Source of the DNA: a virus
Taxonomy: Duplodnaviria; Heunggongvirae; Uroviricota; Caudoviricetes
DNA length: 64,000 nt
Virus record (IMG/VR): IMGVR_UViG_3300035696_000002
Direction: 5' to 3' (one strand)
How positions within the stretch are numbered: position 1 is the first letter of the stretch; each line of letters opens with the position of its first letter. Under the pieces are notes generated by a model, which saw only the letters and a program-made list of their open reading frames with translations, made no database searches and was not told the DNA's origin. This document shows, in pieces, positions 1 to 64,000 of the stretch. Both the position numbers and the translations under genes were made by a program.

Positions 1-9
1 CGGCAGTAC

Positions 10-219
10 GTGAAACAAATCATCCACGATCTGGTCGCAACTTTTGTCGGCCTCGGCGTCAAGTTCGGCCTCATGACCGCCAAGGACGGCACGATCAACA
101 TCACTCTCCTCGGACGCCGGGTGCTCCTGCACCTGATTGATGCCCAACGGTTTATCGAGGAAATGGGCCGTGCCCATGGCCGTTTTCAGGCCGTAAAGCC
201 AAGATTATCAATGACTTAG
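10..219 (+). CDS. hypothetical protein (69 aa)
   Basis: GTG-start ORF with codon usage like its neighbours; no recognisable motif. Confidence 0.5.
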   Translation: MKQIIHDLVATFVGLGVKFGLMTAKDGTINITLLGRRVLLHLIDAQRFIEEMGRAHGRFQAVKPRLSMT

Positions 220-223
220 CGGC

Positions 224-253
224 TGGACAATCGCTGTCCCGGACGGGTATACT
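224..253 (+). promoter_or_regulatory. sigma70-like promoter, probably leaderless
   Basis: TGGACA-18 nt-TATACT; ATG at 260 lies 6 nt after the -10 box with no SD. Confidence 0.55.
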
Positions 254-259
254 ATAGGT

Positions 260-775
260 ATGACAACGACTCAGATGGCGACAGAGAATACCGAGACGCT
301 TCACAGCCTCTTATGGGTTCCTCGTGAGATCATCGGCTTCTTGAAATTCCTCGTGATTTTTACGGTGTCTGTTCTGGCGATTCCGTTTATCCTTGCGGCC
401 CTGATTGCCCACCAGATTGTGACCGGGCACTCGTTTCTGGACGCGGACGCCGTTCTGGTGTTGAAGGTTCTCTACACGTTCTGTGCCCCGGTCATCACGA
501 CTGTGGTCTACCGCTTCGCTCAGGCGAAGGCCGGGCGGCGTGCGGTGGTCAAGGCGACTTACCAGTATTCGATGCACAAGGTGTTTTTCATCACCCTCGG
601 CCTGATGGCCTTCGGTGCACTGGTCGCATTTCAACCGTACTGCGATATGAGCACGGACATGGGCCTCGTCGCACTGGTAGTTTACCTGTCGAGCCCCCTG
701 TTACTGCTGACCATGAAGAAGTCGGCGGTTCCGGTCGCGGCCCCGGTAAAAAGAACGCCCGTCGCCGTCTGGTAA
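260..775 (+). CDS. multi-pass membrane protein
   Basis: 171 aa with about 4 hydrophobic segments. Confidence 0.8.
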   Translation: MTTTQMATENTETLHSLLWVPREIIGFLKFLVIFTVSVLAIPFILAALIAHQIVTGHSFLDADAVLVLKVLYTFCAPVITTVVYRFAQAKAGRRAVVKATYQYSMHKVFFITLGLMAFGALVAFQPYCDMSTDMGLVALVVYLSSPLLLLTMKKSAVPVAAPVKRTPVAVW

Positions 776-803
776 TTCATTTTTCCTAAAAACTTGAGTA
801 TTT

Positions 804-837
804 AACCCCACAGGCCAAAATAACCTGTGGGGTTTTT
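804..837 (+). terminator. intrinsic terminator-like hairpin
   Basis: AACCCCACAGG/CCTGTGGGGTT 11-bp stem followed by a T-run. Confidence 0.6.
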
Positions 838-838
838 C

Positions 839-1354
839 ATGCGAAAAATTTATCTGGCGGCACCCTTCGAGTGGATCGACAGAATGAAGGGCTACGCACA
901 ACAACTTCGTGATCTCGGCTACATCGTCACGTCCCGCTGGCTGGACGAACAGGACAAGGGCGGCGAAACCGACCTGACCGTGGAGGATGGCTCCACGCAA
1001 CTCGACAAAGCACAGCAAGCTGTGGAGTACGCCATCCGCGACATCCGCAACATTCTCTACGCCGATACCGTCGTGGAATTCAATCCCGGCAAAGCATACG
1101 TGCGAAACACCCGCATTGCGGAATTTGGCGGAGCCCTCTTCACTGGCAAGCAGTGCATCGTGATCGGGCCAGAGAACCCGCGATCACGAGCCAAAATCGA
1201 CAGCATCTTTGCCCTGCTCACCGAACTACCGAAAGATTTATTGGACGCTGGATTCAAGCCTGTGCGTCGATATGACACTTGGGATGACTTCCTCACCGCA
1301 GCCCGGCAGGAAGCACTCGTGACGGTCGGACTTGATGAGCCTACTGCCGCATGA
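839..1354 (+). CDS. nucleoside 2-deoxyribosyltransferase-like protein
   Basis: KIYLAAPF start, DIRNILYADTVV, and EFGGALFTGKQCIVIG with the family catalytic Glu; ATG at 839. Confidence 0.7.
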   Translation: MRKIYLAAPFEWIDRMKGYAQQLRDLGYIVTSRWLDEQDKGGETDLTVEDGSTQLDKAQQAVEYAIRDIRNILYADTVVEFNPGKAYVRNTRIAEFGGALFTGKQCIVIGPENPRSRAKIDSIFALLTELPKDLLDAGFKPVRRYDTWDDFLTAARQEALVTVGLDEPTAA

Positions 1355-1643
1355 TTTAACAACTAAGACGATCTGCGTCGCCATCAGTATGGTGATGTCG
1401 GTGTGGATGTACATCGTCCTGTACCGTCGCATGATTCGTCGCAAGCACACACGAGACTTCTGCAAGGTCACTTGCTGGTTGAATTTTCTCGTCCAGATCA
1501 ACAACGGTGTGCTGGCCTATTCCGAACACGCCCCGTTTCTCGTGGGCTGGTACATCACTCAAACGGTGTTCACCGGGATCGTTCTCTATCTCGTTACAAA
1601 ATATTGGGATTGTCCCGATCCGTCGCAAAAAACAAGACTATAG
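1335..1643 (+). CDS. small membrane protein, PQ-loop/SemiSWEET-like
   Basis: 3 hydrophobic helices; TRDFCKVTCWL segment resembles the loop of PQ-loop proteins; family call tentative. Confidence 0.55.
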   Translation: MSLLPHDLTTKTICVAISMVMSVWMYIVLYRRMIRRKHTRDFCKVTCWLNFLVQINNGVLAYSEHAPFLVGWYITQTVFTGIVLYLVTKYWDCPDPSQKTRL

Positions 1644-1670
1644 AACCCCTTACTGAGGAGGACATCTAAC

Positions 1671-1850
1671 ATGTCTATTGACTACTCAGCAATTGTGAAA
1701 GACCTTCTGACTTGGGCTTCCGCAGCCAAGGTTGTAGCCGGAGCCGCCCTGCACAAGGCGTGGACTTGGCTCAAGGCCAAGCTGGCTCAGGCCGAAGCAG
1801 ATGCCAAGGCCATCGAAGCCAAGGCAGCCGCCGACATCAAGAAACTCTAA
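1671..1850 (+). CDS. 59-aa amphipathic Ala/Lys-rich protein (not in ORF track)
   Basis: Strong SD GAGGAGG; translates to MSIDYSAIVKDLLTWASAAKVVAGAALHKAWTWLKAKLAQAEADAKAIEAKAAADIKKL; terminator follows. Confidence 0.8.
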   Translation: MSIDYSAIVKDLLTWASAAKVVAGAALHKAWTWLKAKLAQAEADAKAIEAKAAADIKKL

Positions 1851-1872
1851 TCGCTTTCCAGCGACAACGATC

Positions 1873-1895
1873 AGCCGCCCCAAAAGGCGGCTTTT
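1873..1895 (+). terminator. intrinsic terminator
   Basis: AGCCGCC-CCAAAA-GGCGGCT followed by TTT. Confidence 0.7.
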
Positions 1896-1919
1896 CGTAT
1901 TGGCGTGGTATTATGTGGT

Positions 1920-2726
1920 ATGACAGAGCAAAAGAAACTCCTGCGGCCCGGCGTGCAGGACTTGAGTCTGGCAACCACGCCGCTCATGCTGGAAAAAACC
2001 AAGAAGCGTAACAACGTTCTGGTTGGCAACGACCCCACCCAAATCCGCTTCGTCGAACACCTTCTCTCCGCCACATTTCAGACCGAAGTCAAATGCCAAG
2101 ATGTGGACTTGGTGAACGATGATCTCTTGATCGGACACGAGGAGCCGTTACTCTATCGCATCGACCGCCTGAGCATGCTTGAAGTTGCCCCGACGACACG
2201 GGCCAAGATTGGTGTCTGGTCGCTGGACTTGTTGGAAGGCAGCGGCGAAGGCCTGAACGCTATCGTGCGTTACGCGGCAAAACTTCTCGGACTGGAGAAG
2301 CCGCCGAAGGAAAGGGTCGATCAGATTTCCCGAACGCTTGCGAAGGAAGACATCGACGACATCAACGCGACGCTCTGGCGTGCCGCGTGGCTCCTTCACG
2401 AGGAGTTGCCCTCATGGCGAGACTGGCCGAAGCCGTGGAAGAACTACCTTAGCTGGCTGCCCTATGGCGTTGATCCGAAACTCCGGCTCAACACTTTGTA
2501 CTGGGAACTGCGGTTTTACGTGTTTTCCGTTGACGGCGATGAGGACAGTGCCCGGAAGCAGGGTAAGCCGTTCAACCCCACGCAATTCAAGGACTTGAAG
2601 GCCCTCAAGCTGCCGTTACGGGCCGTCAGAAGCACCCTAGCTGAACTGTCGATCTGGCGGGAACGTAAGTATGACCCGTATGTTTGTGCTTTGCGGATTG
2701 CCCAAATCTGGGAAAATCCAGTATAA
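1920..2726 (+). CDS. hypothetical protein (remote resemblance to clamp-loader delta subunits)
   Basis: 268-aa ORF; LVGNDPTQIRFVEHLL loosely recalls the HolA N-terminus; function uncertain. Confidence 0.7.
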   Translation: MTEQKKLLRPGVQDLSLATTPLMLEKTKKRNNVLVGNDPTQIRFVEHLLSATFQTEVKCQDVDLVNDDLLIGHEEPLLYRIDRLSMLEVAPTTRAKIGVWSLDLLEGSGEGLNAIVRYAAKLLGLEKPPKERVDQISRTLAKEDIDDINATLWRAAWLLHEELPSWRDWPKPWKNYLSWLPYGVDPKLRLNTLYWELRFYVFSVDGDEDSARKQGKPFNPTQFKDLKALKLPLRAVRSTLAELSIWRERKYDPYVCALRIAQIWENPV

Positions 2727-2727
2727 T
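2698..2727 (+). promoter_or_regulatory. sigma70-like promoter
   Basis: TTGCCC-18 nt-TATAAT upstream of the 2761 gene. Confidence 0.6.
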
Positions 2728-2760
2728 GTCTTCATGGGAATCTTCCCGATTAGGAGAAAT

Positions 2761-3408
2761 ATGAAGTTTTTTGCTTCGTTGTTTTTGGCTCTGACTGTGT
2801 TGGTCGGAGTTTCTGCTGCACAGAGTGGTGCGTTCGCTCCCTACGTTGACGCCAGCATCGGTGGATCGTCCACGTTCACGGGTAACTCAAGCGTCACCGC
2901 ACACAACCCCAACTACATCGTCGGTGCAGGTATCGAATCCAGCACCAAGCACCTGTTGCTCGATGTCAACGCCAATTTCCAGACGGCGGATTACCGTGCG
3001 TTCGGTGCACCGGGAGCTAACAGCTTCGCTGGCACTGTCACGGCCACGGGCTTCGTGAAGGTCGGTTCGCTTCTGCTTGGCGGCGGCACCTACTACAAGG
3101 ATCAAGTGTCCAATGGCAACCTTAAGGGCCTGATCCCCGGCGATGCTCAGACGTTTGTCCCTCTGGTCGGCGGCGGCTTCCAGTTCTCGCGTGATCGCAT
3201 CACTGCGGTCTACGAACTGCCGGGTCGTTCGGCTACCAATCAACGCACCGTGGACTTCCACAATGAAATCTTCTTGACCAAGAAGGCCCACCTGCGTTTA
3301 ACCCAAGACTTGTCGATCAACACGGCTGACAACCTCAGCTTGCCCGGTGTCGGCACCGTCCGCGTCAGCGGCGGTCAGGCCGCTGCTGGTCTAAAGTTCG
3401 TATTCTAA
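2761..3408 (+). CDS. secreted outer-membrane beta-barrel protein
   Basis: SD AGGAGA; signal peptide MKFFASLFLALTVLVGVSAA; alternating beta strands; C-terminal GLKFVF ending in Phe. Confidence 0.75.
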   Translation: MKFFASLFLALTVLVGVSAAQSGAFAPYVDASIGGSSTFTGNSSVTAHNPNYIVGAGIESSTKHLLLDVNANFQTADYRAFGAPGANSFAGTVTATGFVKVGSLLLGGGTYYKDQVSNGNLKGLIPGDAQTFVPLVGGGFQFSRDRITAVYELPGRSATNQRTVDFHNEIFLTKKAHLRLTQDLSINTADNLSLPGVGTVRVSGGQAAAGLKFVF

Positions 3409-3437
3409 GAGAACTCGTTCGACGACGTTTTGAAGCT

Positions 3438-3467
3438 AAGCCGCCCAATCGGGCGGCTTTTCTTTTT
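3438..3467 (+). terminator. intrinsic terminator
   Basis: AAGCCGCCC-AATC-GGGCGGCTT followed by TTCTTTTT. Confidence 0.85.
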
Positions 3468-3529
3468 GCTCGCACTGCAATTTTCCCAACAAATCTAGTA
3501 TTAAGGGACATAGAGGGAAACAATCACCT

Positions 3530-3868
3530 ATGTCCACAGGCAAATCCAAAGCGGGACGTGACGAGTTGACCACGAGAGTCCAACAGGCCCTCAAGGAACA
3601 TCTCAAGTCGCAAACCTTACCAACAAAGAAAGAGGCCGAGAGCATCGTGAACTTGGTGATCTCTGCCCTTGAAGCAACCCTCCTGAACAATCTTGACAAG
3701 AATGGGTTCACCCTGAAATTAAATAGTTTCGGGAAATTCACTATTCGCCATAAATCCGGTATTTATCGGAAGATTCCTTTTACGGGCCAGACCACTTGGA
3801 CGAAGGATAAGCGGAAGGTCAAGTTCATCACTCTCGGTGATCTCCGAGATCAGGAAATAAAGAAGTAA
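3530..3868 (+). CDS. HU/IHF-family DNA-binding protein
   Basis: TKKEAESIVNLVISALEATL helix, LNSFGKFTIR, and arm RKIPFTGQ...KRKVKF. Confidence 0.9.
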   Translation: MSTGKSKAGRDELTTRVQQALKEHLKSQTLPTKKEAESIVNLVISALEATLLNNLDKNGFTLKLNSFGKFTIRHKSGIYRKIPFTGQTTWTKDKRKVKFITLGDLRDQEIKK

Positions 3869-3879
3869 ACGAGGAAACC

Positions 3880-4809
3880 ATGGCAATTAACTCTTTTGAC
3901 GACGAATTGGATGATGTAAAACCGCAGCAAACGGCGAAGCCAACTGCACAGGCCGCTGCTGCCGCTGCACCAGCCCAAGCCGCTACTCCGGCAGCATCGA
4001 CTGCCAAGCAACCGCCCACACCGCCCGCCCCGCCGAAGCAAGTCGCTTCTGATGATTTTGATGAGGACGAGCCAAAGAAAACCGCGTCGGCGGAAGATGA
4101 CGATGCCGATTCGGATTGCGATACCGATTTCGACGACGAGAAACTGTACTCCCGTCCGAACGCACTGCCGCGTTGCCGTCCTGAAAAGGACAAGGCCGCA
4201 CGCTTCGCCTTTGTCGGCGGCGTGAAGATGAAGACCGCGAAGTCACACTTCGTGGAAATCGGGCAGGGCAAGGAAACCAAGAAGGGCACCTATCGTTGCC
4301 TCAGCAAAGTTGGCAGCGACGAACAGGGTTGGTGCTGCGATAAGTTGAAGGAAGACGGTGCGGTGCACGTTGCCGCTCTGGTCGTCCGCTACACGAACGC
4401 GAACCCGGTCACTGGCAAGTACGACCCGATCATCGACGCGGCTGGCAACAAGACGGCCCCGCCCATCGCATGGGAACTCCAGTTCGTTGACCTCTCGCAG
4501 TTCAACATGAAACAGATCAAAAAGCTTCCTGATGAAGATGCCACGCCTTACGACATCGACATCATCATGACGCGGAGCGACCGTGCCTTCGGGTATGAGT
4601 TCAACCGTGCCGCTGCACAGGCCCGCTGGAAGAAAAATCCAGAGCTTGTGAAGGAAGTCAATGAGGCCGTTGAGAAGCTGATGAAAGACAACGGCAAACG
4701 CCTCGAAGCCAAGCTGGGCAAGAAACTTGACCTGCTGGGTTGGAAGGCACTGCTCTCCGGTGCGAAGGTGCACGAAGAGCCGAAGATCGACAACATCGAC
4801 GACATTTAA
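3880..4809 (+). CDS. ssDNA-binding protein, gp32-like
   Basis: H/C/CC putative Zn ligands (SHF...RCL...WCCD), YDIDIIMTR strand, acidic C-terminus DNIDDI; sits among replication genes. Confidence 0.65.
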   Translation: MAINSFDDELDDVKPQQTAKPTAQAAAAAAPAQAATPAASTAKQPPTPPAPPKQVASDDFDEDEPKKTASAEDDDADSDCDTDFDDEKLYSRPNALPRCRPEKDKAARFAFVGGVKMKTAKSHFVEIGQGKETKKGTYRCLSKVGSDEQGWCCDKLKEDGAVHVAALVVRYTNANPVTGKYDPIIDAAGNKTAPPIAWELQFVDLSQFNMKQIKKLPDEDATPYDIDIIMTRSDRAFGYEFNRAAAQARWKKNPELVKEVNEAVEKLMKDNGKRLEAKLGKKLDLLGWKALLSGAKVHEEPKIDNIDDI

Positions 4810-4845
4810 CGGAGACGGGGCTCCGATTGGAGCCCCAAAACTTTT

Positions 4846-5061
4846 ATGGCAATCAGCAACAAGTTGTGGCAAGTCGTTTGCAAGACACCGGACGGTAGCG
4901 TTTCGCTACCTATCGGCAAGCTGTGGATTCTCGCCGGGGACGATGAGATCGCAAGCCGTAAGGCGAAGCGTTGGCTCAAGAACTACAACCGGGAGAACCC
5001 GTTCGAGCGTCGCTACGTGGTGAAAGAAGTTATCAGCCACGGCACCATCGACATGATGTAA
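4846..5061 (+). CDS. hypothetical protein
   Basis: 71-aa ORF in tight operon spacing. Confidence 0.65.
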   Translation: MAISNKLWQVVCKTPDGSVSLPIGKLWILAGDDEIASRKAKRWLKNYNRENPFERRYVVKEVISHGTIDMM

Positions 5062-5070
5062 AATAGGGTC

Positions 5071-5619
5071 ATGGATAACACGACTCAAACCGACGACCCC
5101 ATGGATTGGGACGCCCCGATCTGTCCCACGTGCAATCAACCGGAAGACCTAGCACCGGGGATTGATTACTACTGCCCTCGCTGCCCCGTGGATTGGAGCA
5201 AGATACCCAAGCTGCGACCGGAGCACGAAACCCAAGAATCCGTGCACACGTGGTGCAAGGATACGTTCCCGCGACATGTGGGAACAAAGGGCCGGGCCGT
5301 GGCGTTGGTTGAGGAAGTTATCGAGCTTGCCATCGCGGCGGGCCTTTCCCTGAAAGAGATTGACGCTGCTGTCGCCACTCCCATCAAGAAAGTCGCGGAG
5401 ATGACACAGGCGGACGTAATGGAATCTGACGCCGGAGAAGTTGCAGACGTTCTGCTCTGCCTTTACGCTTACGCGGAAGAGGCGGGCTACGACGCTCATA
5501 AAGAACTCGACGCCAAGATGAGAATCAATCGTTCTCGCACTAAGGAATATTATGCCGCGAAGACCGCCCACAAGGAAAACCTCGGATTCCTTCTCCCGGA
5601 TGCTCCGCCACGGGAGTAG
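5071..5619 (+). CDS. MazG-like nucleotide pyrophosphohydrolase with N-terminal Zn ribbon
   Basis: CPTC...CPRC, then W...TFP, LVEEVIEL, EVADV acidic motifs. Confidence 0.75.
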   Translation: MDNTTQTDDPMDWDAPICPTCNQPEDLAPGIDYYCPRCPVDWSKIPKLRPEHETQESVHTWCKDTFPRHVGTKGRAVALVEEVIELAIAAGLSLKEIDAAVATPIKKVAEMTQADVMESDAGEVADVLLCLYAYAEEAGYDAHKELDAKMRINRSRTKEYYAAKTAHKENLGFLLPDAPPRE

Positions 5620-5621
5620 CC

Positions 5622-6362
5622 TTGCTGATTCTCGGTCTTGATTTTGAAACCACCGGACATGACCATGTCACGGAAGTCGGGCTCGCTCACTGGGACACCG
5701 ACCTACACGTACCAACCAAAGTTATGGGCTTCGTCGTCAACCCCGGCGACGATGCCACTTGGGATGCCAAGGTCGAAGAGGACGCCAAGAAGGCTGGTCT
5801 GACTCGCGAATTTATCGCGAAATACGGGTATGAGAGTCAGTCAGCTTGCAGGCAAACGCTGAAGTGGGTCAACGAGGCGGATGCTGTGATGGCCCACAAC
5901 GGAATCCAATTCGATAAACGGGTTCTGAAACAGTGGTGCGAGAAGTACGGCCTGCCGTTTCCCGAGAAGCTTTGGATCGACACGATGGTCGATCTGCCCC
6001 TGCCCGCAGGCTTCACCCGCAAGCTGATGTACATGCCTGTCGATCACCATCTACCGCCAAACCCATACCCGCATCGGGCCGTTTTCGATGTGATGTCGAT
6101 GCTGCAAATCTTTAATTGCTACCCACTTGAGACGATTTTGAAATCAGCGGCCAGCCCCATGGTTTCAATCAAATGCCTTGTGGAATACCGGGACAGGGAG
6201 TGGGCCAAGTCTCACGGTTACTGGCCGAAGTACGACAAACCGGAGGGCGGGAAGTTTCAGCACTGGCAGATGGATTTGAAGGAATACCTCGTCCCGGAGA
6301 AGCGGGCCGAGGCCGAGGCCGCTGGATTTGGAATAGCAGTCATCGGATATTTGAATCAGTAG
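5622..6362 (+). CDS. DnaQ-like DEDDh 3'-5' exonuclease
   Basis: ExoI GLDFETTG, ExoII AHNGIQFD, ExoIII HRAVFD. Confidence 0.9.
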   Translation: MLILGLDFETTGHDHVTEVGLAHWDTDLHVPTKVMGFVVNPGDDATWDAKVEEDAKKAGLTREFIAKYGYESQSACRQTLKWVNEADAVMAHNGIQFDKRVLKQWCEKYGLPFPEKLWIDTMVDLPLPAGFTRKLMYMPVDHHLPPNPYPHRAVFDVMSMLQIFNCYPLETILKSAASPMVSIKCLVEYRDREWAKSHGYWPKYDKPEGGKFQHWQMDLKEYLVPEKRAEAEAAGFGIAVIGYLNQ

Positions 6363-6434
6363 TGGCAAAAATTGACAAAGAAATTTGCCAACTATGTGGT
6401 ATTGTATCAGTACGATTATTTTGCGGGGTATCCA

Positions 6435-7913
6435 ATGAAGTTGATTAAAGGGTTCTTCAGTGCAGTCGTTCTACTGGTCGCCACTCTCTCGTCCGGCCAG
6501 CAAACAGATCGTCCCGACCTTCCGTTTTTCTTTCCAAAAGGCCTCCAACAAACAACCGATCCTCTTCGTCAACGTGAAGAGTACTTGCACATCTTTCAGG
6601 CCACGTGGGCCTGCAATCAGGGCGGCGGCTTGGGGACGACCATCCCCGGCAGCGACAGCATCTCGGTAGTCACCGATGTTGTGAGCACGTCCAGCGTCAC
6701 CGAGAATCCCGCGAAGATGAAGATCGTCATTGACCACGCATACAAGATGCCAGACGGTCGCATTCGCTACACGTCACTGTGCGATCAGTATTTCATCACG
6801 GACGCCCAGTTGAAGGTTGTTGAAGACAGTCTCAAGGCCCTCACAATCGACGCCGCAAAACGCGACAACGATTTCTATTCGGTCATCGCCGACAAGGCCA
6901 TTTCCGCCCGTGCGGCGAAGCTGGGCCTCAAGCGTGAAGAACTGGTAGCCCAACTCGACGAGAAGGTGCCCGGTTACAACGTCACCTTCCGCGAACTGCA
7001 CCGCCTACCGAAACCGTCCAAGCCATCCGACTTCATTCCACGTGAGTTGCACCTTGGTTACAACCCACCCCTCGGCGGCATCCTCGGCGTTACGTGGCTC
7101 AACACTGGCGTGATCTACTACAACCCGAATGCGTGGATGACCGATTACGTGAACACCATCCCCAAGGTCATGCAGCACGAGATGGTGCACGGCAACATCA
7201 ATTTCGAAAAATTCCCCATGTCAGAAGCGTTCGACGTGGAGTTGATGGCATCCCTGCCTGAAATGTTATACCCGGAGAACGAAACCGATTACCCGAGCCA
7301 CGGCTACGCTGCGGACATCCGCGAACTGGCCGAGATTTACTACGGCTTCGATTGGGATCAGTTCCATCAGGACACGGTGAAATTTGATTTCGCTGGCAAC
7401 ATCGTCTACGACGACAAGAACTATCTGTACTACTACACGTTGCTGGATGTAATCAAAAAGGAAATGATGACGTTCTACATGAACGAGACCATTCCTGAAT
7501 TCTATTCTGACCCGGTCTGGTGGTCGGCAGTCAACGACATTCGCGGCGACAATAACAGTGTCTTTCGCATGACGATGGCTTTGCACTACAACCCGACTAT
7601 CCTCGGCAGTGCGGCCAAGACGATGGATTGGCTCAACTCACACTCTGAGGAGATCAAGGAAATCGGCGATGAGGCATTCAAGAAGGGCCTCGGCGGCGGG
7701 GGCGGTATGATGATGGGCGATCTAACCCACGTGCCTCCATATCTGGTTGAGCAGTACAATCGCACGTTTACGGCTCAAGAGCGACAGAACATCGAAGCGT
7801 ACTTCGCTCAGCACCCTGAGAAGTTGAATGAACTCCAGAAGATGCCTCCGGCTGAGGCCTTGCAGTTCATCGGCACGTTCAAGTCCAATTTGAAGGGGAT
7901 GGTTAAGCCATGA
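6435..7913 (+). CDS. secreted zincin-like metalloprotease
   Basis: Signal peptide from ATG 6435; HEMVH (HExxH) with a downstream Glu (DVELMA). Confidence 0.7.
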   Translation: MKLIKGFFSAVVLLVATLSSGQQTDRPDLPFFFPKGLQQTTDPLRQREEYLHIFQATWACNQGGGLGTTIPGSDSISVVTDVVSTSSVTENPAKMKIVIDHAYKMPDGRIRYTSLCDQYFITDAQLKVVEDSLKALTIDAAKRDNDFYSVIADKAISARAAKLGLKREELVAQLDEKVPGYNVTFRELHRLPKPSKPSDFIPRELHLGYNPPLGGILGVTWLNTGVIYYNPNAWMTDYVNTIPKVMQHEMVHGNINFEKFPMSEAFDVELMASLPEMLYPENETDYPSHGYAADIRELAEIYYGFDWDQFHQDTVKFDFAGNIVYDDKNYLYYYTLLDVIKKEMMTFYMNETIPEFYSDPVWWSAVNDIRGDNNSVFRMTMALHYNPTILGSAAKTMDWLNSHSEEIKEIGDEAFKKGLGGGGGMMMGDLTHVPPYLVEQYNRTFTAQERQNIEAYFAQHPEKLNELQKMPPAEALQFIGTFKSNLKGMVKP

Positions 7914-9574
7914 AGTTCCGTATCGTTTTAGCAACGTTCGCAGTTCTCGCTACGATGTTCTTGGCTGGCTGCGTGCCGCCATATCGCCAAACGTTTGAGG
8001 ACGCTGGCAAAGAGAAGCACTGGACGAAAAAGCAGACTCTCGCTGCGTTCGCTTACTACGACCGCATCGGCTGGGCACGTGAAGTGAAGGAAGGCTCCGG
8101 CCAGTACGTCGTGATCTATGGCAAGGTGCCGACCACCAAGGTTGATTCTCAGATTGACACCGTGCTGCAAGACCTGAACGGCTCGCTCGATCCGAACAAC
8201 AAGGAAATGCGTCAGTATCTCGACACCTTCGGGCTCCGCAAAGACTTGGAGCACGAGGAAGAGGTCACTGAGGCCCAGAAGTCCCGCATCCACGCCGCCG
8301 TGCTGGAGAACCAGTTCGAGCAGGTGATGGGGGATAAGCCATCCTACGGTCATGAAGCTGAAATGTCTGGCGGGTACAACATCCGCAAGATTTTCACCAA
8401 CAAAGACCTGTCCGAAGTTTTCCCGTTCAAGTCGGATGAAGTCGAGGGGGCAAAGAAAGACGGCTCCCTGAAACCGATTGAGACCTTGGAACTGGAACTG
8501 TCGAGCACCTACGATCACAAGGCCCCCAACCCGGCCATCCCTGATGACGAGAACGCCTTCCTCTGGAAGTCGAAGAAGATGTCGATCCGGCTGACGAACT
8601 ACAAGATCGTCACCGAAGAGACCCCGCAGGACAACAAGGGCAATTACATCGAGGGCTATCGCGTTGTTGATGGGAAGCAGGAGTCCAAGCCTGCCTTGAA
8701 GATTTTCTTCCCCAACACCGGATACGGTGCCGTGGTTCTGATCGACATCGACCGTGAAGGTGACGCCGGGTTCGGTATGCCCGACATCCTTGAAATGGTC
8801 GGCGGTCTTGAGAATGCTCAGGACGTGATCCGCGACGGTCGCCTGCTGGCCACTCTCTTCCAAGAGAAGAAGTCTGAAAAGCGTGTTCTGCCGCCGCACA
8901 ACCTGTTCAAGATCGAAATCTCCAAGACGGATCAACCCATCGACCCGTGGGAGAAGTCGCCCGACGCTGATGGCTGGATCGTTCCCTACAAGTACGTTGC
9001 CATGACCGGGGAAAACTTCAACGTCCGTATCAAATTCAAGAAGGTGCCGATGCCCGCAGACGGCTCCTCGTACCCGGACGGCGATCACGAGCACAGCATG
9101 TATCGTCAGATCGAGTATATCGCCAAGGAATACACCAAGGTCGGCAAGCGTTATGACCCCTCAGCGGGTCAGGTAATCGAATACTATCGCCCGAAGGGTG
9201 AGTTCGCCAAGAAGGTTCAGGCGAAAGTTGACGACTACCAGAACACTCGCAAGCTGACGTTTGAATTCCAAGACGGCACTGAAATCAGCGGTATCGTTAC
9301 GCCCGGCGAGAACAAATTCATCGAAGACAAGCCCTACGCCAAGTCCTTCACCGAAGGCTCACAGCGTTGGTGGATTGAATCCTCGTCGAACAACGGCAAG
9401 TACGACAAGCGGAAGAAAGTCAGTCCTCCCAAAGAACGCACGGGTGAGTATGATTCGTGGGTGTCGGAAGACGAGGAGCCTGAGGGCCGCAGCAAATCGT
9501 CACAGGAGTATGACAAGCCAGTCGTAAAGATTGAACGGGAAACACAGCAAGCCCCTCCCGGCAGCAAACAGTAA
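7910..9574 (+). CDS. large lipoprotein (554 aa)
   Basis: MKFRIVLATFAVLATMFLAGC with lipobox LAGC; ATGA overlap with the zincin gene. Confidence 0.8.
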   Translation: MKFRIVLATFAVLATMFLAGCVPPYRQTFEDAGKEKHWTKKQTLAAFAYYDRIGWAREVKEGSGQYVVIYGKVPTTKVDSQIDTVLQDLNGSLDPNNKEMRQYLDTFGLRKDLEHEEEVTEAQKSRIHAAVLENQFEQVMGDKPSYGHEAEMSGGYNIRKIFTNKDLSEVFPFKSDEVEGAKKDGSLKPIETLELELSSTYDHKAPNPAIPDDENAFLWKSKKMSIRLTNYKIVTEETPQDNKGNYIEGYRVVDGKQESKPALKIFFPNTGYGAVVLIDIDREGDAGFGMPDILEMVGGLENAQDVIRDGRLLATLFQEKKSEKRVLPPHNLFKIEISKTDQPIDPWEKSPDADGWIVPYKYVAMTGENFNVRIKFKKVPMPADGSSYPDGDHEHSMYRQIEYIAKEYTKVGKRYDPSAGQVIEYYRPKGEFAKKVQAKVDDYQNTRKLTFEFQDGTEISGIVTPGENKFIEDKPYAKSFTEGSQRWWIESSSNNGKYDKRKKVSPPKERTGEYDSWVSEDEEPEGRSKSSQEYDKPVVKIERETQQAPPGSKQ

Positions 9575-9596
9575 ACAGAACCAAAAACAACGCTCA

Positions 9597-9628
9597 CCCC
9601 CGGTCTAACCAGCCGGGGGTACTTTTTT
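9597..9628 (+). terminator. intrinsic terminator
   Basis: CCCCGG...CCGGGG stem followed by TACTTTTTT. Confidence 0.6.
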
Positions 9629-9643
9629 GCAGTATTAAGTAGC

Positions 9644-9907
9644 ATGTGCGTTGCTCGCGAAATGGTAAATCTCTGTGAATGTGGTTGTGCAGAGATTCAA
9701 CACGAAGAACCAGATTTGATGGAAGTGGTGCTGGCTGCTCAGCTTGGCACCACGCCTCCCGGTCGCGGGAAATGCAGGGGTGAAATATGGGACTACAAGG
9801 GCCTCCCTGCTGATTACCCCAAAGACGTTAATCCCAGAGAATTCATGGTGCCATGCGGGTGCACGAAGTTCGTGCCCGTATTCCGCAACATGTGCGGAGG
9901 TTTCTAA
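9644..9907 (+). CDS. small Cys-rich protein
   Basis: CECGC...C...CGC pattern; preceded by AGTATTA. Confidence 0.65.
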   Translation: MCVAREMVNLCECGCAEIQHEEPDLMEVVLAAQLGTTPPGRGKCRGEIWDYKGLPADYPKDVNPREFMVPCGCTKFVPVFRNMCGGF

Positions 9908-10776
9908 TGCCTAAGGTCGCCAAAGAAGTTCCCCTTTCAATTCCAGCACCGATATCAAATGTGGACGAGTGGATCATCCTCGGGCTTGACCCGTCGATGA
10001 CTCGAACGGGCTTCGCCGTGTTGGATGTCGCCCCGTCTTACGGCAGCGTTTTGACTGCGGCGGTTGCTCCAACCAAGGCTGGCTGGCTGGCAGCCGGATC
10101 AATCAAACCCGAGAAGATCGACGACCCGGCCATGCACCCGCGTAACACTCTGTGGATTCGCGGTAAGGCCATGGCGTTGGAACTTCGTGAGCACCTACTC
10201 GAACTGATCCGCCAGCGATTCCAGCAGGATCGGGATACGAACCTCGGGCTCATCATCTCCATGGAATACCCGACCCCGATGAATGACTATCTCGTGGCCC
10301 TGAATCGAATCATCCACCTGATCTTTTTCGAGAACGCATCATTGCCCGGCATGTTCCGGGAAATCCGTATCATGACCACGAACGCGAGCACGCTCCGTTC
10401 GCTTATGCGGTTGACCAAGAAAGGCTCCCAAAACAAGGGGGAGAACATCGCACGAGCCTACGAATTTATCGACAGAACTGAATTTCCTGAACTCGATAGT
10501 GATGCTTGCGACGCCGTCCTGCTCGCCATGATGGGACGCCACGCGGCCTCGATCATGCTGGGCCGGAGCACAGAAGTTCCCAACCAATTTCTGATCTCGC
10601 TGTGTAATGCGACTAAGGAAACCAAGGGTAAGGGACGCAACGCCCACGAAGTCACAAAGGGATTGTTGCACCGAAACGAGTATTACTACAGATACGAGCG
10701 AAAAGAGTATACGGTCTGCGTCAAGGACGCTAAGAACCCCAAGAAACTCCTGACTCGCGTAACTGTATCAATTTGA
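9907..10776 (+). CDS. ruvC: RuvC-like Holliday junction resolvase
   Basis: ILGLDPSMTRTGFAVL, ISMEYP and DACDAVLLA catalytic acidic motifs; adjacent to RecA. Confidence 0.85.
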   Translation: MPKVAKEVPLSIPAPISNVDEWIILGLDPSMTRTGFAVLDVAPSYGSVLTAAVAPTKAGWLAAGSIKPEKIDDPAMHPRNTLWIRGKAMALELREHLLELIRQRFQQDRDTNLGLIISMEYPTPMNDYLVALNRIIHLIFFENASLPGMFREIRIMTTNASTLRSLMRLTKKGSQNKGENIARAYEFIDRTEFPELDSDACDAVLLAMMGRHAASIMLGRSTEVPNQFLISLCNATKETKGKGRNAHEVTKGLLHRNEYYYRYERKEYTVCVKDAKNPKKLLTRVTVSI

Positions 10777-10793
10777 TCGGAGGATCAAGTAAT

Positions 10794-12065
10794 ATGGCAA
10801 AATCTGCAAAACAGGCGGAAGTAGTACGTCCGGCTGGCCCACCCCGCAATTGGACTGCTGAAGAGCGAGCGAAGTACTTCATGGAGTCCCGCAAAAAAGA
10901 CAAACCAGACTTTCAAGTTCTCACCAGCGATTACGAAGAAGAACTGGTTCCCTACGGCTTTCTGACATTCGACTACATCCTCGGCCTGAAAGGTATGGCC
11001 CGGCATGGTCGCGTTACCCAGATTCACGGCAACGAAGGCGTCGGCAAGTCCACACTGACCTACGAACTCGCCAAGAACTATCAGCGATTTACTGGTGAAC
11101 CACTCGCCGTGTTCGACTTCGAAGGCACGGGCACGCCCGCGTACCTGAGCAAGATCGGCGTCAACATGGATATGGTGTACTTCATCCAGCCCTCATCCAT
11201 TGAGGATGCGATCATCGAGACAATCAAACGGCTGCAAGAAGGCTGCCGCTTCTTCGTCTACGACTCCATTCCACACATGGAGAGCATGGTCGATGTCAAA
11301 GAAATTCTCAACCGCAAGGCGTTCAAGGGCAACTACGGCAACCATGCCAAAGGTATGGCCCGGTTCTACCGCCTGCTCCACCCGCACGTTATTCAGAACG
11401 ACGGCCACATGCTGATGATTAACCAGACACGTGACCGTATCGAAGATTCGCGTGAGGCCCAGAACGCCCAGAAGTATCCGACGTTCACCAACCTGCCGTA
11501 CAGCCTGCCGGGCGGACGCATGTGCCGCTTCAAGCCGTCTGTCATGGTCGAAATGAAAATGGTCGGTGAAGTGAAGCCGCTTACTCCCGGAAAAGACAGC
11601 AAGTGGGATGCGTTCGTGATCGAGCCGGAGACCGACTCGAACAAGGGCATTCCAGTTGTGAACCGTGTCCGCTGCCGCACGCTGAAAAACAAGGTGACCG
11701 GGGCTGGGTACCGCGAAGGCTACATCTGGGTTCGCCCCGGTGTCGGCGTTGACGAAGGTATGAGCGTGCTTGAATACGCACGCGAATATGGCCTGATCGC
11801 CAACAAGGGGGCCAAGTGGTACGCCGGACAGAGCTTCGACGACGCTATCGCGACCTACGCGAACAAAGAGGCCGCGATCCAAGACCTCACCGTCCAACGC
11901 AACCCGGAAGTTCTCGGCAAGCTGCGGCAGATGGTGATCGACTCCATCGAGAGCGACACGAGTGGCCGTCACCTTACCAGTGCCCTATCGGCTGAAGAGG
12001 CGGCGTTCATTGACGGCGAGGAAGTCGCGACCGTCAGTAAGTCATTCGACATCGACGAGGACTAA
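10794..12065 (+). CDS. recA: RecA/UvsX-like recombinase
   Basis: Walker A GNEGVGKST, FDFEGT, Walker B FVYDS, MINQTR, LKNKV. Confidence 0.92.
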   Translation: MAKSAKQAEVVRPAGPPRNWTAEERAKYFMESRKKDKPDFQVLTSDYEEELVPYGFLTFDYILGLKGMARHGRVTQIHGNEGVGKSTLTYELAKNYQRFTGEPLAVFDFEGTGTPAYLSKIGVNMDMVYFIQPSSIEDAIIETIKRLQEGCRFFVYDSIPHMESMVDVKEILNRKAFKGNYGNHAKGMARFYRLLHPHVIQNDGHMLMINQTRDRIEDSREAQNAQKYPTFTNLPYSLPGGRMCRFKPSVMVEMKMVGEVKPLTPGKDSKWDAFVIEPETDSNKGIPVVNRVRCRTLKNKVTGAGYREGYIWVRPGVGVDEGMSVLEYAREYGLIANKGAKWYAGQSFDDAIATYANKEAAIQDLTVQRNPEVLGKLRQMVIDSIESDTSGRHLTSALSAEEAAFIDGEEVATVSKSFDIDED

Positions 12066-12295
12066 TGAAACACGATCCGTCAACCTGCCCGTATTGCGGG
12101 GACTTAAAACGTCCCCGCGATCTTGATCCCATCGACGCCCACATCTTCGCGAAGCTCGCGGAGTTTGAGCACCGCATTCAGCAGATGGAATGGAGAACCC
12201 AACCCCTCGGCCCCAACCCGGACGAAGAGGTTGAGGAGCGTAACGAAGCCCTCGACAAACTGGTCAAGGAAATGCGAGACAAGAAGGTTCTATGA
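12065..12295 (+). CDS. hypothetical protein
   Basis: TAATG coupling; CPYC motif. Confidence 0.65.
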   Translation: MKHDPSTCPYCGDLKRPRDLDPIDAHIFAKLAEFEHRIQQMEWRTQPLGPNPDEEVEERNEALDKLVKEMRDKKVL

Positions 12296-12609
12296 GCCAC
12301 GAACACGATTTCATGGACTGCGGTTACGACGAACAACAGTGTGACAGCGAATGCAAATCCAACTGGCACAAATGCTCAGTCTGCGGGAAGAGTCGATCAC
12401 AGATCGCGAAGGAGCAGCCTGAGGATGTTCTATTCCACGTAATTGACTGCACAGGCGAGATCATCGTTGAACTCCAGAAAGTGCACAAACTCAAATTGGC
12501 CGCAGCCGTGGAACTTATCAAGGAATGTGCCAAGCAACTCGATTGGTTATCACGAGAACGCCTCGTAGAGATGGCCGTCTGGGAACAACAGCGTGAAGCT
12601 AAGCGGTAA
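12292..12609 (+). CDS. hypothetical Cys/His-rich protein
   Basis: ATGA overlap; HEH...C...C...HKCSVC. Confidence 0.65.
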   Translation: MSHEHDFMDCGYDEQQCDSECKSNWHKCSVCGKSRSQIAKEQPEDVLFHVIDCTGEIIVELQKVHKLKLAAAVELIKECAKQLDWLSRERLVEMAVWEQQREAKR

Positions 12610-13786
12610 AAATTTTCAACCGTGGGCCGAGTTCGATCTTGAGTTCGAGGGCCTAGCGGTTCTCACAGGCTCGTCCAACAAGGGCAAAAGCTCTATCTAC
12701 CGGGCACTGAAGGCCCTCCTCCGCAACGAACTTGACATCGAATACATCCGCAATCCAAAGACAAACCCCATGGAACTCACGTTGGAGTTTGTCGGGCCGG
12801 ACGGACAGCCCCACAAGATATTCGCGACCCGAGGCAAGAAGGGGAAGGTAGTCTACACCGTCGATGGTGAGGACTTCAGCAGCCTCAACGAAGACGTACC
12901 GAAGCCCGAGAAGAACCCCAACCTGTTTGCTGCATTCGGCGAAATCAAGGTTGGTGAGTTTTCGTTTGACCCGATCTTCGGCGACCAAAACACCCCGCAA
13001 TTCCTGATCGACAGGCTGGCGTACAAGCCCACCGCCGTGAACACGATTATCGGAGCCTTCGGCGGCACCGAGAAGTTGGAGATTGGCAAAAAAGAGGCCA
13101 ACCTCCGTATCACCCAGAAAAACGGGGAAGCCAAACTTCACGCCACGGAAGTCCGTGAGGCCGAGGAACGCAAGCTGAAGTTGGAGAAAGTCGCCATCGC
13201 CGGGAAGGCCGCGAGCGACAGTTTGACCGCCCTCGAACAAGAGGCCCGGCTGCTGGAACTTCGAGCGGCTTGGACTGAGGAAGCCCGGACACACCGGGTA
13301 CGGTTGATTCGCCTACGTCGGGTGGAGAAGGCACTGGTTCTCCCTGACCTGACCGAAACTGGGCAATTGGATAGCAAGATTTTGTACGCTTCGGTTGCTG
13401 CATCGGCAGCCGCATCCTTGGCCCGTCGAAAGGATCGCCTTGAACGAATCAATACGGTGCTTTCCCTGTGGCCAGATACCGTCAGGGCATGGAAGGTCTG
13501 CCGGGCAGCAGAAGACGCTACAGCGGCTCTGCAACGCAAGGAAACGCTATCGCCTGAAGCTCTCAGCAAAACGACCGAACAAATAGAGGCTGGCCTTGCT
13601 ACGGCGATTAGGCAATTTCACAGTATTAAGCACATAGAACAGGTTCTTGCCCACCGGGAGCGGCTGGCGACAAAGAAAGACCAGCGGGCTCAGCTTGAAC
13701 AGGACTTAGCGGCAGCGGAGATTGAAGCCAAACGCGGGGCCTGTCCAAAGTGCGGTAAGTCACTGGAGCATGTTTGCAATGGCTGA
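12593..13786 (+). CDS. SbcC/Rad50/gp46-like protein, N-terminal half only
   Basis: Walker A GSSNKGKSS, Q-loop-like DQNTPQFLI, coiled coil, ends at zinc hook CPKC; no signature or Walker B half. Confidence 0.8.
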   Translation: MKLSGKNFQPWAEFDLEFEGLAVLTGSSNKGKSSIYRALKALLRNELDIEYIRNPKTNPMELTLEFVGPDGQPHKIFATRGKKGKVVYTVDGEDFSSLNEDVPKPEKNPNLFAAFGEIKVGEFSFDPIFGDQNTPQFLIDRLAYKPTAVNTIIGAFGGTEKLEIGKKEANLRITQKNGEAKLHATEVREAEERKLKLEKVAIAGKAASDSLTALEQEARLLELRAAWTEEARTHRVRLIRLRRVEKALVLPDLTETGQLDSKILYASVAASAAASLARRKDRLERINTVLSLWPDTVRAWKVCRAAEDATAALQRKETLSPEALSKTTEQIEAGLATAIRQFHSIKHIEQVLAHRERLATKKDQRAQLEQDLAAAEIEAKRGACPKCGKSLEHVCNG

Positions 13787-14066
13787 AAAGTCAATTCAAG
13801 ATCGGTTGAAAGAGGCTCAGACGCGGTATAAGGCCCTACAGGCCCAACGCGACCAAGTCATTCATGAAGCTGGTGCTGAAGAAAACAAGCTCACCGAAGC
13901 CTACACAAAGTTGCGTGACCTCGGGGTGGAAGGGCCGGAGAAGCTGACATCACGTCAGCTTCAAGAATTAGTCCAGTCGCTTCAGACTGAGCTTGAGCAA
14001 AAGTTGGCGGTTCTCGAAACGGAACTGACCAATGGAGAGCAGTTGGTACAAGGTCTTAGTTCATAG
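13779..14066 (+). CDS. coiled-coil protein
   Basis: Heptad-rich 95-aa ORF overlapping the end of the SbcC-like gene. Confidence 0.75.
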   Translation: MAEKSIQDRLKEAQTRYKALQAQRDQVIHEAGAEENKLTEAYTKLRDLGVEGPEKLTSRQLQELVQSLQTELEQKLAVLETELTNGEQLVQGLSS

Positions 14067-14074
14067 GAGAACTT

Positions 14075-14554
14075 ATGTCGTTGAATTTCCCGTTTTTGAG
14101 AGCAGTATCGCAAAAGAACACAGACGGCACGCACTCGGTCGTCGTCACCCACACTCATGGTGTGGTCTCTGAAATCACCTTCTCCCTCGTCGCTCACTCC
14201 GAGGCAATGGCGAAGGCGATTGAATCGTTCCTGAACGCCCAAGTGGCTGCCGTGGCAACCGAAGTCAAGAAGGTCATGGTCGCCGGGCCGAACAAGCCGC
14301 TCGAAGTTCGCACCGATGGCGACACGGTCATCAAGTTGAAGAAGGACATGGTGCCGGAAAAGAACATCGGCAAGCAGCCTGAGATCGACGTGACGGCGAA
14401 GGTGGGCAAGCAGGAACCGATCAATACTTCTGCCAAGTCCATTTTCCCTGAAGAGTCGAAAGCTGCGGCTGCAACCCCGGCCCCGGCTGTCGAAGCTGCC
14501 CCAGTTGCCCAGCCCGAAGCTGCGGCTCCTGTGACAGAAGTCACAACCGAATAA
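14075..14554 (+). CDS. hypothetical protein with Ala/Pro/Glu-rich tail
   Basis: SD AGGAGA; 159 aa. Confidence 0.75.
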   Translation: MSLNFPFLRAVSQKNTDGTHSVVVTHTHGVVSEITFSLVAHSEAMAKAIESFLNAQVAAVATEVKKVMVAGPNKPLEVRTDGDTVIKLKKDMVPEKNIGKQPEIDVTAKVGKQEPINTSAKSIFPEESKAAAATPAPAVEAAPVAQPEAAAPVTEVTTE

Positions 14555-14588
14555 TTCAGTTTTTCTGAAAAATTGGGTATTAGGTACC

Positions 14589-15035
14589 ATGCCTGATACC
14601 TTTGGGAAAATGGTGTACCTAGCCAGCCCGTACTCGCATCCTGACAAGACCGTCGAAGAGGAACGTTTCATCGCGGCTTGTAAGGCCTGCGGTTGGCTGA
14701 TGAACAACGTCAAAGACGTGACGATGTTCTATTCCCCAATCGCTCACACGCATCCTATCTCAGTCCATTGCACGCTGCCGGGACACTGGCAGTTCTGGTC
14801 GGCGGCGGACGAGACGATGCTCTCACGTTGCAACGCTATCTGGGTTCTCTGCATCCCCGGCTTCACGAAATCCACCGGAGTTAATGCAGAGCGGAAGATT
14901 GCTGCCAAGTTCGGGCTGGAGGTCAGGTTCATGATCCCGGCTGCGGACGGGACGTATCTAGTGACCGAGGCGGAGCCTTCCGAAGCCGACCTTTATGGCA
15001 GTGTGCTGGAGAAACCAGTATGCCCCGTAAGCTAG
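14589..15035 (+). CDS. DUF1937/deoxyribosyltransferase-like protein
   Basis: VYLASPYSHP, YSPIAHTHP, W...DETML, STGVNAE motifs. Confidence 0.75.
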   Translation: MPDTFGKMVYLASPYSHPDKTVEEERFIAACKACGWLMNNVKDVTMFYSPIAHTHPISVHCTLPGHWQFWSAADETMLSRCNAIWVLCIPGFTKSTGVNAERKIAAKFGLEVRFMIPAADGTYLVTEAEPSEADLYGSVLEKPVCPVS

Positions 15036-15448
15036 AAATCACGATCCACACCGTCAAGGAATCCTCGAAAACTGGCTTGGCCGACTTCAAGGTCGAGGTC
15101 GAAGAGAAGAACTACGCCGACGACAGCAAAGAAAAAGTCGCGGCATTCTATGTGACCCACCGCAAGGCCGATCTCCCATGGCTGCAACTTCTGGCGGAAA
15201 TCGTCGAGAAGGCCCCTCACTGCTGCAACGACTTCGACGTGACCCATCGCCGCTGGGAGAAAGAGGGCACCCCGTACAGCCGCCGCATGTCAGAATGGAA
15301 GGCGTACTGCTCGCAGCATTCAGTCGGATTCGCCGGGTACCACATCGGCTATACCATGTACGAGGGCAAGAAGGAACGTCTCTTCGAGTGCTCCTATTGT
15401 GGCTGCACATTCCCGGAATCTCGCGGGATGGAATGCGACGAGAGGTAG
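15020..15448 (+). CDS. hypothetical protein with C-terminal Zn ribbon
   Basis: FECSYCGC; tight operon spacing. Confidence 0.65.
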   Translation: MPRKLEITIHTVKESSKTGLADFKVEVEEKNYADDSKEKVAAFYVTHRKADLPWLQLLAEIVEKAPHCCNDFDVTHRRWEKEGTPYSRRMSEWKAYCSQHSVGFAGYHIGYTMYEGKKERLFECSYCGCTFPESRGMECDER

Positions 15449-15449
15449 C

Positions 15450-15692
15450 ATGCACCGCCGCCTGCGTATCGCTCTGTCGTATCGGCGGGACTGCTTGGCA
15501 CAGGATATCGAGACCTACCGGGTAGCCCTCGCACACTTCAATTCCTGCACCGAATGCAAAGAGACCGAATTCTGCCCCAAGGGCACGGCCATGTACGAGC
15601 AGACACAACTCGCGGCAGCCAGAGCCAAACTCCTGAGAAACGACGACCCATACTGGGAAGAAAATGAGAACGATAAAGCTCTCCGATCCTAA
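15450..15692 (+). CDS. hypothetical protein
   Basis: ATG directly after the previous stop; HFNSCTECKETEFC. Confidence 0.6.
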   Translation: MHRRLRIALSYRRDCLAQDIETYRVALAHFNSCTECKETEFCPKGTAMYEQTQLAAARAKLLRNDDPYWEENENDKALRS

Positions 15693-16671
15693 AAACCGCG
15701 TTAATCTGGTATACTCAACGGACTGGCACGCTTCAGAGCGGCCTCCGGGGCGGCGTGGCGACGACTACAGAACAGCCATTCTGGAGAAAATTGATTTCGT
15801 CAGGCAATTAACAGAGAGACTAAACGGTGCTGCTTTGTGTGGGGCCGACGTTTTTCATAACAAGGAACCCAAACATGTTGGCAACTCTTACCGACTTCTT
15901 AGCGACCTCTACAACACGCTCAGCCGTTTTCCTCAGGGCTGCGTATTCGGAAGCGTTGGCAACCACGATCTCCTCGCGGATCGTATGGATTCTCTACCTC
16001 GCCAGCCGCTAGGCCTGCTGATCGAGGTCGGTGCCTACCACGACTTGAACCGGGAAACCGTCCTGTTCACCAATTCCGACGAGTCCATCAAAGTCAGCGT
16101 CGAAACCTTCCCCTACGCTGAATCTGTGGAGACCATCAAGAACATCCTGAACTCAGGCCCCCGGCACCCGGATGTCAATTACCGGATCGGAATCGTGCAC
16201 GCTTACGGGCGTCCGGGCGGCGAAAGCTACATCTACAGCACCAGAGCCATCGGGTACGACGAACTGAAGGGGGCCGACTTCGACTTCCTGCTCTGGGGAC
16301 ATGACCATTCCCGGCACGAGACCGAGACGGTCGGCGGAATCACCCACATCAATCTGGGCTCGCTCGCCCGTGCGGCCTACTCCTACGACGAGCTTGACCG
16401 CCCAGTCGTGGCCACAGTCCTGTCGTTCGCTCCAGATGGTGTGCGGGTGAAAGAGTTCCCGATCCCGGTCAAACCGCTGGAGGCCGTCTTCAGGATTGCC
16501 GACAAGGGAATGGATGCCGTATCCAAATCTGACGAGGTTAAGGGATTTCTGACGGAAATGGACGATACGGTCGCCGACATGCGACACACCGATCCCCGGA
16601 CGGTGCTCCAAGAACTTTGCCAAAACGACCCAAAGCTGCTATCATTGGTGATGGAGCTTTGCGAGCTTTAA
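15664..16671 (+). CDS. SbcD/Mre11/gp47-like metallophosphoesterase nuclease
   Basis: TDWH, GADVFH, GNHD, GIVHAY, GHDH motifs; near the SbcC-like gene. Confidence 0.88.
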   Translation: MRTIKLSDPKNRVNLVYSTDWHASERPPGRRGDDYRTAILEKIDFVRQLTERLNGAALCGADVFHNKEPKHVGNSYRLLSDLYNTLSRFPQGCVFGSVGNHDLLADRMDSLPRQPLGLLIEVGAYHDLNRETVLFTNSDESIKVSVETFPYAESVETIKNILNSGPRHPDVNYRIGIVHAYGRPGGESYIYSTRAIGYDELKGADFDFLLWGHDHSRHETETVGGITHINLGSLARAAYSYDELDRPVVATVLSFAPDGVRVKEFPIPVKPLEAVFRIADKGMDAVSKSDEVKGFLTEMDDTVADMRHTDPRTVLQELCQNDPKLLSLVMELCEL

Positions 16672-16832
16672 TGGGATACTTCAACTGCTTTTTCGCCGTT
16701 TTCTTCGCTTGGGAGGCACGCCAGTATGCCCGCAAGAAATCCGATAAGGCTGCATGGTGTGCTCTGCTCGCAGTCCTCAACGTTCTTCTCGCCTTGTTCT
16801 TTTTCCTCCACGGAAATCAGTTGACGCACTAA
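16671..16832 (+). CDS. small membrane protein
   Basis: TAATG coupling; 53 aa with two hydrophobic segments. Confidence 0.55.
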   Translation: MGYFNCFFAVFFAWEARQYARKKSDKAAWCALLAVLNVLLALFFFLHGNQLTH

Positions 16833-16869
16833 CTGACTTCGAGTACTCTTTTTTAGAGGGCACTGCGAA

Positions 16870-17172
16870 ATGAGCCGCCGCAGGAATGACCGAGTGGAAG
16901 AACGGGTCTATAAGTCGCTCTGGCACATCCTGATTGCCGGGGTGGGCGTCTACGAACTTCGCAACCACAAGACCAAATTCTCCAAAGTCCTAGCCACTGG
17001 CCTGATCGCTTTTCACGTTGACGGTGCAATTTCCGACATCATGGATACCAAACCCCTTTCCCAGCGAGTATTAGACTATGTACTGGGGGAACGCCATGAG
17101 GAATGCAAACCGCCAAAACAGCCTGCTAAGCATCGACACCTTAAAGTCCAAAGCGTTAAGCTACGGGACTGA
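16870..17172 (+). CDS. hypothetical membrane-associated protein
   Basis: SD-like AGAGGG; hydrophobic segments. Confidence 0.6.
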   Translation: MSRRRNDRVEERVYKSLWHILIAGVGVYELRNHKTKFSKVLATGLIAFHVDGAISDIMDTKPLSQRVLDYVLGERHEECKPPKQPAKHRHLKVQSVKLRD

Positions 17173-17806
17173 GCCCTATTGGTTCGGGCTAGGCTTCATC
17201 CAGCTAAAACTTAGCGACGTTGATCGGATGCACTTCTGGCTGCCAGAAATCCCGCACCCGGAACGCGAAGAGATTCACAACCATCGGTACGATTTCAGCA
17301 GCATAGTGCTTGCCGGGCACCTCATGCACGAGGTCTGGCACCTCGATAAAGTACGGAGCCTGACGACGGCGGTGCAGGAGCAGGACTGGGAAATTTTCGA
17401 GACCAACTGTGCCCCGAACAAGGAGGGTACGGTTGAAACTGTTACCCCCTGCCTCATCACCAAGATGGGGGAGTTTAACCTTGGGGCCGGGTCGCTCTAC
17501 ACTTTCCCGCACACTTCGTTTCACACGACCGAGGGTACCCGGTTCGCCATCACGCATCTGACCCGCGTCCTGCCCAAACCGCTGGAGTACGCTTCGGTTA
17601 TCAAAAAGCAGGGAGCCGCGACAACTTGTCCGTTCCGTGATAAAATACCCGCAAAGCAGTGTTGGGAATACATCGACGCGGCCCTCATCCGAGGGGCCGA
17701 AGAATTTACCCGAATCATCCCATGCATGACTTGCGGCAAGCCGTGTTTCTACGGTGAGCCGGAGGACAATACTACGTATTTGTGTTGGGACTGCGGAATG
17801 GATTAA
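17096..17806 (+). CDS. cupin-like protein
   Basis: IHNHRYDFSSIVLAG HxH motif and a distal FH; start uncertain. Confidence 0.55.
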   Translation: MRNANRQNSLLSIDTLKSKALSYGTEPYWFGLGFIQLKLSDVDRMHFWLPEIPHPEREEIHNHRYDFSSIVLAGHLMHEVWHLDKVRSLTTAVQEQDWEIFETNCAPNKEGTVETVTPCLITKMGEFNLGAGSLYTFPHTSFHTTEGTRFAITHLTRVLPKPLEYASVIKKQGAATTCPFRDKIPAKQCWEYIDAALIRGAEEFTRIIPCMTCGKPCFYGEPEDNTTYLCWDCGMD

Positions 17807-18424
17807 ATGGTAAGCGTTCTAAAACACCCGAACATTTTCTTCACGAGCGATTATCACCTTGGACATTGGAACATTCTGACGCTGGGCCGCAAGCGGCCTT
17901 TCGACACGATTGACGAAATGCACGAGGCGATCATCGAGAGGCACAACTCCGTCGTGAAGCCGGGCGACATCGTCTACAACCTCGGGGACTACGGCCTTAA
18001 GCTCAAGATGGAGGCCCTGTACGGCCTTCGGCAGCGTTTCGTGGGAAACCAGTTCTTCATCGAAGGCAACCACGACGGCGTGACGAAGCAGATGATTAAG
18101 AAGCACCCGGACGTGTTCGTCTGGGCAAAGGGTATCGAGGTCATTCACCCGAAGAGCTTCGAGGGCGTGCCGCCGATCACCATCTGCCACTACGCAATGC
18201 GTGTCTGGTCAGGCAGCCACAAGGGGCACTGGCAGCTTTACGGCCACAGCCACGGCATGCTGCCGGAGCTTCCAAACCTGCTGGCGTTCGACGTGGGTGT
18301 GGACTGCTGGAATTTCTACCCGGTATCCATTGAGGAAGTGAAACAGAAAATGGCCGAGAAGTTGCCAGCATTCGAGGCCTACCGGGCAAGCCTGCGTGAG
18401 CAGGATTTAGATCGCGTAGAATAA
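17807..18424 (+). CDS. calcineurin-like metallophosphoesterase
   Basis: SDYHLGH, LGD, GNHD, CHY, GHSH, DVGVD motifs. Confidence 0.9.
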   Translation: MVSVLKHPNIFFTSDYHLGHWNILTLGRKRPFDTIDEMHEAIIERHNSVVKPGDIVYNLGDYGLKLKMEALYGLRQRFVGNQFFIEGNHDGVTKQMIKKHPDVFVWAKGIEVIHPKSFEGVPPITICHYAMRVWSGSHKGHWQLYGHSHGMLPELPNLLAFDVGVDCWNFYPVSIEEVKQKMAEKLPAFEAYRASLREQDLDRVE

Positions 18425-18464
18425 CAGAAGTCCCTCCGATGGAGTATTAAACATCGGAGGGATT

Positions 18465-18869
18465 ATGTCCACTGACCTACGTATCGGCTCTACTGAAACC
18501 GCTCTCGGAGTCGATAGAGACGATTACAAACCAAAGCCAACTGGCTATGACGCAGCCGCCATTCAGCCCAAGCCTACGGGCGACGGCGTTGACGTGGCCG
18601 TTGTTGCCGCCGACCATCTCCGTGCCTTGGGGCACATCAAGATTGCAGAAGACATCGAAGCCCGCATTCGCCTCGGCGAGCGGAAGTACGGCACCCGCCT
18701 GAAGTCCCACAATGGCCGCGACGCCATGCTCGATCTCTACCAAGAAGTTCTCGACGGAATCAATTACGCACAGCAATGCAAGATCGAAGGACTGGACGAC
18801 GGCGGATTGTTGTTCAGCATGATCGGCATGGCCGTGTGGGTTTCCGAGAAGATGCGGAAGGCCTACTAA
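18465..18869 (+). CDS. MazG-like all-alpha NTP pyrophosphatase-fold protein
   Basis: SD GGAGGG; GERKYGT...DLYQEVLDGINY motif. Confidence 0.6.
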   Translation: MSTDLRIGSTETALGVDRDDYKPKPTGYDAAAIQPKPTGDGVDVAVVAADHLRALGHIKIAEDIEARIRLGERKYGTRLKSHNGRDAMLDLYQEVLDGINYAQQCKIEGLDDGGLLFSMIGMAVWVSEKMRKAY

Positions 18870-18870
18870 C

Positions 18871-19044
18871 ATGAAGTGGAAGGTGTTCCGCAACAGTCGT
18901 ACCGGGGAGCGTGAGGTCACGAAACATACGAACCCACCGGACAACGCCGAGGCCCACATGTTCTGTCATGACCCGGAGAACTGCCAGTGCATTTGCACAC
19001 TCTGCAAGCACGCGGCCCGGCGTACTCGGAGAAACCAGCGATGA
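18871..19044 (+). CDS. 57-aa Cys-rich protein (not in ORF track)
   Basis: MKWKVFRN...FCHDPENCQCICTLC; fills the gap between coupled genes. Confidence 0.55.
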   Translation: MKWKVFRNSRTGEREVTKHTNPPDNAEAHMFCHDPENCQCICTLCKHAARRTRRNQR

Positions 19045-19163
19045 CCATGGATCAGCGAATCCAGCGTTTTCTGTGTTGGATACTCAGCCCAATTTCGTTT
19101 CGTCCGGGCGGAGCACACGTCTGGTCGGATGGTCGTTGCATACTTTGTGAGGAGAAACAGTAA
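19041..19163 (+). CDS. 40-aa protein (not in ORF track)
   Basis: ATGA overlap upstream and TAATG coupling downstream. Confidence 0.5.
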   Translation: MTMDQRIQRFLCWILSPISFRPGGAHVWSDGRCILCEEKQ

Positions 19164-19693
19164 TGGGATGCGGATGCAAAGGACACGGGCCTGACCCGAA
19201 TTGCGAATGCAAAGACCTTCCGAAGCGGCCCTGTGGCTGCCCTGAGGGTGACATCTGCTGTATGGACTGCGATTGTGATTGTCATGAGCCAGCCGCTCTC
19301 GCACATAGCCTCGAAAGAGTCAAGAATTCTGGCGGCAAGAAACTGTTGAAGCGTGTGACGGACGCACTGGCACGCCTCGGTGACGCCAGCTATAGAGACA
19401 AGCAGAGCCTCCTCTACGCTGTCTGGGAGCAGCACAACAAGGAAATTGAAGCCAAGAATTTGGAGCGTGAGGAAGAGACGGCCTACGATTTACTCAAGCA
19501 GGCGACCATGCCGCTGGTTTTGGAGACCATCTGGAAACGTGTCTGCAAACAGAACCCAGAATTCAAGGAACGGTTTTCGACCGTGCACGTGTTCCTCGCT
19601 TACGTCGAGGGTTTCCCCGGCGTAGTGGATAAGGTGCCCGTGGGCCGAATTCCAACGAAAGCAGAAATCGTCAGAGTGGGGTTACCTGTCTAA
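19163..19693 (+). CDS. protein with metallothionein-like Cys-rich N-terminus
   Basis: MGCGCKGHGPDPNCECKDLPKRPCGCPEGDICCMDCDCDCHEP. Confidence 0.7.
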   Translation: MGCGCKGHGPDPNCECKDLPKRPCGCPEGDICCMDCDCDCHEPAALAHSLERVKNSGGKKLLKRVTDALARLGDASYRDKQSLLYAVWEQHNKEIEAKNLEREEETAYDLLKQATMPLVLETIWKRVCKQNPEFKERFSTVHVFLAYVEGFPGVVDKVPVGRIPTKAEIVRVGLPV

Positions 19694-20196
19694 TGGGCTG
19701 GTCAATCGGCTACGACTCGAACTGGCACCGTGATATTGGATACGGTGTGCCTGCGATCTGCGATCACCCTAAATGTGGGAAGAAGATCGACCGGGGCCTG
19801 TCGTATGTTTGCGGCGGCGAGCCCTACGGCGGCGATGAGGGTTGCGGCCTGTACTTCTGCGATAAGCACCTCTTCTTTTCGGAGAAGACGGCGGCACAAC
19901 TTTGTAAACGGTGTTGCGATGGCAAGAAGCCATTCAAACCGACACCAGACTCACCAGTCTGGATCAAACACAAGGCCACTGACCCAAGCTGGGCACGCTG
20001 GCGACAGGAGCAAGGTATGGCAGGAAAAGGGTTGAAAATTTTCAAGGTCGAAGCTCAAGGCGATACGCTTTACATTCAGGCGAAGAACAAGGTCGCGGCG
20101 TCAGAATATCTGACCGACACCATGGGAGAAATCCCGGAATCGCTGCTCACGTGGACTGAGGTCAAGTCCCTGCCCGAGGGCGAAGAACTTCTTTAA
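19693..20196 (+). CDS. Cys/Gly-rich hypothetical phage protein
   Basis: GYGVPAICDHPKC...CG...GCGLYFC...H; TAATG coupling. Confidence 0.75.
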   Translation: MGWSIGYDSNWHRDIGYGVPAICDHPKCGKKIDRGLSYVCGGEPYGGDEGCGLYFCDKHLFFSEKTAAQLCKRCCDGKKPFKPTPDSPVWIKHKATDPSWARWRQEQGMAGKGLKIFKVEAQGDTLYIQAKNKVAASEYLTDTMGEIPESLLTWTEVKSLPEGEELL

Positions 20197-20408
20197 TGCC
20201 CACGATGGATAAGGCGAACCGCCAGAAGAACAAGGTTCGCGGCAAGTGTGACTACTGCCACAATCGACGGCTGATCGGAAAGAAGACTCAGTTCTGCGAT
20301 GAGTGTCTGTACGAATGGAATCGGGTTGTGGATGAACACTTCGATGGCGATCCGTTCTACCCGCTAAAAGTGGCCGCACAAGAAATGGCGAAACATGACC
20401 GAGATTGA
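20196..20408 (+). CDS. small Zn-finger protein
   Basis: CDYC...CDEC. Confidence 0.6.
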   Translation: MPTMDKANRQKNKVRGKCDYCHNRRLIGKKTQFCDECLYEWNRVVDEHFDGDPFYPLKVAAQEMAKHDRD

Positions 20409-20682
20409 CGAAAAATTTGCTGAACTGGTTAAGCCCATCTCCGAACACCTCGTAGGTCGCCCGCTGACTTCACACACTATGGTGGAGGCCCAGTACATGT
20501 GCCGTCAGGTAGAGCAGGAATTGAAAGAACTCTACCTCGAAGATTTCGAGGTTCTGATCGGATTGGACGAGATCAACAGACAGTTGGTGATCGGATACCG
20601 CTCCCGGATACCGTCAGACATCATCCCTCCGACGAGTGATCTGATTCATGGATTCAAGAGGCTGTTGGGACAATATGCTTGA
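20395..20682 (+). CDS. hypothetical protein
   Basis: 95-aa ORF overlapping both neighbours. Confidence 0.6.
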   Translation: MTEIDEKFAELVKPISEHLVGRPLTSHTMVEAQYMCRQVEQELKELYLEDFEVLIGLDEINRQLVIGYRSRIPSDIIPPTSDLIHGFKRLLGQYA

Positions 20683-21679
20683 AATTTACAAAGCCGTAGC
20701 GGCACGATTCGTCGAACGAATCAACGAAGTCTTCGCTTCCGAAGAGTCGATGGAAGCTGAGTTCAAAAAGAACTTCGAGTACCTTGACTTCACCCGCACG
20801 GATCATTGGGCTGCCATCATCTACAAACTTCTCCGCGATTCGTGGATCGAGGCTGGCCCGGCAACCAAAGTAGAGCCCACATCTTTCGATAAACTGGTGA
20901 TTCTGAAATGGGCACATCCGCTGCTCGATTACAATTTATTCTCGCAAGTGCTCCTAAATCTTCAGGGCTACACCGGGATGGCTTATGCCGTTGCCGACGC
21001 TGAGAAAGAACTGGAACAGCTAAAGTTTGGCTGGTCAAAAACTGCCAAGCATGACCCATTCGCTCCACATGCAAAGATGATTCGCAAACCGACACTGGCC
21101 GAGGACATCGCGTACAACAATACGTTGAGCAACGTCCGCTCGCTTAACTTGATCGCGAATTTCTCCCCGCAGACAAGCTGGCGTGTATCCCCGAAGGGAA
21201 GTACCCCGGCGTTCGCGGACTCAAGAAACATCTCGATGATCGGTATCGGCGGGGACAAGTACCTGAAAACGCTACCATCGTTGCAAGCTTTTTACATCGT
21301 GTGGGATCAGGTGCCGCAGATGGCCTTCCCGATTCGCACTGCGAAGGTCGGTGACAAGCCCGGCGTCGTGTTCCATGCCCCGGACATCCCCTACGAATTC
21401 ATATCGAAGTCTGGCGGCGAGGTGCTGCATGAGGTGTTATTCGCCCGCAAGTTGATGTACGAAATCTACGGCAGCATCGACTCGACAAAAGAAATCTGCA
21501 TCATGGTGCCCCGGATGTATTCAGTACTGGTGGTCACGGAAAAACATGGAGACTCCTTGACGCGGGCATTTAATTCGCTCAAGGAACGGTACCCCATGAT
21601 ATCCTTGATTACCGGAGATCGTGCGGCGGCAATGATGGCTGCGGCAGAAAAAGCGAAGGAACAAGCTGATGGGCTGTGA
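20675..21679 (+). CDS. hypothetical protein (334 aa)
   Basis: Long ORF in operon; no motif recognised. Confidence 0.75.
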   Translation: MLEIYKAVAARFVERINEVFASEESMEAEFKKNFEYLDFTRTDHWAAIIYKLLRDSWIEAGPATKVEPTSFDKLVILKWAHPLLDYNLFSQVLLNLQGYTGMAYAVADAEKELEQLKFGWSKTAKHDPFAPHAKMIRKPTLAEDIAYNNTLSNVRSLNLIANFSPQTSWRVSPKGSTPAFADSRNISMIGIGGDKYLKTLPSLQAFYIVWDQVPQMAFPIRTAKVGDKPGVVFHAPDIPYEFISKSGGEVLHEVLFARKLMYEIYGSIDSTKEICIMVPRMYSVLVVTEKHGDSLTRAFNSLKERYPMISLITGDRAAAMMAAAEKAKEQADGL

Positions 21680-22055
21680 CATTCACGTACACGTCGAAGT
21701 AAAGATCAATGGGAAGTGGCAGCATTACAACCACCCGAGGATCAACCGGAACTACGCACTCTTTAGCCGACTGGCTGGCGTCCGGGGCGAACTGGAACCA
21801 ATCACTAGGCCGAGGGGCATTCCAAAAAACGCAACGTGGATGACAAAATTCGACTTCAAACGCATGGGCACCGACGCCCACACGCCAAGCTGGATTTCAG
21901 GTGAGGAAGTTGAGGCTCTACAGGCCGAGGGCTTCTTGGACAGCTTCAAGGAACTGGGCTACATTTTCGGCAACGGCTTCGGCGTCAAGGGCTATCCCGA
22001 GGATTACCCTGAGGGGGTCGAAGACTCCCGGCTCGTTTTTTGGTTCGATTGCTAA
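21669..22055 (+). CDS. hypothetical phage protein
   Basis: MGCDIH...RNYALFSRLAGVRG...PRGIP...FWFD pattern. Confidence 0.75.
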   Translation: MGCDIHVHVEVKINGKWQHYNHPRINRNYALFSRLAGVRGELEPITRPRGIPKNATWMTKFDFKRMGTDAHTPSWISGEEVEALQAEGFLDSFKELGYIFGNGFGVKGYPEDYPEGVEDSRLVFWFDC

Positions 22056-22064
22056 AAATAGTTG

Positions 22065-22093
22065 TTGCAAGTTTTCGAACTTCCCAGTATTAT
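22065..22093 (+). promoter_or_regulatory. sigma70-like promoter of tRNA array 1
   Basis: TTGCAA-17 nt-TATTAT. Confidence 0.75.
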
Positions 22094-22109
22094 ACTCAGA
22101 GAGATCATT

Positions 22110-22187
22110 ATGAACCGCGTTTCCCTATCACTGTCGCTCTTGTATAGCCTCCTTAGCGGGGTCGGCGGCGGTGTGTTCAACGGGTAA
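22110..22187 (+). CDS. Leu/Ser/Tyr-rich leader peptide (25 aa, not in ORF track)
   Basis: MNRVSLSLSLLYSLLSGVGGGVFNG; GAGAG upstream; embedded in the attenuator. Confidence 0.8.
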   Translation: MNRVSLSLSLLYSLLSGVGGGVFNG

Positions 22188-22242
22188 CGCAATTAAATCC
22201 CGAGAACGAACCAGCCGCCAGAGATGGCGGCTTTTGATTTTT
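22129..22242 (+). promoter_or_regulatory. ribosome-dependent transcription attenuator (1:2, 2:3, 3:4)
   Basis: 1:2 CACTGTCGCT(22129-38)/GGCGGCGGTG(22164-73); 2:3 GGCGG.GGT..GTTC/GAAC..ACC..CCGCC(22204-19); 3:4 AGCCGCCA-GAGA-TGGCGGCT followed by TTTGATTTTT. Confidence 0.8.
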
Positions 22243-22254
22243 GTGGGCGAATTT

Positions 22255-22482
22255 ATGAAAGTAGTCCAGACAGCACTGACGAAAAAGACGGAGACGGGCG
22301 TGGCCCATCTCATCGCTTGGCTCCCGGTCGATCCGCGAGTAAAGCGGGGCAGTGTCATTTCGCTCGATAAGGACGACGGCAATCGCTGGGTAGTCGAGCG
22401 GCAGTACGCGGTGCAGGATTCTGCTGAGATTCAGCGGGGCTGGGGTGTTGACCTCCCGAAATCGCAGCGTACTGAACGATAA
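22255..22482 (+). CDS. hypothetical protein (75 aa), first gene after the attenuator
   Basis: ATG at 22255; ends 6 nt before tRNA-Tyr. Confidence 0.65.
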   Translation: MKVVQTALTKKTETGVAHLIAWLPVDPRVKRGSVISLDKDDGNRWVVERQYAVQDSAEIQRGWGVDLPKSQRTER

Positions 22483-22488
22483 AGTTTT

Positions 22489-22577
22489 GCATGGTTGCGT
22501 GAGCGGCTAAAACGGGCTGGCTGTAACCCAGCTTCCCCTAGCGGGATACGGAGGTTCAAATCCTTCACCATGCACCA
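22489..22577 (+). tRNA. tRNA-Tyr(GTA)
   Basis: GCATGGT/ACCATGC acceptor, GCTGG-CTGTAAC-CCAGC, V-arm, T-loop TTCAAAT, CCA. Confidence 0.95.
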
Positions 22578-22643
22578 GATTTGTTAGGTGGAATTCCTCG
22601 CCTGCCGCTATATGGCAGACCGTAAGAGCCGATTAAAGTTTTT

Positions 22644-22730
22644 GCACAGTTGGGTGAGCGGCTAAGCCATCTGCCTGTAAAGCAGACGCCCCTCGGGGCT
22701 TCGCAGGTTCGAGTCCTGCACTGTGCACCA
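22644..22730 (+). tRNA. tRNA-Tyr(GTA)
   Basis: GCACAGT/ACTGTGC, TCTGC-CTGTAAA-GCAGA, TTCGAGT, CCA. Confidence 0.95.
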
Positions 22731-22757
22731 TTTTATGGATAGGTGTGAACATTGCGA

Positions 22758-22871
22758 AGCCGGGGCCGAGAACCCTGACCTACATCAGGATCGTTGGTTC
22801 TCAGCAGAACGTTGCTACCGAGTTCACATAGTGAGTAGGCAGGTGGTTCCGTGTTTGATGGAGTCCCGGCT
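22758..22871 (+). ncRNA. unassigned structured RNA
   Basis: AGCCGGGG/TCCCGGCT closing stem; inner GAGAACC/GGTTCTC and CCTGA/TCAGG stems. Confidence 0.4.
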
Positions 22872-22892
22872 GAAAGTGATTTTTCACAACGT

Positions 22893-22978
22893 GCGGTTGT
22901 GGTGGAATGGCAGACACGCAAGGTTGAGAGCCTTGTGGGGGCAACTCCGTGGAGGTTCGAGTCCTCTCAGCCGCACCA
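22893..22978 (+). tRNA. tRNA-Leu(GAG)
   Basis: GCGGTTG/CAGCCGC, CAAGG-TTGAGAG-CCTTG, V-arm, CCA. Confidence 0.95.
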
Positions 22979-23102
22979 AGTTCTGGGCATGGTGTAGACA
23001 ATTTCGTGTGCCCTGCGTCTATGCACAATCACAAGTGAAACCATAGCGGCTTTGGGTGGATAGACCTGCCTCCGGCCCACTAGGACGCCGCCGCAAAGTT
23101 TC

Positions 23103-23188
23103 GCGAGCGTGGCGGAATTGGCAGACGCACTGGCCTTAGAAGCCAGCGGTTAACAGCCATGCAGGTTCGATGCCTGTCGCTCGCACCA
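23103..23188 (+). tRNA. tRNA-Leu(TAG)
   Basis: GCGAGCG/CGCTCGC, CTGGC-CTTAGAA-GCCAG, CCA. Confidence 0.95.
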
Positions 23189-23192
23189 ATAT

Positions 23193-23305
23193 TGTTGAAC
23201 TAAAGCTGTGAAACGGCGGCACGCAGAACCCCGTGTGACTGGCGAAAGCTGTGGCAGGCGAGAAACATTACACGCCAAGGCGTTTGAGTAACTGGTCGTT
23301 CAACA
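23193..23305 (+). ncRNA. unassigned structured RNA
   Basis: TGTTGAAC/GTTCAACA closing stem, two GAAA-capped hairpins, CGTGTGA/TTACACG stem. Confidence 0.45.
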
Positions 23306-23309
23306 CAAG

Positions 23310-23453
23310 TTTGAGAGCACGAGTGGGGGAACTGGCATACCCGGAGCAGGCAACTGACTCCACGTCCCCGAATTGACGGGGGCTGCGGTGCAGCGTGGCG
23401 AAGGCAGTGCGGATTCGAGTTCCGCCTCTGGAAGCTGCAACATCGCTCTCAAA
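23310..23453 (+). ncRNA. expanded tRNA-like RNA
   Basis: TTTGAGAGC/GCTCTCAAA stem enclosing a Leu-type D-arm (GGG-GAACTGGCATA-CCC), three hairpins and a T-arm (GCGGA-TTCGAGT-TCCGC). Confidence 0.55.
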
Positions 23454-23463
23454 GTTTTTTGCT

Positions 23464-23553
23464 TCGAAGATGACGGAATGGTAGACGTGGCACCGCAAAA
23501 TGGTTCTGTAGCTATTAAGACGCTACGTGTGGGTTCGAGTCCCACTCTTCGTT
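23464..23553 (+). pseudogene. degenerate tRNA-Leu-like gene
   Basis: Leu-type D-arm, long V-arm and T-arm intact; anticodon stem mismatched, loop GCAAAAT lacks U33, 1:72 mismatch, no CCA. Confidence 0.6.
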
Positions 23554-23623
23554 GCAACGCGATTGATATTTACTGAAACGGCCATATTTACTGTACAGCA
23601 AATATGGCGTTCAGAGTAAATAT

Positions 23624-23709
23624 GCGGATGTGGTGGAACGGCAGACACGCGGGCCTCAGAAGCCCGTCCCCGCAAGGGGGTGAAGGTTCAAATCCTTTCG
23701 TCCGCACCA
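23624..23709 (+). tRNA. tRNA-Leu(CAG)
   Basis: GCGGATG/CGTCCGC, CGGGC-CTCAGAA-GCCCG, CCA. Confidence 0.95.
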
Positions 23710-23715
23710 AGCTTC

Positions 23716-23803
23716 GCCGGGATGGTGGAATGGCAGACACGCAAGGCTCAAACCCTTGTGGGGATTAAACCCCGTGCAGGTTCGAATCCTGTTCCCGGCA
23801 CCA
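23716..23803 (+). tRNA. tRNA-Leu(CAA)
   Basis: GCCGGGA/TCCCGGC, CAAGG-CTCAAAC-CCTTG, CCA. Confidence 0.95.
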
Positions 23804-23861
23804 AAATCACAAACCCAAAAAACTTTCCCCAAACGCTTCAACCCGTGTTACATTGGTAACC

Positions 23862-24062
23862 ATGTGGTTCGGAGAGTTCGACCCTGACGACAAGGGCCTG
23901 TACCAACGAGTCTGCCTCTGGTTGACGGATCAGTACGATCTGTTTTTGATGTTCAAGTACAACTGGAGAAAAGACTTGAAGCTGTGGCTGGCTCAACGTC
24001 GGACGGATCGTGCTCTGAAACGGCTGGATACCAACTATCCTGACTGGCGAAACCGCAAATAA
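23862..24062 (+). CDS. hypothetical protein
   Basis: ATG at 23862 after an extended -10-like TGTTACATT; Trp-rich 66 aa. Confidence 0.6.
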   Translation: MWFGEFDPDDKGLYQRVCLWLTDQYDLFLMFKYNWRKDLKLWLAQRRTDRALKRLDTNYPDWRNRK

Positions 24063-24095
24063 AAATCCTTTGAAAGTCAAGAGTGATTCCTTTTT

Positions 24096-25100
24096 ATGGG
24101 CAAGCGTGATTCCGATTCACCTGAAGTAGCAACTCCGAAAGCCTCGCAAGGCAGTGCGGTTGGCGGCGAAGAACACGAAGCAGAAGCATACGCACATTGG
24201 TCAAAACGGAACGGGCTTTACAGGCCCACAGGCAAGACGATTGATTCGGTGCCCGCAGGCATCTACAGCATCGACAACGACAATCAAGGCTGGTACCTCG
24301 AAAAAATCAAGTTCCCCTCGGACGATCTGCTCCGCCTGCCGGGAATGCCCATCGAGTTCATCCTTGACCAGATTCAGAAGTTCTGGGAACGGGAACATCT
24401 CTTCAAGGCCACGAAGCTCCTCCACAAGCGTGGCATTCTGTTGTACGGCCCGGCTGGATGTGGTAAAACATCCATCATCAAGCTGCTCTGCAATGATCTC
24501 GTCAACCGCGACGGCATCGTCCTCACGATCACAAACTGCCGTCTTGCGGAAAATGCCCTTCAGGGTATTCGTCAGATCGAGCCACGCCGACCGATCCTGA
24601 CCATCATCGAAGACATCGAGACCTACATGGGTTCGTCCGACGATTCCTCGTCCGCACGTGCCCTGCTCGCCTTCCTCGACGGTGAATCGCAGGTGGATCA
24701 CATCGTCCATCTGGCGACGACGAACAAGCCGGAGTTGCTGGAAGATCGCATCATCAAGCGACCGGGCCGTTTCGACCTCGTCGTCGGCTTGAATCAACCT
24801 GTGGCAGATGCTCGCGAAATGTATCTGCGAAACCTGTTGAAAGAGTTGGTCACCGATGAAGAGTACGCCGAGATGGTTGCCGAAACCAAGGGTCTCGGCC
24901 TCGCTCACCTGCGTGAGTTGGTTGTGGCGTCGTACTGCCTCGGCCTCGACCGCAAGGAAACATTGAAGCGTCTGCGGATGAATTACAAGAGCAAGCTCAA
25001 GGTCAAGAATTCACCCGATGGCAATAAGATGGGCTTCAGGGAACCGGACGAGGGTTACACGACCGATTTCCCGATTGACGAACCGAAAGACGACGAGTAG
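24096..25100 (+). CDS. AAA+ ATPase (classical clade, BCS1/FtsH-like)
   Basis: Walker A GPAGCGKT, Walker B IIEDIE, SRH TTNKPELLEDRIIKRPGRFD. Confidence 0.92.
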   Translation: MGKRDSDSPEVATPKASQGSAVGGEEHEAEAYAHWSKRNGLYRPTGKTIDSVPAGIYSIDNDNQGWYLEKIKFPSDDLLRLPGMPIEFILDQIQKFWEREHLFKATKLLHKRGILLYGPAGCGKTSIIKLLCNDLVNRDGIVLTITNCRLAENALQGIRQIEPRRPILTIIEDIETYMGSSDDSSSARALLAFLDGESQVDHIVHLATTNKPELLEDRIIKRPGRFDLVVGLNQPVADAREMYLRNLLKELVTDEEYAEMVAETKGLGLAHLRELVVASYCLGLDRKETLKRLRMNYKSKLKVKNSPDGNKMGFREPDEGYTTDFPIDEPKDDE

Positions 25101-25105
25101 GCCCC

Positions 25106-25609
25106 ATGGCCGCTGCTGCTCCAGCGAAAATCAACCTGTTCAAGTATGAATGGGCTTGCTACTCCAACTTCTACGCCGCCCCGGTCAAACTGGACGGCGT
25201 AGAATACCCATCTGTTGAGCACGCCTATCAGGCGGCGAAGACGCTTGACCCGAAGAAGCGGATTCCGTTTCAGAGCATCACGCTGACTTCGGGAAAAGCA
25301 AAACGGATGGGCCGGGGTTTCAGGGAAGGTCGCGGGCTCCGACCAGATTGGCGGCAGGTCAACGTCGGCATCATGCGTGACTTGCTCATGCAGAAATTCG
25401 CTCACTCGTTGTTGAAGCGGAAGTTGCTATCGTCCCTTCAGGCAGAATTAGAAGAAGGCAACTACTGGCACGACACCTTCTGGGGTGTTTGTTACGGGAA
25501 GATCGACGGACGAACTTGTGATCTTGGTGAACACGAACCGATAGGTGAGAACTATCTCGGTAAACTTCTCATGGAAGTTCGTGCCCACTATGCTACAATG
25601 ACCGAGTAG
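25106..25609 (+). CDS. NADAR (YbiA-like) family protein
   Basis: SNFYAAPV...YPSVEHAYQAAK, AKRMGR, RPDW, KF, LEEGNYWHDTFWG, GENYLGKLLMEVR. Confidence 0.92.
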   Translation: MAAAAPAKINLFKYEWACYSNFYAAPVKLDGVEYPSVEHAYQAAKTLDPKKRIPFQSITLTSGKAKRMGRGFREGRGLRPDWRQVNVGIMRDLLMQKFAHSLLKRKLLSSLQAELEEGNYWHDTFWGVCYGKIDGRTCDLGEHEPIGENYLGKLLMEVRAHYATMTE

Positions 25610-25640
25610 ACCAGCAGTAAAATTCAGAAAGGAATCATCC

Positions 25641-26036
25641 ATGGCATTACAGAGCATCAAAGAAGCCGTCGCCCAGCAAGTCGCGGCACTCGGCCCGGAA
25701 GTAGAGACCGCCGTTGTAGGCGTTCTCGTCGATCAGGTGAAGGAGAAGCGTACCAAAGCAATTCTGGCCGCTCTCAGCCTCATCGAAGAGACTCAGAAGG
25801 AACTGAAGAAGATCAAGCCGACGCAGACGTTCGATGTTGACGGCAAGGTCGCGTCCGAATTCTACACGAAGACGGACAAGGAAGCTCGCGAGAAGATCAA
25901 CCAGAAGCTCGCGAAAATCGAAAAGGCCCTCGGCGAAGCTTTCGACGCGGAGAAGCCGAATTTCGAGAAGCTGTTCAACGTCGTCCAGAACAAGGGACAG
26001 GAAACGAAGCAGGACAGCGGAGCCAGCGAGGAGTAA
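25641..26036 (+). CDS. helical/coiled-coil hypothetical protein
   Basis: SD AAAGGA; 131 aa. Confidence 0.75.
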   Translation: MALQSIKEAVAQQVAALGPEVETAVVGVLVDQVKEKRTKAILAALSLIEETQKELKKIKPTQTFDVDGKVASEFYTKTDKEAREKINQKLAKIEKALGEAFDAEKPNFEKLFNVVQNKGQETKQDSGASEE

Positions 26037-27017
26037 TTGACTCCGTCAGAACATCTGATGCAGTTGGCAGAAGAGAAGGCCAACAGTCCCGAGAATAGGC
26101 GGGAACTGTTGGCCCTTGTTCTTGATCGTGCCACTGCCGCTGAGGTCAAGCGAATCAACCAAGAAATTGGTCGTTGTGCCACGTACCAAGCCAACTACAA
26201 CCGTGAGTGGCGTCGCGTCTCCCCGGATTACACAAATCTGCTCCGTGAATATGTGCGACTGAAGTTGCAGTTGCATGTGTGGAAAAAGCACATGTTCTAC
26301 TACGACGCCTCATTGACCCACGAGGAAATCCAAGCCTGTCTGGATAAGTGTGCCACGCTCCGTGCCGAGATTGATGATGCCCGGCAAAAAGCCTATAACA
26401 GTGCTTGGGGTGAAACAGATCGCACTACGCCTCCTCCGCCTGCGGTGATGTGCGACATGCCCAACTGCAAACGCGGGGCAAAATATCTTGCGGGTTCAGT
26501 GAACGGGGCGAGGGGCTACACAGAACAGAATCTTTGCAAGCCGCACTATTTCGGGTACACGCCTACATTTAACGCCAAGTACGATCAGGTCACGAAAGAA
26601 CCAGCAGCGTTGTACGGCCCCAGTGTGCCAGCAGCAATCTATGGCTCCGACGTACCGAAACCTGAGCCAGAAGTCGAGTCGATAAAAGACCCGGAAGTGT
26701 GTATGGAAGACACCCACTGCGAGTGGTGTGATCGAGAAGCCACATGCGTTTTCGAGGATAGCGTGTTCTGTTACGAGCACTTCCTGAAAGCGGAGGAGTT
26801 GGCCAAGCAGGAGCAAGAGGCGGTCAAAAAACATCCCGGCCCGAAGCCGACCTTCCCTGAATCCAATGCTTGGGATGTGGGGGAATGTTTTTCTCAGAAA
26901 GCATACATGGACAACCTGTATGGCCCGCAGGCAGCCGGGCGGGTCGTTCGCACGGAGACTTCCAGTCGATCTTTAATCACTGCATCCAAAGTCCGCTGGG
27001 ACAAAAACCCCCTCTAA
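26037..27017 (+). CDS. hypothetical protein with two C3H-type fingers
   Basis: CDMPNC...A...LCKPH and CEWC...A...FCYEH. Confidence 0.65.
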   Translation: MTPSEHLMQLAEEKANSPENRRELLALVLDRATAAEVKRINQEIGRCATYQANYNREWRRVSPDYTNLLREYVRLKLQLHVWKKHMFYYDASLTHEEIQACLDKCATLRAEIDDARQKAYNSAWGETDRTTPPPPAVMCDMPNCKRGAKYLAGSVNGARGYTEQNLCKPHYFGYTPTFNAKYDQVTKEPAALYGPSVPAAIYGSDVPKPEPEVESIKDPEVCMEDTHCEWCDREATCVFEDSVFCYEHFLKAEELAKQEQEAVKKHPGPKPTFPESNAWDVGECFSQKAYMDNLYGPQAAGRVVRTETSSRSLITASKVRWDKNPL

Positions 27018-27035
27018 AAATAATTTCTGCGGGTA

Positions 27036-27065
27036 TTGACAAAAAGCCCGACTTCCGGGTATCTT
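27036..27065 (+). promoter_or_regulatory. sigma70-like promoter of tRNA array 2
   Basis: TTGACA-18 nt-TATCTT. Confidence 0.7.
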
Positions 27066-27105
27066 ATATGAGTGGGCAGAAGCCCACCAAGGAATTCACC
27101 TTCAA

Positions 27106-27177
27106 ATGAACTTGATGCGACCATTTACGATGTTTCGACCGTGCATGCCTACCATGCGTCGGGAGACGATTCTGTAA
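27106..27177 (+). CDS. Met/Pro/Phe/Arg-rich leader peptide (23 aa, not in ORF track)
   Basis: MNLMRPFTMFRPCMPTMRRETIL; AAGGA 12 nt upstream; alternative in-frame ATG at 27115; 3' end lies in a long hairpin abutting tRNA-Pro. Confidence 0.65.
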   Translation: MNLMRPFTMFRPCMPTMRRETIL

Positions 27178-27208
27178 ATCGTCCGCATCCCGACGCTGCT
27201 AGGCGTAC

Positions 27209-27298
27209 CGGGATGTAGACGGGTAAATGGAAGCCCCCGTGCTTTGGATGCACGTACCCTTAGTGGTCTTGGGAGTTCGAGTCTCCCCATCCCGACCA
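27209..27298 (+). tRNA. atypical tRNA-Pro(TGG) with long variable arm
   Basis: CGGGATG/CATCCCG (C1:G72, A73), CGTGC-TTTGGAT-GCACG, 16-nt variable region, T-arm, CCA; extended TAGAC connector. Confidence 0.8.
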
Positions 27299-27322
27299 AA
27301 TTTTTTAGATTCAACGATTTAA

Positions 27323-27415
27323 CGGTGTGTAGAACGGTAACTTGGTAGCCGTCCAGCTTCGGATGCTGGTGCCCGAATAGTGGCCCTGTAGGTTCGAATC
27401 CTATCACGCCGACCA
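27323..27415 (+). tRNA. atypical tRNA-Pro(CGG) with long variable arm
   Basis: CGGTGTG/CACGCCG, CCAGC-TTCGGAT-GCTGG, 18-nt variable region, T-arm, CCA; TAGA connector. Confidence 0.8.
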
Positions 27416-27830
27416 TTGGAGTGTTCGCACGGAGAGTGGCCAACAGCCTGAACACGTGACCCGAAAAGCGGGGCAACCCGGATACGGGCATAAAGCTCTC
27501 CAACGAAATGATGCGGGGTTCGCCGGACGTACCCGGCGACGCAAGCGGGTGGTTACATCCGGCCCCCTAGCGAGTCAGTGGTGGAGCGGTCGCTCTTGGT
27601 CGCCGGGTGTCCGGCTGAGTGGCCGTGCTTAAGTGCCGAGGAGTGGTTGACCGACCGACACCGGATACCGCTCGACAGGTCGCCCGTAATTTGCTGAGGT
27701 AGATGCTTTGTGGTCATGCTGCCTGAGGAGCCCCGATTGCCATGGCAATCGGCAAGCACAAGGGGTGCCCCTGACAAAAGCGTCGGATGGAAGATCAGCC
27801 GCCATCGTGGCCATGAGGCTGGAAATTTTA
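27416..27830 (+). ncRNA. candidate large structured RNA (about 410 nt)
   Basis: No credible + strand ORF; multiple long-range stems; 20-bp perfect palindrome; bounded by tRNAs. Confidence 0.45.
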
Positions 27831-27831
27831 A

Positions 27832-27906
27832 CGGCGTGTAGCTCAGAGGAAGAGTTCTCGTCTGGGGGACGAGGGGTCGGGATTTCGAAATTCCCCACGC
27901 CGACCA
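27832..27906 (+). tRNA. tRNA-Pro(GGG)
   Basis: CGGCGTG/CACGCCG, CTCGT-CTGGGGG-ACGAG, CCA; T-arm deviant (GGGAT-TTCGAAA-TTCCC). Confidence 0.85.
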
Positions 27907-27910
27907 TTTT

Positions 27911-28129
27911 ATGGAGAACGCATTACAACTCGCGGACTGGTTCCACATTCGATGCTCAAGCAAAAAGAGTGGACATCCGGTGTTCGTGGCAGCCTTGAAG
28001 CAGTGGCAATGCACACGCTGCAAGTCAGCATGGAACTGTGATGAAGACCAGTTTCTCGTGTATCTCCAGCGTACTGTTTTTGAGGTTCGAAAAGATGAAG
28101 ATGATCCGCTGGTTCCGGGGCCTGTTTAG
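27911..28129 (+). CDS. small Cys-containing hypothetical protein
   Basis: 72 aa with CTRC...C, inside the tRNA array. Confidence 0.45.
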   Translation: MENALQLADWFHIRCSSKKSGHPVFVAALKQWQCTRCKSAWNCDEDQFLVYLQRTVFEVRKDEDDPLVPGPV

Positions 28130-28161
28130 CAAATATCGGCCCGTAGGGAAATTTTAAGTTT

Positions 28162-28238
28162 CAGGATGTAGCTCAGCTTGGTAGAGTCCTCGCCTCGGAT
28201 GCGAGTGGTCGCAGGTTCAAATCCTGCCATCCTGACCA
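28162..28238 (+). tRNA. tRNA-Pro(CGG), canonical
   Basis: CAGGATG/CATCCTG, CTCGC-CTCGGAT-GCGAG, CCA. Confidence 0.95.
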
Positions 28239-28249
28239 AGACCGAAGAA

Positions 28250-28309
28250 GGCGTATGAATGCTGGGGCGGTGTGGCCACACGTGAGTTCAATGCTCACTT
28301 CATACGCCA
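28250..28309 (+). ncRNA. mini tRNA-like RNA (acceptor-like stem plus T-arm only)
   Basis: GGCGTATGAA/TTCATACGCC 10 bp stacked on GTGAG-TTCAATG-CTCAC. Confidence 0.55.
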
Positions 28310-28323
28310 TCGGAATTTCGCAG

Positions 28324-28396
28324 GTGACTGTAGCTCAGGGGTAGAGCACCGGGGTTGGCCCGGAGTGCGGCGGTTCGAGTCCGTCCAGCCAGACCA
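28324..28396 (+). pseudogene. degenerate tRNA-Pro(TGG)-like gene with 5-nt anticodon loop
   Basis: D-arm, T-arm and CCA intact; CCGGG-GTTGG-CCCGG; two acceptor mismatches. Confidence 0.6.
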
Positions 28397-28507
28397 TGTG
28401 ACGAGGGGAACGATAGACCGGGCAGCAGGCATGCTCTCCGGGAACATCGTGAAATCCGTGATGCCTCCCTGCGATAGTTTTTTGATTTTGTGAGTATTAG
28501 ATAGATG

Positions 28508-28580
28508 TCACGCCGGACTCGGGGTAGACCAACGGCTCCCGACTCTGCTGTTTCCGTTGGGCAGGGAACCTCCGGCGTGA
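28508..28580 (+). ncRNA. three-way-junction RNA with complementary loops
   Basis: TCACGCCGGA/TCCGGCGTGA; two inner hairpins with loop segments CCAACGG and CCGTTGG. Confidence 0.6.
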
Positions 28581-28584
28581 TTTT

Positions 28585-28661
28585 GCCAGCGTAGCATAGT
28601 GGCCTAGTGCAGTCGCCTCATAAGCGAAAGATCGGTGGTTCGAATCCACCCGCTGGTACCA
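28585..28661 (+). tRNA. tRNA(CAT), elongator Met or Ile2
   Basis: GCCAGCG/CGCTGGT, GTCGC-CTCATAA-GCGAA, CCA. Confidence 0.9.
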
Positions 28662-28940
28662 ATTCTGTGATAGGATGGAACCGATGAAGCCGCTTCCAAT
28701 TGATCCGCCGAAACCGACAAAAAGGCACCCGAAATTTCCGTGGTAATCGAAGTTCCAGATTGTGCCAACTGTGGTGGGCCGTGCGAATGCGACGGCGAAG
28801 GTTTTAGAATTTGCTCCCGGTGTGGTTTCTTGGGAGATTGTTTGCACTGCGAATTCAACGAGGAGGATGAACGAATGGCTACTAACCCTAGCAAGACCGC
28901 ACATACCGCATAAGGTGTGAGCGGTCGGGGAGCGAAAGCC

Positions 28941-29231
28941 ATGTCTCATCCTACGTCGCGTGCCGAACGTCGGCACCAACGTGATCGTGTTATTGCCCGC
29001 CGCCGAAAGGTTGCGGAAACTGAGTGGGGCTACAACAACGGCGACTGGATCGCACGCGGTTGGGAACCATTCGTAAACTGGGGCGTATACGCCAAGTGGA
29101 ACGGTGGGTGCGGTTCATCCATGTGTCACGCGGCGAAGTACTTCAAGATCGCCCACAAACGCCGAGAGGCCCTGCACAATTCAGAATCGCAGGCGGAATT
29201 TCGGCGACGCAATAAAGTTGCATATCACTGA
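28941..29231 (+). CDS. basic hypothetical protein
   Basis: SD GGGGAG; SRAERRHQRDR...; 96 aa. Confidence 0.65.
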   Translation: MSHPTSRAERRHQRDRVIARRRKVAETEWGYNNGDWIARGWEPFVNWGVYAKWNGGCGSSMCHAAKYFKIAHKRREALHNSESQAEFRRRNKVAYH

Positions 29232-29354
29232 TCTTTCAGTATTATTTATAGGGCCTAAGATGGCCCGAGATATTGCAAGGCCGCAGGGTAGCAGCGTATC
29301 GGGAAGTCACAGCCAAGATTGCATCGGTTAAGTGCCCGCCCTGCGGAGTAAGTT

Positions 29355-29547
29355 TTTAGCCCAGTGGCCCGTGATTCAACTGGTTCTGTGTCGGAGTAAT
29401 GTGAGCCGACGCCATCCCCAGTATAAAAAACGCAGCAGCGGGGGGCAGGTACCGTAAGGCCTGCTGGAGGCATTCACGCAAAGGTGCTCGTCAACCTGTG
29501 ATCGCCGTATCGGGATACGCAGCATAACCGGAATGTGCTGGGCTAAA
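29355..29547 (+). ncRNA. unassigned multibranch RNA (about 190 nt)
   Basis: TTTAGCCCAGT/GCTGGGCTAAA 11-bp closing stem with several internal hairpins; flanked by AAGTTT spacers. Confidence 0.55.
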
Positions 29548-29558
29548 GTTTTCAATGA

Positions 29559-29635
<77 letters not shown>

Positions 29636-29640
29636 AGTTT

Positions 29641-29711
29641 GCCGGGGTGGGCTGTTCGCTTTGGCGGGCAGTTTATAAAGCTGTGGGGGTCAGCCCAGCG
29701 GTCACTCCGGC
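29641..29711 (+). ncRNA. tRNA-sized structured RNA without T-loop
   Basis: GCCGGGGTG/CACTCCGGC, GGGCTG/CAGCCC and two inner hairpins. Confidence 0.45.
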
Positions 29712-29718
29712 TACGATT

Positions 29719-29800
29719 TGCGGGCGAGTGGATGGGATACATAGACCATACAACGCTCATAACGTTGTGATTGCGGGTTCGACTCCCGCGTCCGCACCCA
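29719..29800 (+). tRNA. atypical tRNA(CAT) with C73 and 14-nt D-loop
   Basis: TGCGGGC/GTCCGCA, discriminator C, CCA; CAACG-CTCATAA-CGTTG; GCGGG-TTCGACT-CCCGC. Confidence 0.75.
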
Positions 29801-30076
29801 TTTCGGCCCTAGCTAGGTACGTGCCCGGAGCGGCAATTGATGCCAGCCTCAGGAGAATTACAGTCGTTTATCAATCGGCAGGGCCGAACGAGTGGTAGAT
29901 TCGTGTGAGACGGTGAGCTAGGCACCCTGTACGTTGGGGGTATACAGTGCCGGGTTGGGTTCGATTCCCAACTGCGATAGACGAGCAACGCGAGTCCAGT
30001 TAGGCGATCACGGGTAAAACTGCCTCGATAAGAGCGGAAGTCGGGTTACACAAACTCCCACTCGTGATCGGCCTAA

Positions 30077-30580
30077 CACCTAGATGTTGCCGCGTAATAG
30101 CGGCTGTGATGAGCAAGTCCCGACAAGGTCTCGACTTTGTGTCTGAGCGGAGTTGAGAAAAGCGGGAGCCGCGAAAGCGTTGAACTTGTGGAGTCACTTC
30201 TCAGACCGCTTTTTGAAAGATTGCAGCGGCAGGGTTGGCTAGTACGGAGAAGGCGTTCCCGCTCGCGGTCACACGCGATCAAAAGGTACGCGATACACCT
30301 TCTTCGCTCCCGTCATCCGGGAAAAGGCTAAGGCGTGGTGATTTCCCACGCACGTCGGTATGGAACGCCCTGTGGTAAGAGGAACCTTCTCCTCGGAAAA
30401 GGCAAGGATGATTCGCCGCTGCATATTTCTCGGGTCACTCCGAGTGGGGTGAGCGTCACCCAGTTTCCTGCATCTGTAAAATGTAGGTGGTGCGTCGCAA
30501 ACGAGCGGAAAACTATGAACTGCATTAGCTACAATCTCGACCTGTTTACCAGCCGCGAAAGCGGCCTGTAATACGTGTGT
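30077..30580 (+). ncRNA. candidate large ornate RNA (about 500 nt)
   Basis: Pseudoknot, long-range 8-9 bp stems, GAAA tetraloops, no credible ORF; directly upstream of tRNA-Phe. Confidence 0.55.
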
Positions 30581-30582
30581 TC

Positions 30583-30658
30583 GGGGGTGTAGCTGATGTG
30601 GTCTTAGCGGCGGCTTGAAAACCCGCAGATGGGAGTTCGATTCTCCCCGCCCCCACCA
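30583..30658 (+). tRNA. tRNA-Phe(GAA)
   Basis: GGGGGTG/CGCCCCC, GCGGC-TTGAAAA-CCCGC (one C:C mismatch), CCA. Confidence 0.88.
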
Positions 30659-30661
30659 TTT

Positions 30662-30737
30662 GGTGGGGTAGCTCCAATGGTAGAGCGGGGGCCTGAAAAG
30701 CCCCGCGTTGCGGGTTCGAGTCCCGCCCCCACCACCA
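30662..30737 (+). tRNA. tRNA-Phe(GAA)
   Basis: GGTGGGG/CCCCACC, GGGGC-CTGAAAA-GCCCC, CCA. Confidence 0.95.
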
Positions 30738-30748
30738 TTCCTTCCTGT

Positions 30749-30777
30749 TCGACAAATCCCCAAAAATCCAGTATTAT
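30749..30777 (+). promoter_or_regulatory. sigma70-like promoter
   Basis: TCGACA-17 nt-TATTAT. Confidence 0.65.
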
Positions 30778-30885
30778 TATCGCAGGAACATTCGGCCCGG
30801 TGCCGAGTGTAACCGATCTGTAAAGCAGGGCAGGGACGAGACCTTCGATCCGCTGGCTTGTATCTCAACCAAGGATACAAGTCCA

Positions 30886-31338
30886 ATGCCTCGAAAGAAG
30901 TATCAGCGTCCCGCAGAAGTCCCATTCACCGGGCTCAAAGCAGCCCCAGACTCCGAATTCTCCACAACCTTCGCACAGGGCATGGCGAACCGCATGGCGG
31001 TCAGCTACCACAAATACGGCCCAGTCGCCGAAGCTTACCCCAAGAAAGTTGACGCCATCGAATCCCTCAAGACTCGCCTCGACCTTTACATGAACGGCGG
31101 GGTGTTAAAGGGTGCTAAAATAGAATCGGGTAACACCGAGTACCTGATGGACGTTGCCAATTTCGCCATGATCGAGTTCATGCACCCGAAACATCCGAAG
31201 GCTTACTTCAAGGCGACGGATAGTAGCGGCTCGCCGGGCCGCAACTGGAACGACGGTCAGGTGACCGAAGCCGCCCATGGTGAGCAGCAAATGCAGGATC
31301 AGGTCGCGGCGTTTTATGCGAAACGAGGAGCAGAATGA
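30886..31338 (+). CDS. MazG-like all-alpha NTP pyrophosphatase-fold protein
   Basis: SYHKYG...GNTEYLMDVANFAMIEF motif; tentative. Confidence 0.6.
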   Translation: MPRKKYQRPAEVPFTGLKAAPDSEFSTTFAQGMANRMAVSYHKYGPVAEAYPKKVDAIESLKTRLDLYMNGGVLKGAKIESGNTEYLMDVANFAMIEFMHPKHPKAYFKATDSSGSPGRNWNDGQVTEAAHGEQQMQDQVAAFYAKRGAE

Positions 31339-31922
31339 AACGCTCCCCGGAAGATACCCAGAAGATCATCTTCTCCATGGCCGACTGTTTCGTCTCGGGC
31401 CGGAAGGCGATCTATTGCAGCAGCGAACTGACCACAGGCGTCCGGCTCTACACGGCCATCCTGAACAACGGCTGCACTGATCGTCACCAGCTTCGGGACA
31501 AGATGGGAACGGAATGGCTCCGTGACAACGTCTTCGTTCACAACGAAACAGCAGCGAATACTTTCGCGGCCAGCGTGCAGGAGCGGCAGAAGCACACAAC
31601 GATCTCCCCGGCCTGCCTGTTCGTCCCGGAGTGGGGACAGCACGACTATCTATCGTTCTGGGAATCGCTCATCAAGACGCGGATTTGTGAGGTCTGGTTC
31701 AACGAGAACTGGCAGTACAGCAACGGCTGCACGTTTGAGTACATGGCCGCGACGGCGGCGGGCATCCCGACCCTCGACAAGGACGGGGGGCCGCTTGAGG
31801 CTGTAGAAGCACGGGATTTGATCCAGCGGGCAATTGCCGAGTTGGACACAAAGGGAATCGACACCAGCAAGCTGAGGGAGCACCGTTCGGGGATTACTTC
31901 GGCGGTTCGACCAAGTCGCTAA
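31335..31922 (+). CDS. DUF4406/deoxyribosyltransferase-like protein
   Basis: AIYCSSEL, ISPA, W...Y, NWQYSNGCTFEY...GIP. Confidence 0.6.
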   Translation: MKRSPEDTQKIIFSMADCFVSGRKAIYCSSELTTGVRLYTAILNNGCTDRHQLRDKMGTEWLRDNVFVHNETAANTFAASVQERQKHTTISPACLFVPEWGQHDYLSFWESLIKTRICEVWFNENWQYSNGCTFEYMAATAAGIPTLDKDGGPLEAVEARDLIQRAIAELDTKGIDTSKLREHRSGITSAVRPSR

Positions 31923-32166
31923 CTGGTTTCAATTTTGCCTTAATTTCTGCCTGAATTTGGTCGTCGATCTGCTTAAGAACGACGGCCTTTTCTTCAGCCG
32001 TAAGCGGTCGGCCAGCCTTCATGCTTGCCTGAAACGTGGCCTTGAAACCCAGCCAGAAACAGTGTCTCCACCACTCCCAAAGTTTCTTGAGGGGCCAGAG
32101 CAGAATGGCGGACACGCCCACCCATAGGACGTGTTTCAGTGTCGGTAGTGCCAGTAAAAGAGTCAT
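31894..32166 (-). CDS. small membrane protein
   Basis: N-terminal hydrophobic, Trp-rich helix; lone minus-strand ORF filling the gap. Confidence 0.55.
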   Translation of the reverse strand: MTLLLALPTLKHVLWVGVSAILLWPLKKLWEWWRHCFWLGFKATFQASMKAGRPLTAEEKAVVLKQIDDQIQAEIKAKLKPVSDLVEPPK

Positions 32167-32217
32167 ACACTATAGAGCCGGAAATTCCATTCACAGCCAA
32201 AATAGGGTATTAAGCAG

Positions 32218-32937
32218 ATGGGGGACTCTATCTGCATGCCTGAGCAGGACAACGCACCAGAAGCCGTAGAACTTGATTGGGACAAGGAAAGCTTAGCACA
32301 GATTGACCGGGTCGGAGCGAGACGCGGCATCAATCCCCGCCGCAGGGAACGCATCGAAGAAGACATCCGTTTTGACGATCTCCTCGGGGAAGTGCTGGGG
32401 CAGGGACGGCTGGGAGAATTTATCAACTGCCCGTTCCATGGTTCTGATGCAACACCATCCTTCCGCATCTACATCGACCACGGATTTTGTTTTGGCTGCC
32501 CACCGAAGAAGCAATACTACGATCACGTCCGGTTCGTCAAAGAGTATCAGGGCGTCTCGTGGATTCAAGCCCTGATCTGGATTGAGAATAAATACGGCCT
32601 TGATCCGCTCCCCAATGTTGACTACGAGGAAGACGAGGCTGAGGAGCGGGATTACGAAGAGGTCTCCATCACATTTGAAGAACTGCGGCTACTTTTCCTT
32701 GAGAAGGCGTATTCCGAAGTTTCCAAGTCCAAGGACTGGGAACTCGCCCAAGAATACCAAATCATCTATTTTGACAGTATTGGTCTGATGGACGCCGCAA
32801 AAGAGTGGAAGAAAACCGACCCCGACGAAGCCACAAAGATGGCGATGAGTGCGAAAAAGAATCTCGCCGTCGTAGTTGGCCAAGCCGAAATTGACAAGCT
32901 CCTCTCACGAAAGTTAGAGGGGGAGAACGCACAGTGA
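32218..32937 (+). CDS. CHC2 zinc-finger protein (DnaG-type Zn-binding domain, no TOPRIM)
   Basis: CPFH...TPSF...CFGC...FVKEYQGVSWIQAL, followed by an acidic helical tail. Confidence 0.85.
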   Translation: MGDSICMPEQDNAPEAVELDWDKESLAQIDRVGARRGINPRRRERIEEDIRFDDLLGEVLGQGRLGEFINCPFHGSDATPSFRIYIDHGFCFGCPPKKQYYDHVRFVKEYQGVSWIQALIWIENKYGLDPLPNVDYEEDEAEERDYEEVSITFEELRLLFLEKAYSEVSKSKDWELAQEYQIIYFDSIGLMDAAKEWKKTDPDEATKMAMSAKKNLAVVVGQAEIDKLLSRKLEGENAQ

Positions 32938-35900
32938 CAGAACAAGTAACGCCGACCGAAGAAATCGTACTCACCAAAAAGCGAGCCAAGGCACCACGGA
33001 AACCGAAGGCCCCCAAAGAGCCCTCCGATCTCCGTTATGTTTTCAAGAAGCACATTCGCGGGATCACACCTGAGAAAATCAAGAAGCCTTGGATGGCGGA
33101 GAAGTCATTCAAGCTCATCAACACACCCGAAGCCTTGGAAGCTTGGGCTGACGCCATCCTCGCCGACAAGTCGCGGCACTTGCCACACCCCTCGGGAATT
33201 ACCTGTCCGGTCATCGCGGTTGACACGGAAAACACGGGCCTCGATACCCGCATCCTTGTGCACATGGAAGACCTGCCGGACGGTACGCGGGACTATGTGT
33301 ACGAGGTCAAGATTGAAATCGCTGGCGTCTGTTTGTCGGCTGATGGCGTCGAGGGAATCTACGTTCCGATCCACCATGAGCGTGGGCCGAATGTTTGCCG
33401 GGCGGACGCGAACCGCATTCTACAAAAGCTCTTCAACCAGTCCCACCTCGTATTTTACAACGCGAAGTATGACAGGGAAGTTCTGCGTCTGTGCCTCGGT
33501 CTCGACCTGCGTGACTACCCGTTCTACGAGGATGTCTCGGCTCTGCAATACATCAATGACCCCAAAGCCGATCTGGGCGACAAGGGCCAATACACCGGAG
33601 ACACCGGAGGTTTGAAGGCCCTGTCCAAGAACTTTCTCCAGTTGGAACAGATCGACCTGAAAGAAATCGCCAAGGTTCGTGCCGACAAATGGGATGCCGT
33701 CAAGCAAAAGAATGTGAAGAAAGAGCAGCACGTTCCGTTCACGTGGGTGCCCCAGAGCTTGGCGTTGTGGTACGCCGCCAGCGACGCCATCTGCACGTGG
33801 CTTCTCTGGAAACGCATGCACGAGTTAGCCCGCAGCCGGAAGATTCCACATCGGATTGACGGTGAGCTTAACGACTCACTCACTTGGATCGAACGACAGC
33901 GATACCTGATTGATGTCGAACGCCATCGTCGCACCTCGGCGTGGCATGAAAAGAAGGTTGAAGGCCTCAGCAAGAAATTGCGGGAACTCGCCCTCGCGGC
34001 GGGCTGGCAGGAGAAGTCCGACGACGCAGGCAACGTCCTGCCTGAGGATCAGTTCAATCCGGGCTCCCCGGTGCAGTTGTCCCAACTTCTGTTCGACACC
34101 ATGAAGCTCCCGCCGTACCGGGTAACCGATAGCGGCAATCGCTCCACGGATGCTGAAACTCTGAAGGAACTGCTGAAACAGCACCCGGACAACGAATTCC
34201 TGAACGTGCTTCAGCAGCACCGCGACTACGCGGCGTTGCACCCCGGCAACCTGCATTTCGATCCGACCGACAATTCAGCCCGCATGTTCCTTAAACAGAA
34301 CCGCGTGGCAGGCGGACGTTTGTCCGGGGCAGGCGGCGACTACGACGAGGACGGTGGTTTCGAACTCAACCCACAAGGTATCGTCAAGGTTGAAGAGGAT
34401 GAACAGTGGCGTGTGTACGGCAACGTGTTGGAGCCGGACACGATTCCAGAAGATCAAATCGAGGAGTACACGGAGGCCGACCTACACCCATCCTGCTTCC
34501 ACGACGACAAGGGCAAGCACACCAAGGCCGCGAACATCATCAAGAACCACATCGGCCAGTACCAAGGCTATGCGATTTGCCTTGTGCCGAAGTGCACAAC
34601 TTGTGCTGAGAAGTTTGGCATCCTCATCCACGATACCTCCATGGACGCCGAGGAAGCGGTAAACCTTCGCTGCCTGTTTGTGGCTGAGGAAGGCTGGACG
34701 ATGTTCTCGATTGACTATTCGAACATCGAAGTCCGTGCCGCTGCGAACCTGTCGGGCGAGCCTGAATTACAGAACATCTTCCTGTACGGCGACGGCGATC
34801 ACCACGCCCTCACCGCGTCCAAAGTTTTCCCGCAGTACGCTGATCCGACGAGCAAGGACTACAAGGCGAAGTCGCTGCGTGCCCTCGCTAAGATCATCAA
34901 CTTCGCTCTCCAGTACGGTGGTACGGAATTCACCATCTACGAGAACATGAAGAAGCGAGACCCGAACATCACTCGCGAAGCGGCAAAGAAGATGGTCGAT
35001 GATTACTGGGCTGGCGTCCCAGTTTTCGCCCAGTGGTGCGAAGCTAAAAAGTTCCGGGCCAAGACCGAGATGGTTTGCGAAACCGCAATGGGTCGGGTTA
35101 TCGACTTCAAGTCCGCCATGGAAGCCCAGCGGATTCATGTACCGACCAAGGAAGAGAAAGACAACCTCTCGCACTACTACGACCTTCGCCGTCAGGCAAC
35201 ACAGGCTGAGAAGGAAGGCAAGCCGGAGCGACAGAAAAAATGGGAGGATGCTGCTCAGCGGTTGTGGAAAGACCCTGAGACGGGTGTGCGTAATGCACAG
35301 GATTACAACAAGTTCATCGGCAAGATTCAGCGTGTTGCTGTCAACGCCCCAGTGCAGGGTATCTGCGGTGACTTCATGCGACTCGCCATCAACCGCATCC
35401 GCAAGTGGGTGTTGAGCAACCCGGACATCCAGAAGGTGTTCCGCTTCCACGGATCAGTGCACGATGAAATTGACGTGTCAATCAAGAACGAATACATCCC
35501 ATTCATCCTGCCACGCCTCACTCGGTTGATGAAGCTCCGCAAGCTGTACGAGCGGTTCAAGTGGCCTGTACCTATCGAGTGCGATGCCGAATACGGCAGG
35601 TCATGGGACGTTGACTACAACGCCACGGACAAGAACAAACCCGACGCCTACACGCACATCAAGGGCTTGGAACGGTACATTCCTCCGGTCTTCGAGCCGC
35701 AGTTTGTGCGTGAAATCATCAAGTCGCTGCTCTCGGGCGATGAGGCGACGCGGGAGAAAATCAGGAATTGGGTCAACAAAAAGTTGCATCCACGGGCAGC
35801 GGCTTCTGCGGGAATTATGTTCACCGACAAGAAGGGTAACCCGATCACGGACAAAAAGACGGTCACCAACAAGGTCATCACGATTCTGCAACTGCATGAG

Positions 35901-37028
35901 TTCTGGTCAATCGACCACACCCCGGATGACGATGAGGCGACACTGGAGACACTTGAACAGTACGAAGCCAGCCACGGCCTCACGGAAAAGGATCGCGGGT
36001 TCGCACCGGAATTTGGGTACCTCGGTGCTGTGCCGCTCACCGCAAAGGTCAAGCGTCCAGACATTCCGCCGCTGGGTGATGACGAAGTCCCGGCTCAGGC
36101 TGAACTTCCAATCGAGCCCGGCCCGACCCCGATAGCGGAGCCTCCAGTTCAAATAGTGGAAACCCCCACTGAAGAGATGGGGGCCGATCTTGCGGTGGTT
36201 ACGACCCCGCCCACACCGCCTGAAAGTGTGGACGTGGATGAGGACGACCGCACGATTACGGAGCAGGATTTTGTTCCAGTGACCCTACCTGAGAATTGGT
36301 GGGCACAAGCTTGGGTTGAAGTCGGCAAACAAATCGAAGAGGGCGAACGTCGCGGGGTCAAAAACGCTCGTGGCCTCGTGGCAGACGAGTTTGAATCCAA
36401 GAAGTTGACCGAGAACATCGTGGCCGACTTCGCCATTGCTTTTGCTGTGGGCCACGGGGAACACAACCCGCCGCCATTCGAGCAGAGACTCGAACTGCCG
36501 GATGTGTCGCCGGATATTTCGGTGAAGGCAATTGACAAGCTGTATGGGAAGACTGGCCGTGCGATGAGCCTGTTAGTCCCACCCTACCATCTCGATCCCC
36601 ACCTCGACTGGCGATTCGTGTTGGTGTATTGGGAAGACCACAACAAAAACGATTTCAAAATCATCGGCTGGTTATACGGACATGAGATCAAAAAGTACCG
36701 CTTGGATGATGGCGGCAATGGCCGCGACCCGGCCTATTTCGTTCCGTGGACTAAGCTACGCCCATGGAGTACTTTTGAAAAGCCTAAGCAGACGATGCTC
36801 TATATCCTTCGCGACGATCTCGATCTGAGCAGCAAGACCACGCCGGATGCTTTGCGAATGCGGGAACTGCTGGGGAAGGGCGGCGGCAAAGAGATCAACA
36901 TTCGCTATCGCGGGGAGAACTCCGTGATCCGCAACAAGATGGTGGACGAAATCCCGGACGAATTTTTGACGGGAAAAATGCCGCTTAAAGACTGGCAGGA
37001 CAGTCAGATACAAACCGCAGGCAAGTAA
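32934..37028 (+). CDS. polA: family A DNA polymerase with 3'-5' exonuclease and long C-terminal extension
   Basis: DTE, FYNAKYD, YAASDA exonuclease motifs; GGRLS, DYSNIEVR (A), RALAKIINFALQYG (B), NAPVQG, VHDEI (C). Confidence 0.95.
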   Translation: MTEQVTPTEEIVLTKKRAKAPRKPKAPKEPSDLRYVFKKHIRGITPEKIKKPWMAEKSFKLINTPEALEAWADAILADKSRHLPHPSGITCPVIAVDTENTGLDTRILVHMEDLPDGTRDYVYEVKIEIAGVCLSADGVEGIYVPIHHERGPNVCRADANRILQKLFNQSHLVFYNAKYDREVLRLCLGLDLRDYPFYEDVSALQYINDPKADLGDKGQYTGDTGGLKALSKNFLQLEQIDLKEIAKVRADKWDAVKQKNVKKEQHVPFTWVPQSLALWYAASDAICTWLLWKRMHELARSRKIPHRIDGELNDSLTWIERQRYLIDVERHRRTSAWHEKKVEGLSKKLRELALAAGWQEKSDDAGNVLPEDQFNPGSPVQLSQLLFDTMKLPPYRVTDSGNRSTDAETLKELLKQHPDNEFLNVLQQHRDYAALHPGNLHFDPTDNSARMFLKQNRVAGGRLSGAGGDYDEDGGFELNPQGIVKVEEDEQWRVYGNVLEPDTIPEDQIEEYTEADLHPSCFHDDKGKHTKAANIIKNHIGQYQGYAICLVPKCTTCAEKFGILIHDTSMDAEEAVNLRCLFVAEEGWTMFSIDYSNIEVRAAANLSGEPELQNIFLYGDGDHHALTASKVFPQYADPTSKDYKAKSLRALAKIINFALQYGGTEFTIYENMKKRDPNITREAAKKMVDDYWAGVPVFAQWCEAKKFRAKTEMVCETAMGRVIDFKSAMEAQRIHVPTKEEKDNLSHYYDLRRQATQAEKEGKPERQKKWEDAAQRLWKDPETGVRNAQDYNKFIGKIQRVAVNAPVQGICGDFMRLAINRIRKWVLSNPDIQKVFRFHGSVHDEIDVSIKNEYIPFILPRLTRLMKLRKLYERFKWPVPIECDAEYGRSWDVDYNATDKNKPDAYTHIKGLERYIPPVFEPQFVREIIKSLLSGDEATREKIRNWVNKKLHPRAAASAGIMFTDKKGNPITDKKTVTNKVITILQLHEFWSIDHTPDDDEATLETLEQYEASHGLTEKDRGFAPEFGYLGAVPLTAKVKRPDIPPLGDDEVPAQAELPIEPGPTPIAEPPVQIVETPTEEMGADLAVVTTPPTPPESVDVDEDDRTITEQDFVPVTLPENWWAQAWVEVGKQIEEGERRGVKNARGLVADEFESKKLTENIVADFAIAFAVGHGEHNPPPFEQRLELPDVSPDISVKAIDKLYGKTGRAMSLLVPPYHLDPHLDWRFVLVYWEDHNKNDFKIIGWLYGHEIKKYRLDDGGNGRDPAYFVPWTKLRPWSTFEKPKQTMLYILRDDLDLSSKTTPDALRMRELLGKGGGKEINIRYRGENSVIRNKMVDEIPDEFLTGKMPLKDWQDSQIQTAGK

Positions 37029-37053
37029 GTCTACGAATTCGCATTGAAATAGT

Positions 37054-37854
37054 ATGGCCAACAAACACGCCGATAAACGCTGCCCGCGTTGCGGGAACGA
37101 CATTGATAGCCTCGGGAGTTGTCGTGTCTGCGGGCGGCAATGGTCATCTGAGCTTGAAGAAGAGGAGTCCGTACTGGGGCCGGACGGCCAACCACTGCCG
37201 GAAGACACCGATCCCGACACCATCAAGCCCTACGACCCGTTCAAGAAAAAGCCCGCCAAGAAGACCAAGAAAATTGGCTACCAGAAACGCGACACGTTCA
37301 CCGATAGCCTTCCTGACAGTTTCAAATTGTGGGCGATCAATCCCGACGCAGACAGCGATACCGAGATAGTGCGGAAGCGTTCTTTGATGCGGCTGGAGTC
37401 CGGCAAAATATACAATCAAATGGGTTTATCTGTCCGTGCACAAGAAACCCAGCGAAATGTTCTGATATGGATCACAAGGTTGTGGGAGTTCTTGGACGAA
37501 AGTGACCGAGAAATTCTGGCTCCGACCGTCGCAAGTTTGAAGGTCGGGATGGAAGTCCTTAATGACCTCCGCAAGGCGAAAGTTGCACGAGCAGCCGCCA
37601 TGGAAAAGCAACTGACGAAGGAGCACAGATCGGCCCTGAAGGCCCGTCTGGTCGCCCTCGAAAAGAAGCGGACAGAAGCGGCGAAGGCCAAGACGGCAAC
37701 AAAAGTGACGCAACCGGGACAGGATTCAGAAGGATTCTCGGTTCCTCAACCCGTTGCTCTTGACCCGAACGTGCTGAAACAGCAGCTTATAGAAAACCTT
37801 GGGGCCAAGCCGGAACCGAAGATCGAGAACCCTGAGCAGGATGAAAAGTCCTAG
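37054..37854 (+). CDS. hypothetical protein with N-terminal Zn ribbon
   Basis: CPRC...CRVC; coiled-coil C-terminal half; lies just upstream of portal. Confidence 0.75.
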   Translation: MANKHADKRCPRCGNDIDSLGSCRVCGRQWSSELEEEESVLGPDGQPLPEDTDPDTIKPYDPFKKKPAKKTKKIGYQKRDTFTDSLPDSFKLWAINPDADSDTEIVRKRSLMRLESGKIYNQMGLSVRAQETQRNVLIWITRLWEFLDESDREILAPTVASLKVGMEVLNDLRKAKVARAAAMEKQLTKEHRSALKARLVALEKKRTEAAKAKTATKVTQPGQDSEGFSVPQPVALDPNVLKQQLIENLGAKPEPKIENPEQDEKS

Positions 37855-37885
37855 CTTTACGTTCATTTGATAGGGGTTAGTGCGA

Positions 37886-40432
37886 ATGGCAGAAAACACT
37901 CAAGACGGCAAGCCTACATCCAAGCGTCAGCGTGGAGCCAACACCACCGTTGGTCAGCATGGCCAAGTCCGTAAGCTCACCAAAACGGCCAAGGGAAAGC
38001 AGCCAGCCTTCTCAGCCGGGCGTTACACCGCGATGAACGACAAGGGTGAGATCATCGACGATGCCGCGTACCGCAACAAGCTCCGGGCCTTCAAGGGTCA
38101 AACCGATGCCATGCTGGGGGCAAAAACCGCAGGCGGGCTGTTCGGTGGTGACAGCGGCGGCGACTACGCCAATATCGCGGACAGCGGAAATATCGGATAT
38201 TACTCCTACGAGTTCCCGGTTGACGCTCTCGAACTCCCGTCATCCCGTGCTGAAGAACTCCGTTTCTACCGCCTCGCCTACGACCGTGATCCGATTGTGG
38301 GCCGGGCCATCGACATGCACACTGAGTTACCGCTGTCGAAGATGGAACTCTCGAAGCCGAAATGCTCGATCCCTGAGTTCTCTGATTTCGTCTTTGACTT
38401 CTACCAGAAATTTGTCAACGACACAAAGCTGTTCCAAGTCCTGATCGACCTGTGCCGCGAGTACTGGACGATTGGTGAGTCCTACCTGTTCATCGAAAAA
38501 ACATCTGAGGTCGAGCCCTGCGAGGCCGCACAAAAGTCCCTCAACAAGGGTGACAGTGGTGCCGGAACAGAATCAAGCAAGGAATCGGAATTCAACGCAC
38601 CTCTGGGTGGAACCTCAAGCCGCATCCTCGACTATCTCGAACCCACAAAGCGGTCTTCGTGGATTCAGAAACAGGACGGCTTTCTCGACGAACTGAAAAC
38701 TGCTGGGATTGGTTTTGAGTTTGAAGAGGATGTCGAAACGACCGACAAGGCAATCGAAAAGAAAAAGAACGCACTCAGCAAACAGACCCGCAAGCTTGCA
38801 AAGTTGCTTGGTATGCCCGCCAAGAAATTGGCTGTGATGGTTGTTGAGTCTGACTCACCGGAGACTTTGTTCGGCAAAGTAGCGAAGGTTATTGGTCGCA
38901 CGAATCATCAGGACGAATACCCGATCCAAGTCACGGCTGAGATGTCGAAGGTTGCTCAACCACCCGCTGACGCTCCACCTGCGGACGCCCCAGCCCCGGC
39001 TGCTGAGGATGCTCCCGGTGACCCGGCTGATCCTGCTGCTGATCCTGCGGGCGGCGGAGAAGGTGCTCCGCTGGGTGAAGAAGGACTGGGCGATATCGCT
39101 GGCGGCGGAGGCGGTGCCCCTATGGGCGGCGGTGGTGGAGGCGGGGGCGGTATCCCGGCTGACATGGCCGACGAAGCCAAGGGAGCGATTGCTGCCGGAG
39201 CCTCGTTGTCCGCTCAACGCGAGTTGATGGAAGCGAAACACCTGCTCCGCCTGTTGGAACGCAAGAAAGAACTCCTGCTCGAATTGCAGGAGATTCGTCG
39301 CAAGAAAAAGCAGGAAACAGAACTGTTTGGGCATGTCGTGAACCCGGAGTACAACGGCCCGGAACGCATTCAAATCCTGCCGCCTGAACAGATGGAGATC
39401 ACCAACGAGGGAACCCTCGTCGATGGCCCGACCCTGTATTACAAACCACCGGAGCAGCAGAAACAGGCCTATCTGGAAGACCCGGATGTGCCCGCTGAGG
39501 TGAAGGACAAGATTCAAACGGAAGGCAAGATTCCGTTGAACACCGACCCGTACAAGGGGTCTTACGCCATCCATTTCGCCCGCAAGAAGTCTGGTTACGA
39601 GTTGCATGGCCGTTCGATCCTGCAACGCTGCATTCGTGCGATTATCTATCGCGAGAAGTTGCGTCAGGTTCAGAACACCATCGCCTCGCGTAACATGACG
39701 CCGAAGACGCTGGTCATCGCACCTGACATCGCCCCGGCTGAAGTCCTCGCTCTTCGTGCTCACATCGACGAAGCGAAGGCCGACCCGGACTACTCCGTCG
39801 TGCTGAACTACGAAGCACGTTGGGACGAAATTGGTTCTGAAGGTCGTCTGCTTTCCCTCGATGCCGAGTGGCAGCACACGAACTCCGACCTCGCTATCGG
39901 CCTTGGCCTATCGCCTGAGTTGTTGATCGGTGAGGGCATGTACGCCGGGAACCGCATTCAGTTGGAAATTCTGAACGTCTCGTACCTCCAGTTCCGCGAC
40001 CTGCTCACGGGCATCATTGAAGACCAAATCTTCAAACCGATTGCCATGGAGAAAGGCTTCTACGAAATGGATCGCTACGGGCGTCCGCGTTGGATTTACC
40101 CGAAGGTCTCATTCGCCCGCATGGCTCTGCGTGATTCCGGCGACTTGTACGACATGCTCTTCAACCTGTACGCCAAGGGCAGCCTGCCAGTCGAAGTGAT
40201 CTACGAGTTCCTGAATATCGACCCAGAGGATGCTACACGCAAACTCGAAGACTCGCTGTTCACGGTTCGCGACGCGAAGTTCACCCAGATGACCGACACG
40301 ATCTACAACGCCATGGGCGACTGGATCATGAAAAAGACCGACGTTGGCAAGCGTATTGCCAAGGGTCTCACCCTCCATGAAACAGACAACATGGCCGAAG
40401 AAGGCATGGAAGGTTCTGGCGAAGGCGGTTAA
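37886..40432 (+). CDS. phage portal protein with large insertion
   Basis: DPIVGRAID, YW.IGE.Y, ILPPEQM, IHF...Y..HGRSIL, IA.GLGL, IEDQIFKPI portal-type motifs. Confidence 0.8.
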   Translation: MAENTQDGKPTSKRQRGANTTVGQHGQVRKLTKTAKGKQPAFSAGRYTAMNDKGEIIDDAAYRNKLRAFKGQTDAMLGAKTAGGLFGGDSGGDYANIADSGNIGYYSYEFPVDALELPSSRAEELRFYRLAYDRDPIVGRAIDMHTELPLSKMELSKPKCSIPEFSDFVFDFYQKFVNDTKLFQVLIDLCREYWTIGESYLFIEKTSEVEPCEAAQKSLNKGDSGAGTESSKESEFNAPLGGTSSRILDYLEPTKRSSWIQKQDGFLDELKTAGIGFEFEEDVETTDKAIEKKKNALSKQTRKLAKLLGMPAKKLAVMVVESDSPETLFGKVAKVIGRTNHQDEYPIQVTAEMSKVAQPPADAPPADAPAPAAEDAPGDPADPAADPAGGGEGAPLGEEGLGDIAGGGGGAPMGGGGGGGGGIPADMADEAKGAIAAGASLSAQRELMEAKHLLRLLERKKELLLELQEIRRKKKQETELFGHVVNPEYNGPERIQILPPEQMEITNEGTLVDGPTLYYKPPEQQKQAYLEDPDVPAEVKDKIQTEGKIPLNTDPYKGSYAIHFARKKSGYELHGRSILQRCIRAIIYREKLRQVQNTIASRNMTPKTLVIAPDIAPAEVLALRAHIDEAKADPDYSVVLNYEARWDEIGSEGRLLSLDAEWQHTNSDLAIGLGLSPELLIGEGMYAGNRIQLEILNVSYLQFRDLLTGIIEDQIFKPIAMEKGFYEMDRYGRPRWIYPKVSFARMALRDSGDLYDMLFNLYAKGSLPVEVIYEFLNIDPEDATRKLEDSLFTVRDAKFTQMTDTIYNAMGDWIMKKTDVGKRIAKGLTLHETDNMAEEGMEGSGEGG

Positions 40433-40518
40433 TTTCTCAGTATTAAAGGGATAACGGGGAAGTCTGGCTTTTCTGCGAAAACCGGATTTCCCCGTGCCTT
40501 TAGTAGGGGAACGCCGTC

Positions 40519-43500
40519 TTGATTACAACTCTCGATACTCAAAGCTGGGCCAAGGAACTCGTCACCGGAAACGCCGAGTTTATTGAGACTTCCGGCCCAT
40601 CGCCCATACTCTACGTTGTCAGCAACGTGCGTGTCAACGCGGGCGTTTACTCCTTCACAGTCCTGTACTCCACAGCGTCACCGCCTGCTCCGGGGCCGGG
40701 CTCGATCTTCAACGTCGGGGCGACTTACACGTTCCCGAACCCGACCATCGACTTCGATCCAGTCTGCCCGCCGCAGCTAGACACATCCGGGCCGAACCCG
40801 CTGCTCCACATCATCGGCACGCAGAGCAACGCAACGAACAGCCGTTTGGTGGACTTAATCAAGTTCACCTATGACACCGTCGCCCACACACTGACAGGCC
40901 CGATCCTGTTGGTCACGGGCACGACGATGCGTCAGGCCTACGACATCTGCCTCCTAAACAACGGGCACACGTTCGTCTCGGTGATCGTCACCGATCCTGA
41001 ACTCCCGATCTTGGGTCAGTCAACACTCACCAACATTGCGATCACAGGAAACGTCCTGACGGTCACCACCTCGAATCAGTTTTACGTTGGCCAGTTGGTG
41101 CGGCTCAATGGGTTGACCACAGCAACGTTCTTGAACGGTCAATACGTTCAGGTCACTAATCTCATCGGCCCCGGCCCAGTCTACACCGGGTTCACCGCGA
41201 ATTTCGTGAATGTCAATTACGGCCCGGCTGCCGACACTGGCACCGCTACGCCGACGTATCCCGGACACAACTTGATCGCCATGGAACTGGATGCGACAAA
41301 CAACGTCGTGTCCGGCAGCCTGAAGGTTCTTCAGAACTCGAACGATCTGGGTGGACAGACGTTTAGCTCCACCTCGCTGATTTCGCCGGACGGCATCAAC
41401 ATCGAGGTTTACTACCAGTATCATCCGAAGGTCATCACCTTCAAGGATCAGCTTTTCACAATCGCCCTGTTCAATCGTCGGACGGTTGCATACATCACTG
41501 GAACTGCTATCCTCGGGAACGTCCTCACGGTAACCTGTCCCAACAATTTCCCGGCTGGCACGCTCGTGACTCTGGCTGGCACCGCTGAGGCTTTCCTCAA
41601 CGGGCAGACGGTGACTGTGCTGACCTCAAACGCAGGGTCATTCACGGCAGCCTTCGTCAATCCGAATTACACGAACAACAGCGATACGGGCACGGCTACG
41701 GTCGCTGCTCCGATCTGGGATGTGCTCGCGACAACTCTTCAGACGTTTGTCGCACGCTACACCGATGACCGCATGACGGTCATGCTTGACCAGAACGGCA
41801 ATCGCTATCTGAGTCAGACATTCTACAGCCAGTTCAATCACCCGTATGGGTACGTCGGCAACCTGATTATGGGTTACCAGCCTGCGGGCGGAATCTGGGA
41901 TTTCCACATCACATTGGGCTCAACAACGGGCGGCTCCATCGTGCAGGCCAGCATCTCGGTCAACTCGTTGGGGGGAGTGAACGTCGCTTACCTGTTGGAG
42001 CCGTTCGCACAGGTTCCCGCCTATCCGGGCGTGGCTTGGCCGCTGCACGTGGCGACAGTCAACTTGACCGGATTAGGTCTGACGGACGTTCCGGGTTTTT
42101 ACAACAATCTGAATTTCACGTGGCTCCGTGCCTCGAAAGCAGCCATCGACCAAGGATCGGATTGGGCGATTGTCGGCGAGCAGCAGATTCCGACAACGGT
42201 CAATGGTGAACTCCACACGATCCCGAATGTGCCCGGCCCGTACACCGTGCAGGTCACGTTCAATCAACTGACCCCGACCTCGGGGTTCGCTGAAAATCTC
42301 GGCGTCGTGTATTCGCCGAGTGGTGTGCCTTTGGAGCAAGTCCCAACCAACCCGCAAAAGGGACAGTATACTGTCGAGCCAAGCACAGGCGTTTACACAT
42401 TCAACGTGGCTGACGCCGGGGCTGCGATTGCGATCAGCTACAGCTACGTCAGTGCCATCGTCCCGAAGTACGTGTCGTTCTTCAACGTGCCCCCTGTTGC
42501 CAACCTGAAGCCGTCAACCGCCACTGTGTGGCGTGGCAACTCCGCATATTCGACCAACGTCTGGGCGATCACGAATGTGGCTGTCGCCGGAGACGTAGTC
42601 ACCGTCACTGCCCCCGGCAACACATTTGCAATCGGAGAGTCCATCGCGATCTATGGTCTTACTACTGCGACGTTCTTGAACGGCGTGGTGCTGACTGTGG
42701 CGACGGCCAACGGCACGAACTTCACGGCCTCGTTCACTCATGGAAACTACGGCCCGGCTGCCGACAGCGGCTCCGCCGCTCAGTTGATCCTTGGGGCGTT
42801 CTTGTTGGATGGCAGCGGCACAGTGGATGCAGATCAAGACCCGGTCTACTATTTCTGGTCGGAGAATTATCCTGACCCAGTCTACCCGGAATGGCTCGTC
42901 GGTACGACGTACAGCCTCGGTCAAATTGTGGATGTCTTGGGCGTCCAGTACATCAGCCTGCAAAACGGTAACCTTGGAAATCCCCCAGCAGCAAGCCCGA
43001 CTTTCTGGTCGGTTTCTGCGGGAGCAGAGAATGTCACACTATTTCCGAGTGGAGATCAATCCAACTTAACCATCAGTCGTAGTCTTGGCGGCGTCGGCAC
43101 CACTTTCAATGTGGGTATGGCGGCAGTTGATGAGTACGCTCAATTCGCAGCGACCATCACAGCGGTAGAGGTCTTCAACAATATCCTGACGATCACAGCG
43201 AACAACAGCCTTGTGAGCGGTCAGCAAGTCGTGCTTTACAACCTGAGTCATGCGGCCTTCCTCAACGGGACTGTGATTACGGTACTGGCTTCCGTTGGTA
43301 CGAACTTCACTGCAAACTATCCGAGCCCGCTGAATTACCCGGTCACAGCCGACTCTGGAAACGCAGCAGTCCTGCGTCACCCGGCCTACCCGATCACCAG
43401 TGTCCAGCTAAACGCGGGAGCACTGACTGTGCTGGCTGTCAACAATTTCGTAGCAACCGAGCAGGCAATGATTTACGGTGTAACCCTGAATCCGCCTGCT

Positions 43501-46500
43501 GCTCCGGTTCTGTCCTCTGTCGCTGGTGGTATCCTCCCGGCAACGACCTACTACGTCGTCATCACCTACTTGAACACCATCGGTGAGACGGTGGGCAGTG
43601 CCGAAGCCTCAATCGCCATTGCGGCAAATAATCTTCCGCAAGTCGCCTCACCCGCGAGCCCGTATGGTGACGCCGTTTCATACAACGTGTACATGGGGCT
43701 GACATCCGGGAGCGAGCAGCTTCAAAATTCTTCCCCGGTCGCATTAGGTACACCATTCACATTGTCGCAGTACGGCATTGTCACCATTGGCACCCCAACT
43801 CCGCCTCCACCGCCGCTAGTCAACACGGCGGCTGTCGATGTCGTGAACGATCAGGTTATCACGGTCGCAACCGCGACAGGAACACAGTTCACCAGCACCT
43901 CCATCGCTGGGACGTATGCGGGTGGGGCTGCAACGGCAGTCACAGGTTATGTGATCCCCGAATTCCAGTTTGCGGCTTCAACGATCACAGTCCCGGCCAA
44001 CGTGCCGCCGATGATCGTCATGCCGGACAGTGCTGCGGCGGGGCCGATCACGAACGTACAGGTAGCGACCAACGTGATTACGGTCACGGTTCCCAACACG
44101 TTCTTTGTGGGGCAGAATGTGACCATCACCGGATTAGTGACCAGCCCGGTTGATCCCCTCTTTGAGGCCGACATCAACGGGCGTACACTGATCGTCACAG
44201 GTTTGATTGGTGCAGGCCCGGTCTTCACGGGCTTCACGGCTGCCTTTGTGCACTTGAACTACCCGTCCACGGCTTGCACGGCGGGCACCGCAACCCCAGT
44301 CACAGGCTGGCAACTCGCCCCGCGTAATCAGTCGGTCACGATCTCCCCGGTCATCACCGGAGTTACAGACCCGGATGATTTCCCGATTTACACGTGGGTG
44401 CAAGTGTCCGGTTCTCCGGTCACATTCCCGGAAGGGCCGAACTCTGCGATTCTCACCGTTGACACCAATGGCGTGGATATCAGCGGAGAAAATCTGGTGT
44501 TCCAGTTGACGGTCAATGACAGCGTTAATCCGCCTGTCTCCGCCTCGGTCACGCTTCAGGTTGCTCCGTACAATTTCGCCGGGAACGACACGTTGCAACT
44601 GTCTCGCTCTGTCTGGGCCGCTCCTATCGCCTTGCGTAACACGAGTCAGGCATGGGGGACACTGGACATCTCCGCCATCTTCACCAATCTGTTGTCGGTG
44701 AAACGCACGTCGGTGAACGACTTCACGGATCGCTACATCCTGATCTCGAATTTCTCCGTGCTCGTTTACGGCGGTGAGAACCCGAATCTGGTTCTGCTTC
44801 GCAAGTTGTTTAGTCCGCTCATCGAGAACAACACCACGGGTTTCCCGATGGTTCCCGCGTATGTCTCCACGTGGAACTCAGTGACCGCATATTTGCCGGG
44901 CGACATCGTATATCTGGCACCCGGCTCACCACAGGGCAACTTTGTTTGCCTTGTTGCGAACACAAACGTCCAGCCGCCTGATCCGGCATTCTGGGCACCG
45001 TATGCTCTCGTGGACGCAGTGCACACCGAAGATGACGGTACATTCGTTTTGGACAGCGTCGGCAACTTGTTCTTCTTTGGCCCGCTCTCGGCTCCGCTGT
45101 TGAACACAGATAACCCGGACGGGACGATCAACCTGAACAACATCACCCAGTTCCAGTTCAACAAGGTCTTCACAACCCCGAGCTATGCAAACGTCCGCAT
45201 CCTCGTGCTTTCGGGGCCGGATGGATGCCTCTTGCTGCAAATCAACAATACGACCTTGCAGGTTCAAGGTTTCCTTGAACTGAGCGTCGAGGACAATTTG
45301 GTTTACGGTGCCGACAACGTGCAATTTGTCCGCACGTCGAACGTTGAAAATCTGCGGTCGGGTAAGATTCTGATTGGCACCATTGCCCCGCTGACTGCCC
45401 CGATTACCAGCGTCGTGATTAGTGGCAACGCTCTGAGCTTGACGGCACAGAACAGTTTCTCTATTGGAACGGTATTCACCGTGAGTGGCATTGACCCGGC
45501 CTCCGTGGAGTTCCTGAACGGACGTACCTTCACTGCCATCGCAGGCACTACGGGCAATGTTATCGTCGCCAGCCTCACAGCCGCGAATGTTGGCCCGGTC
45601 GCTGTGTCTGATGCATTTGCGACAGCCTCGAATGCTGGCTCCACTTACGAAACCTTGATCGACCTGCCGCATGGGGCAATCATTGGTACGTTCGACAAGA
45701 GCAAGTTGCGGAACCAGTTCGTGAACACTGGTGAAATTTTGTTCGAGCCGAACGACACCTACACGGGTGCTCCGCTGGCTCCGACCCTGCTTGTTCCGAC
45801 TGCTGTGGGAAACGTAGTCACACTGACATGGATTCAGCAGCGACCGGATTTGGTTTCGTCTTACAACATTCAGATTTCGACGGACGGGATTAACTTCCTG
45901 CCGTTGCAGACGGTCAACTCCGGGTTCGTGGAGTCAATCCAGACTACCCAGATACCGGGCCAGACCTACTACTTCCGCGTGAATGCGGTGAGCTTGGATG
46001 GCACGTCGCCATACTCCAACATCGAAGCAATCTGGGTCGGCACATTCAATCCACCGATCATCAACCAGATTGTCGGCGTCGCAACTTCAGGCACCGCCCT
46101 GCTGGACGGTTTCGGAAACAACTTTGGTGTGGACTTCGGCGGTTCGAATGGTTACATCCTGACCGTGACGTGGACTTCTGGAGGCCCGCTTCCGGCCCAG
46201 ATCGGCAGCTACACGATTCAGATGCAGGTTGACGGCGGGGCTTTCAGCACCCTCGGGACGGTGTCACCCGGAACCAACACGTCGTTCACCACGGTGCCGC
46301 TGGCTGGCGGGCACACTTACGGATTCCAAGTCTCGGCATTCGTGACGGCTCAAGCCCAAAACACGGCCTACTCCGCTGTGGTTTCGATCAGCATCCCGTT
46401 GAATATCCCGGCTCAAACCTATCCGACCGGGACAGTCAGCGTCCCGTACAGTGCTCAAGCTGTGGCAACTGGCGGAGCCGTCCCGTACACCTTCGCGGTG

Positions 46501-46662
46501 ATTGCGGGCAGCCTGCCGCCCGGCGTGAACATCAGCAACCTTGGGGTTTTCTCCGGCACCCCGACCGCGTCCGGCACATACTCTTTCGTGATCCAAGTGA
46601 CAGATTCCTCTATCCCGAGTCCTTTCACCGACATAGCTCTGCAAAGCATTACGATCACGTAA
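40519..46662 (+). CDS. 2047-aa virion/tail adhesin-like protein
   Basis: TTG start with SD GGGGA; about 7 copies of a 70-aa beta module, two CBM5/12-like W...Y..G..V motifs, PKD-like YTWVQVSG, FN3-like repeats, C-terminal Ig-like LPPG...GVFSGTPT. Confidence 0.85.
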   Translation: MITTLDTQSWAKELVTGNAEFIETSGPSPILYVVSNVRVNAGVYSFTVLYSTASPPAPGPGSIFNVGATYTFPNPTIDFDPVCPPQLDTSGPNPLLHIIGTQSNATNSRLVDLIKFTYDTVAHTLTGPILLVTGTTMRQAYDICLLNNGHTFVSVIVTDPELPILGQSTLTNIAITGNVLTVTTSNQFYVGQLVRLNGLTTATFLNGQYVQVTNLIGPGPVYTGFTANFVNVNYGPAADTGTATPTYPGHNLIAMELDATNNVVSGSLKVLQNSNDLGGQTFSSTSLISPDGINIEVYYQYHPKVITFKDQLFTIALFNRRTVAYITGTAILGNVLTVTCPNNFPAGTLVTLAGTAEAFLNGQTVTVLTSNAGSFTAAFVNPNYTNNSDTGTATVAAPIWDVLATTLQTFVARYTDDRMTVMLDQNGNRYLSQTFYSQFNHPYGYVGNLIMGYQPAGGIWDFHITLGSTTGGSIVQASISVNSLGGVNVAYLLEPFAQVPAYPGVAWPLHVATVNLTGLGLTDVPGFYNNLNFTWLRASKAAIDQGSDWAIVGEQQIPTTVNGELHTIPNVPGPYTVQVTFNQLTPTSGFAENLGVVYSPSGVPLEQVPTNPQKGQYTVEPSTGVYTFNVADAGAAIAISYSYVSAIVPKYVSFFNVPPVANLKPSTATVWRGNSAYSTNVWAITNVAVAGDVVTVTAPGNTFAIGESIAIYGLTTATFLNGVVLTVATANGTNFTASFTHGNYGPAADSGSAAQLILGAFLLDGSGTVDADQDPVYYFWSENYPDPVYPEWLVGTTYSLGQIVDVLGVQYISLQNGNLGNPPAASPTFWSVSAGAENVTLFPSGDQSNLTISRSLGGVGTTFNVGMAAVDEYAQFAATITAVEVFNNILTITANNSLVSGQQVVLYNLSHAAFLNGTVITVLASVGTNFTANYPSPLNYPVTADSGNAAVLRHPAYPITSVQLNAGALTVLAVNNFVATEQAMIYGVTLNPPAAPVLSSVAGGILPATTYYVVITYLNTIGETVGSAEASIAIAANNLPQVASPASPYGDAVSYNVYMGLTSGSEQLQNSSPVALGTPFTLSQYGIVTIGTPTPPPPPLVNTAAVDVVNDQVITVATATGTQFTSTSIAGTYAGGAATAVTGYVIPEFQFAASTITVPANVPPMIVMPDSAAAGPITNVQVATNVITVTVPNTFFVGQNVTITGLVTSPVDPLFEADINGRTLIVTGLIGAGPVFTGFTAAFVHLNYPSTACTAGTATPVTGWQLAPRNQSVTISPVITGVTDPDDFPIYTWVQVSGSPVTFPEGPNSAILTVDTNGVDISGENLVFQLTVNDSVNPPVSASVTLQVAPYNFAGNDTLQLSRSVWAAPIALRNTSQAWGTLDISAIFTNLLSVKRTSVNDFTDRYILISNFSVLVYGGENPNLVLLRKLFSPLIENNTTGFPMVPAYVSTWNSVTAYLPGDIVYLAPGSPQGNFVCLVANTNVQPPDPAFWAPYALVDAVHTEDDGTFVLDSVGNLFFFGPLSAPLLNTDNPDGTINLNNITQFQFNKVFTTPSYANVRILVLSGPDGCLLLQINNTTLQVQGFLELSVEDNLVYGADNVQFVRTSNVENLRSGKILIGTIAPLTAPITSVVISGNALSLTAQNSFSIGTVFTVSGIDPASVEFLNGRTFTAIAGTTGNVIVASLTAANVGPVAVSDAFATASNAGSTYETLIDLPHGAIIGTFDKSKLRNQFVNTGEILFEPNDTYTGAPLAPTLLVPTAVGNVVTLTWIQQRPDLVSSYNIQISTDGINFLPLQTVNSGFVESIQTTQIPGQTYYFRVNAVSLDGTSPYSNIEAIWVGTFNPPIINQIVGVATSGTALLDGFGNNFGVDFGGSNGYILTVTWTSGGPLPAQIGSYTIQMQVDGGAFSTLGTVSPGTNTSFTTVPLAGGHTYGFQVSAFVTAQAQNTAYSAVVSISIPLNIPAQTYPTGTVSVPYSAQAVATGGAVPYTFAVIAGSLPPGVNISNLGVFSGTPTASGTYSFVIQVTDSSIPSPFTDIALQSITIT
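41110..41138 (+). repeat. 29-bp exact repeat, copy 1 (copy 2 at 47400-47428)
   Basis: GGGTTGACCACAGCAACGTTCTTGAACGG occurs in two different tail genes. Confidence 0.85.
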
Positions 46663-46700
46663 AGAGTCTACGGAGTTCTGTTTAGAGGGCACTCTGGGCA

Positions 46701-47966
46701 ATGTCGATCTCGAACGGGCCAAAAATCAATGTCATCGTAAACGCTGCAAATGGAGACATTTGGGGCGATCCGACGCGGCAATTATTCCGCATGCTTCAGG
46801 TGTTGGTTCAGGCCAACGTCAAGAACCTGACGCTCTCCACGCCGCCCACAAACCCCAGCAACGGTGATTCCTACGTCGTAGCAACCGGGGCGACCGGGGC
46901 GTGGACAGGCTTTGCAACCCAGATCGCATACTGGACGACTGACAACCCCGCGTTCCCGTTAGGGACTTGGGAATTCTGGCAGCCGCAGGAAGGCTGGCAA
47001 GTCTACGATTACCACACCGCCGAGTTCTACGTTTTCAGCGGCTCCGCGTGGGTTTCGGAATCTGCTGGCGGCACCATTGACGCTTCCGCCGTCACCTACC
47101 ACAACCCGAGCTACCCGACAGTGCAAGCGGCACTCGACAAGCTGCTTTACGTCACGCCCATCTTCACCTCGTTCACGAACAGCGTCAACACTGTGGAGCT
47201 TGGATCGTCTGTGCCGAATGTCCTCCTGAACTGGGCCTACAACAAGCCCATGGTCACGCAGAGTTTCACCGCATTTGGCGGCACGGCGGTAGGATCGGCA
47301 ACCATCGCCACGATCACGAATATCGCGATTAACGGCAGCAACTTGCTGACGGTGACCTGTGCCAACACTTTTGCTGCCGCCCAGCAGATCACACTGAGCG
47401 GGTTGACCACAGCAACGTTCTTGAACGGGCAGACGGTGACCATCGTTACGCCGGGCCTGACGCAGTTCACCGCGAACTTCACGCACGCGGCATATCCCTC
47501 GGCCCCGGACACTGGATCGGCTGAGCCCGTGAGTCAGACGTACACCGGGCCGTTCACGAGCAACCAGACGTGGACGATCAACGCTTCGGATGGCACAACG
47601 CCCGTCAGCGACAGTTCCTCCATCGCCTTTGATCTGCGGCGTTACTGGGGCGTCAATTCTGCGACTTCGCTAACGAACTCCCAGATTTTGGCGTTGAGCA
47701 GCGAATTTGCTGGGAACGCAGTATCAGGCAGCTTTGTGAAGTCGATCATTTACAACTGCTCGCCCGGCCCGACATATCCGTATTACGCCTACCCCGTCGC
47801 GTGGGGAGGCCCGCCGTCGAATGTGACGGTCGGTGGATTGCCGTTCTCAGATTTCAGCGTTGCGACGCAGTCGGTCACGAACGCTTCAGGGCACGTGGAC
47901 AGTTACTACGTGATCCGGTTCAACAATATTCAGACGGGTAGCAACATCTCCGTGGTCTGGCAGTAA
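46701..47966 (+). CDS. DUF2793-like virion protein
   Basis: TPPTNPSNGDSYVVATGATGAW...IAYW...WEFWQPQEGW; carries one copy of the shared beta module. Confidence 0.75.
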   Translation: MSISNGPKINVIVNAANGDIWGDPTRQLFRMLQVLVQANVKNLTLSTPPTNPSNGDSYVVATGATGAWTGFATQIAYWTTDNPAFPLGTWEFWQPQEGWQVYDYHTAEFYVFSGSAWVSESAGGTIDASAVTYHNPSYPTVQAALDKLLYVTPIFTSFTNSVNTVELGSSVPNVLLNWAYNKPMVTQSFTAFGGTAVGSATIATITNIAINGSNLLTVTCANTFAAAQQITLSGLTTATFLNGQTVTIVTPGLTQFTANFTHAAYPSAPDTGSAEPVSQTYTGPFTSNQTWTINASDGTTPVSDSSSIAFDLRRYWGVNSATSLTNSQILALSSEFAGNAVSGSFVKSIIYNCSPGPTYPYYAYPVAWGGPPSNVTVGGLPFSDFSVATQSVTNASGHVDSYYVIRFNNIQTGSNISVVWQ

Positions 47967-47975
47967 GGACAAACT

Positions 47976-49961
47976 ATGCCAAATCTTCTCGGCACAAATC
48001 TAGCGTCGCTGATCGTACCGTTCACAACGAGCGATACCTATCCCACGCATGATTCCACCTACGGCCTCGGCGGCTGGCGTGAAGTTGCGGACATCCCGAC
48101 ACGTAACGCGATCCCCGCTCAGCGTCTCCGTAATGGAATGGTGGTCTACGTCCAGAGTGTCAGCCAAGCCTTCCTGTACACGGGCACAGGCTGGGTGCCG
48201 TACATGGCCACGAACGGCGTCAATGCCCAGACGGGTACGAGCTACACCTTCCAAGACAACGGCTCTGCATCGGACAATGGTGCCCTTGTCACGTTCAACA
48301 ATGCGGGTGCAGTCGCGGTCACACTGCCGCAGGCGAGCATCGGCGGATTCTATCGCAACGGCTGGTTCGTCCGCACCACCAACTTTGGTGCGGGCACTGT
48401 CACGATTACGCCCACCACCTCCACGATCAACGGTGCTGCATTCATCGCACTGACAACTGGACAGAGTGCGTTTATTTTCTCTGACGGTACGAACTACAAG
48501 GCAATCCTGATTTCCACCGGGGGCGGTGGAGGCGGGACGCCAGCGGCTCCAACCAACTCTGTGCAGTTCAACAACGCCGGAGCATTTGGCGGCAGTGCAA
48601 ACTTTGAGTGGAGCGGCACAACAGTCAAGGTGACAGGATCAACCAGCACCAGCGGCCCTGACCTTATTGACTTGTACGCTTTCGGAGCATCAGGAGCGGC
48701 AATCGGCATGGCTGCCCAGCAATACGGCGATGCTCAGGGTATCGGCCTCTCATTCACGGATGCGGCTGGCGACAACGTCACAGTTTTTCCTTACGGAGTT
48801 CAGGGCAACAACTCGGCCTTCACTAGCTCATTCAGCATCCAGCCCGGAGGCACAGCCCAATTCAGCAGCATGGGTGTGAGTGTTTCTGGGGACTCATTTG
48901 GCAACGACATCCTTGATTTAGCGACTCATGGTGTGGGTTCCCCCGCCGTTTCAGTGGATCAATATGGAGAGATCAAGCAAGGCGGCGGTACCCCACTCAC
49001 AATCAATTACAGTGCGAACCATGATCCGGTATTCCTTAATCAATTTGTATACGTAAACAACGATGTGGGGGCAGCAGCCAGTCTGGCCGCATACGGTCAC
49101 ACTATTGACCTTTACTATAAGGGGCATGCAGGCTCTCCCGCCTTTGCCGCTTTGTTTGGTGCCTCAATCACCGCCACTACAGACCCGACGACTACAGATA
49201 GTATCGACGCTCTGTACGGAGCCACGATCTTTGCTTACCCAGAAGGTAGTGGCGGCGTCAGCAACATCATCGGTATCAATGTTCAGGCGGGACAGTCTGC
49301 CAACGGGGCTGTAGCCCTCTGCGAGCCGCTTCAAGTCAGATCAGCTTTCTCGACCTCCACAGCTACCGTAGGAGCGATCAACTTCGTGCACGTGTATGGT
49401 CTGGGCGGCACGGGCGGTACTGTTGCGGGTGCTCCGCCAGTTAACGGTATCCTGATCGACGATCAAGGAGCACCGCCCGCACCAACTGGTTCTGTCACTT
49501 GTGGATTGCACATCAACTCACAAACAGGGGCAGGAAATTTTGCAATCAAAGTCGATGGCGGCAAATCATACTTCGGTGGAAATATTCAAATCGCTGCGGA
49601 GCTTCTTGATACCCTTGCATCCCCCGGTACGAGCGGGCAGGTTCTCACTTCGACGGGAACCGGAGTGCAGTGGATGGCATCAGGCGGTGGGCCGCAAGAA
49701 GAAACTGTGCGGTACTCCGCAGGTACGGTCAACACCGGAACCTTGGGTGGGCCGTACACGATCAACTTCAGCACCGCTTTTGCAGATAACAACTATACAG
49801 CAGAAATTAGTACGGAACTTGGTGAGGCTCTTTCAACCGCAGGTGTGAAGGTCGCGGGATTCACCAAGCAGGCTGCTGGCGTCGGTGTGATCGTGTGGGT
49901 TGAAAACAATGACTCGATCAATCACACCATCACGGTACACGTATTCGCGAGGCATGACTAA
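47976..49961 (+). CDS. tail fibre-like protein
   Basis: Gly/Thr-rich; TYT...VTLP...G.GTVTI...ING...SDGTNY module; C-terminal INFSTAF lectin-like domain. Confidence 0.8.
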   Translation: MPNLLGTNLASLIVPFTTSDTYPTHDSTYGLGGWREVADIPTRNAIPAQRLRNGMVVYVQSVSQAFLYTGTGWVPYMATNGVNAQTGTSYTFQDNGSASDNGALVTFNNAGAVAVTLPQASIGGFYRNGWFVRTTNFGAGTVTITPTTSTINGAAFIALTTGQSAFIFSDGTNYKAILISTGGGGGGTPAAPTNSVQFNNAGAFGGSANFEWSGTTVKVTGSTSTSGPDLIDLYAFGASGAAIGMAAQQYGDAQGIGLSFTDAAGDNVTVFPYGVQGNNSAFTSSFSIQPGGTAQFSSMGVSVSGDSFGNDILDLATHGVGSPAVSVDQYGEIKQGGGTPLTINYSANHDPVFLNQFVYVNNDVGAAASLAAYGHTIDLYYKGHAGSPAFAALFGASITATTDPTTTDSIDALYGATIFAYPEGSGGVSNIIGINVQAGQSANGAVALCEPLQVRSAFSTSTATVGAINFVHVYGLGGTGGTVAGAPPVNGILIDDQGAPPAPTGSVTCGLHINSQTGAGNFAIKVDGGKSYFGGNIQIAAELLDTLASPGTSGQVLTSTGTGVQWMASGGGPQEETVRYSAGTVNTGTLGGPYTINFSTAFADNNYTAEISTELGEALSTAGVKVAGFTKQAAGVGVIVWVENNDSINHTITVHVFARHD

Positions 49962-51553
49962 TGGCTAATCAGTGGACATGGGCAGGTGATGCAGCACTCG
50001 GCGGCGGTTTTGCAATCACCCCAAGCTCCACAACCGTGGCCCTGTCGGTCACTGGAGACGCCACGGGCAGTGACATTGCGAAATATTTCGGCAACACTTC
50101 CGTCGCCGGGTACACTGGCAACCAACTAGGCAACAACCTCGGTGTTGAAATTACTAAGTATGGTGCGGTAGTTGTTGCTCCTACAGGATCAACTTCCGCA
50201 TACCCCGGTGCTTCATTGGTGGTCTACGTTGACTCGCCTTCGGGCAAGGTCATGACTGCTTACGGTACGGGTTCCAACACCGTCCCGGCATTCATCATCA
50301 CCACGGATGGCGGTACCATCTGCCAGAGTCAAGCGAGCAGTGATGTTAGCCTTACAGTAATGGGTGCCCCCGGCACTGGTCACGTCCAAGAATGGTACAC
50401 CAACGGAAGCACACTGGTTGCTTACTTAGATCAGTATGGTAATGCGGCCATTGAACCGCTTGATACAGGAGCCGCTGCATGCCTCACGGTTCTCGGCACT
50501 GTCGCTGGAAATAACTATATTGCGGAATTCGCCACGTCGGGATCATACGATGTCCTGCTGATTGCCCCGCCAAATAACACGGGCAACAACCCAGCAGCAG
50601 TGCTTACTGGCGACGGCACGAATGATACTCTGAAAGTGTACGACAACACCCTGTCTGGAAACCCTGTTCTCCAGATTCCGGGTGCAAACGGCAATCACTA
50701 CGCCCCGGTTATTATTGGTCAGGGCACGCGAGCAACGGCTGATTATCAACTTTCTGTGGTCGCCAACCTCGTGGCTGACACTGGAACGGGAAGCTGGTTT
50801 AACACTGACAATCAGATCACCGTAACTCCGACAGCCACATCAAACAATGTTTGGATTGGAACTAACACCAATGTAAACCTAAACGGAACGGTAGATTACA
50901 ATGGCTCCGCTCTCGTGGGTACGTGGAGCACAATCACGGCGGGCACCTCCGGGGACATTAGCGGCGGCTCCATTACTGCCGTCTTCGGCGGAGCATACGC
51001 GGCAGGAACAGGCACCATCAACGAAGTTGTCGGCGTGGCTGGACAAGCCTCTGCTGATAATGGGACGGTTGGCACCCTGATTGGGGTGCAAGTAGAGGCT
51101 GCGTCTAATCCCGGCATTACGGTTACTGAGTCGTATGGGTTGTTCGTGGTTGACTCGACCGCTCTGCTTGGTATCACCGACCACAACTACGGTCTCTATG
51201 TGTCCGACCAATCCGCCGTCGCCGGAGGTGCCACACTTTCCGACCCATGGGCAATTTATGTGGAGGGCGGTGTGTCAGGGTTCAAGGGCGTGGCAACAAA
51301 CATCGCCACGATTACCACGACCTATACTGTCGGACAAAACGATCACACCCTGAATTGCAACGGAACGTTTACGGTCACGCTTCCGACCACGGGCCTAAAA
51401 GTCGGACAAGAATTCTACATCAAGAATATCGGTACAGGTACGATCACCGTGTCCTCAACCGCCAACATTGATGGTTCGACGACATACTCGATGGGGGCAC
51501 AGTATCAGAGCGTAGTCGTGCAGTGGGACGGCACGCAGTACTGGATTTACTAA
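49961..51553 (+). CDS. tail fibre-like protein
   Basis: Beta-rich; C-terminal module ending QWDGTQYWIY. Confidence 0.8.
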   Translation: MANQWTWAGDAALGGGFAITPSSTTVALSVTGDATGSDIAKYFGNTSVAGYTGNQLGNNLGVEITKYGAVVVAPTGSTSAYPGASLVVYVDSPSGKVMTAYGTGSNTVPAFIITTDGGTICQSQASSDVSLTVMGAPGTGHVQEWYTNGSTLVAYLDQYGNAAIEPLDTGAAACLTVLGTVAGNNYIAEFATSGSYDVLLIAPPNNTGNNPAAVLTGDGTNDTLKVYDNTLSGNPVLQIPGANGNHYAPVIIGQGTRATADYQLSVVANLVADTGTGSWFNTDNQITVTPTATSNNVWIGTNTNVNLNGTVDYNGSALVGTWSTITAGTSGDISGGSITAVFGGAYAAGTGTINEVVGVAGQASADNGTVGTLIGVQVEAASNPGITVTESYGLFVVDSTALLGITDHNYGLYVSDQSAVAGGATLSDPWAIYVEGGVSGFKGVATNIATITTTYTVGQNDHTLNCNGTFTVTLPTTGLKVGQEFYIKNIGTGTITVSSTANIDGSTTYSMGAQYQSVVVQWDGTQYWIY

Positions 51554-51561
51554 TATGGCAT
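51542..51561 (+). repeat. 20-bp exact repeat at gene junctions, copy 1 (copy 2 at 53160-53179)
   Basis: TGGATTTACTAATATGGCAT spans the stop/start junction of two consecutive fibre gene pairs. Confidence 0.85.
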
Positions 51562-53171
51562 ATATCGCTGGACGATCAGTAAACGCACAAACCGGGACAA
51601 CCTACACGTTCTCCAATGGAGACCACGACAGGCTTGTCACGTTCAACAACGCCTCAGCCGTTGCTGCCAACCTACCACAGGCGGGGGCAGCCGGGCTGTT
51701 TGTCGCTGGCTGGACGAGCCATGTCCAAAACATCGGCACGGGAACGGTTACGATCACACCCACAACTTCAACCATCAACGGCCTCACGCTCATCACGCTA
51801 TTCCAGTGGCAGACGGCAACAATTACCTCAGACGGCACGAACTACGTGGTATTCATCAACCCGCTGAGTAGCAACGATCAGGCCTCCAACCTCTCCAGTT
51901 ATCTTGCAAATGACGCAGGTACAGGGGCGGCACGCAACCAGATCATCACTCGCAACATTAACACAGGTGTCAACGCCAACCGTAAGGGCTTCAACATTTA
52001 CCTTGAACATGACGGGGCTGCTGGTTCGGCAAACTATGACGGACTTCAAGTCAATGTTGGGTTCACGGCGGACGCCCACACCCCCCTAACGCAGGGACAG
52101 ACGGACGGTCTTGAAGTAATTGCCTATGCTTCTACGACATCCACCCCGACAAACTTTGCCCTGACTTCTGTTGCTGCGGGCACAGGTGTGTACACAGGCA
52201 CCATCACGAACGGCGGCAGTAATTTCTATGCCGGGTGGTACTTCCAGATTCTTGGGTTTACGAACGCGGCGAACAACGGTTTGTTCGTCTGTACAGCATC
52301 CAGCACAACTACGTTGACCCTCACGAATCCGGCAAGCATAGCAGAGAGTCATGCTGCTACAGCTTATTGGATACAGATCGGGCAGGTCAATGTCACTAAA
52401 TTCCGTTGGGGAGCATTCAACGGTGCCAACGTTGAAAACTGTGTTGGTATCCTTCAATATCTGCCCGAGATCAATACGCCCTCACTTATCGCCAACTTCT
52501 CGGGGTTCAGCATTGATGCACCGTCTGGCGGCGGCAGCATTGTAAATTTTACCGGAGTTGAAGCAGGTTCCAGTCTGAACGGCCTAAGTTATGTGGGGAC
52601 GGAAATTGGTCTTGCTGCTGGGGCAGCATCTAGCCCGTCACAGTATGCTTACGGCATCACATCGTTCGGTAAAACCGCTTCGATTGTGGCCTACGACAAC
52701 GGGGGCGTCAGTTCCTTCATCGGCCATGGTTCCAATGCAACTACGCCAATCACTCTGCATGATGGATGGTACAACGGTAATGGATCGCCAGAAGCTACGG
52801 TTACGGCTGCTGTGGGGTCATTCTACTCGCGATTAGACAGCACCATTGGTGACCCGTGGTACGTAAAGGTCAGTGGTTCCAGCAACACCGAATGGGCACC
52901 GATTGGGACTGTGTCGCCAATCAAGACGGTTACGACCACTTACTCCGCAACAAACTCGGACGGCACGATCAATTGCACAGGCACCTTTACCTTGACGCTG
53001 CCCAGCACAGGCGTACCCACCGGGAAGAAATACCTTATCAAGAACATTAGTACGGGCACCATCACGGTGTCTTCGGCTGTGAACATCGACTTCGCGACTT
53101 CAACTCTTTTGAATTCTGTGGGTCAGAGCATCATCGTCCAGTGGGACGGGACACAGTGGTGGATTTACTAA
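51555..53171 (+). CDS. tail fibre-like protein
   Basis: N-terminal module shared with the 47976 gene; C-terminal module ending QWDGTQWWIY shared with the 49961 gene. Confidence 0.8.
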   Translation: MAYIAGRSVNAQTGTTYTFSNGDHDRLVTFNNASAVAANLPQAGAAGLFVAGWTSHVQNIGTGTVTITPTTSTINGLTLITLFQWQTATITSDGTNYVVFINPLSSNDQASNLSSYLANDAGTGAARNQIITRNINTGVNANRKGFNIYLEHDGAAGSANYDGLQVNVGFTADAHTPLTQGQTDGLEVIAYASTTSTPTNFALTSVAAGTGVYTGTITNGGSNFYAGWYFQILGFTNAANNGLFVCTASSTTTLTLTNPASIAESHAATAYWIQIGQVNVTKFRWGAFNGANVENCVGILQYLPEINTPSLIANFSGFSIDAPSGGGSIVNFTGVEAGSSLNGLSYVGTEIGLAAGAASSPSQYAYGITSFGKTASIVAYDNGGVSSFIGHGSNATTPITLHDGWYNGNGSPEATVTAAVGSFYSRLDSTIGDPWYVKVSGSSNTEWAPIGTVSPIKTVTTTYSATNSDGTINCTGTFTLTLPSTGVPTGKKYLIKNISTGTITVSSAVNIDFATSTLLNSVGQSIIVQWDGTQWWIY

Positions 53172-53172
53172 T

Positions 53173-54762
53173 ATGGCATTTACAGGACAACCTTCGGACA
53201 GTCAATTCAGCACGCTGGTTTACGGGGATAACCCGCAGTACGGTGCGGTGTATCGGTTCGCCTCCTTCAACCGTGCCAAGCCTTTCAATTTTGCCAGCAT
53301 CACCAGCACGCAAGTTACAAGCAATGTGTTGACGGTCACTGCCACGAACACTTTCACTGTCGGGCAACAAGTGGAATTTTTCAGCATGACCGGAGTGACA
53401 GCCCTGAATGGCGTACTCCTAACCATCGCCACGGCGACGGGCTCCCAGTTCACCGCGAACTTCACGCACGCGAACTATGGTGCTACTGCTGAAACAGGCT
53501 ACTGTCTCTCAGCGATCTACGACACGGTTCTTTCCGTCCTCTCGCAAGAAGACCCATCGGTTAGCGGGGCGTATTCAACCACTGCTGTGGCGGGGACGAT
53601 GGCGATCCCAACAGCAAGCGACCTATATATTCCGGCTGGCAATATCGGCGGCGTGTGGCCTGATGGTGGTGTTGTTGGCGGAAGCTTTGACGGCAACCAT
53701 GAGGGGGCCGGACGCATTTACGGTACATCGTCTGTCCAGACTGTTGCGGTCACAAGCAACGTCCTCACGATCACACCACAGAGTGGCAACCGCTATTCCC
53801 CATGGATCATTGGCACGACGGTCACGTTTGAAAGTTTCACTACGGCGACGTTCCTGAACCGGGCCACAGTTACGGCCACAGCAGTGGCATCGAACGTCGT
53901 GACCGTGACATGTGCAAACAACTTCCAGACTGGGCAGTTGGTTCGAATGCAGGGTCTCACGACCTCCACGTTCCTGAACTGGGTGACGTTGACAGTACTT
54001 TCAACCGGACTGTCCACTTCTCAATTTGAAGCCAACTTCACGCACGCGAACTACTCGACGACATCGGATACAGGGTTCGCTGCTCCAGTGGCAACCATCA
54101 CGTCATCGTCATACAGCGGCGGCGGGGCGTCCCCGTTCACGGCAACTCTGGGTACGGTCTCCAACTTGGGTTCTACCACGGATACGACGGGCATAGTCAT
54201 CGGCGGAACTTTCCAGTCGAACACTGGTGCAATCATCTCCGCAGCAATCAACAATAATAGCGGTGGGCAGGACATGCTGTGTGGTCTGGTGATTGATACG
54301 GGACTTCAGGGGCACACGGGCACCATCGCCGGGCTGTTCTTTACTCAGCAAGGCGACCAGTCTGGGTATGCCGACAACATGGCTTGCATCTACATGCAAG
54401 ATCAGTTGCAGACCGCACGCTCCCGCGTGACCAACGTTTGGGCGATCTATGAGCAGGGAGCTACCAACAAGAACAATCTGGGCACCGTCTACGTAAACGG
54501 CCATCTGGGATCAAACGCCGCCAATGCCGACGTGGGGGGAACCGTCACAGTCACCAACCCGGCGACGAGCCAAACGGTCAACTTCACAAACGCATTCAAC
54601 TCGGCCCCGGTTGTGACTCTTACCCCAACCAGTGATCCGAGCGTAGCAGGCATTGTCTCATACTGGGTCACAACAGCAACAGGTTCGTTCACCGTCCACG
54701 TCAACACGACGCCGGGAACGTCGATCACATTCAACTACACCGTGGTTGGAAATCCGAATTAA
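53173..54762 (+). CDS. tail fibre-like protein with H-type-lectin-like C-terminus
   Basis: Three copies of the shared beta module; TVNFTNAFNSAPVVTLT...F.V. Confidence 0.8.
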   Translation: MAFTGQPSDSQFSTLVYGDNPQYGAVYRFASFNRAKPFNFASITSTQVTSNVLTVTATNTFTVGQQVEFFSMTGVTALNGVLLTIATATGSQFTANFTHANYGATAETGYCLSAIYDTVLSVLSQEDPSVSGAYSTTAVAGTMAIPTASDLYIPAGNIGGVWPDGGVVGGSFDGNHEGAGRIYGTSSVQTVAVTSNVLTITPQSGNRYSPWIIGTTVTFESFTTATFLNRATVTATAVASNVVTVTCANNFQTGQLVRMQGLTTSTFLNWVTLTVLSTGLSTSQFEANFTHANYSTTSDTGFAAPVATITSSSYSGGGASPFTATLGTVSNLGSTTDTTGIVIGGTFQSNTGAIISAAINNNSGGQDMLCGLVIDTGLQGHTGTIAGLFFTQQGDQSGYADNMACIYMQDQLQTARSRVTNVWAIYEQGATNKNNLGTVYVNGHLGSNAANADVGGTVTVTNPATSQTVNFTNAFNSAPVVTLTPTSDPSVAGIVSYWVTTATGSFTVHVNTTPGTSITFNYTVVGNPN

Positions 54763-54787
54763 CGATCTCTATTAGGAGGGAACAACT

Positions 54788-54979
54788 ATGAAAACAGCTA
54801 CCTTAACAGCCCCGCAGCAAACGCAGGCAGCCGCCAACAAGGCCGCTCTTGCAACTGCTCAGACCGCGTATCTTGCAGCAATGCAGACGCATCTGGCCTA
54901 CCTGCGTACCACCGCTGGTGTCGCTGCGAATGTCCGCGTGCAACTCTCGGACGACGGCACCACAGTCATCATTGGCTAA
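54788..54979 (+). CDS. small Ala-rich protein
   Basis: SD AGGAGG; last gene of the + strand unit. Confidence 0.75.
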   Translation: MKTATLTAPQQTQAAANKAALATAQTAYLAAMQTHLAYLRTTAGVAANVRVQLSDDGTTVIIG

Positions 54980-55302
54980 TCTTCCCCGGTATCGGGACTG
55001 ATCGGTTTTGGGGATCGGTTCTTTCGGCGGATACCCCCGCCCTCGAACTCGATCCCACTGTACATCGTGGAGTTTTTCTGTGCAGGTACGGTTTTCTTGA
55101 TGTGCTTTCCGATGCTGGCTTCACGTCCCTGCTTGAGGTTCCGCCGCTCGTTCCGCCGACTCATCAGCTTCCATTTTTCCCGGCCCAACTGACCATTATG
55201 CCCCTCGCCGCCGCAACCTTGGGCGGGCACGGGCCGTTCTTTATGCCGCTTGTTTTTTGCGTTTTTTGGTCTTCGGTGGTTTACCTGATTGCTCATCGTC
55301 AT
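54976..55302 (-). CDS. basic hypothetical protein
   Basis: Arg/Lys-rich; convergent with the tail unit. Confidence 0.55.
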   Translation of the reverse strand: MTMSNQVNHRRPKNAKNKRHKERPVPAQGCGGEGHNGQLGREKWKLMSRRNERRNLKQGREASIGKHIKKTVPAQKNSTMYSGIEFEGGGIRRKNRSPKPISPDTGED

Positions 55303-55735
55303 CGCCCCAGTAGGTATTGTGGTACAAGCCGGGATAGAATTTCTCAACCAATTTGTCCCACTGTTTGCAAAGTTTCTGCATCTTCGCGGGGTCGTTTTCC
55401 CAGTAGTCAATGGCCTCAGCTTGACGCCACAAAGCATTTCCCTTGGTCTTGAACTCCCGAGGCCCAAACAAAATGTGTCGAGGATCAAGTGTGCAGGAAT
55501 GCCCCTCTACCAAGGAGTCGCCCGGCTTGGCGTTTAACTTCCACCAACGCCTGATCTGGTACATGACATCTTCCCGCGAGAAGTATTCGCCCTGCAACTT
55601 CACGTCCGGGTAAGCAATATCTGTCCCCACGCAGCCCTTGTATTTGACAGTGTAGGGCACGGAGATGACGCCCCAATAGTGGCTGGCACCAGCCGAGAGG
55701 CCTTTCCACGTCATGATGTGAGCGTTGTAAATCAT
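55241..55735 (-). CDS. hypothetical protein
   Basis: 164-aa ORF in the coupled minus-strand array. Confidence 0.7.
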   Translation of the reverse strand: MIYNAHIMTWKGLSAGASHYWGVISVPYTVKYKGCVGTDIAYPDVKLQGEYFSREDVMYQIRRWWKLNAKPGDSLVEGHSCTLDPRHILFGPREFKTKGNALWRQAEAIDYWENDPAKMQKLCKQWDKLVEKFYPGLYHNTYWGDDDEQSGKPPKTKKRKKQAA

Positions 55736-55914
55736 TCCTGTGCGTACCCGCCATCCGGGTGTCGATTCAGAATCTCGTCGAGCGGGGTTCCTTTTCTGAG
55801 GAAGACGTACCCGGCCTTCTCTGCATCCGCCTCAGCACCGGGTAGAGTAGCCCGCGTGAAGCTATCCACGAGGTTTCCTTGACCATCGTAGATGGTAAGC
55901 TTGGGGCCGTACAT
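55732..55914 (-). CDS. hypothetical protein
   Basis: MYGPKLTIYD...; ATGA overlap. Confidence 0.55.
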   Translation of the reverse strand: MYGPKLTIYDGQGNLVDSFTRATLPGAEADAEKAGYVFLRKGTPLDEILNRHPDGGYAQE

Positions 55915-55958
55915 CGTGTCGGTCACTTCGGTGAAGAAGTATTGCAGTGCACAGATTC

Positions 55959-56174
55959 TCATCGTGCTTTCCTTTTGTTCCGCTCGCGGATCAGCTTGTT
56001 GGTAAGCCGGACGCGATCCGCAGAGTTCTCCCGTTTGAGCCAGTCCACGTACTTCCGTAGATCGCGAATCACAGCGATCATTCGCAGCACGTGCTCATCG
56101 GGCTTCCTCCAGCGTGAGGGGGTTAGCTCCCACGCCTCACGTTCATCCAGTTCCTTTTCAGATACTCCCGGCAT
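55959..56174 (-). CDS. hypothetical protein
   Basis: 71 aa, coupled. Confidence 0.6.
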   Translation of the reverse strand: MPGVSEKELDEREAWELTPSRWRKPDEHVLRMIAVIRDLRKYVDWLKRENSADRVRLTNKLIRERNKRKAR

Positions 56175-56431
56175 TATTTTGGCCCCACAGGCTTCAACAC
56201 GATCTCGGCACCGGGCGTATAGTCGAAGAAGAAATTCTCACCGATCAGAGTGTTGCGAGCGTTCTCATCCTTACGGAATTTGTATTCCACCGAAGTGACG
56301 ATATACCGCTCCTCACCCAGACGCACGAACTCGCCAACCCTTGGCATCTGCTGGTCGGGGAACTTGAGCGTTTGTCGGCTCGACCAACACCCATCTGAAA
56401 CTGTCTGAACTTCTGCGAATACGATAATCAT
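56174..56431 (-). CDS. hypothetical protein
   Basis: MPRVGEFV...YIVTSVEY beta-rich segment. Confidence 0.6.
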   Translation of the reverse strand: MIIVFAEVQTVSDGCWSSRQTLKFPDQQMPRVGEFVRLGEERYIVTSVEYKFRKDENARNTLIGENFFFDYTPGAEIVLKPVGPK

Positions 56432-56616
56432 AATGGTGGATCGTTCCAGTGAAGGGCGGTGTGACATTCATCGGCCCGTTTCTTGACCTGTTCCAGTTCG
56501 TCGGTCAAATCCTCGATCAGGTTCAGGAGATAGCTGGTATCCAATGGGAAGCCAAACATTTTCCCGTGTTCCCGCCAGCGGGCGAGGTCTTCACGAATCC
56601 TCGTTATGTCGCTCAT
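56428..56616 (-). CDS. hypothetical protein
   Basis: Coupled ORF. Confidence 0.6.
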   Translation of the reverse strand: MSDITRIREDLARWREHGKMFGFPLDTSYLLNLIEDLTDELEQVKKRADECHTALHWNDPPL

Positions 56617-56846
56617 TGCTCGTCCTCGATGTGAATTTTCGTTCGCCGGGCAGCAGTCCACATGACATCAGCCGCCAGTTTTACGTATCGCTTACCGAGT
56701 ATTTTGCCAACCGCAGTCGAGACTTTGGCGATATTGACTCGTTCCTTCCGACGCATCGAATTCTCTACGGCGTTGGTAAATATGCCGTTGCGTCGTTCGA
56801 TATCGTCTAAAGCCTCCCGTAGTGGTTCCCAGTCTTCGTACATCAT
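56613..56846 (-). CDS. hypothetical protein
   Basis: Coupled ORF. Confidence 0.6.
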   Translation of the reverse strand: MMYEDWEPLREALDDIERRNGIFTNAVENSMRRKERVNIAKVSTAVGKILGKRYVKLAADVMWTAARRTKIHIEDEQ

Positions 56847-57112
56847 TTGTCCTTGTCACACGTGTGGGGCATGGCGGCGAGATCGTTGCACGTCATCAGA
56901 TATTGGCACCCATGCGTGGGGCCGGGCTTGTTGTCGGTGATGACCCGAGCGATGCAACTCTGATTGGAGATATCGTACTTCTCCGATGTGAATCGCGAAG
57001 CTGAGTCGGGGGCCGGGCCTGTCTTATCGACGTTGATGACGATGGCGAAAAGGATCATCACGATAGCCAGCAAGGCTAGGCCGATGACGACGTTGATGGT
57101 ATTTCGTGTCAT
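56843..57112 (-). CDS. single-pass membrane protein with Cys-containing exported part
   Basis: N-terminal TM helix; C...C...C...C. Confidence 0.65.
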   Translation of the reverse strand: MTRNTINVVIGLALLAIVMILFAIVINVDKTGPAPDSASRFTSEKYDISNQSCIARVITDNKPGPTHGCQYLMTCNDLAAMPHTCDKDK

Positions 57113-57393
57113 GCTCGAAATTTCTCCGGGACATCCATGTATGCCAAGAGCCTATTGTACAGCACATTGTGGCAGCCGGGACACCATTTGTGGGTGGTTT
57201 TCTCCCGAGTCTTCTTACCGTCGATGACAGCCTCGGGCTCCCACGGCTTGAGTTTCGTGCCGCAATGCGGACAAGACGTGAACATTTTTTCGAGGCTTTC
57301 GGCAATGTTGCAGTACAGTTTCTCGAAGAAATCTTCGGTGGGTTGGGTGTGCGTGACCCGCATCAGCCCGGCGACATCATAGGGAGAGTTCAT
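57109..57393 (-). CDS. Zn-ribbon protein
   Basis: CPHC...WCPGC. Confidence 0.6.
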   Translation of the reverse strand: MNSPYDVAGLMRVTHTQPTEDFFEKLYCNIAESLEKMFTSCPHCGTKLKPWEPEAVIDGKKTREKTTHKWCPGCHNVLYNRLLAYMDVPEKFRA

Positions 57394-57395
57394 GG

Positions 57396-57566
57396 TTATC
57401 GTTTGCGATTCAGCAACATCAATTCGTAGAGATGGGGGACGCACAGGGCCTCCCCGTCGCGAACCGTGACAGCGGTTCTGGCATTGTCGATGGCGTCTTG
57501 CACGGTGTTCTTTTCGGAAGGAGGTTCCTTTAGGAAAGCCTGTTCGACGCAGACGATGCATTTCAT
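57396..57566 (-). CDS. 56-aa C3H-type finger protein (not in ORF track)
   Basis: MKCIVC...AVTVRDGEALCVPH; ATGA overlap. Confidence 0.6.
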   Translation of the reverse strand: MKCIVCVEQAFLKEPPSEKNTVQDAIDNARTAVTVRDGEALCVPHLYELMLLNRKR

Positions 57567-57748
57567 ATCGCGGGTGCCTGTTCCAGCGTGTGGTAAGTCA
57601 CGGTCACGTAATGATAGTAGCCGTGAGTGTACCCGCAGCTTGACGTGTAGATTTTGTCGATGCTAATGGTTTTGCCGTCACCAGCAACCAAGTCCTTGAG
57701 GGCCTTAAGTTGCTTTGGATCGGTGGTTTCAAAAACGTCGATGTGCAT
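57563..57748 (-). CDS. hypothetical protein
   Basis: Coupled ORF. Confidence 0.6.
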   Translation of the reverse strand: MHIDVFETTDPKQLKALKDLVAGDGKTISIDKIYTSSCGYTHGYYHYVTVTYHTLEQAPAI

Positions 57749-57767
57749 GGCTCATTGTACCACAAAC

Positions 57768-57962
57768 TCAGTCGCCGGGGCCGACGTACTGCATACTCAA
57801 TCCCAACCTCTGGTGCTCATCCCAATGCTCCGCACAGTACCACGCCCCAAGATCGTGCTTGAAGTGGGCGACCTTTCCACAGTGTTCTGTCGGGATGATG
57901 TAGGTGCTGCACCCCCGCTCCTCAAGCTTTGAGGCCGTAATCCACTCGCAGAAATGAATCAT
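57768..57962 (-). CDS. C3H-type finger protein
   Basis: MIHFC...CGKVA...YCAEHWD. Confidence 0.65.
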   Translation of the reverse strand: MIHFCEWITASKLEERGCSTYIIPTEHCGKVAHFKHDLGAWYCAEHWDEHQRLGLSMQYVGPGD

Positions 57963-58411
57963 GGGAAAACAATGCTCGCCAGCTTCTCGATAAGCGGACG
58001 CTGACCCGGTAGAATTTTGTGGATGACCACGGGCAGGGTAAACCATTCGCCCCGATCAATCTCGGGAAACTCCTGTATCTTTCCAGACCCACGTGGCCAC
58101 TCCATGGTGAATTTGTTACTCACCAGCTTGACCGGGTCGATATCACCTTCAAGGGCAAAGGCGGTGACACGTTTAGCCTTGGACTGGTTGACGGAACCTA
58201 GCGGGATGAGGTCTCCAACGGGGATGGTACCAGTTTCCTCGGTGAACTCCCGGATCGCGGCGGCAGTAGGATCGTCGCCTTCGTTGTACTCACCCTTGGG
58301 GATTGACCACACGCCCTCATCCTTCTTGGCCCAGAGCGGGCCTCCGGGGTGCACGAGGAACATGCGGAACGGGAGCTTTTTGTAGAGTAGGATTCCAGCG
58401 GAGAGCTTCAT
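57959..58411 (-). CDS. NUDIX hydrolase
   Basis: LVHPGGP.W...WSIPKGE...AAAIREFTEETG Nudix box; FPEIDRGEWF. Confidence 0.93.
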   Translation of the reverse strand: MKLSAGILLYKKLPFRMFLVHPGGPLWAKKDEGVWSIPKGEYNEGDDPTAAAIREFTEETGTIPVGDLIPLGSVNQSKAKRVTAFALEGDIDPVKLVSNKFTMEWPRGSGKIQEFPEIDRGEWFTLPVVIHKILPGQRPLIEKLASIVFP

Positions 58412-58421
58412 GCTCCCATTA

Positions 58422-58613
58422 TCACTTAAAGCAGGTTCCGTTGCAAGTCAAACGACCGCACAGGCCGCAGTGACCTTGGCTGGTATCGTAGTGGGTAAAG
58501 CCGCTGGACTTCTTAGGTTCAGCCTGCATGGGTGGTCGGCGGGCACCGTTTTCGTCAAGTTCGTACTCGTTGCCCCACTCGTCGTAGTGTTTGGGATTCC
58601 AATCGTTGTCCAT
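58422..58613 (-). CDS. small protein with C-terminal Cys cluster
   Basis: HCGLCGRLTCNGTC. Confidence 0.55.
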   Translation of the reverse strand: MDNDWNPKHYDEWGNEYELDENGARRPPMQAEPKKSSGFTHYDTSQGHCGLCGRLTCNGTCFK

Positions 58614-58758
58614 TAAATCTCCGTGTAGAAAGGTTTGTCGGTGCCCGTCAGGAGGTAGGTATTGCACAGGGTGCACTTGCGAGTTTTGATGGGGGCGGAG
58701 TAATCCATCCAACGTCTGTGATTCCACAGATGCTTGAGCATTGTCCAGAGGGGCAGCA

Positions 58759-58959
58759 TTAGTCGATACTCTCCGTGGCGGTGACCCCGACCCGGATCAG
58801 GTAGGCGACACGCCGGGCGAAGTTCTCCAAGACCTCGTGCTCGTCTTCATTGCGGTAGCCGAGCGGCAGACCTTCAACGATCAGGGCGGCACGGTTACGC
58901 TCAGCCAAAACCTCCGGGCTGGCGTTCAGATACGGGACTTTTCCAATGCTGATGCTCAT
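58759..58959 (-). CDS. hypothetical protein
   Basis: Coupled ORF. Confidence 0.55.
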   Translation of the reverse strand: MSISIGKVPYLNASPEVLAERNRAALIVEGLPLGYRNEDEHEVLENFARRVAYLIRVGVTATESID

Positions 58960-59120
58960 TTCGATTCTGCTTTCTTTGCCAGCCCTCTCAGGTACGACAA
59001 GTAGCCGTACAGGGGATGGCGATCCTGATCTTCGTCCGCACACCACCAGCCCTCGGGCTTGACCGGGGGCGGAATCTTTTCAGTCTTAGGCGGAGTCTTC
59101 TTCGACGCGGGCTTCTTCAT
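58956..59120 (-). CDS. hypothetical protein
   Basis: Coupled ORF. Confidence 0.5.
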   Translation of the reverse strand: MKKPASKKTPPKTEKIPPPVKPEGWWCADEDQDRHPLYGYLSYLRGLAKKAESK

Positions 59121-59305
59121 ACCTTCCTCGCCATCCGCAAATTCAACCACATCTGGGTCGCACCGATGGCACCCATGACCTCAACCAGTGCCGAGTCATA
59201 TTCGAACGGGTCGCTGTCGATCTCCAGAATCCTCCCACGGAGCGGGTACGGCATGTGCCCGATAACCTCGACCTCATCCCCGACTTTGAACTGGGCCTTT
59301 AGCAC
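59117..59305 (-). CDS. SH3/KOW-like small protein
   Basis: FKVGDEVEV...GRILEI...ALVEV. Confidence 0.6.
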   Translation of the reverse strand: MLKAQFKVGDEVEVIGHMPYPLRGRILEIDSDPFEYDSALVEVMGAIGATQMWLNLRMARKV

Positions 59306-59571
59306 AGCAGCGTCAACTCCGCTTCAATCTCGATACCCAGCCGCTCCAGTGCGAGGGCAACATTGTGGGCCGGGACGGAGACCCGCTTTCCGTTCCATTT
59401 CACCACGTACTGGGATGAGCGGTCGGCGTAGGCCTGCTTCACCACGTCGTAGCGGACGCCGGGCGGCAGGCACTCAAACTTCGGCCCTAACTGGGACATC
59501 CATTCCAGTTTCTCTTCATGCGTGAGCCCGGCTGGCAGGCGGTCGTAATAGGCTTTCTCGTAACGGTTCAT
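59299..59571 (-). CDS. hypothetical protein
   Basis: Coupled ORF. Confidence 0.6.
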   Translation of the reverse strand: MNRYEKAYYDRLPAGLTHEEKLEWMSQLGPKFECLPPGVRYDVVKQAYADRSSQYVVKWNGKRVSVPAHNVALALERLGIEIEAELTLLC

Positions 59572-60170
59572 TTCTTCTCCGGGTAGCAATCCAGACATTC
59601 CTTGCGGGTGCACATCGTCTTGTTGCACCGAACCTTGAACTCATGGGCGTCATCGCCCGCGATCCCGGCACTGTGCAGCCAGTCGCCTTCGCCGTTGCCG
59701 CAGACAACGCAAACTTCATAGGACGCGGGCGTCCACTGACAGAACTCATCTCGTTTGTGCAGGCCCTTGCATATCCACCGGACACCATCGCCATCAGACA
59801 TAAACTTCGGTTGACGGTGGGCGTTCCCGGTGATGAGAGTCTGACTGCTGCCCAATTCCTTCATGTACGAAACGTAGTTGGGGACAGGGGGCGGGCAGGG
59901 GCCGGAAACCGCAATCGCGTTGGCGATAGCCTCAATGGTGCCCGTGGGCGGCTTGATGTCCCGAAGCTGCTGCCGGAAGTCGGCGTCGCTCCGTAGATCA
60001 ATGTCCTGCTTCAGCAATTCATCCCACGCCTGCTCCGCGAGGAAGTGGGCGTCTTCCACGGGCTGATCGGCATTCTTCCATCCCCGCTGGCAATTTTCGA
60101 TGTAGTGGACGGCTGAGTAGCTGGCAAGGAATGTCGCCACGTAGGTCGCAATGAACTGTTCTCTAACCAT
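59568..60170 (-). CDS. hypothetical protein with Cys/His-rich C-terminus
   Basis: 200 aa; CVVCG...H...H...C...C...C..C. Confidence 0.65.
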   Translation of the reverse strand: MVREQFIATYVATFLASYSAVHYIENCQRGWKNADQPVEDAHFLAEQAWDELLKQDIDLRSDADFRQQLRDIKPPTGTIEAIANAIAVSGPCPPPVPNYVSYMKELGSSQTLITGNAHRQPKFMSDGDGVRWICKGLHKRDEFCQWTPASYEVCVVCGNGEGDWLHSAGIAGDDAHEFKVRCNKTMCTRKECLDCYPEKK

Positions 60171-60336
60171 GAACCTCACCCTCTTCAAACTTCCCCATCC
60201 ACTCGTCGTAATGCTTGGTGCACAGCCAGCAGTCATGACCCACATCCCAGTTGGCGATCTCGCCGCAACAAGTTTCGGGATCGAAGATCATGAAAGCTCC
60301 CGTGGCAATCGGGTCTTTCTGGCAGTAGTGAATCAT
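60163..60336 (-). CDS. C3H-type finger protein
   Basis: MIHYC...CCGEIA...LCTKHYD. Confidence 0.65.
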   Translation of the reverse strand: MIHYCQKDPIATGAFMIFDPETCCGEIANWDVGHDCWLCTKHYDEWMGKFEEGEVHG

Positions 60337-60554
60337 GCCCGGTTCTTCCGCCACTCCTCGGCCTCTTGCTTGATCGGAGCAAGCAGTTCGTCGATCAACG
60401 CTTTCTGTGCCTCGCGGGCCGGGGCCTTTTCCAAGCTGTCCATCCACGTCTCGCGGGAGTTGTTCAACACTGCGTTGAGGGTGTCACGCTTCACCAGAAC
60501 GTCGAAGTACAGCCGCTCAAGTGCTTCCTGTGATGGCTTAAAGTAGTCGCTCAT
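60333..60554 (-). CDS. hypothetical protein
   Basis: Helical 73 aa, coupled. Confidence 0.65.
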   Translation of the reverse strand: MSDYFKPSQEALERLYFDVLVKRDTLNAVLNNSRETWMDSLEKAPAREAQKALIDELLAPIKQEAEEWRKNRA

Positions 60555-60778
60555 ACCGCAATCCCAAACCTCTTGACAGCGATGGCGGTGTAGGTGCAGT
60601 TGATCCGCCGATGCTCCTCAATCTCCAGCCAGTGGGGCCGGGGCTCTCCACCCAAGGCAGCCGCCTGATGCAGGGGCCGATGCTCCGGGCAGAACACCCA
60701 GATTTCGTGGTTCTGGGTATTGTCGTAATCCGGCAGATCGAACTGGCGATTACAGCGTGGCGTGCGGCAGCCTAGCAT
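60551..60778 (-). CDS. C3H-type finger protein
   Basis: CRTPRC...FCPEH. Confidence 0.55.
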   Translation of the reverse strand: MLGCRTPRCNRQFDLPDYDNTQNHEIWVFCPEHRPLHQAAALGGEPRPHWLEIEEHRRINCTYTAIAVKRFGIAV

Positions 60779-60921
60779 ACCCGTTTCTCCCGCTCCGCCC
60801 AATGAGTCTTGCAATGCCAGACGCGGCAAATGATCCTGCCCTCGTGGTACACGTCCACAAACTTTATCGCCCGGCGATCACACCGGGTGCCGGGCGGCTG
60901 GGGCAGATCGCAGCGATTCAC
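60772..60921 (-). CDS. C3H-type finger protein
   Basis: GTG start; C...CDRRA...HCKTHW. Confidence 0.5.
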   Translation of the reverse strand: MNRCDLPQPPGTRCDRRAIKFVDVYHEGRIICRVWHCKTHWAEREKRVC

Positions 60922-61073
60922 AGGTTCTCCACTTCCTTGCACAGAGCCTTCCACGTGAAGGCGTAAATCTTGTCGTAGCCCTTCTCTTTCCAAGCGGCAT
61001 GCATGGCGATCATCAGGGGAGCCCAGTGACCGGAATCAATGAGTTTTTGGCGGAGCCTTTCAGACGCGGTCAT
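60918..61073 (-). CDS. hypothetical protein
   Basis: Coupled ORF. Confidence 0.55.
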   Translation of the reverse strand: MTASERLRQKLIDSGHWAPLMIAMHAAWKEKGYDKIYAFTWKALCKEVENL

Positions 61074-61270
61074 TAGTAGACCACCATCAGCATCGGACGG
61101 CTGCAAACCGGGCAGACATTCCTGTCGTACTGGTTCCGGGTGCATTCCACGGGCTGACCAGAATACCCCGGTGCCGGGTGCACGGTAATCACCCCGTCTT
61201 CGGCACGCAAGACCGCGTAGCAGCGTTCGCAACGCTTGGTCTCCCAGATTTTAAGTCCTGCCGCTCTCAT
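61073..61270 (-). CDS. Zn-ribbon protein
   Basis: CERC...C...CPVC. Confidence 0.6.
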   Translation of the reverse strand: MRAAGLKIWETKRCERCYAVLRAEDGVITVHPAPGYSGQPVECTRNQYDRNVCPVCSRPMLMVVY

Positions 61271-61526
61271 AAACCTCCGTACTGTACAACCCCGGATTTT
61301 CTTGGAAAGTGTCCCAATGTTCGGCACACAGGGGGATGACCCCGCCGCCGTCCAGATCAACCTCAAACCGGGCAGGCTTGCCGCAGCAGGCTACGTCGTC
61401 AAATTCCACCAACGCCCAGCCGCCGCCCGGCTCGACATCCCAATGACACATCGCCGTGTTCCTCGGCCCGACATTAGGCCAAGCACTGATATGCTTCACA
61501 GACGGCGTCCCCAGTCGCTCGCCCAC
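61251..61526 (-). CDS. C3H-type finger protein
   Basis: C...CCGKPA...LCAEHWD; start uncertain. Confidence 0.6.
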   Translation of the reverse strand: MGERLGTPSVKHISAWPNVGPRNTAMCHWDVEPGGGWALVEFDDVACCGKPARFEVDLDGGGVIPLCAEHWDTFQENPGLYSTEVYESGRT

Positions 61527-61615
61527 CCGTAGAGCAGGAGCACGATCAGAAGCACCACGACCGCGATGCCCAAGTCAACCAACCCTTTTGCCAGCCAGAA
61601 CCAGATGTAGTTCAT
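61496..61615 (-). CDS. 39-aa single-TM protein
   Basis: SD GGAGG; hydrophobic helix. Confidence 0.6.
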   Translation of the reverse strand: MNYIWFWLAKGLVDLGIAVVVLLIVLLLYGWASDWGRRL

Positions 61616-61637
61616 AAAGCCTCCGGCAACTATTGTA

Positions 61638-61877
61638 CTACGATCCGCTCTTGACGCTGGTGCTCTTGAACAGGAAACTGCACAGCGTGCTGATTCCCCA
61701 TGCCTGCCAGAAGCCCACATGGGTGACGCCAAAGACGAACGTCAGGAAAGTCGGGGCAAGGAGCCAGTTCATCAGCCACATGACGGGCAGGGTGAACAGG
61801 AGGCCAAGGACGATAATAAGGGCGACGACGCCAAGGACTGCTACCACTGCCTCGGGGCCGGAAAAGTTGCTGCTCAT
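61638..61877 (-). CDS. small membrane protein
   Basis: TM helices; WNxL-like WLMNWLL and FWQAWGI...LF motifs. Confidence 0.75.
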   Translation of the reverse strand: MSSNFSGPEAVVAVLGVVALIIVLGLLFTLPVMWLMNWLLAPTFLTFVFGVTHVGFWQAWGISTLCSFLFKSTSVKSGS

Positions 61878-62062
61878 AAGTTGCCTTTCTCAAGCTGCTC
61901 CATCGTCCAGTCGGACTGGGGCAGGTTCTTCTTCGCCAACACCACCTCGGAGCAGCGTTGGATGTCACAGTCGTCGATGGGTATCCGATGACCGTGGATT
62001 TCATGATGCAACGTCGTGCCAGCCTCGATAAACAGGCGGCGGTAAACCTCACTAAGTTCCAT
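61874..62062 (-). CDS. hypothetical protein
   Basis: Coupled ORF. Confidence 0.55.
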   Translation of the reverse strand: MELSEVYRRLFIEAGTTLHHEIHGHRIPIDDCDIQRCSEVVLAKKNLPQSDWTMEQLEKGNL

Positions 62063-62381
62063 GGCGGAGCCTTTCAACGCGACCCGTTTTCGACCTCTGG
62101 GCCGCTTGTTCATCCAGCAACACGCCTACCAGCGTGGTAGCCTTCTTCATATTCGCTTCACAGGCGGCGGCATTGAACATCGCCAGCCGGGCCTCTTCCC
62201 AGCACTTCTCGTGGATCGCCCACTTCTTGGCATCCCCACCATGACGGCGGATGCGGATTTCTCCCACCTGCTGGTACCGATCCTTGGTCACGGTCGCCAT
62301 GCTGATATAGACGATCTTGTCGCCCGGCGTAAAACTACCGGGGCAGAAAAAGCACTTCGCGGGGACGCGGATGGCAGCCAT
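62052..62381 (-). CDS. Zn-binding hypothetical protein
   Basis: CFFC...HEKC. Confidence 0.6.
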   Translation of the reverse strand: MAAIRVPAKCFFCPGSFTPGDKIVYISMATVTKDRYQQVGEIRIRRHGGDAKKWAIHEKCWEEARLAMFNAAACEANMKKATTLVGVLLDEQAAQRSKTGRVERLRHGT

Positions 62382-62636
62382 TTACTCTGGAAGCTCCCGC
62401 TTGACGATCTCGCCGCCGACCGAGGGGTTATACTCCCCGCCGTAGAACTTGGACAGCCGGGCAGCAACTTCATCCTCAGCCAGTGCGAGCCAGTACTCGG
62501 TCTCGAACCGGGTGTAGGGTGCCCCGTCGTACATGGATGGAGGATTGGACGACAGGATCAGCTTGTAGTGCTCGATGACCAGTTGCAGGTCGCCGAGGGT
62601 GAGCGATTTGAATCTGAGCTTGGACATGACTACCAT
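62382..62636 (-). CDS. hypothetical protein
   Basis: Coupled ORF. Confidence 0.55.
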   Translation of the reverse strand: MVVMSKLRFKSLTLGDLQLVIEHYKLILSSNPPSMYDGAPYTRFETEYWLALAEDEVAARLSKFYGGEYNPSVGGEIVKRELPE

Positions 62637-62818
62637 TTCTCCTGATCGCGGAATCGGGTCAGCAAGTCAACGAGGGTTTCCTCGGTGAGGTGGATCGGAC
62701 GGTACTGGGTGTCCGGGCTGAGCGTCTTGCGGACGAACGCAAGGGCGGCTTGCCGGGTGTGCTCCAACGCCGGAGGGTAGTCCTGCGTGTGAGTCCAGAA
62801 CTCCGAGGGATTAGGCAC
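62630..62818 (-). CDS. hypothetical protein
   Basis: Probable GTG start at 62818. Confidence 0.5.
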   Translation of the reverse strand: MPNPSEFWTHTQDYPPALEHTRQAALAFVRKTLSPDTQYRPIHLTEETLVDLLTRFRDQEKW

Positions 62819-63104
62819 GGGCGGCTCTCCGCTTCGTGATCTTGGCCGGAGCCTTGCGGCTCTCAAACCGGGCCTTGGTGTTGACAACCTTGACCTTGGC
62901 CGGGGTGGTCAGGATGGGGGTAGCGAACGGCTTCAGTTCAAACCAGAAGCCAGCGAACCCGACCTCGGATTTGCCGTTGATATCGTACTGGCGGTCTTCA
63001 TCGAAGACGGCAGTTTTGGTGACCTTGGTGATCGTGGCAGTCTCTTCGGACGTGACCCCGGCACCGTGGACGAGCAGGCGTACTTTCTGACCCTTCTTGA
63101 ACAT
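62811..63104 (-). CDS. SH3-like basic protein, first gene of the minus-strand array
   Basis: SD AGGAGA; FKKGQKV...ATITKVTK. Confidence 0.7.
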   Translation of the reverse strand: MFKKGQKVRLLVHGAGVTSEETATITKVTKTAVFDEDRQYDINGKSEVGFAGFWFELKPFATPILTTPAKVKVVNTKARFESRKAPAKITKRRAARA

Positions 63105-63563
63105 TCGGGAAATCTCCTGATATTTACCGGGGGGCGGGTGATTCATGACTACGAAGACAGGTCTTTGAGTCGTCCGGGCATCCCGCCCGGCACCACAGCC
63201 CGACCCCCATTCCTCACACTAATACTGGGAATTTCCCCTAAGCGGCATTTTGGGGGTCATTTTCAAAATCGCGAAATTTTTGGCAAAAATTTTTGAAGGC
63301 CCCCCTGCCCCCTTTCAGGGGGCGGTAAAAATCATAGTCAACCCCACTTTCGTGCCCCGGCCTAAAACTTTCGTGCCATGCGTCCGCTGTACCGACGCTG
63401 CACGCCCGGCCCCGGTGTTTACCAACTCGTCATAGGTTACTTACCACTTGGTACACTGTTACCGGGGCGAACATAAGGCGTAACACCCATGGTATCAACA
63501 CGGTACGGTGGGGGGTGGACAAACTGGGGAGATTGTGGGGTGGGGGGCCGGGTACTTCCTACC

Positions 63564-63592
63564 TTGACGCCGGGGGCCGGGTAGGGTACCAT
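63564..63592 (+). promoter_or_regulatory. sigma70-like promoter, leaderless arrangement
   Basis: TTGACG-17 nt-TACCAT; ATG at 63598. Confidence 0.65.
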
Positions 63593-63597
63593 GGGTC

Positions 63598-64000
63598 ATG
63601 CACTACTTCGAGCCTGCTGAGCTTGTCGCCCTGCTCCGTCATGTATACGAACGCAACCGGGTGCACCATCTCGCTATGCTCACCACCGTGTGCCATGGAC
63701 TCCGGGTGACCGAGGCCTTGTCACTCCGGGGCCGGGACGTAACGGACGGATACGTGGCGACGCCCCGAGGCAAGGACAGCATCCCCGTGTTCCAACGCCT
63801 GCACGCCAGCCCGGTGCCCTACCTCGACGAACGTCCGCTCGCGGTGCACGCGGGAGGCGTAGGCCGCGACGCCTACCTGTTCGACATGGGCCGGAGCCGG
63901 GCGGACGAGATCATCAAACGGTACGGGGCCGGGGTCGGCATCCACCGTAAGAAGTGCCACTGGCATACCTTGAAGCACACGACCGCCATGCTCGTATGGT
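63598..64000 (+). CDS. tyrosine recombinase catalytic domain, truncated by window end (not in ORF track)
   Basis: MHYFEPAELVALL...HGLRVTEALSLRGRDV...RGKDS...YLF...HWHTLKHTTA; R, K and H-x-x-K/H catalytic positions. Confidence 0.85.
   Translation, partial: MHYFEPAELVALLRHVYERNRVHHLAMLTTVCHGLRVTEALSLRGRDVTDGYVATPRGKDSIPVFQRLHASPVPYLDERPLAVHAGGVGRDAYLFDMGRSRADEIIKRYGAGVGIHRKKCHWHTLKHTTAMLVW

Follow-up and report, generated by a model that had tools for sequence, protein, structure and literature searches.

What purpose is served by a short open reading frame (ORF) rich in Ser, Leu and Tyr codons, and by the terminator behind it, when both are placed ahead of an array of phage tRNA genes? The question is raised by a 64,000-nucleotide stretch of DNA (the window) from a giant phage of soil or peat Acidobacteriota, which has a genome of approximately 463 kb and carries six leader cassettes, each located ahead of a tRNA array. 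The reasons for which phages encode tRNAs and the control of large tRNA sets have been under debate for decades, and the prevailing view is that tRNA genes are regulated at their promoters and by processing. A preliminary description of the locus had recognised the architecture of an amino-acid attenuator, which is supported by five sister cassettes and ten related records. On this comparative support the unit is likely to be a ribosome-mediated leader-peptide transcription attenuator which gates the Tyr/Leu tRNA operon.

All features of the unit lie on the plus strand. The promoter consists of TTGCAA (22065-22070) and TATTAT (22088-22093) with a spacing of 17 nucleotides, and is present at 22065-22093 as first described. 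Its -10 hexamer is embedded in the phage-typical word CCAGTATTA, and a TTGACA-N17-GTATTAT-like block likewise precedes the sister cassettes in this genome, as well as the cassettes of three relatives (G001, L020 and L022); the consensus score by itself is no better than chance. The leader ORF (22110-22187) starts with an ATG at 22110, 17 nucleotides beyond the -10 hexamer, which leaves a short 5' untranslated region of about 10 nucleotides and no strong Shine-Dalgarno sequence. It comprises 25 codons followed by a TAA at 22185-22187, has orthologous ORFs in relatives and encodes the peptide MNRVSLSLSLLYSLLSGVGGGVFNG. Codons 5-16 (22122-22157) form a control block that reads S L S L S L L Y S L L S, in agreement with the preliminary description. 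The Leu codons of the leader are CTA, CTG, CTC, TTG, CTC and CTT, TTA being absent, and the Tyr codon is TAT; the control block offers a codon to every isoacceptor of tRNA-Leu in the array (CTA, CTG, TTG and CTC/CTT), in addition to TAT. The correspondence of these codons with four tRNA-Leu and two tRNA-Tyr is borne out by ARAGORN and Rfam alike, and all seven Leu and Tyr codons of the leader are readable by tRNAs of the array.

The gated operon encodes p75, two tRNA-Tyr, four tRNA-Leu and one aberrant tRNA-like gene. p75 is a conserved 75-residue ORF (22255-22482) located between the terminator and the first tRNA, and its annotation yielded nothing from Pfam or PHROG. It is followed by two copies of tRNA-Tyr(GTA) (22489-22577 and 22644-22730), by tRNA-Leu(GAG) (22893-22978) and tRNA-Leu(TAG) (23103-23188), and after the aberrant gene by tRNA-Leu(CAG) (23624-23709) and tRNA-Leu(CAA) (23716-23803), all six of which are called by both ARAGORN and Rfam. 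The aberrant gene (23464-23553) has a long variable arm, an anticodon loop GCAAAAT and a C at position 33; ARAGORN names it Phe(AAA), and it scores 31.4 bits in the Rfam scan. p75, this tRNA-like gene and the setting of six units are all absent from the preliminary description. No second consensus promoter was found between the terminator and the array, and no tRNA-Ser is hidden in the spacers of the array, even with introns allowed.

The leader RNA has the potential to form three mutually exclusive helices. Region 1 (22129-22138) pairs with 22164-22173 to give helix 1:2, the putative anti-antiterminator, which comprises 10 base pairs including three G-U pairs. Region 2 (22164-22184) corresponds to the final seven sense codons of the leader (GGC GGC GGT GTG TTC AAC GGG) and can pair with either region 1 or region 3, the latter (22199-22219) consisting of the spacer and the 5' arm of the terminator. 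The intrinsic terminator (22213-22242) is composed of an 8-bp stem with six G-C pairs and a 4-nucleotide loop (stem 22213-22232), followed by the T tract TTTTGATTTTT. Both helix 1:2 and the 3:4 terminator occur in the full-length MFE, as first proposed. The 2:3 antiterminator likewise exists and is the MFE when region 4 is omitted, but it is longer than had been claimed, with 22164-22184 pairing to 22199-22219 over 18 pairs. The stop codon of the leader is located at the apex of this hairpin. Ribosome-footprint masking predicts that stalls at codons 2-16 spare the 2:3 helix and that a ribosome at codon 17 or beyond destroys it, which places the switch point right where the control block ends.

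From these features we infer leader translation, termination and stall-dependent read-through. RNA polymerase would initiate at about 22100 and a ribosome would load onto the 25-codon leader. With rapid decoding of the codons at positions 5-16, for Leu, Tyr (and Ser), the ribosome would proceed to cover region 2 and the stop codon at the hairpin apex, where it would prevent the 2:3 helix from forming; the 3:4 terminator would then fold and transcription would end near 22240. Slow decoding of any of the sampled codons, through scarcity, lack of charging or damage of its aminoacyl-tRNA, would stall the ribosome upstream of 22164, whereupon region 2 would pair with region 3, the terminator would be pre-empted and the tRNA genes would be transcribed. 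Such a circuit would constitute negative feedback because the products of the operon would speed up the decoding of the leader, and would adjust the supply of each phage tRNA isoacceptor to the demand from decoding. The phage thus probably makes its Tyr and Leu tRNAs only while the corresponding codons are decoded slowly. If transcription and translation were separated in a phage nucleus, the coupling would fail. No Pfam core-domain match to a phage multisubunit RNA polymerase was obtained, although divergent phage polymerases can escape such models.

Taken by itself the Tyr/Leu unit is only moderately unusual, and the case rests on its paralogues and orthologues. Leu and Tyr account for 7 of 24 leader residues (P=0.013), and together with Ser for 12 of 24 (P=3e-4); the antiterminator has a z-score of -1.8. 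The diversity of synonymous codons exceeds the expectation from codon usage in this genome (P=6e-4) and is not significant in G001 and Tunturi_5. Such modest single-unit statistics would be compatible with a short ORF that is incidental and untranslated, the locus being a promoter with a leaky terminator or a small non-coding RNA whose codons arise by chance or as a by-product of the structure. ORFs of 25 codons are common by chance, the Shine-Dalgarno sequence is weak, and 38% of shuffled ORFs also yield an acceptable hairpin in the Tyr/Leu unit. What this explanation fails to account for is the fixed geometry of start and stop across units. In 20 of 21 units the final 20 or so nucleotides of the ORF pair with the spacer and the 5' arm of the terminator in a hairpin of 14-21 pairs, the midpoint of which lies no more than 10 nucleotides from the leader stop codon; in the shuffled-ORF control, which covers the first 15 units only, 14 units pass and 4.2 are expected. 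The distance from stop codon to terminator is 21-36 nucleotides across the units. Nor does it explain that cassettes of promoter, short ORF and terminator are, genome-wide, essentially restricted to positions ahead of tRNA arrays, or that each of 17 leaders, drawn from five genome sets, reflects the array behind it. An incidental ORF is accordingly highly improbable.

The attenuator proposal draws support from the five further cassettes of the same genome, each of which precedes a tRNA array and encodes a peptide enriched in the amino acids of that array. The true pairing of leaders to arrays ranks 1/720 among the permutations in this genome, 1/720 in G001 and 1/6 in Tunturi_5, and nearly all codons for a leader's own set of amino acids are readable by the tRNAs of its own array. 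Codons that do not match are also kept, such as Thr in the Val/Gly/Ala leader and Arg in the Ile/Thr/Gln leader. One sister, cassette F, lies on the plus strand of the same window (27036-27177): its promoter occupies 27036-27065, and its leader of 23 codons (27106-27177), in which Pro, Met and Phe are abundant, precedes a Pro/Gln/Met/Phe array at 27209-30737. An equivalent of the terminator is found in 21 of 23 units examined, the exceptions without a scored terminator being cassette F of this genome and that of G001. Cassette F of this genome is without a U-tract terminator, and not all units can therefore work alike. A state resembling helix 1:2 is the MFE in six of eight E-type relatives and not in the other two; cassettes B and D show no clear sign of one. 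These E-type units were compared by folding each sequence separately; MAFFT misaligns the spacer and terminator arms.

The system is present in ten related records, namely a 456-kb IMG/VR phage, the cultured Tunturiibacter phage Tunturi_5 and eight metagenome contigs, and in all of them leader, helices and tRNAs are retained together. A DNA search of GenBank phages for close relatives gave tRNA-sized matches only, and IMG/VR scans with the 343-residue neighbouring protein, the conserved leader-tail pattern and p75 found only G001. Orthologues of the Tyr/Leu leader ORF occur in seven units (G001, L022, L025, L026, L028, L029 and L030), and the enrichment in Leu and Tyr pooled across seven E-type leaders reaches P=1e-9, with the caveat that homologous units are not independent samples. 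The comparison of Leu/Tyr arrays with the relatives comprises 11 units (10 relatives' loci), the contig fragments L021 and L023 being left out; in none of the 11 have the tRNAs been kept and the leader codons or helices lost, the pattern that the preliminary description had named as refuting its reading, and in L025 the conserved TAA stop is shifted out of frame.

Co-variation of codons and tRNAs, which the preliminary description had suggested looking for in related phages, is seen for Cys, TTA and Ile/Phe, and is likewise unexplained by an incidental ORF. Cys codons are limited to the two Leu/Tyr/Ser leaders with a tRNA-Cys in their array (Tunturi_5 and L027), and the Trp/His/Arg leader of L020 contains Ile and Phe where its array has gained tRNA-Ile and tRNA-Phe. 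TTA is used by five of six leaders with a tRNA-Leu(TAA) in the array and by none of five without it (Fisher P=0.013), Tunturi_5 being the one that has the tRNA and a leader without TTA. The rare codon CTA, which makes up 3% of Leu codons, occurs in 10/10 in-frame Leu/Tyr leaders tabulated, leaving out the frame-shifted L025. The relatives also shed light on the five Ser codons of the Tyr/Leu leader, which had been flagged at the outset as a difficulty. The array behind this leader is indeed without tRNA-Ser, and the discrepancy is largely explained by Tunturi_5, L020 and L027, in which the tRNAs for Leu, Tyr and Ser are grouped in one array behind a single Leu/Ser/Tyr leader. The Ser codons are probably ancestral, given that these relatives keep the three kinds of tRNA in one array; in this genome the Ser tRNAs and tRNA-Leu(TAA) are located behind a separate, paralogous Ser-rich leader, and it is that leader which contains a TTA codon.

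A translated ORF could also act in other ways, by nascent-peptide arrest as in SecM, TnaC or Erm, as a hydrophobic micro-peptide, or as part of a T-box-like tRNA sensor. The peptide is hydrophobic, and close relatives conserve both its N-terminus (MNRV) and its C-terminus (GGGVFNG), as would befit a functional peptide. However, the C-terminal conservation falls on RNA region 2, and between cassettes the peptide sequences are wholly different save for their array-matched composition. The conserved synonymous choice of CTA and TTA is a sign that decoding, and not the peptide, is what matters. A cmscan of Rfam over 21900-24100 at E<=1 returned tRNA and three weak unrelated matches only, with no T-box riboswitch (RF00230) or other such family among them, and an action of this kind is very unlikely.

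The same attenuator might instead serve another purpose by controlling p75, perhaps together with genes up to 27017, or by reporting amino-acid starvation, with the tRNAs as mere passengers. p75 is the first gene after the terminator in this genome, and no clear terminator was found after the Tyr/Leu array, so that p69, an AAA ATPase and a NADAR gene could be co-transcribed. To a stalled ribosome, moreover, a missing amino acid is indistinguishable from a missing tRNA. In the relatives p75 lies within the Leu/Tyr array, adjoining TyrRS-like ORFs in three loci. Against a passenger role of the tRNAs, tRNA-Tyr comes immediately after the terminator in six relatives (G001, L022, L026, L028, L029 and L030) and p75 lies deeper in the array, the tRNAs start within 10-25 nucleotides downstream of cassettes A, B and D, and leaders track the tRNAs, even single isoacceptors, and not the proteins of the operon. 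A purpose other than tRNA supply is thus improbable.

Phage tRNAs are able to replace host tRNAs that have been cut by defence nucleases (PMC10264068; PARIS, PMC11464382), which provides a possible physiological reason for inducing phage tRNAs upon decoding failure; these two reports are concerned with tRNA sequence and nuclease escape and, as far as searched, mention no regulatory leader. Host defence by tRNA cleavage as the trigger is speculation, and one possibility among several. A more far-reaching suggestion, which is possible yet doubtful, is that the six leaders act jointly as a distributed sensor that resolves decoding capacity by isoacceptor, the cross-talk between them being deliberate; such a sensor would detect the selective loss of host tRNAs and induce the exact replacement arrays. 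This suggestion cites the Ser codons found in Leu/Tyr leaders even after the Ser tRNAs moved arrays, together with the unmatched Thr codons of the Val/Gly/Ala leader and Arg codons of the Ile/Thr/Gln leader. If true, tRNA loss caused by anticodon nucleases or by the phage's own host shut-off would be detectable, and the amino-acid blocks of phage tRNA genes would be a consequence of control. The simpler proposal of an attenuator ahead of the Tyr/Leu operon would already mean that the supply of phage tRNAs follows, for each codon, how fast it is actually being decoded. The sorting of tRNA genes into amino-acid blocks in huge phages would likewise be explained, and synthetic biology would gain a naturally occurring, modular "codon speed sensor". 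The idea is open to direct testing, as both Tunturi_5 and its host Tunturiibacter psychrotolerans have been cultured (PMC11924767).

The phage unit is reminiscent of the enterobacterial attenuators that respond to a single amino acid. These include leuL, trpL, hisL, pheL and thrL (Rfam RF00512-RF00514 and RF00506). Like leuL-type attenuators it consists of a promoter-proximal short ORF with a run of regulatory codons, mutually exclusive 2:3 and 3:4 helices, a putative 1:2 helix and an intrinsic terminator, and the position of the ribosome would decide the fold. Unlike them it is predicted to regulate tRNAs, the sensed molecules themselves, rather than biosynthetic enzymes, and samples one codon per isoacceptor where leuL-type leaders repeat one codon. 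It further differs in the location of the stop codon at the antiterminator apex, in its phage setting and at the level of sequence family, as 21900-24100 gave no covariance-model match at E<=1 to the Rfam leader families (Leu_leader RF00512, His, Thr and Trp). Multivalent attenuators such as the leaders of ilvGMEDA (Ile/Leu/Val), thr (Thr/Ile) and ilvBN (Val/Leu) also mix the codons of several amino acids, and a shortage of any leads to read-through. Codons for Leu, Tyr and Ser are combined in the Tyr/Leu leader, and those for as many as about nine amino acids in other cassettes. In contrast to the multivalent attenuators, the mix in the phage leaders mirrors the tRNAs of the array and shifts when tRNAs move between arrays, and the cassettes of one genome jointly cover nearly all amino acids.

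Aminoacyl-tRNA synthetase genes are controlled by the pheST attenuator, with its pheM leader, and by T-box riboswitches. In both, as is predicted for the phage unit, the state of the cognate tRNA determines the expression of translation genes, and the operon of cassette B contains a short HisRS-like ORF. pheM gates a synthetase whereas the phage unit would gate tRNA genes, and T-boxes bind uncharged tRNA directly without a ribosome, while the phage unit has no T-box match. The region upstream of the Escherichia coli tRNA-Phe gene pheV in MG1655 was considered as a possible precedent with a Phe-rich leader, and none is present there. The literature search found no publication on leader-peptide control of tRNA genes, and to our knowledge the leader-peptide attenuators described so far all regulate enzymes of amino-acid biosynthesis or a synthetase, unlike the Tyr/Leu unit, the regulated genes of which would be tRNAs and p75. 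The proposed phage tRNA attenuator is in this respect the classical attenuation mechanism with a new target class, to which attenuation would, if the proposal is true, be extended.

The Leu/Tyr element is a real feature of the phage genome. It begins with a promoter (-35 TTGCAA at 22065-70 and -10 TATTAT at 22088-93, with a spacing of 17 nt) followed by a leader ORF of 25 codons (ATG at 22110, TAA at 22185-87) with a 5' UTR of ~10 nt and weak Shine-Dalgarno signals. Codons 5-16 make up the control block, S L S L S L L Y S L L S, in which Tyr is encoded by TAT and the six Leu residues by CTA, CTG, CTC, TTG, CTC and CTT. ARAGORN and Rfam both recover the array of two tRNA-Tyr(GTA) and four tRNA-Leu genes (GAG, TAG, CAG and CAA) at 22489-23803 that the preliminary description had reported, and the promoter, reading frame, control block and codon lists are all present as it stated. 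Judged by itself the unit is only moderately unusual, with residue enrichment at P=0.013 for L+Y and P=3e-4 for L+Y+S and a z of -1.8 for the antiterminator.

The alternative helices proposed earlier are all recovered by MFE folding. The full-length structure contains the anti-antiterminator 1:2 (22129-38/22164-73) and the predicted intrinsic terminator 3:4 (22213-32 followed by TTTTGATTTTT), and omission of region 4 shifts the MFE to the antiterminator 2:3, a hairpin of 18 pairs (22164-84/22199-22219). When the footprint of a ribosome is masked with its A site at codons 2-16, 2:3 stays intact, and from codon 17 through the stop codon it is destroyed, which places the switch boundary at the end of the control block. 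This coincidence points to classical attenuation, in which a quickly decoded leader would result in termination at ~22240 and slow decoding at any of the sampled codons would permit read-through into the tRNA genes. As the sensed tRNAs are the operon's own products, the loop would be one of negative feedback. Host defence, raised earlier as one cause of stalling, is a speculative trigger.

The window belongs to one phage contig of 463,033 bp that encodes 68 tRNAs and a tmRNA. Five further arrays in it are likewise preceded by a promoter, a short ORF and a hairpin, making six such cassettes in the genome. Cassette A (locus L013:223-303) has a leader rich in Ser, including a single TTA codon, ahead of four tRNA-Ser and Leu(TAA), cassette B (L014:243-341) a K/H/N/R/Q/W leader ahead of Trp, His, Arg, Asn, Gln, Cys and Lys, cassette C (L015:2527-2432, minus strand) a T/Q/I leader ahead of Ile, Thr and Gln, cassette D (L016:257-388) an A/V/G/C/E/D leader ahead of Val, Gly, Ala, Asp, Cys and Glu, and cassette F (window 27106-27177) a P/M/F leader ahead of Pro, Gln, Met and Phe. 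When each leader was compared with each array by a binomial test against the proteome background, the true pairing ranked first among 720 permutations, and among 82 terminator-like sites scanned across the genome such cassettes were essentially confined to tRNA arrays. Cassette F may work in a different mode; it has no U tract and carries a long hairpin spanning its stop codon (window 27036-27205). Its orthologue in G001, a related phage, has Thr or Val in place of Met or Phe. No leader cassette was found upstream of the seventh array (L017, G000:C1:238600-243400, minus strand), which comprises three amber-suppressor-like tRNAs with CUA anticodons, tRNA-Lys(TTT) and two tRNAs whose anticodon loops are odd; close by, at genome 242851-243196, is a permuted tmRNA gene. 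The operon of cassette B contains a 204-aa ORF (L014:527-1141, plus strand) matching only the HisRS/class II core (PF13393, E=8e-21), located between tRNA-Trp and two tRNA-His genes, and leader B holds both His codons.

The system is found in ten further records: G001, a 455,708-bp IMG/VR contig with six homologous cassettes, the cultured jumbo phage Tunturi_5 (PP885688.1), whose three cassettes are absent from the annotation of the record, and eight metagenome contigs. The true pairing again ranks first, 1/720 in G001 and 1/6 in Tunturi_5, and leaders track the redistribution of tRNAs between arrays. Only the Leu/Tyr/Ser leaders of Tunturi_5 and contig L027 contain Cys codons, and tRNA-Cys is present in both of their arrays; the Trp/His/Arg array of contig L020 includes tRNA-Ile and tRNA-Phe, and its leader contains Ile and Phe; the two mixed arrays of Tunturi_5 are paired with correspondingly mixed leaders. 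TTA, which accounts for 3% of Leu codons, occurs in 5/6 leaders with tRNA-Leu(TAA) in the array and 0/5 without (P=0.013, the units being homologous to one another, so that this and the other P values overstate their independence). The co-variation between codons and tRNAs that had been suggested as a check is thus observed for Cys, Ile/Phe and TTA. Each of the ten in-frame L/Y leaders that were tabulated contains CTA, which is as rare as TTA; L025, with its shifted stop, is outside this set. In this genome synonymous codon diversity is higher than expected (P=6e-4), and in G001 and Tunturi_5 it is not significantly so.

A further common element is an imperfect hairpin of 14-21 pairs, formed between the final ~20 nt of the ORF and the spacer and 5' arm of the terminator, in 20 of 21 units. 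The leader stop codon is no more than 10 nt from the hairpin's midpoint and 21-36 nt from the terminator. Of the first 15 units, 14 show this design, against 4.2 predicted from shuffled ORFs, and over the same 15 the pairing gain relative to dinucleotide shuffles has a Stouffer z of -5.0. The design is retained despite sequence divergence, the inner antiterminator helix being CGGG/CCCG in the Leu/Tyr unit, UGGG/CCCA in contig L029 and UCGG/CCGA in contig L022; helix 1:2 is not general. Together, the permutation ranks, co-variation and hairpin design support the earlier reading of the Leu/Tyr element as a putative codon-sensing attenuator, as judged from sequence comparison and modelled folds. 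In cassettes C and D the spacers have the word GAAATCAGAGACTTCCG in common; it provides the 3' strand of the antiterminator in each and is partly retained in cassette D of G001. In the orthologous Leu/Tyr leader of contig L025 (5670-5800) an insertion of 1 nt shifts the frame away from the conserved TAA, and the ORF continues through the terminator. The RNA helices of this unit are intact, and the insertion reflects either a misassembly or natural variation.

Leu, Tyr and Ser are the tRNA classes with a long variable arm. In Tunturi_5, L020 and L027 all three are located in one array behind a single L/S/Y leader, and in this genome and G001 the Ser tRNAs and Leu(TAA) lie behind a separate paralogous leader, which has the MNR start in common and shares its tail with the Leu/Tyr leader of G001. 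Ser is enriched in 7/7 Leu/Tyr leaders whose arrays lack Ser tRNAs (pooled P=6e-6), and these codons may be a relic or serve cross-sensing.

Two features of the Leu/Tyr unit were missed in the preliminary description. The first, p75 (22255-22482), is a conserved 75-aa ORF that follows the terminator and precedes the tRNA genes; it has 36 homologues, all hypothetical and always within Leu/Tyr tRNA arrays. At three loci of relatives (L025:6576-7016, L026:6252-6620 and L030:7361-8569) it adjoins TyrRS-like ORFs (PF00579, TyrRSs_C, S4), and its function may be connected with tRNA-Tyr or TyrRS. The second is an aberrant tRNA-like gene with a long variable arm (23464-23553), similar to Leu tRNAs. 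Its anticodon loop reads GCAAAAT (C33, 'AAA') and it lacks a CCA end; it may be either a pseudogene or a decoder of an unusual kind. The inter-tRNA spacers (22731-22892, 22979-23102 and 23189-23463; 120-275 nt) contain no tRNA, Rfam match or convincing ORF. The window has 16 copies of AAAGTTT (7.2 expected), a word that may be a processing signal; five of them (22481, 22635, 23095, 23451 and 29545) lie 1-8 nt ahead of the 5' ends of tRNAs preceded by a spacer.

The Leu/Tyr unit has no match to Rfam leader families or the T-box, and no account of tRNA genes controlled by a leader peptide turned up in full-text literature searches; what the Tunturi paper gives is a count of 43 tRNAs (PMC11924767). 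The idea is open to test in a cultured phage-host pair. The phage leader units are probably a novel version of a known attenuation mechanism: they have the same hardware as the attenuators of leu, his, thr and ilv, above all those of the multivalent type, but the genes they would regulate are tRNAs.

Follow-up and report, generated by a model that had tools for sequence, protein, structure and literature searches.

Can translation of a mini-ORF decide whether the tRNA encoded directly behind it is able to form, if no terminator stands between the two? This question is raised by a short leader preceding one of the tRNA arrays of a 463-kb phage (Caudoviricetes). The window, i.e., the whole stretch of 64,000 nucleotides that was analysed, corresponds to bases 318836-382835 of the 463,033-bp virus record IMGVR_UViG_3300035696_000002. 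Throughout the whole genome, 68 tRNA genes and a tmRNA are reported by ARAGORN, grouped in six arrays by amino acid, and the array downstream of the studied leader extends over positions 27209-30737 of the window with Pro x4, Gln, Met x3, and Phe x2 (in the order tRNA-Pro UGG, CGG, GGG, CGG; Gln; three CAU; two GAA). Upstream of five of the six arrays, a related promoter (with conserved spacer and -10 of the (C/G)RGTAT type) is combined with a mini-ORF, which mostly starts with MN and draws its codons from the amino acids of its own array:

Ser-rich leader, ahead of the Ser array
K/H/N/R/Q/W-rich leader, ahead of the Trp/His/Arg/Asn/Gln/Cys/Lys array
A/V/G/E/D/C-rich leader, ahead of the Val/Gly/Ala/Asp/Cys/Glu array
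Leu/Tyr-rich leader, ahead of the Tyr/Leu array
Pro/Met/Phe leader, ahead of the Pro/Met/Phe array

The actual pairing of leaders with arrays gives the highest match among 120 permutations, and the correspondence between the codons of the Pro/Met/Phe leader and the tRNAs behind it, pointed out in an earlier note on this DNA, belongs to a genome-wide set of codon-matched leaders; for the Lys/Ile/Thr/Gln array, no matching leader was found within ~2 kb upstream. Canonical hairpin-plus-T-tract terminators are located behind the other four leaders. In folds computed with a blocked ribosome footprint, the Ser leader passes from terminator to antiterminator exactly with the ribosome on Ser codons 5-10, and the Val/Gly/Ala leader holds the antiterminator by default until translation is complete. 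Since these two leaders switch classically, the genome uses classical logic elsewhere and the Pro/Met/Phe cassette is the odd one: in contrast to the four other arrays, it is devoid of a terminator and fused to the tRNA.

Some peculiarities of the tRNA complement deserve mention in their own right. The Ser leader (genome positions 62722-62866, outside the window) contains one Leu codon only, TTA, and the sole tRNA-Leu(UAA) of the genome is located in the Ser array, not in the Leu array, representing a leader/array match at the codon level. Within the Leu array (window 23464-23553), a 90-nt type-II-like tRNA, called as Phe(AAA) by ARAGORN, yields no match to the Rfam tRNA model at gathering score and is either degenerate or of odd identity. 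Three tRNAs with CUA anticodons (amber-reading) are found together with the tmRNA gene at genome positions 238747-243196, outside the window, and reassignment or suppression of TAG in the late phase of infection is therefore possible. Nearly all of the 68 tRNAs are preceded by ..GTTT(T/C) and followed by CCA and A(G/A)TTT or TTTT, and this shared flank looks like a generic spacer or processing motif.

The elements of the Pro/Met/Phe cassette are arranged in the window as follows:

27036-27065, plus strand: promoter, TTGACA (27036-41), 18-nt spacer, TATCTT (27060-65)
27072-27102, plus strand: 5′ UTR with two small hairpins, GTGGGC/GCCCAC (27072-87) and AAGG/CCTT (27089-102), the latter just before the ATG
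27106-27177, plus strand: leader ORF of 23 codons, MNLMRPFTMFRPCMPTMRRETIL, with the core M4 R5 P6 .. M9 F10 R11 P12 C13 .. P15
27139-27146, plus strand: segment A, CCGTGCAT, codons 12-14; its partner is 27154-61
27147-27164, plus strand: segment B, 5′ side of the long hairpin (GCCTA of the outer stem, 27147-51; core GCGTCGGGA, 27156-64), overlapping the partner of A
27165-27183, plus strand: apical hairpin whose loop contains the stop codon TAA (27175-77)
27180-27204, plus strand: segment C, forming the 3′ side of the long hairpin or, alternatively, with its part 27180-92, a helix with the 5′ end of the tRNA
27209-27221, plus strand: segment D, nt 1-13 of tRNA-Pro(UGG), i.e., the acceptor 5′ strand, the connector, and the start of the D-arm
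27209-27298, plus strand: tRNA-Pro(UGG) with long variable arm, 90 nt, encoded CCA (ARAGORN)
27323-27415, plus strand: tRNA-Pro(CGG), the second long one, 93 nt (ARAGORN)

The promoter with TTGACA and TATCTT separated by 18 nt, as proposed in the earlier note, is indeed present. A scan for sigma-70-like consensus alone works at chance level in this region (5 sites found versus 5.2 expected), and the credibility of the leader promoter derives solely from its homology to those preceding four other arrays of the genome and the same leader in a related contig (L019); its -10 element lies inside GGGTATCTT, a variant of the (C/G)RGTAT element of the phage. The layout of the 5′ UTR is reproduced in three relatives (L019, L013, and L015). 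In the window (27089-27102) as well as in these three, a Shine-Dalgarno-like AAGG or GAGG pairs with CCTT in the hairpin adjoining CAA-ATG. The Shine-Dalgarno sequence of the leader is weak, and in other lineages the leader ATG is placed 6-9 nt past the -10 element, which suggests leaderless mRNAs.

The ORF itself contains the Pro codons CCA (27121), CCG (27139), and CCT (27148), five ATG (27106, 27115, 27130, 27145, and 27154), and two TTT (27124 and 27133), so that P, M, or F occupy 9 of codons 4-17, exactly as had been counted before; the share of P+M+F (9/22) is reached by only 8 of 2576 random small ATG ORFs (0.3%). Nowhere else in the genome is the leader repeated. Its reading frame is preserved in 12 distinct sequences, representing about ten lineages, where putative translation follows the pattern M-x-x-M-R-P-(FT or TP)-M-F-R-P-C-x-P, all indels are whole codons (two lineages carry one extra codon), and two leaders (L007 and L009) differ by synonymous swaps. 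The stop codon may be TAA, TAG, or TGA, and it resides at the hairpin tip in 12/12 sequences. In one relative (L013), it is TAG. This in-frame conservation with varying stop at a fixed place argues for a real ORF, and what is found between the promoter and the genes is, as in attenuators, a maintained short ORF enriched with relevant codons. The codons CCA, CCG, and CCT are conserved among relatives; CGA, CCA, TTT, CGA, CCG, and TGC are invariant, though the search pattern left third positions free, and CGA, TTT, CCA, and CCT belong to the minor codons of the genome. That the nucleotides of codons 5-13 do not vary might be due to RNA pairing and not to the sensing of codons. Two of the Met codons counted earlier, Met14 and Met17, lack conservation as Met and co-vary as a base pair of the hairpin formed by segment A with its partner in B (A:B).

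The folding of the leader RNA was examined next to its coding content. The long hairpin described in the earlier note is present: GCGTCGGGA (27156-64) pairs with TCCCGACGC (27188-96), flanked by an inner stem (27165-71/27177-83) and an outer one (27147-51/27200-04), and the whole hairpin (27147-27204) is the minimum-energy fold (z = -4.93, 0 of 200 shuffles as stable). The absence of a U-tract terminator was likewise reproduced, since no hairpin followed by a U-tract occurs within 27066-27208. The idea of a single long hairpin holds in that the hairpin exists, but it missed a competing upstream hairpin A:B (27139-46 with 27154-61), found by RNAalifold. Two mutually exclusive folds may thus be drawn: fold I, composed of hairpin A:B and a helix between segments C and D (C:D), and fold II, composed of the long hairpin B:C with the 5′ strand of the tRNA left free. 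In the alignment of 12 sequences, both are maintained. For B:C, 93% of cells are paired versus 35-51% in slid controls, with three pairs changed on both sides, and for A:B together with C:D, 95% of cells are paired versus 26-55%, again with double-sided changes. Pairing of segment A reaches 98% of cells, and the column pair 41:52 appears as C-G, U-A, A-U, and U-G by means of non-synonymous changes at codons 14 and 17. The apical parts are wholly different between lineages, yet always hairpin-forming. The folds are nearly iso-energetic in this genome (-44.8 versus -44.0 kcal/mol), and in the window as in several relatives they differ by no more than 1-2 kcal/mol; A:B, weakened in the window by a C-C mismatch, is the earliest helix as the transcript lengthens. 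Mutually exclusive helices overlapping the ORF are therefore at hand, and we regard it as very probable that the leader is a two-state switch read by the ribosome. An intrinsic terminator as the final helix is missing (none in 27066-27208, and the T-run after the tRNA is the generic flank); because this defining element was looked for and is absent, the cassette falls outside the canonical attenuator family.

The place of the terminator in fold I is taken by helix C:D. The anti-tRNA pairing of 12 out of 13 nucleotides, noticed earlier, was recovered as 11 Watson-Crick pairs, one G-U, and one mismatch between 27180-92 and nt 1-13 of the tRNA (27209-21). It amounts to -21.4 kcal/mol in this genome, a value equalled by 1 of 2000 strand shuffles and by 46 of 2000 if the 7-nt core is kept fixed. 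The earlier note had made its proposal depend on conservation of this complementarity in relatives, and conserved it is, co-varying with the tRNA. Among the relatives, one more lineage (L007/L009) has the leader fused to the tRNA. C:D comprises 12-13 bp in both fused lineages and is built from different bases: the cognate pairs yield -21.4 (window) and -18.0 (L007) kcal/mol, and the cross-pairs between the two only -13.8 and -12.1. Lengthening of C:D beyond its core is associated with p of about 0.02 in each fused lineage. Because the extension over tRNA nt 8-13 differs between the two, C:D is not a simple duplication of the tRNA 3′ end. A separate complementarity of 8 bp exists in the window between leader codons 6-8 (27121-27128) and the D-loop of tRNA-Pro(UGG) (27224-27231); it comprises 6-8 bp from different bases in several relatives (L007, L013, L015, and L019), four lineages break the pattern, and it may represent either a third contact or chance.

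The tRNA captured in fold I is itself unusual. The gene at 27209-27298 has a 4-nt connector and a variable arm of 13-16 nt. It gives no match to Rfam RF00005 at gathering score or at E <= 10, though its cloverleaf is well attested by the anticodon loop, the T loop, and CCA as well as by acceptor, anticodon, and T stems co-varying in 9 lineages. Its 3′ acceptor strand (27288-94) competes for segment D. Two long tRNA-Pro genes of this kind, UGG then CGG (4-nt connector, variable arm of 13-18 nt, co-varying stems, neither recognised by the Rfam tRNA model), head the array in nearly all relatives, as compared for L004, L007, L013, L015, L019, L020, L027, L029, and L030; the second one is not reported by ARAGORN in L004/L005 or L029. 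Most of these relatives also possess canonical Pro UGG, CGG, and GGG copies, followed by Met and Phe, so the long tRNA-Pro may have a special role. The T6 run following tRNA-Pro(UGG) was considered as a dedicated terminator and rejected, because a T-rich flank follows CCA in nearly all 68 tRNAs.

Relatives of the locus were reached only via the DNA polymerase encoded 2 kb downstream, which leads to syntenic arrays at ~59% protein identity, and via patterns of the leader core (an 18-mer and a codon-degenerate version), 5 of 18 metagenome matches being false. Searches of viral contigs with three flanking proteins revealed no related loci; the upstream 326-aa protein found no homologues but itself, and other contigs carrying it show 100% identity across this region, which makes them uninformative. 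A search with a 28-mer of the tRNA was likewise without a match. The retrieved loci fall into two architectures. In the fused one (this genome and L007/L009), D is the tRNA itself, and in the spacer one (eight sequences), a module of ~70-110 nt is placed between leader and tRNA, whose first part (D) copies the tRNA 5′ end and which includes a complementary strand E. Judged from the alignments, this is one homologous leader in two architectures, either fused or with an inserted D-E module. The earlier description of a leader abutting a tRNA without terminator thus stands for the window but not for most relatives, which carry the extra hairpin module, terminator-like in four. There, TTTGTG follows D:E directly; the other four of the eight spacer lineages do not have it. 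Strand E can also pair with the 5′ strand of the real tRNA in 8/8 spacer lineages (7-8 bp, -11 to -16 kcal/mol), and therefore the A:B-containing fold ends with a helix holding the tRNA 5′ end in every lineage. Apart from this parity, no output feature is shared by all lineages.

Two variants among the relatives were noted besides. In L032 (minus strand, ~3930 to 3140), the leader, the hairpin, and CGGGGC are kept, an inserted ORF for a zinc-ribbon-like protein precedes the tRNAs, and a canonical Pro(UGG) takes the first position in place of the long one. A hairpin CCCG..TGC-(TTCG or GAAA)-GCA..CGGG, with swapped tetraloop, occurs at differing places between tRNAs (in the spacer before tRNA 1 in L029 and L030; at 3337-3375 in L007).

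How could the ribosome choose between the folds? Equilibrium folds of the leader with the whole tRNA were computed with a blocked ribosome footprint assumed to reach 12 nt beyond the A site. In this genome, a ribosome at codons 4-10 leads to the long hairpin and the cloverleaf, a ribosome at codons 12-23 to the anti-tRNA helix with the acceptor stem absent, and a ribosome at the stop codon again to the cloverleaf. For L007, the cloverleaf is predicted with codons 4 and 10-14 and the anti-tRNA helix with codons 6-9 and 15-24. The direction suggested in the earlier note, i.e., that the tRNA remains foldable upon stalling and the anti-tRNA strand is released once the ribosome runs on, agrees with these equilibrium blocked-footprint folds; the stall windows are ill-defined, the anti-tRNA helix being already favoured in this genome with the ribosome at P12 or P15, and depend on the assumed footprint and on equilibrium. 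Segments A, B, C, and D map onto segments 1, 2, 3, and 4 of the classical scheme, with the conserved codons on or before 1 and the stop after 2.

As the start of the first tRNA is gripped in one of the two folds, the speed of the ribosome on Pro/Met/Phe codons probably decides whether this tRNA can form. With even confidence for and against, we propose, as the likeliest explanation, a tRNA-sequestration switch, that is, a leader of the trp/his-attenuator kind whose last helix would use the first tRNA instead of a terminator. With a ribosome stalled at the conserved Met/Phe/Arg/Pro codons in or ahead of A, hairpin A:B would be prevented, so B:C would form and the tRNA could fold and be processed. 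If the leader is untranslated or the ribosome has run on over B to the stop, C would be free to capture the 5′ strand of the tRNA, so that neither cloverleaf formation nor RNase P cleavage could occur and C-rich RNA might become accessible to Rho or nucleases; fold I is predicted to leave the C-rich 3′ strand of the tRNA unpaired. As a net result, slow decoding of Pro/Met/Phe codons would give more product from the unit starting with tRNA-Pro. Both the output of the switch and its sign are what we infer from modelled folds, and in the four relatives with TTTGTG after D:E, fold II would be OFF, i.e., the polarity would be opposite.

The reach of such control along the array is another matter, as it is not obvious how the capture of a single tRNA would control the more distal Met/Phe tRNAs. 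A promoter-like site occurs inside the array at window positions 29219-29245 (TTGCAT, then CAGTATTAT), directly after a 96-aa ORF (28941-29231), and the last two tRNA-Met with both tRNA-Phe may constitute a separate transcription unit having no matching leader. Therefore, the leader may govern only Pro x4, Gln, and the first Met: the link between leader and array seen earlier is upheld by the codon match, but weakened by this site as far as the distal Met/Phe tRNAs are concerned. The broader view, in which genome-wide feedback on codon supply includes a Pro/Met/Phe gate without terminator, with the first tRNA as the last arm of the switch, tRNA folding controlled by translation, and Rho or decay perhaps triggered for the rest of the unit, is offered tentatively, as possible rather than probable.

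Several other explanations have to be weighed against tRNA sequestration. The leader could descend from a classical attenuator, in which C:D served as antiterminator and D:E with a U-tract as terminator, and which lost the latter when a deletion between two CGGGG repeats fused it to the tRNA; the switch would then be vestigial, the array constitutively read through, and the anti-tRNA pairing transient. Direct succession of D:E and TTTGTG in four relatives, the canonical terminators at the other arrays of the genome, the weakening of A:B in the window by its C-C mismatch, and the resemblance of D and the following bases to the tRNA 5′ end, by which repeats for the deletion exist, all speak in favour of such loss. 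A decaying relic, however, is not expected to lengthen C:D to 12-13 bp by different bases (p of about 0.02 each) in two divergent lineages sharing the fused form, nor does decay fit with ORF, hairpin, and stop position being intact, and half of the spacer lineages have no U-tract adjoining D:E; we thus consider this history rather unlikely. Still less probable is that the tRNA acts as terminator stem with classical polarity. Fold II would close the acceptor stem before T6 (27302-07), stopping or pausing RNA polymerase after the first tRNA, and fold I, with the ribosome stalled over B (P15 and after), would prevent the stop and let transcription enter the array. The polarity would be the same as in the Ser and Val/Gly/Ala leaders and the terminator-like relatives, blocking of codons 15-23 does give C:D, and no tRNA of the genome is followed by a T-run longer than T6; yet the acceptor stem ends 7 nt before this run and closes a multi-branch loop, which is not a canonical terminator, CCA with subsequent A(G/A)TTT is the generic flank of nearly all 68 tRNAs, and only TTT is found at this place in the other fused lineage.

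Two further possibilities dispense with the ribosome or with function altogether. If the hairpins were processing or stability signals of the tRNA precursor (for RNase III, E, or P) and the ORF incidental, invariance of codons 5-13 even at third positions, with parts of them in helices, and the weak Shine-Dalgarno would find a ready explanation. This purely RNA-level element is nonetheless highly improbable, given that the frame is open in 12/12 sequences despite indels, which are whole codons, that the stop changes its identity and not its position, and that leaders match arrays genome-wide, with only 0.3% of random small ORFs as rich in P/M/F. Barely credible, finally, is the reduction of the cassette to functionless leftovers of partial tRNA duplications, where C would resemble the 3′ acceptor strand of the tRNA and so trivially complement its 5′ strand. 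The 9-mer CATCCCGAC occurs both at 27186-94 and at the tRNA 3′ end, with 13 matches over 16 positions in the window (by eye, from the alignment), and D and E of the relatives look like tRNA acceptor strands, but nothing in the 3′ half of the tRNA corresponds to the C:D extension over nt 8-13, which in L007 bears no similarity to that half, compensatory changes keep both folds, and no tRNA covariance-model match was obtained in 27018-27208. The 3′ part of the leader was also considered as a tRNA pseudogene and dismissed, there being no covariance-model match and the resemblance to the tRNA 3′ end being limited to the window.

Leader-peptide control of tRNA genes would enable a phage to adjust its tRNA supply to the actual speed of decoding, e.g., upon loss of host tRNAs or mismatch in codon usage. 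If tRNA sequestration is true, a structural RNA gene would serve as one arm of a riboregulator, and tRNA folding, not transcription alone, would become the regulated step. The natural variants (tRNA-fused, with inserted hairpin, with terminator-like hairpin) are ready-made comparisons, and the compact design may be reusable as a codon-specific sensor of translation speed.

A full-text literature search found no published leader-peptide control of tRNA genes, and the terminator-less, tRNA-fused form of attenuator, together with its homology to versions with an inserted hairpin, is new here. Transcription attenuators with leader peptides are known for amino-acid operons and pheST (trpL, hisL, pheL, and pheM). 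The cassette has in common with them a promoter-proximal mini-ORF rich in relevant codons, exclusive overlapping helices read by ribosome position, the stop codon inside the switch, and a default fold adopted without translation. It differs in having phage tRNAs as targets instead of enzymes or synthetases, in a multivalent leader (Pro, Met, and Phe), and in that, within the window, the terminator hairpin with U-tract is lacking and the final helix is formed with the 13 nt at the 5′ end of the first tRNA. Of this class, the pheL leader-peptide attenuator (PMC3082878) may be named. T-box riboswitches similarly represent cis-acting RNA coupling the state of the tRNA pool to translation-related genes via alternative helices, but they bind uncharged tRNA in trans and need no ORF, and neither a T-box nor another Rfam family was matched in 27018-27208, even at E <= 10. 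Pro codons are sensed by the leaders mgtP and mgtL of Salmonella mgtCBR and mgtA (PMC3641672), which resemble the cassette in that short ORFs with Pro codons are used, translation selects between stem-loops in a long leader, and the outcome is not due to a U-tract terminator alone; there, genes for virulence and a transport protein respond to Pro-tRNA charging in a bacterium, whereas here a tRNA array is the target and the helix captures a strand of the tRNA.

What the first reader, a model, noticed from the sequence alone, without database searches (positions are those of the whole stretch)
27209..27415. Two tRNA-Pro genes sharing a non-canonical architecture (long V-arm, TAGA connector)
Seen: both keep Pro identity marks (C1:G72, A73, NGG) and CCA but are 90 and 93 nt. 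Both have a TAGA(C) connector instead of 2 nt before the D-stem, a D-loop starting TAA, and a 16-18 nt variable region with shared CC...TAGTGG.C.T (stems ACC/GGT and GCC/GGC). Established: bacterial long V-arms are normally confined to Leu, Ser, Tyr and Sec. The same deviation in two isoacceptors suggests selection rather than decay. Inference: a distinct structural class, possibly evading nucleases, or charged by a non-ProRS enzyme (SerRS reads long V-arms), which would cause mistranslation.
Basis: partly seen in the sequence, partly recalled or inferred. Interest (0 to 1): 0.78.

Follow-up and report, generated by a model that had tools for sequence, protein, structure and literature searches.

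The report
Phage proline tRNAs with extra arm
Two real proline tRNA genes of a 463-kb phage belong to a conserved, apparently undescribed phage family that breaks textbook tRNA shape rules (extra hairpin arm, four-base linker, A at position 37) yet most likely still carries proline.

Summary
Window 27209-27298 (anticodon UGG, 90 nt) and 27323-27415 (CGG, 93 nt) are tRNA genes with C1:G72, A73 and encoded CCA. Both have a 4-nt U-A-G-A linker, a D stem lengthened by a pair that uses nucleotide 26, and a 16-18-nt variable region with a 3-bp hairpin. Rfam's tRNA model misses both.

They are not a local oddity. The window lies in a 463-kb IMG/VR phage with 68 tRNA genes. A covariance model found 58 distinct relatives on viral and metagenome contigs, often as the same UGG-then-CGG tandem. 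About 99% of cells pair, 18-19 of 24 pairs show compensatory changes, and 0 of 500 shuffles match this. All aligned members have A73, G35, G36 and A37; 24 of 27 ordinary phage tRNA-Pro have G37.

No member turned up in a pattern scan of 185,579 prokaryote species genomes. Cultured phages got only two blastn queries plus model searches of five records.

The body most resembles phage class II tRNA-Tyr with the same linker. One relative's acceptor and T arm look like ordinary tRNA-Pro by eye.

CCA and CCG codons align to proline in homologues, and the phage has no ProRS. Best reading: cognate, host-charged proline tRNAs of a remodelled class. SerRS mischarging is not supported; nuclease evasion is untested.

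Earlier scan notes report similar long-arm phage tRNAs on other genomes.

The parts
27036..27065 (+). Promoter-like site (TTGACA, 18 nt, TATCTT) about 145 nt upstream of the first long tRNA-Pro; possible start of the Pro/Met/Phe tRNA transcription unit
   Evidence: 10 of 12 consensus matches, but 1 site found against 1.2 expected in shuffles. A consensus match only.
27209..27298 (+). Long tRNA-Pro(UGG), 90 nt. Acceptor 27209-27215 / 27288-27294; linker TAGA 27216-27219; D arm 27220-27237 (basal C.C, three G:C pairs, U.G); anticodon arm 27238-27254 (anticodon 27245-27247, A37 at 27248); variable arm 27255-27270; T arm 27271-27287; A73 at 27295; CCA 27296-27298
   Evidence: minimum-energy fold is this cloverleaf; 106 bits to R1
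27323..27415 (+). Long tRNA-Pro(CGG), 93 nt. Acceptor 27323-27329 / 27405-27411; linker TAGA 27330-27333; D arm 27334-27352 (ACGGU/GCCGU, no free nt 26); anticodon arm 27353-27369 (anticodon 27360-27362, A37 at 27363); variable arm 27370-27387; T arm 27388-27404; A73 at 27412; CCA 27413-27415
   Evidence: (114 bits)
27832..27906 (+). Ordinary-shaped tRNA-Pro(GGG), 75 nt, G37 (comparison copy in the same array)
   Evidence: (Rfam tRNA 46.6 bits)
28162..28238 (+). Ordinary-shaped tRNA-Pro(CGG), 77 nt, unusually with A37. By eye its acceptor stem, anticodon loop and T arm resemble the long CGG type of sister phages
   Evidence: (Rfam tRNA 64.5 bits)

Best explanation
Both genes are functional phage tRNAs of a conserved, phage-borne family of class-II-shaped proline tRNAs.

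Shown:
- The fold is a 7-bp acceptor stem, a U-A-R-A linker, a 5-bp D stem whose basal pair uses nucleotide 26, a normal anticodon arm with NGG and A37, a 3-bp variable hairpin, and a normal T arm.
- This fold is kept by compensatory changes across 58 distinct sequences.
- All elbow and core nucleotides (U8, A14, G18, G19, A21, T54, T55, C56, A58) and the proline identity marks (A73, G35, G36, nearly always C1:G72) are conserved.

Inferred:
- They are transcribed with the array, matured, and charged with proline by the host ProRS, since the phage has none.
- They read CCA and CCG, which make up 65% of the phage's proline codons. The UGG copy is the phage's only UGG isoacceptor.
- The body arose by remoulding a phage class II tRNA-Tyr-type scaffold that has the same TAGA linker, or by recombination with one. 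The acceptor stem, T arm and anticodon remained proline-type.
- A37 removes dependence on TrmD (m1G37).
- Whether the odd core also protects against tRNA-targeting nucleases is open.
For: Genes and fold.

Family and covariation:
- 19 distinct viral sequences: 99.3% of cells paired, 19 of 24 pairs with changes on both sides, 0 of 500 shuffles as high.
- 49 distinct metagenome sequences: 99.1% paired, 18 of 24 pairs, 0 of 500.
- RNAalifold predicted the same structure plus an invariant U13.G22 pair, though on the model-fitted alignment A5.
- The extra N:26 pair is A:U in 27, U:A in 20, other in 2.

Conserved nucleotides. All 49 have A37 and A73; 47 of 49 have C1:G72.

A37 against G37: every long copy has A37, while 24 of 27 ordinary phage tRNA-Pro have G37.

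Tandem UGG-then-CGG unit in relatives.

Decoding:
- CCG is 49% and CCA 16% of proline codons.
- No ordinary Pro(UGG) gene or remnant was found.
- Aligned to Pro in Tunturi_5 homologues: CCA 10 of 24, CCG 49 of 88, CCT 10 of 20, CCC 10 of 20. None aligned to Tyr.

No phage ProRS: PF00587 finds only two truncated HisRS/GlyRS-like ORFs.

Origin: the nearest non-family tRNAs are TAGA-linker phage tRNA-Tyr(GUA) at 67-78% identity, against 64-71% for ordinary Pro. By eye, the acceptor stem and T arm of L028 CGG90 nearly match the ordinary Pro(CGG) of sister phages.

Proline identity set: PMC9976931.
Against:
- A37 replaces G37, which together with its methylation contributes to prolylation in E. coli (PMC9976931).
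- The Levitt pair is A15 or G15 with U48, not the G15:C48 listed as a proline determinant.
- The window's UGG copy has a C.C mismatch at the basal D-stem pair.
- Covariation in the variable stem shows that the RNA must fold, not that the arm has an adaptive role.
- The host and its ProRS type are unknown. Acidobacteriota is only inferred from 43% DNA-polymerase identity and gene order shared with Tunturiibacter phage Tunturi_5.
Confidence: 0.7

Rival explanations
1. Deliberate mistranslation. The class-II-like body makes LeuRS, TyrRS or SerRS charge these tRNAs, so CCA and CCG are partly read as Leu, Tyr or Ser, as proposed for nematode nev-tRNAs.
For: The body is closest to phage class II tRNA-Tyr. 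From textbook knowledge, A73 is also the discriminator of tRNA-Leu and tRNA-Tyr. The window's copies have A15 and U48. A precedent exists: class II tRNAs with anticodons that are neither Leu nor Ser in nematodes (PMC3333845, abstract).
Against: - C1:G72, G35 and G36 are conserved across 58 sequences.
- The variable stem has only 3 pairs and the discriminator is A73, which speaks against SerRS.
- The anticodon is not GUA, which speaks against TyrRS (textbook knowledge).
- The codons concerned are 65% of all proline codons and behave as proline in alignments, with 0 Tyr, 2 Leu and 4 Ser among 112.
- Other long-arm tRNAs of the phage carry different discriminators that, from textbook knowledge, fit their own amino acids.
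Confidence: 0.07
2. Special decoding. A37 instead of m1G37, together with the altered core, makes these tRNAs prone to +1 slippage, so they serve programmed frameshifting at CC-rich sites. Alternatively they let the phage translate when host TrmD or m1G37 is limiting.
For: A37 is invariant in the long family but rare in ordinary phage tRNA-Pro. [quoted passage not shown]
Against: No frameshift sites were sought or found. The anticodon loop has the normal 7 nt. A37 also occurs in three ordinary-shaped phage tRNA-Pro(CGG), so it is not tied to the fold. Bypass of TrmD fits ordinary decoding and is already part of the best explanation.
Confidence: 0.08
3. Not primarily translational. The tRNAs act as decoys or sponges for host tRNA-targeting defence nucleases or other tRNA-binding factors, or as regulatory RNAs of the array.
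For: The same phage encodes anticodon-less tRNA look-alikes and several other oddly shaped tRNAs. Phage tRNAs are known to counter tRNA-cleaving defences (PMC11555353, abstract).
Against: Anticodon, identity elements and CCA are all strictly conserved, which a decoy would not need. It is the only UGG isoacceptor in this phage. In several of the short loci fetched from smaller phage contigs it is the only tRNA-Pro seen.
Confidence: 0.1
4. Decaying or neutral duplicates: pseudogenes that picked up insertions.
For: A C.C mismatch in the D stem of the UGG copy. Rfam's tRNA model fails on both.
Against: 58 distinct homologues with 99% pairing and compensatory changes; invariant tertiary nucleotides; a tandem arrangement conserved across phages whose DNA polymerases are only about 59% identical.
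Confidence: 0.02

Closest known systems
Bacterial tRNA-Pro (class I)
   Same: C1:G72, A73, G35, G36, CGG-type acceptor stem, 7/5 acceptor/T branch, normal T loop and D-loop G18 G19. By eye, the top half of the long CGG-type copy L028 nearly matches the ordinary phage tRNA-Pro(CGG) of sister phages.
   Different: 4-nt linker instead of 2 nt; nucleotide 26 paired; a 13-18-nt variable region with a hairpin instead of 4-5 nt; A37 instead of G37; U48 instead of C48; below Rfam's tRNA threshold.
Phage class II tRNA-Tyr(GUA) and tRNA-Ser(UGA) with the D arm TAGA-GCGU...GCGU
   Same: The same U-A-G-A linker, D-loop sequence, short variable hairpin and T arm; 67-78% identity to the long tRNA-Pro, the nearest non-family tRNAs.
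   Different: GUA or UGA anticodon, mostly G1:C72, nucleotide 26 unpaired. Two (L013, L102) already have C1:G72 with A73, and look like intermediates between the two identities.
nev-tRNAs of nematodes (PMC3333845)
   Same: A class II shape combined with an anticodon of an amino acid that normally uses class I tRNAs.
   Different: From my own knowledge of that paper, nev-tRNAs keep a tRNA-Leu body and identity and are charged with Leu. Here the acceptor stem and anticodon are proline-type and the codons behave as proline. Eukaryotic against phage.
allo-tRNAs and (8/4) tRNAs of bacteria and phages (Mukai et al., PMC5389517)
   Same: Non-canonical cloverleaves with a long variable arm, found in bacteria and phage tRNA clusters.
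   Different: Defined by an 8/4 or 9/3 acceptor/T branch and a Sec-like D arm, with G73 or U73 pointing to SerRS. The present family is 7/5 with A73 and a normal-sized D loop.
Long-arm non-class-II phage tRNAs noted earlier in this scan on other genomes (e1-1705740, e1-1857796, e1-1602887, e1-1693754)
   Same: An extra hairpin arm on tRNAs for Pro, Asn, Arg, Thr and others in phage tRNA arrays; judged to keep cognate identity; not found in the literature.
   Different: No sequence look-alike of this pair was indexed. The earlier 96-nt Pro(UGG) is described as having a Ser-type body. The U-A-R-A linker, paired nucleotide 26 and invariant A37 are specific to the family described here.

Membership tests
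Canonical class I tRNA-Pro | Proline identity set: C1:G72, A73, G35, G36 | tested here: met
   both window genes have it. 47 of 49 metagenome members have C1:G72; all have A73, G35 and G36. The set is as listed in PMC9976931.
Canonical class I tRNA-Pro | 2-nt linker (8, 9), 4-bp D stem, free nucleotide 26, 4-5-nt variable loop | tested here: not met
   4-nt linker, 5-bp D stem that uses nucleotide 26, 13-18-nt variable region with a covarying 3-bp stem.
Canonical class I tRNA-Pro | G37 (m1G37 site) | tested here: not met
   A37 in every family member.
Rfam tRNA (RF00005) | Score at or above the gathering threshold of 29 bits | tested here: not met
   no RF00005 hit on either gene even at E<=1.
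Class II tRNA (Leu/Ser/Tyr) | Variable arm with a base-paired stem | tested here: met
   a 3-bp stem, with all 3 pairs showing changes on both sides.
Class II tRNA (Leu/Ser/Tyr) | Leu, Ser or Tyr anticodon and the matching identity elements | tested here: not met
   The anticodon is UGG or CGG in all members. The codons behave as proline.
allo-tRNA / (8/4) tRNA | 8/4 or 9/3 acceptor/T branch | tested here: not met
   a 7-bp acceptor stem and 5-bp T stem. Nucleotide 8 (U) faces C and cannot extend the stem.
tRNA-Sec (RF01852) | Gathering score of 47 bits; UCA anticodon; 8/5 branch; 6-bp D stem | tested here: not met
   23.5 bits on the CGG copy only. Anticodon and stems differ.
Functional, aminoacylated tRNA | Expressed, end-processed and charged | not testable with these tools
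This is supported only indirectly by conservation.

The most novel reading that the evidence does not exclude
The U-A-R-A linker, paired nucleotide 26, extra arm and A37 define a 'private' phage tRNA class. It would still be charged by host ProRS, but would escape host factors that act on ordinary tRNA-Pro (tRNA-cleaving defence nucleases, or the need for TrmD). It would have been built by grafting proline identity onto a tyrosine-type class II body. The same scaffold has been re-used for Asn, Gln and Tyr anticodons, which would make it a natural toolkit for identity swapping and near-orthogonal tRNAs.
Probability: 0.22. Interest if true: 0.82.

Novelty: new variant of a known kind. Interest (0 to 1): 0.62.

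Why it matters
The textbook rule is that in bacteria only Leu, Ser, Tyr and Sec tRNAs have a long variable arm, and that tRNA-Pro always has G37. This family breaks both rules, and it adds a lengthened linker and a paired nucleotide 26 while keeping proline identity.

If the tRNAs are charged with proline, three things follow:
- ProRS, EF-Tu and the ribosome tolerate a much wider tRNA core than assumed.
- There is a natural example of identity change between Tyr and Pro on one scaffold.
- It offers candidate scaffolds for engineered tRNAs.

There is also a practical point. Rfam-style models miss these genes, so phage tRNA repertoires are under-counted.

Tried and rejected
- The first pattern, from the shared variable-arm/T-arm motif, mostly hit ordinary phage tRNA-Leu. 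It yielded one relevant relative, L013.
- 8/4, 9/3 and Sec-like folds: rejected by reading the sequence and.
- An intron or spliced segment: the extra nucleotides lie in the 8-9 linker and the variable region, not in the anticodon loop. They covary as a stem, so nothing suggests splicing.
- A remnant of an ordinary Pro(UGG) gene in the window's spacers: none.
- Prokaryote genomes: the pattern scan of 185,579 species gave 24 chance hits, none matching the model at E<=1e-8.
- Cultured phages: blastn with a UGG-type member found nothing. The window pair found only partial T-arm matches. The model found no member in Tunturi_3, Tunturi_4, Tunturi_5, UNO-G1W1 or XD2.
- 'Relatives' cannot be drawn for a virus record, so host tRNAs were not examined.
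- Six literature searches found no description of this family.
- No structure-prediction or complex job was run, because none applies to RNA.

Full report
**1. The observation**

ARAGORN finds 17 tRNA genes in the window, all on the + strand between 22.4 and 30.8 kb. They include tRNA-Pro(tgg) at 27209-27298 (90 nt) and tRNA-Pro(cgg) at 27323-27415 (93 nt).

- a 7-bp acceptor stem with C1:G72, then A73 and encoded CCA;
- TAGA directly after the acceptor stem;
- a D loop beginning T-A-A;
- a normal 5-bp anticodon stem and 7-nt loop;
- a 16- or 18-nt variable region with 3-bp stems (ACC/GGT, GCC/GGC) and the shared TAGTGG motif;
- a normal T arm.

The minimum-energy fold of each RNA is this cloverleaf, but neither sequence folds significantly better than its shuffles (z -1.6 and -1.3).

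Rfam's tRNA model reports neither gene, even at E<=1. The second gets only a sub-threshold tRNA-Sec hit of 23.5 bits against a threshold of 47. Ten other tRNAs of the window score 50-64 bits.

**2. Setting**

The window is bases 318836-382835 of a 463,033-bp IMG/VR virus record judged complete. ARAGORN finds 68 tRNA genes and a tmRNA call in five arrays. The genes flanking the array include an AAA ATPase, a NADAR protein, a primase and a family A DNA polymerase.

The closest cultured relative by DNA polymerase is the 309-kb jumbo phage Tunturi_5 of Tunturiibacter (Acidobacteriota), at 43% identity over 76% of the protein. It has the same primase, polymerase and portal gene order (PMC11924767). 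An acidobacterial host is therefore an inference, not a finding.

**3. A conserved family**

I built a covariance model (R1) from the two genes. In the phage itself it scores them at 114 and 106 bits. Next come a long tRNA-Asn (57 bits) and a long tRNA-Gln (50 bits), then the ordinary tRNA-Pro(CGG) (49.5 bits).

Phages whose DNA polymerase is about 59% identical carry an adjacent pair, Pro(UGG) of 87 nt followed by Pro(CGG) of 90 nt, with the same architecture. Pattern scans followed by R1 gave:
- 19 distinct sequences on IMG/VR contigs;
- 49 distinct sequences on metagenome contigs;
- 58 distinct sequences in all.

The UGG-then-CGG tandem recurs on many contigs.

*Covariation.* On the viral set, 99.3% of cells pair and 19 of 24 pairs change on both sides. 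No shuffle out of 500 reaches the observed value, and sliding the partners drops pairing to 39-47%. The metagenome set gives 99.1%, 18 of 24 pairs and 0 of 500.

RNAalifold predicted the same structure and added an invariant U13.G22 pair. It ran on the alignment fitted to my model, so this is only partly independent.

The fold that results:
- acceptor stem of 7 bp;
- linker U-A-R-A (TAAA in 28, TAGA in 20, TAGC in 1 of the 49);
- D stem of 5 bp, whose basal pair uses the nucleotide that is normally free at position 26 (A:U 27, U:A 20, other 2);
- D loop of 8-9 nt;
- anticodon stem directly abutting the D stem;
- variable region of 13-18 nt with a 3-bp stem in which all three pairs covary;
- T stem of 5 bp.

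The window's UGG copy has C.C at the basal D-stem pair.

*Invariant positions*: U8, A9, the fourth linker A, A14, G18, G19, A21, U33, G35, G36, A37, U48, T54, T55, C56, A58 and A73. The elements that build the L-shape are therefore intact.

**4. A37**

Every long tRNA-Pro has A37. Of 27 ordinary-shaped phage tRNA-Pro in the same loci, 24 have G37.

G37 and its methylation contribute to prolylation and suppress frameshifting in E. coli (PMC9976931). The family therefore departs from one proline determinant, and it cannot be a TrmD substrate at position 37.

**5. Distribution**

The D-arm/anticodon pattern scan over one genome for each of 185,579 prokaryote species gave 24 hits. None matched R1 at E<=1e-8.

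In 50,697 deposited phage records, blastn found nothing for a UGG-type member. For the window pair it found only partial T-arm matches. R1 found no member in Tunturi_3, Tunturi_4, Tunturi_5 or two Pseudomonas phages.

Within these limits the family is known only from uncultured phage and metagenome contigs. Both exclusions are narrow: an exact pattern for the genomes, and two blastn queries plus five model searches for the cultured phages.

**6. Origin**

Global alignment against 489 distinct tRNAs from all fetched loci shows the nearest non-family sequences. They are phage class II tRNA-Tyr(GUA) carrying the same TAGA linker and D arm, at 67-78% identity. Ordinary tRNA-Pro are at 64-71% (D-arm scan). 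That D arm also occurs on tRNA-Ser(UGA).

Two tRNA(GUA) genes (L013, L102) already have C1:G72 with A73. By eye, the acceptor stem, anticodon loop and T arm of one long CGG type (L028) nearly match the ordinary tRNA-Pro(CGG) of sister phages.

The simplest reading is a proline top half and anticodon on a tyrosine-type class II lower half, produced by remoulding or by recombination within tRNA arrays. This is an inference from similarity. Trees of sequences this short would not be reliable, and none was built.

**7. Which amino acid?**

Evidence for proline:
- The identity set is conserved (section 3).
- The phage has no ProRS. PF00587 finds only a 204-aa HisRS-like and a 239-aa GlyRS/HisRS-like fragment.
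- CCG and CCA are 49% and 16% of proline codons in 205 long ORFs.
- The UGG copy is the only UGG isoacceptor of the phage, and no remnant of an ordinary one exists in the spacers.
- In four proteins aligned to Tunturi_5 homologues, which lack the family, codons align to proline as follows: CCA 10 of 24, CCG 49 of 88, CCT 10 of 20, CCC 10 of 20. None aligns to Tyr, 2 to Leu and 4 to Ser among the 112 CCA and CCG codons.
- The other long-arm tRNAs of the phage (Asn, Gln, Arg, Thr) carry different discriminators (G, G, A, U) and different first pairs. From textbook knowledge these fit their own amino acids. One shared class II synthetase would not need that.

Evidence against SerRS: a 3-bp arm and A73, whereas G73 or U73 plus a long arm is what points to SerRS (PMC5389517).

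LeuRS or TyrRS mischarging at a low level cannot be excluded by computation.

**8. Why the shape?**

This is not shown. Three possibilities, all inferences:
- It is historical, inherited from the Tyr-type scaffold. Covariation then only reflects the need to fold.
- The R-A insertion may replace contacts that variable-loop bases normally make in the D-stem groove.
- The altered core and A37 may make the tRNA independent of TrmD, or resistant to tRNA-targeting defences, as shown for other phage tRNAs (PMC11555353).

**9. Comparison and novelty**

The family fails the defining features of class I tRNA-Pro, allo-tRNAs, tRNA-Sec and nev-tRNAs, while still working like a tRNA-Pro. Six literature searches found no description of it.

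Earlier notes of this scan report long-arm non-class-II phage tRNAs on other genomes, including a 96-nt Pro(UGG) on a Ser-type body. None shares sequence with this pair. The general phenomenon has therefore been seen before in the scan. The particular family, its linker, the paired nucleotide 26, the invariant A37 and the Tyr-type origin are what this report adds.

**10. Limits**

- Host tRNAs were not examined.
- Alignments A5 and A6 were fitted to the model, which favours its structure.
- Family members were found through patterns, so divergent members are missed and D-stem invariance is partly imposed by the search.

Noticed in passing
Outside the window: G000:89428-89514, 89864-89951, 93461-93548, c235270-235355 (L019, L020): Four more long-arm tRNAs with class I anticodons: Asn(GUU) 87 nt on the same TAGA scaffold, Gln(CUG) 88 nt, and Arg(CCU) 88 nt and Thr(UGU) 86 nt with ordinary D arms. 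Asn, Arg and Thr have GAAA-capped variable stems. Their discriminators and first pairs differ from one another.
   Followed up: partly
window 23464-23553: A 90-nt tRNA-like gene called Phe(AAA). It has a long variable arm, a T.T at pair 1:72 and no CCA, and Rfam's tRNA model does not score it. It sits among the tRNA-Leu genes and may be a degenerate or specialised Leu-type copy.
   Followed up: no
Outside the window: G000 c239197-239272, c239593-239667, 90309-90376: tRNA look-alikes with normal acceptor, D and T arms and a 3'-terminal CCA (the 90309-90376 copy ends in CCCCCA). In each, the anticodon loop is replaced by a closed hairpin (a GAAA tetraloop or a triloop), so there is no anticodon.
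   Followed up: no
Outside the window: G000 c238747-239065: Three tRNAs with a CUA (amber-reading) anticodon in a row. TAG still ends 29 of 205 long ORFs, so any TAG recoding would be partial or limited to some genes.
   Followed up: no
Outside the window: L043:1318-1932 (G000 about 87826-88440) and L044:1225-1944 (G000 about 304511-305230): Two truncated class II aminoacyl-tRNA-synthetase-like ORFs inside tRNA arrays. One is a 204-aa HisRS N-terminal fragment next to two tRNA-His genes. The other is a 239-aa GlyRS/HisRS-like core fragment in the Val/Gly/Ala array.
   Followed up: partly
Outside the window: G000:64400-64476: A 77-nt tRNA-Leu(UAA) without the long variable arm. Short-arm Leu tRNAs also occur in related contigs.
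   Followed up: no
L013:664-752:-, L102:4017-4105:-, L036 c1501-1583: In other phage contigs, tRNA(GUA) genes on the same scaffold have the proline-like C1:G72 and A73. A Leu-type tRNA(CAA) carries the acceptor stem CGGGATG, identical to that of the window's long Pro(UGG). These suggest acceptor-stem swapping among array tRNAs.
   Followed up: partly
L106:4000-4088 (PP551948.2) and L107:4000-4088 (PQ288046.1): The cultured Pseudomonas phages UNO-G1W1 and XD2 carry an identical 89-nt tRNA-Asn(GUU) with a long variable region and a 3-nt linker. It is annotated simply as tRNA-Asn in one record and not annotated in the other. This is a tractable model for the wider long-arm class.
   Followed up: partly
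window 27416-27831 and 27907-28161: Two spacers, of 416 and 255 nt, free of both tRNAs and ORFs, lie between the proline tRNA genes. Related phages have short spacers and an ordinary Pro(UGG) gene in this stretch.
   Followed up: partly
window 28324-28396 and 29723-29800: tRNA-Gln(UUG) has a G.G at pair 1:72 and an A/C mismatch. A 78-nt CAU tRNA has several acceptor-stem mismatches and a poor D arm, and is not scored by Rfam's tRNA model.
   Followed up: no

Follow-up and report, generated by a model that had tools for sequence, protein, structure and literature searches.

Four small modules, including a pseudoknotted RNA and a Phe-codon leader ORF, upstream of tRNA-Phe in a large phage genome

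Comparative sequence analysis indicates that positions 30077-30580 of the window, the 64,000-nt stretch of DNA analysed here, consist of four small neighbouring modules (A to D) and not of one giant RNA. Module A is a discrete, covarying, pseudoknotted RNA that constitutes a new, well-supported non-coding RNA family with a defined fold. Module D is a short ORF, conserved among relatives, in which one UUU codon never varies and the codons ahead of it complement the 5' strand of the tRNA-Phe that follows. The overall reading that we consider probable combines a modular tRNA transcript, D as a gate on tRNA-Phe and A as a stable RNA.

A string of modules within the tRNA array

The window derives from a single 463,033-nt virus record (G000 in locus labels). 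ARAGORN, run on this whole genome, called 68 tRNAs and a permuted tmRNA (242851-243196), and the genome encodes its own RNase P RNA (305811-306131, 208 bits). Three tRNAs with a CUA anticodon, of the amber suppressor type, lie on the minus strand at 238747-239065; such tRNAs are also present in the related genomes G001 and G006. The studied stretch occupies most of a 782-nt gap extending from tRNA(CAU) at 29723-29800 to a pair of tRNA-Phe(GAA) genes that begin at 30583 and 30662, with a family A DNA polymerase encoded 2.4 kb downstream of the stretch. Neither the RNase P RNA model nor the tmRNA model matched within 30077-30580, the G000 copies lying elsewhere; RNase P-like motifs picked out by eye in the region were rejected, the true P RNA being the one at 305811-306131. 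The main features are as follows:

30086..30213, + strand: module A, conserved pseudoknotted ncRNA of ~128 nt, no Rfam family
30209..30221, + strand: U/A-rich spacer between modules, a likely processing site; all relatives shown have a U-rich stretch 3' of A
30222..30423, + strand: module B, self-contained fold of ~200 nt with a 9-bp closing stem, no homologue found
30424..30506, + strand: module C, a wcaG-like tandem pair of UUUC-hairpin-UGG units
30515..30571, + strand: module D, leader ORF of 18 codons, one of them for Phe; found in 16/16 loci with this tRNA-Phe
30583..30658, + strand: first tRNA-Phe(GAA), proposed target of module D
30662..30737, + strand: second copy of tRNA-Phe(GAA)

Related phages of 400-460 kb were used for comparison. 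Five related loci were retrieved via the polymerase, metagenomic loci with a pattern from the conserved 5' part, and an independent set of loci via a small Cys-rich protein encoded in the relatives' interval; the 150-aa neighbour gene, also tried as a route to relatives, yielded unrelated phages. Against the relatives, the 500-nt stretch matched in pieces only. Annotated phage records held no match to the region, to module A or to module B, and gapped patterns searched in IMG/VR gave, beyond the known relatives, chance matches only. Rfam scans of the window and the relatives returned tRNAs and sub-threshold wcaG alone, and a cmscan of the region, the check first suggested for it, gave nothing above threshold.

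The initial annotation, made from the sequence alone, had described one ornate RNA of about 500 nt, either a member of GOLLD or ROOL or a new class of such RNAs. All eight strands that it named are present at the coordinates given, and its view of the region as structured non-coding RNA with a real pseudoknot is borne out, except that the structure does not form one unit. Perfect stems of at least 7 bp number 10 in 30077-30580 against 5.95 in shuffles (P = 0.066), those of at least 8 bp 4 against 1.56 (P = 0.074), and the folding z of the stretch is -1.85 on the + strand and -3.18 on the - strand. With stem counts that are marginal relative to shuffles and a modest folding z, the single sequence alone is weak evidence.

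Modules A and D are separated by 328 nt in the window versus 1,054-2,046 nt in six relatives, in which the interval holds other RNA modules and protein genes. Four loci have D and lack A, and the flanks of A vary from phage to phage on both sides. The spacing, the occurrence of D without A and the changing neighbours of A show that the layout in the window is a chance compaction of separate modules. We propose that the stretch would form part of a polycistronic Pro/Met/Phe tRNA transcript built like beads on a string, in which loss of intervening genes may have brought the four independent modules side by side.

GOLLD (RF02032) and ROOL (RF03087) are each a single RNA, ~600 to more than 800 nt long, that assembles into nanocages (10.1101/2024.12.08.627333). 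That the whole of 30077-30580 is one RNA of this kind, into which the relatives carry variable inserts, we judge very improbable. The stretch is indeed gene-free on the large scale and dense in hairpins, it sits 3' of tRNA-Met as one GOLLD does (10.1101/2024.12.08.627333), and tRNAs can sit in a GOLLD linker. However, neither the GOLLD nor the ROOL model matched anywhere in the genome at E<=10 (for ROOL without a positive control), nor did cmscan of the region against all of Rfam find them; the A-D gap reaches 2 kb with protein genes included, four D loci lack A, and no conserved pairing between modules was found. Module B, itself without a homologue, forms nearly all of its pairs internally (61.4 inside, ~2 outside). 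In place of a contiguous conserved RNA of several hundred nt with covariation throughout, the largest conserved RNA is ~128 nt. The likeness to GOLLD and ROOL thus lies in being phage-encoded, near tRNA islands and pseudoknotted, and the difference in the 128-nt conserved unit and the failure of both models to match. The idea of a new RNA class survives for module A, an undescribed structured family, at ~128 nt instead of ~500 nt. As a negative result, this indicates that a long gap without genes in a phage tRNA array can consist of several small RNAs in a row and need not hold a giant one.

Further elements were observed around the stretch. A conserved non-coding module of ~200-250 nt precedes tRNA-Met at window 29355-29555, matching relatives down to E 1e-35 and nothing in Rfam above threshold; another lies between tRNA-Pro genes at window 27515-27700 and is shared with L168 and L169. 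Between tRNA(CAU) and module A, two closed hairpin modules (window 29802-29888 and 29999-30076) have no homologues by nhmmer. A tRNA-like element at window 29873-29979, with acceptor-like ends, a D-like arm and a T-arm, was missed by both ARAGORN and Rfam and has only weak similarity to a sequence in L232. The relatives carry several further RNA modules of this sort between A and tRNA-Phe, and RF-1-domain, IF3 C-terminal-domain and cytochrome c genes lie in or beside this tRNA block in L231, L232, L234 and L239.

Module A and its neighbours B and C

The fold of module A comprises the following elements:

30089-93/30100-04, + strand: 5' hairpin
30106-10/30193-97, + strand: P2
30113-18/30184-89, + strand: P3
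30119-22/30163-66, + strand: P4, arm of the three-way junction, placed by eye from alignments, MAFFT having aligned it in a shifted register
30131-39/30148-56, + strand: P5, in one arm with P4
30170-79, + strand: P6, GAAA hairpin at the three-way junction
30141..30147, + strand: 5' strand of the pseudoknot, in the P5 loop
30200..30206, + strand: 3' strand of the pseudoknot, in the tail after P2

A covariance model of A gave 18 matches (15 distinct, one partial). In the alignment of the 15 distinct rows, which was fitted to the nested helices and not to the pseudoknot, 95.7% of cells are paired and 19/33 pairs have changes on both sides, compared with 35-48% and 1-4 pairs in slid controls. A plain MAFFT alignment of eight A sequences gave the same picture. 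An A-B-A'-B' pseudoknot had been proposed for this segment, and covariation upholds one half of it: the helix GTCTGAG/CTCAGAC is 99% paired with 4/7 pairs compensatory, whereas AAAAGCG/CGCTTTT is 55% paired with none compensatory. The elements that cross GUCUGAG/CUCAGAC are the hairpin 30131-39/30148-56 and the enclosing stems, not AAAAGCG/CGCTTTT.

Module A occurs once in each of three genomes, and no long reading frame over it common to the relatives was found. Two A patterns had no exact match in GTDB genomes which, exact patterns only having been searched, is weak evidence of absence. A literature search, with most subscription papers outside its scope, found no paper on the family.

The genes for RnaC and RnaD sit in the tRNA cluster of phage T4. 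These are stable small phage RNAs of unknown function (PMC9697503). By analogy with them, we tentatively regard A as most likely an RNA that is excised and then remains stable, acting in trans on the translation machinery; excision and stability are suggested by its discreteness, the U-rich spacer after it and its embedding among tRNAs. It would be cut out at the U-rich spacers, as tRNAs are, and persist in compact form. A resembles RnaC and RnaD in being a small phage RNA of unknown function and similar size; it differs from them in sequence, annotated phage records containing no match to A, and in its 3' end, which consists of the pseudoknot and a U tract and not of a tRNA-like CCA.

Theta ribozymes are small, pseudoknotted and located beside phage tRNA genes; they have a nested double pseudoknot with a catalytic C and cleave within 5 nt of the tRNA end (PMC10879173). 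With these tRNA-adjacent phage ribozymes as precedent (PMC10879173), A could be a new self-cleaving ribozyme that helps to cut the tRNA polycistron, in a theta-like role with another fold. Its compact pseudoknot and conserved unpaired bases would suit such an activity, and in L083, L178, L229 and L236 it begins 2-10 nt after the 3' end of tRNA(CAU). We nevertheless consider this reading quite unlikely. A matched none of the ribozyme families of Rfam, and its covariation fits a topology other than the HDV-like nested double pseudoknot with a catalytic C in J4/2. In most loci, the window included, other modules separate the tRNA from A, and A occurs as a single copy, which does not fit the action of theta ribozymes at individual tRNA ends. 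What A shares with theta ribozymes is its nature as a small pseudoknotted RNA beside phage tRNA genes; its one pseudoknot joins a loop to the tail, and in many cases no tRNA lies next to it.

Less likely again is a ligand-binding aptamer or switch, in which the GCGGC strand has two alternative partners, one within the 5' hairpin and one at the 3' end just before the U tract. Both pairings are possible in 7/8 of the first sequences, a short U tract follows, and the alternative pairing could gate read-through into the downstream array. Yet the long-range GCGGC pairing is lost in divergent members and overlaps the covarying pseudoknot, the U tracts are just 3-5 nt with no terminator-like site found, and downstream lie varying ncRNA modules and no metabolic gene. 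Excision followed by a role in trans remains our preferred reading of A.

Module B is plausibly an RNA, on the strength of folding predictions, and an orphan. Its two long stems, both named in the initial annotation, were predicted with p=0.96 (30222-30/30415-23) and p=0.52 (30252-59/30362-69); homologues were found neither among the relatives nor in annotated phage records. B occupies the position of the relatives' module E, a conserved multi-arm RNA of ~150 nt found 3' of A in many relatives (e.g., L083:6806-6990, L081:5823-5970, L193:1556-1708), without an Rfam match and absent from G000. B is a doubtful homologue of E: position is the same, the closing stem is similar and one loop is shared, but the E model scores that loop only (7.1 bits, E=0.9).

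The wcaG motif (RF01761) is known from 5' UTRs of cyanophages (Weinberg et al. 2010), its members so far being marine or cyanophage and lying ahead of exopolysaccharide or high-light genes (PMC2864571). Module C gave the best wcaG match in the genome (E=2.6e-4), at 29.6 bits versus a gathering score of 42, and its counterparts in relatives, with 31.3 and 28.1 bits, are likewise under the cut-off. C shares with wcaG the tandem hairpins flanked by GUUUC and GUGG, the A-rich loops, the phage setting and the position 5' of ORFs; it is not located in the 5' UTR of exopolysaccharide or high-light genes. By sequence, C resembles wcaG and does not qualify as a member. Relatives have C-type units too, with A-rich loops and stems that covary. 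In most relatives the units stand ahead of a small Cys-rich ORF, as a rule by 60-180 nt; in the window, C stands ahead of the Phe leader. The most likely role of C is that of a cis element, 5' of small ORFs, to which a protein binds.

Most C hairpins are followed by UGGUGG; both tRNA-Phe genes end in CCACCA, its complement, which could be coincidence. A conserved protein of 70-90 aa with eight invariant Cys and no precomputed Pfam domain (L081:6898-7146 and 21 clusters) is encoded just 5' of the Phe leader in relatives and is missing from G000.

The leader ORF before tRNA-Phe

The 3' end of the stretch, initially annotated as lacking a credible ORF, contains the conserved 18-codon ORF of module D, which ends 11 nt 5' of tRNA-Phe. 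Within it lie:

30519..30540, + strand: anti-tRNA segment inside the leader ORF
30545-47, + strand: Phe codon TTT
30552-65, + strand: GAAA hairpin

A leader ORF precedes tRNA-Phe in all 16 distinct loci, one of which (L122) was selected by motif; the loci are related, and the counts given here are not independent events. The start lies 9 or 10 codons 5' of TTT; the difference is an indel of 3 nt, the frame is kept throughout, and none of the 16 has a stop in between. After the start, Phe (codon 10 or 11, UUU) is the sole invariant residue. In L084, L169 and L122, the ORF begins directly at the stop codon of the gene before it. A further 411-kb phage, L201, has an in-frame Phe codon before tRNA-Phe in an ORF that runs through the tRNA; this may be chance and was left uncounted. 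A 218-aa ORF on the minus strand (30269-30925) was rejected as lying antisense over both tRNA-Phe genes.

Positions 30519-33 and 30588-30602 of tRNA-Phe can form 15 contiguous pairs, G-U allowed, with a duplex energy of -29.5 kcal/mol (p=0.0005); among the first eight loci, this energy is individually significant in the window only, and cognate leader-tRNA pairs are no stronger than swapped ones (p=0.62). The tetramer CTAC, which complements tRNA bases 7-10, occurs in 13/16 leaders, where 2.6 would be expected; its copies are spread over the three reading frames, 10 of the 13 being in the Tyr frame; for other tRNAs of these phages a match of this type was found in 4/96. Conservation of D is partly at the RNA level, since UUUAC is also a paired part of a conserved stem and not one synonymous change occurs at the codons CTC GAC. 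As in attenuators, a conserved short ORF with a cognate codon thus lies upstream of the presumed regulated gene, with one codon and not a run. No intrinsic terminator was found within 29200-31000, so D would work like an attenuator without being a classical transcription attenuator.

In a model of the window, the probability of the tRNA acceptor stem is 0.98-0.99 as long as the ribosome sits on codons 2-11; it is 0.00 in the free RNA and again once the ribosome has reached codon 12 or later. This change between codons 11 and 12 places the predicted switch point on the Phe codon. For 16 nascent transcripts, the mean pairing between the leader and tRNA bases 1-12 was 0.66 when free and 0.04 with the ribosome at the Phe codon, and was back at 0.57 when the ribosome stood four codons further on; the absence of pairing under the ribosome mask is in part built into the model. 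Predicted folds that depend on ribosome position are clear in the window and in ~7/10 testable loci and are parameter-sensitive: the modelled switch varies with mask size and with the upstream length included, the free-state value of L168 being 0.94, 0.29 and 0.60 across three model runs. L169 showed no switch in the model. Among other tRNAs with their flanks included, the predicted acceptor stem is below 0.5 in 27/84 and below 0.05 in 13, so that predicted misfolding alone is not rare.

We hypothesize that ribosomes translate the D leader. When Phe-tRNA is plentiful, they would pass UUU, and the leader would pair with the 5' leader and 5' strand of the tRNA, blocking the cloverleaf so that RNase P cannot release the tRNA. 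When Phe-tRNA is scarce, uncharged or cleaved, a ribosome would wait at UUU and cover the anti-tRNA segment, allowing tRNA-Phe to fold and to mature via RNase P. D would then apply the logic of attenuation to tRNA folding and processing in place of a terminator. On the model results, we lean towards such a coupling of UUU decoding to tRNA-Phe folding and maturation. Gating by D is further supported by codon-matched leaders at other + strand tRNA blocks and by the phage's own RNase P RNA.

These blocks of G000 each begin with a short ORF rich in the amino acids of the block, namely the Ser, Trp/His/Arg/Asn/Gln/Lys, Val/Gly/Ala/Asp/Cys/Glu, Tyr/Leu and Pro/Met/Phe blocks. The block leader ORFs are:

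G000 62722-62802, + strand: block leader ORF
G000 87542-87640, + strand: block leader ORF
G000 304156-304287, + strand: block leader ORF
window 22110-22187, + strand: block leader ORF
window 27107-27178, + strand: block leader ORF

Four of the five are followed by a terminator-like hairpin and a U tract, and counterparts exist at several blocks in two relatives, G001 and G006. D differs from these leaders in being internal, single-codon, terminator-less and dedicated to tRNA-Phe. An Ile/Thr/Gln-rich leader ORF was also noted ahead of an Ile/Thr/Gln tRNA block at L210:4666-4756 (G001).

An alternative is that the Phe codon is no sensor and that D acts as an RNA hairpin in the pre-tRNA leader, aiding processing or folding, or as a gene for a peptide such as a QLxLF clamp-binding mimic. 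The UUUAC within the conserved stem and the two codons without synonymous change speak for a hairpin, and QLDLF can be read in several members. On the other hand, the fixed in-frame start, the 3-nt indel and the lack of stops favour translation, the anti-tRNA tetramer is maintained in three frames, and the other tRNA blocks of the same genome have codon-matched leaders. The clamp-binding LDLF peptide was rejected as an explanation of D: seven members lose the motif through T, H, P or A substitutions and keep Phe. We therefore rate this alternative as unlikely, though less so than the rival readings of module A, and retain codon-dependent gating as the preferred interpretation of D.

Relation to known systems

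A bolder version of the overall reading, which we put forward tentatively, is that D is a natural single-codon sensor gating tRNA-Phe maturation within an operon that already has a leader, and that A is a new functional, possibly catalytic, class of phage RNA. A switch for a single tRNA would bear on why large phages carry many tRNAs. If the proposal is true, the phage senses when a specific charged tRNA is lost, be it to starvation or to anticodon nucleases of the host, and supplies it as needed, with feedback control of one tRNA exerted at the maturation step. The D-tRNA element, at ~150 nt, is testable in E. coli or in vitro, and module A adds a well-supported RNA family whose defined fold is ready for cleavage and probing assays.

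A literature search, most subscription papers being outside its scope, found no paper describing the Phe leader D and none on leader-peptide control of tRNA genes. The leaders of pheM/pheST, trpL and hisL are leader-peptide attenuators of amino-acid operons. The same holds for pheL (review PMC3082878). D is like these attenuators in having a short ORF with cognate codon(s), in the proposed choice between two folds by ribosome position, and in an output that would restore the scarce aminoacyl-tRNA. It differs in having one Phe codon instead of a run, in lacking a terminator and in its location inside a phage tRNA array; its competing strand is the tRNA itself, and what it is proposed to control is the folding of the tRNA and its processing by RNase P.

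Control of this step has so far been shown with an engineered device: a synthetic riboswitch (Ender et al. [quoted passage not shown] That system is ligand-driven; if our reading is true, D would be a natural case of RNase P maturation control and its ribosome-driven counterpart.
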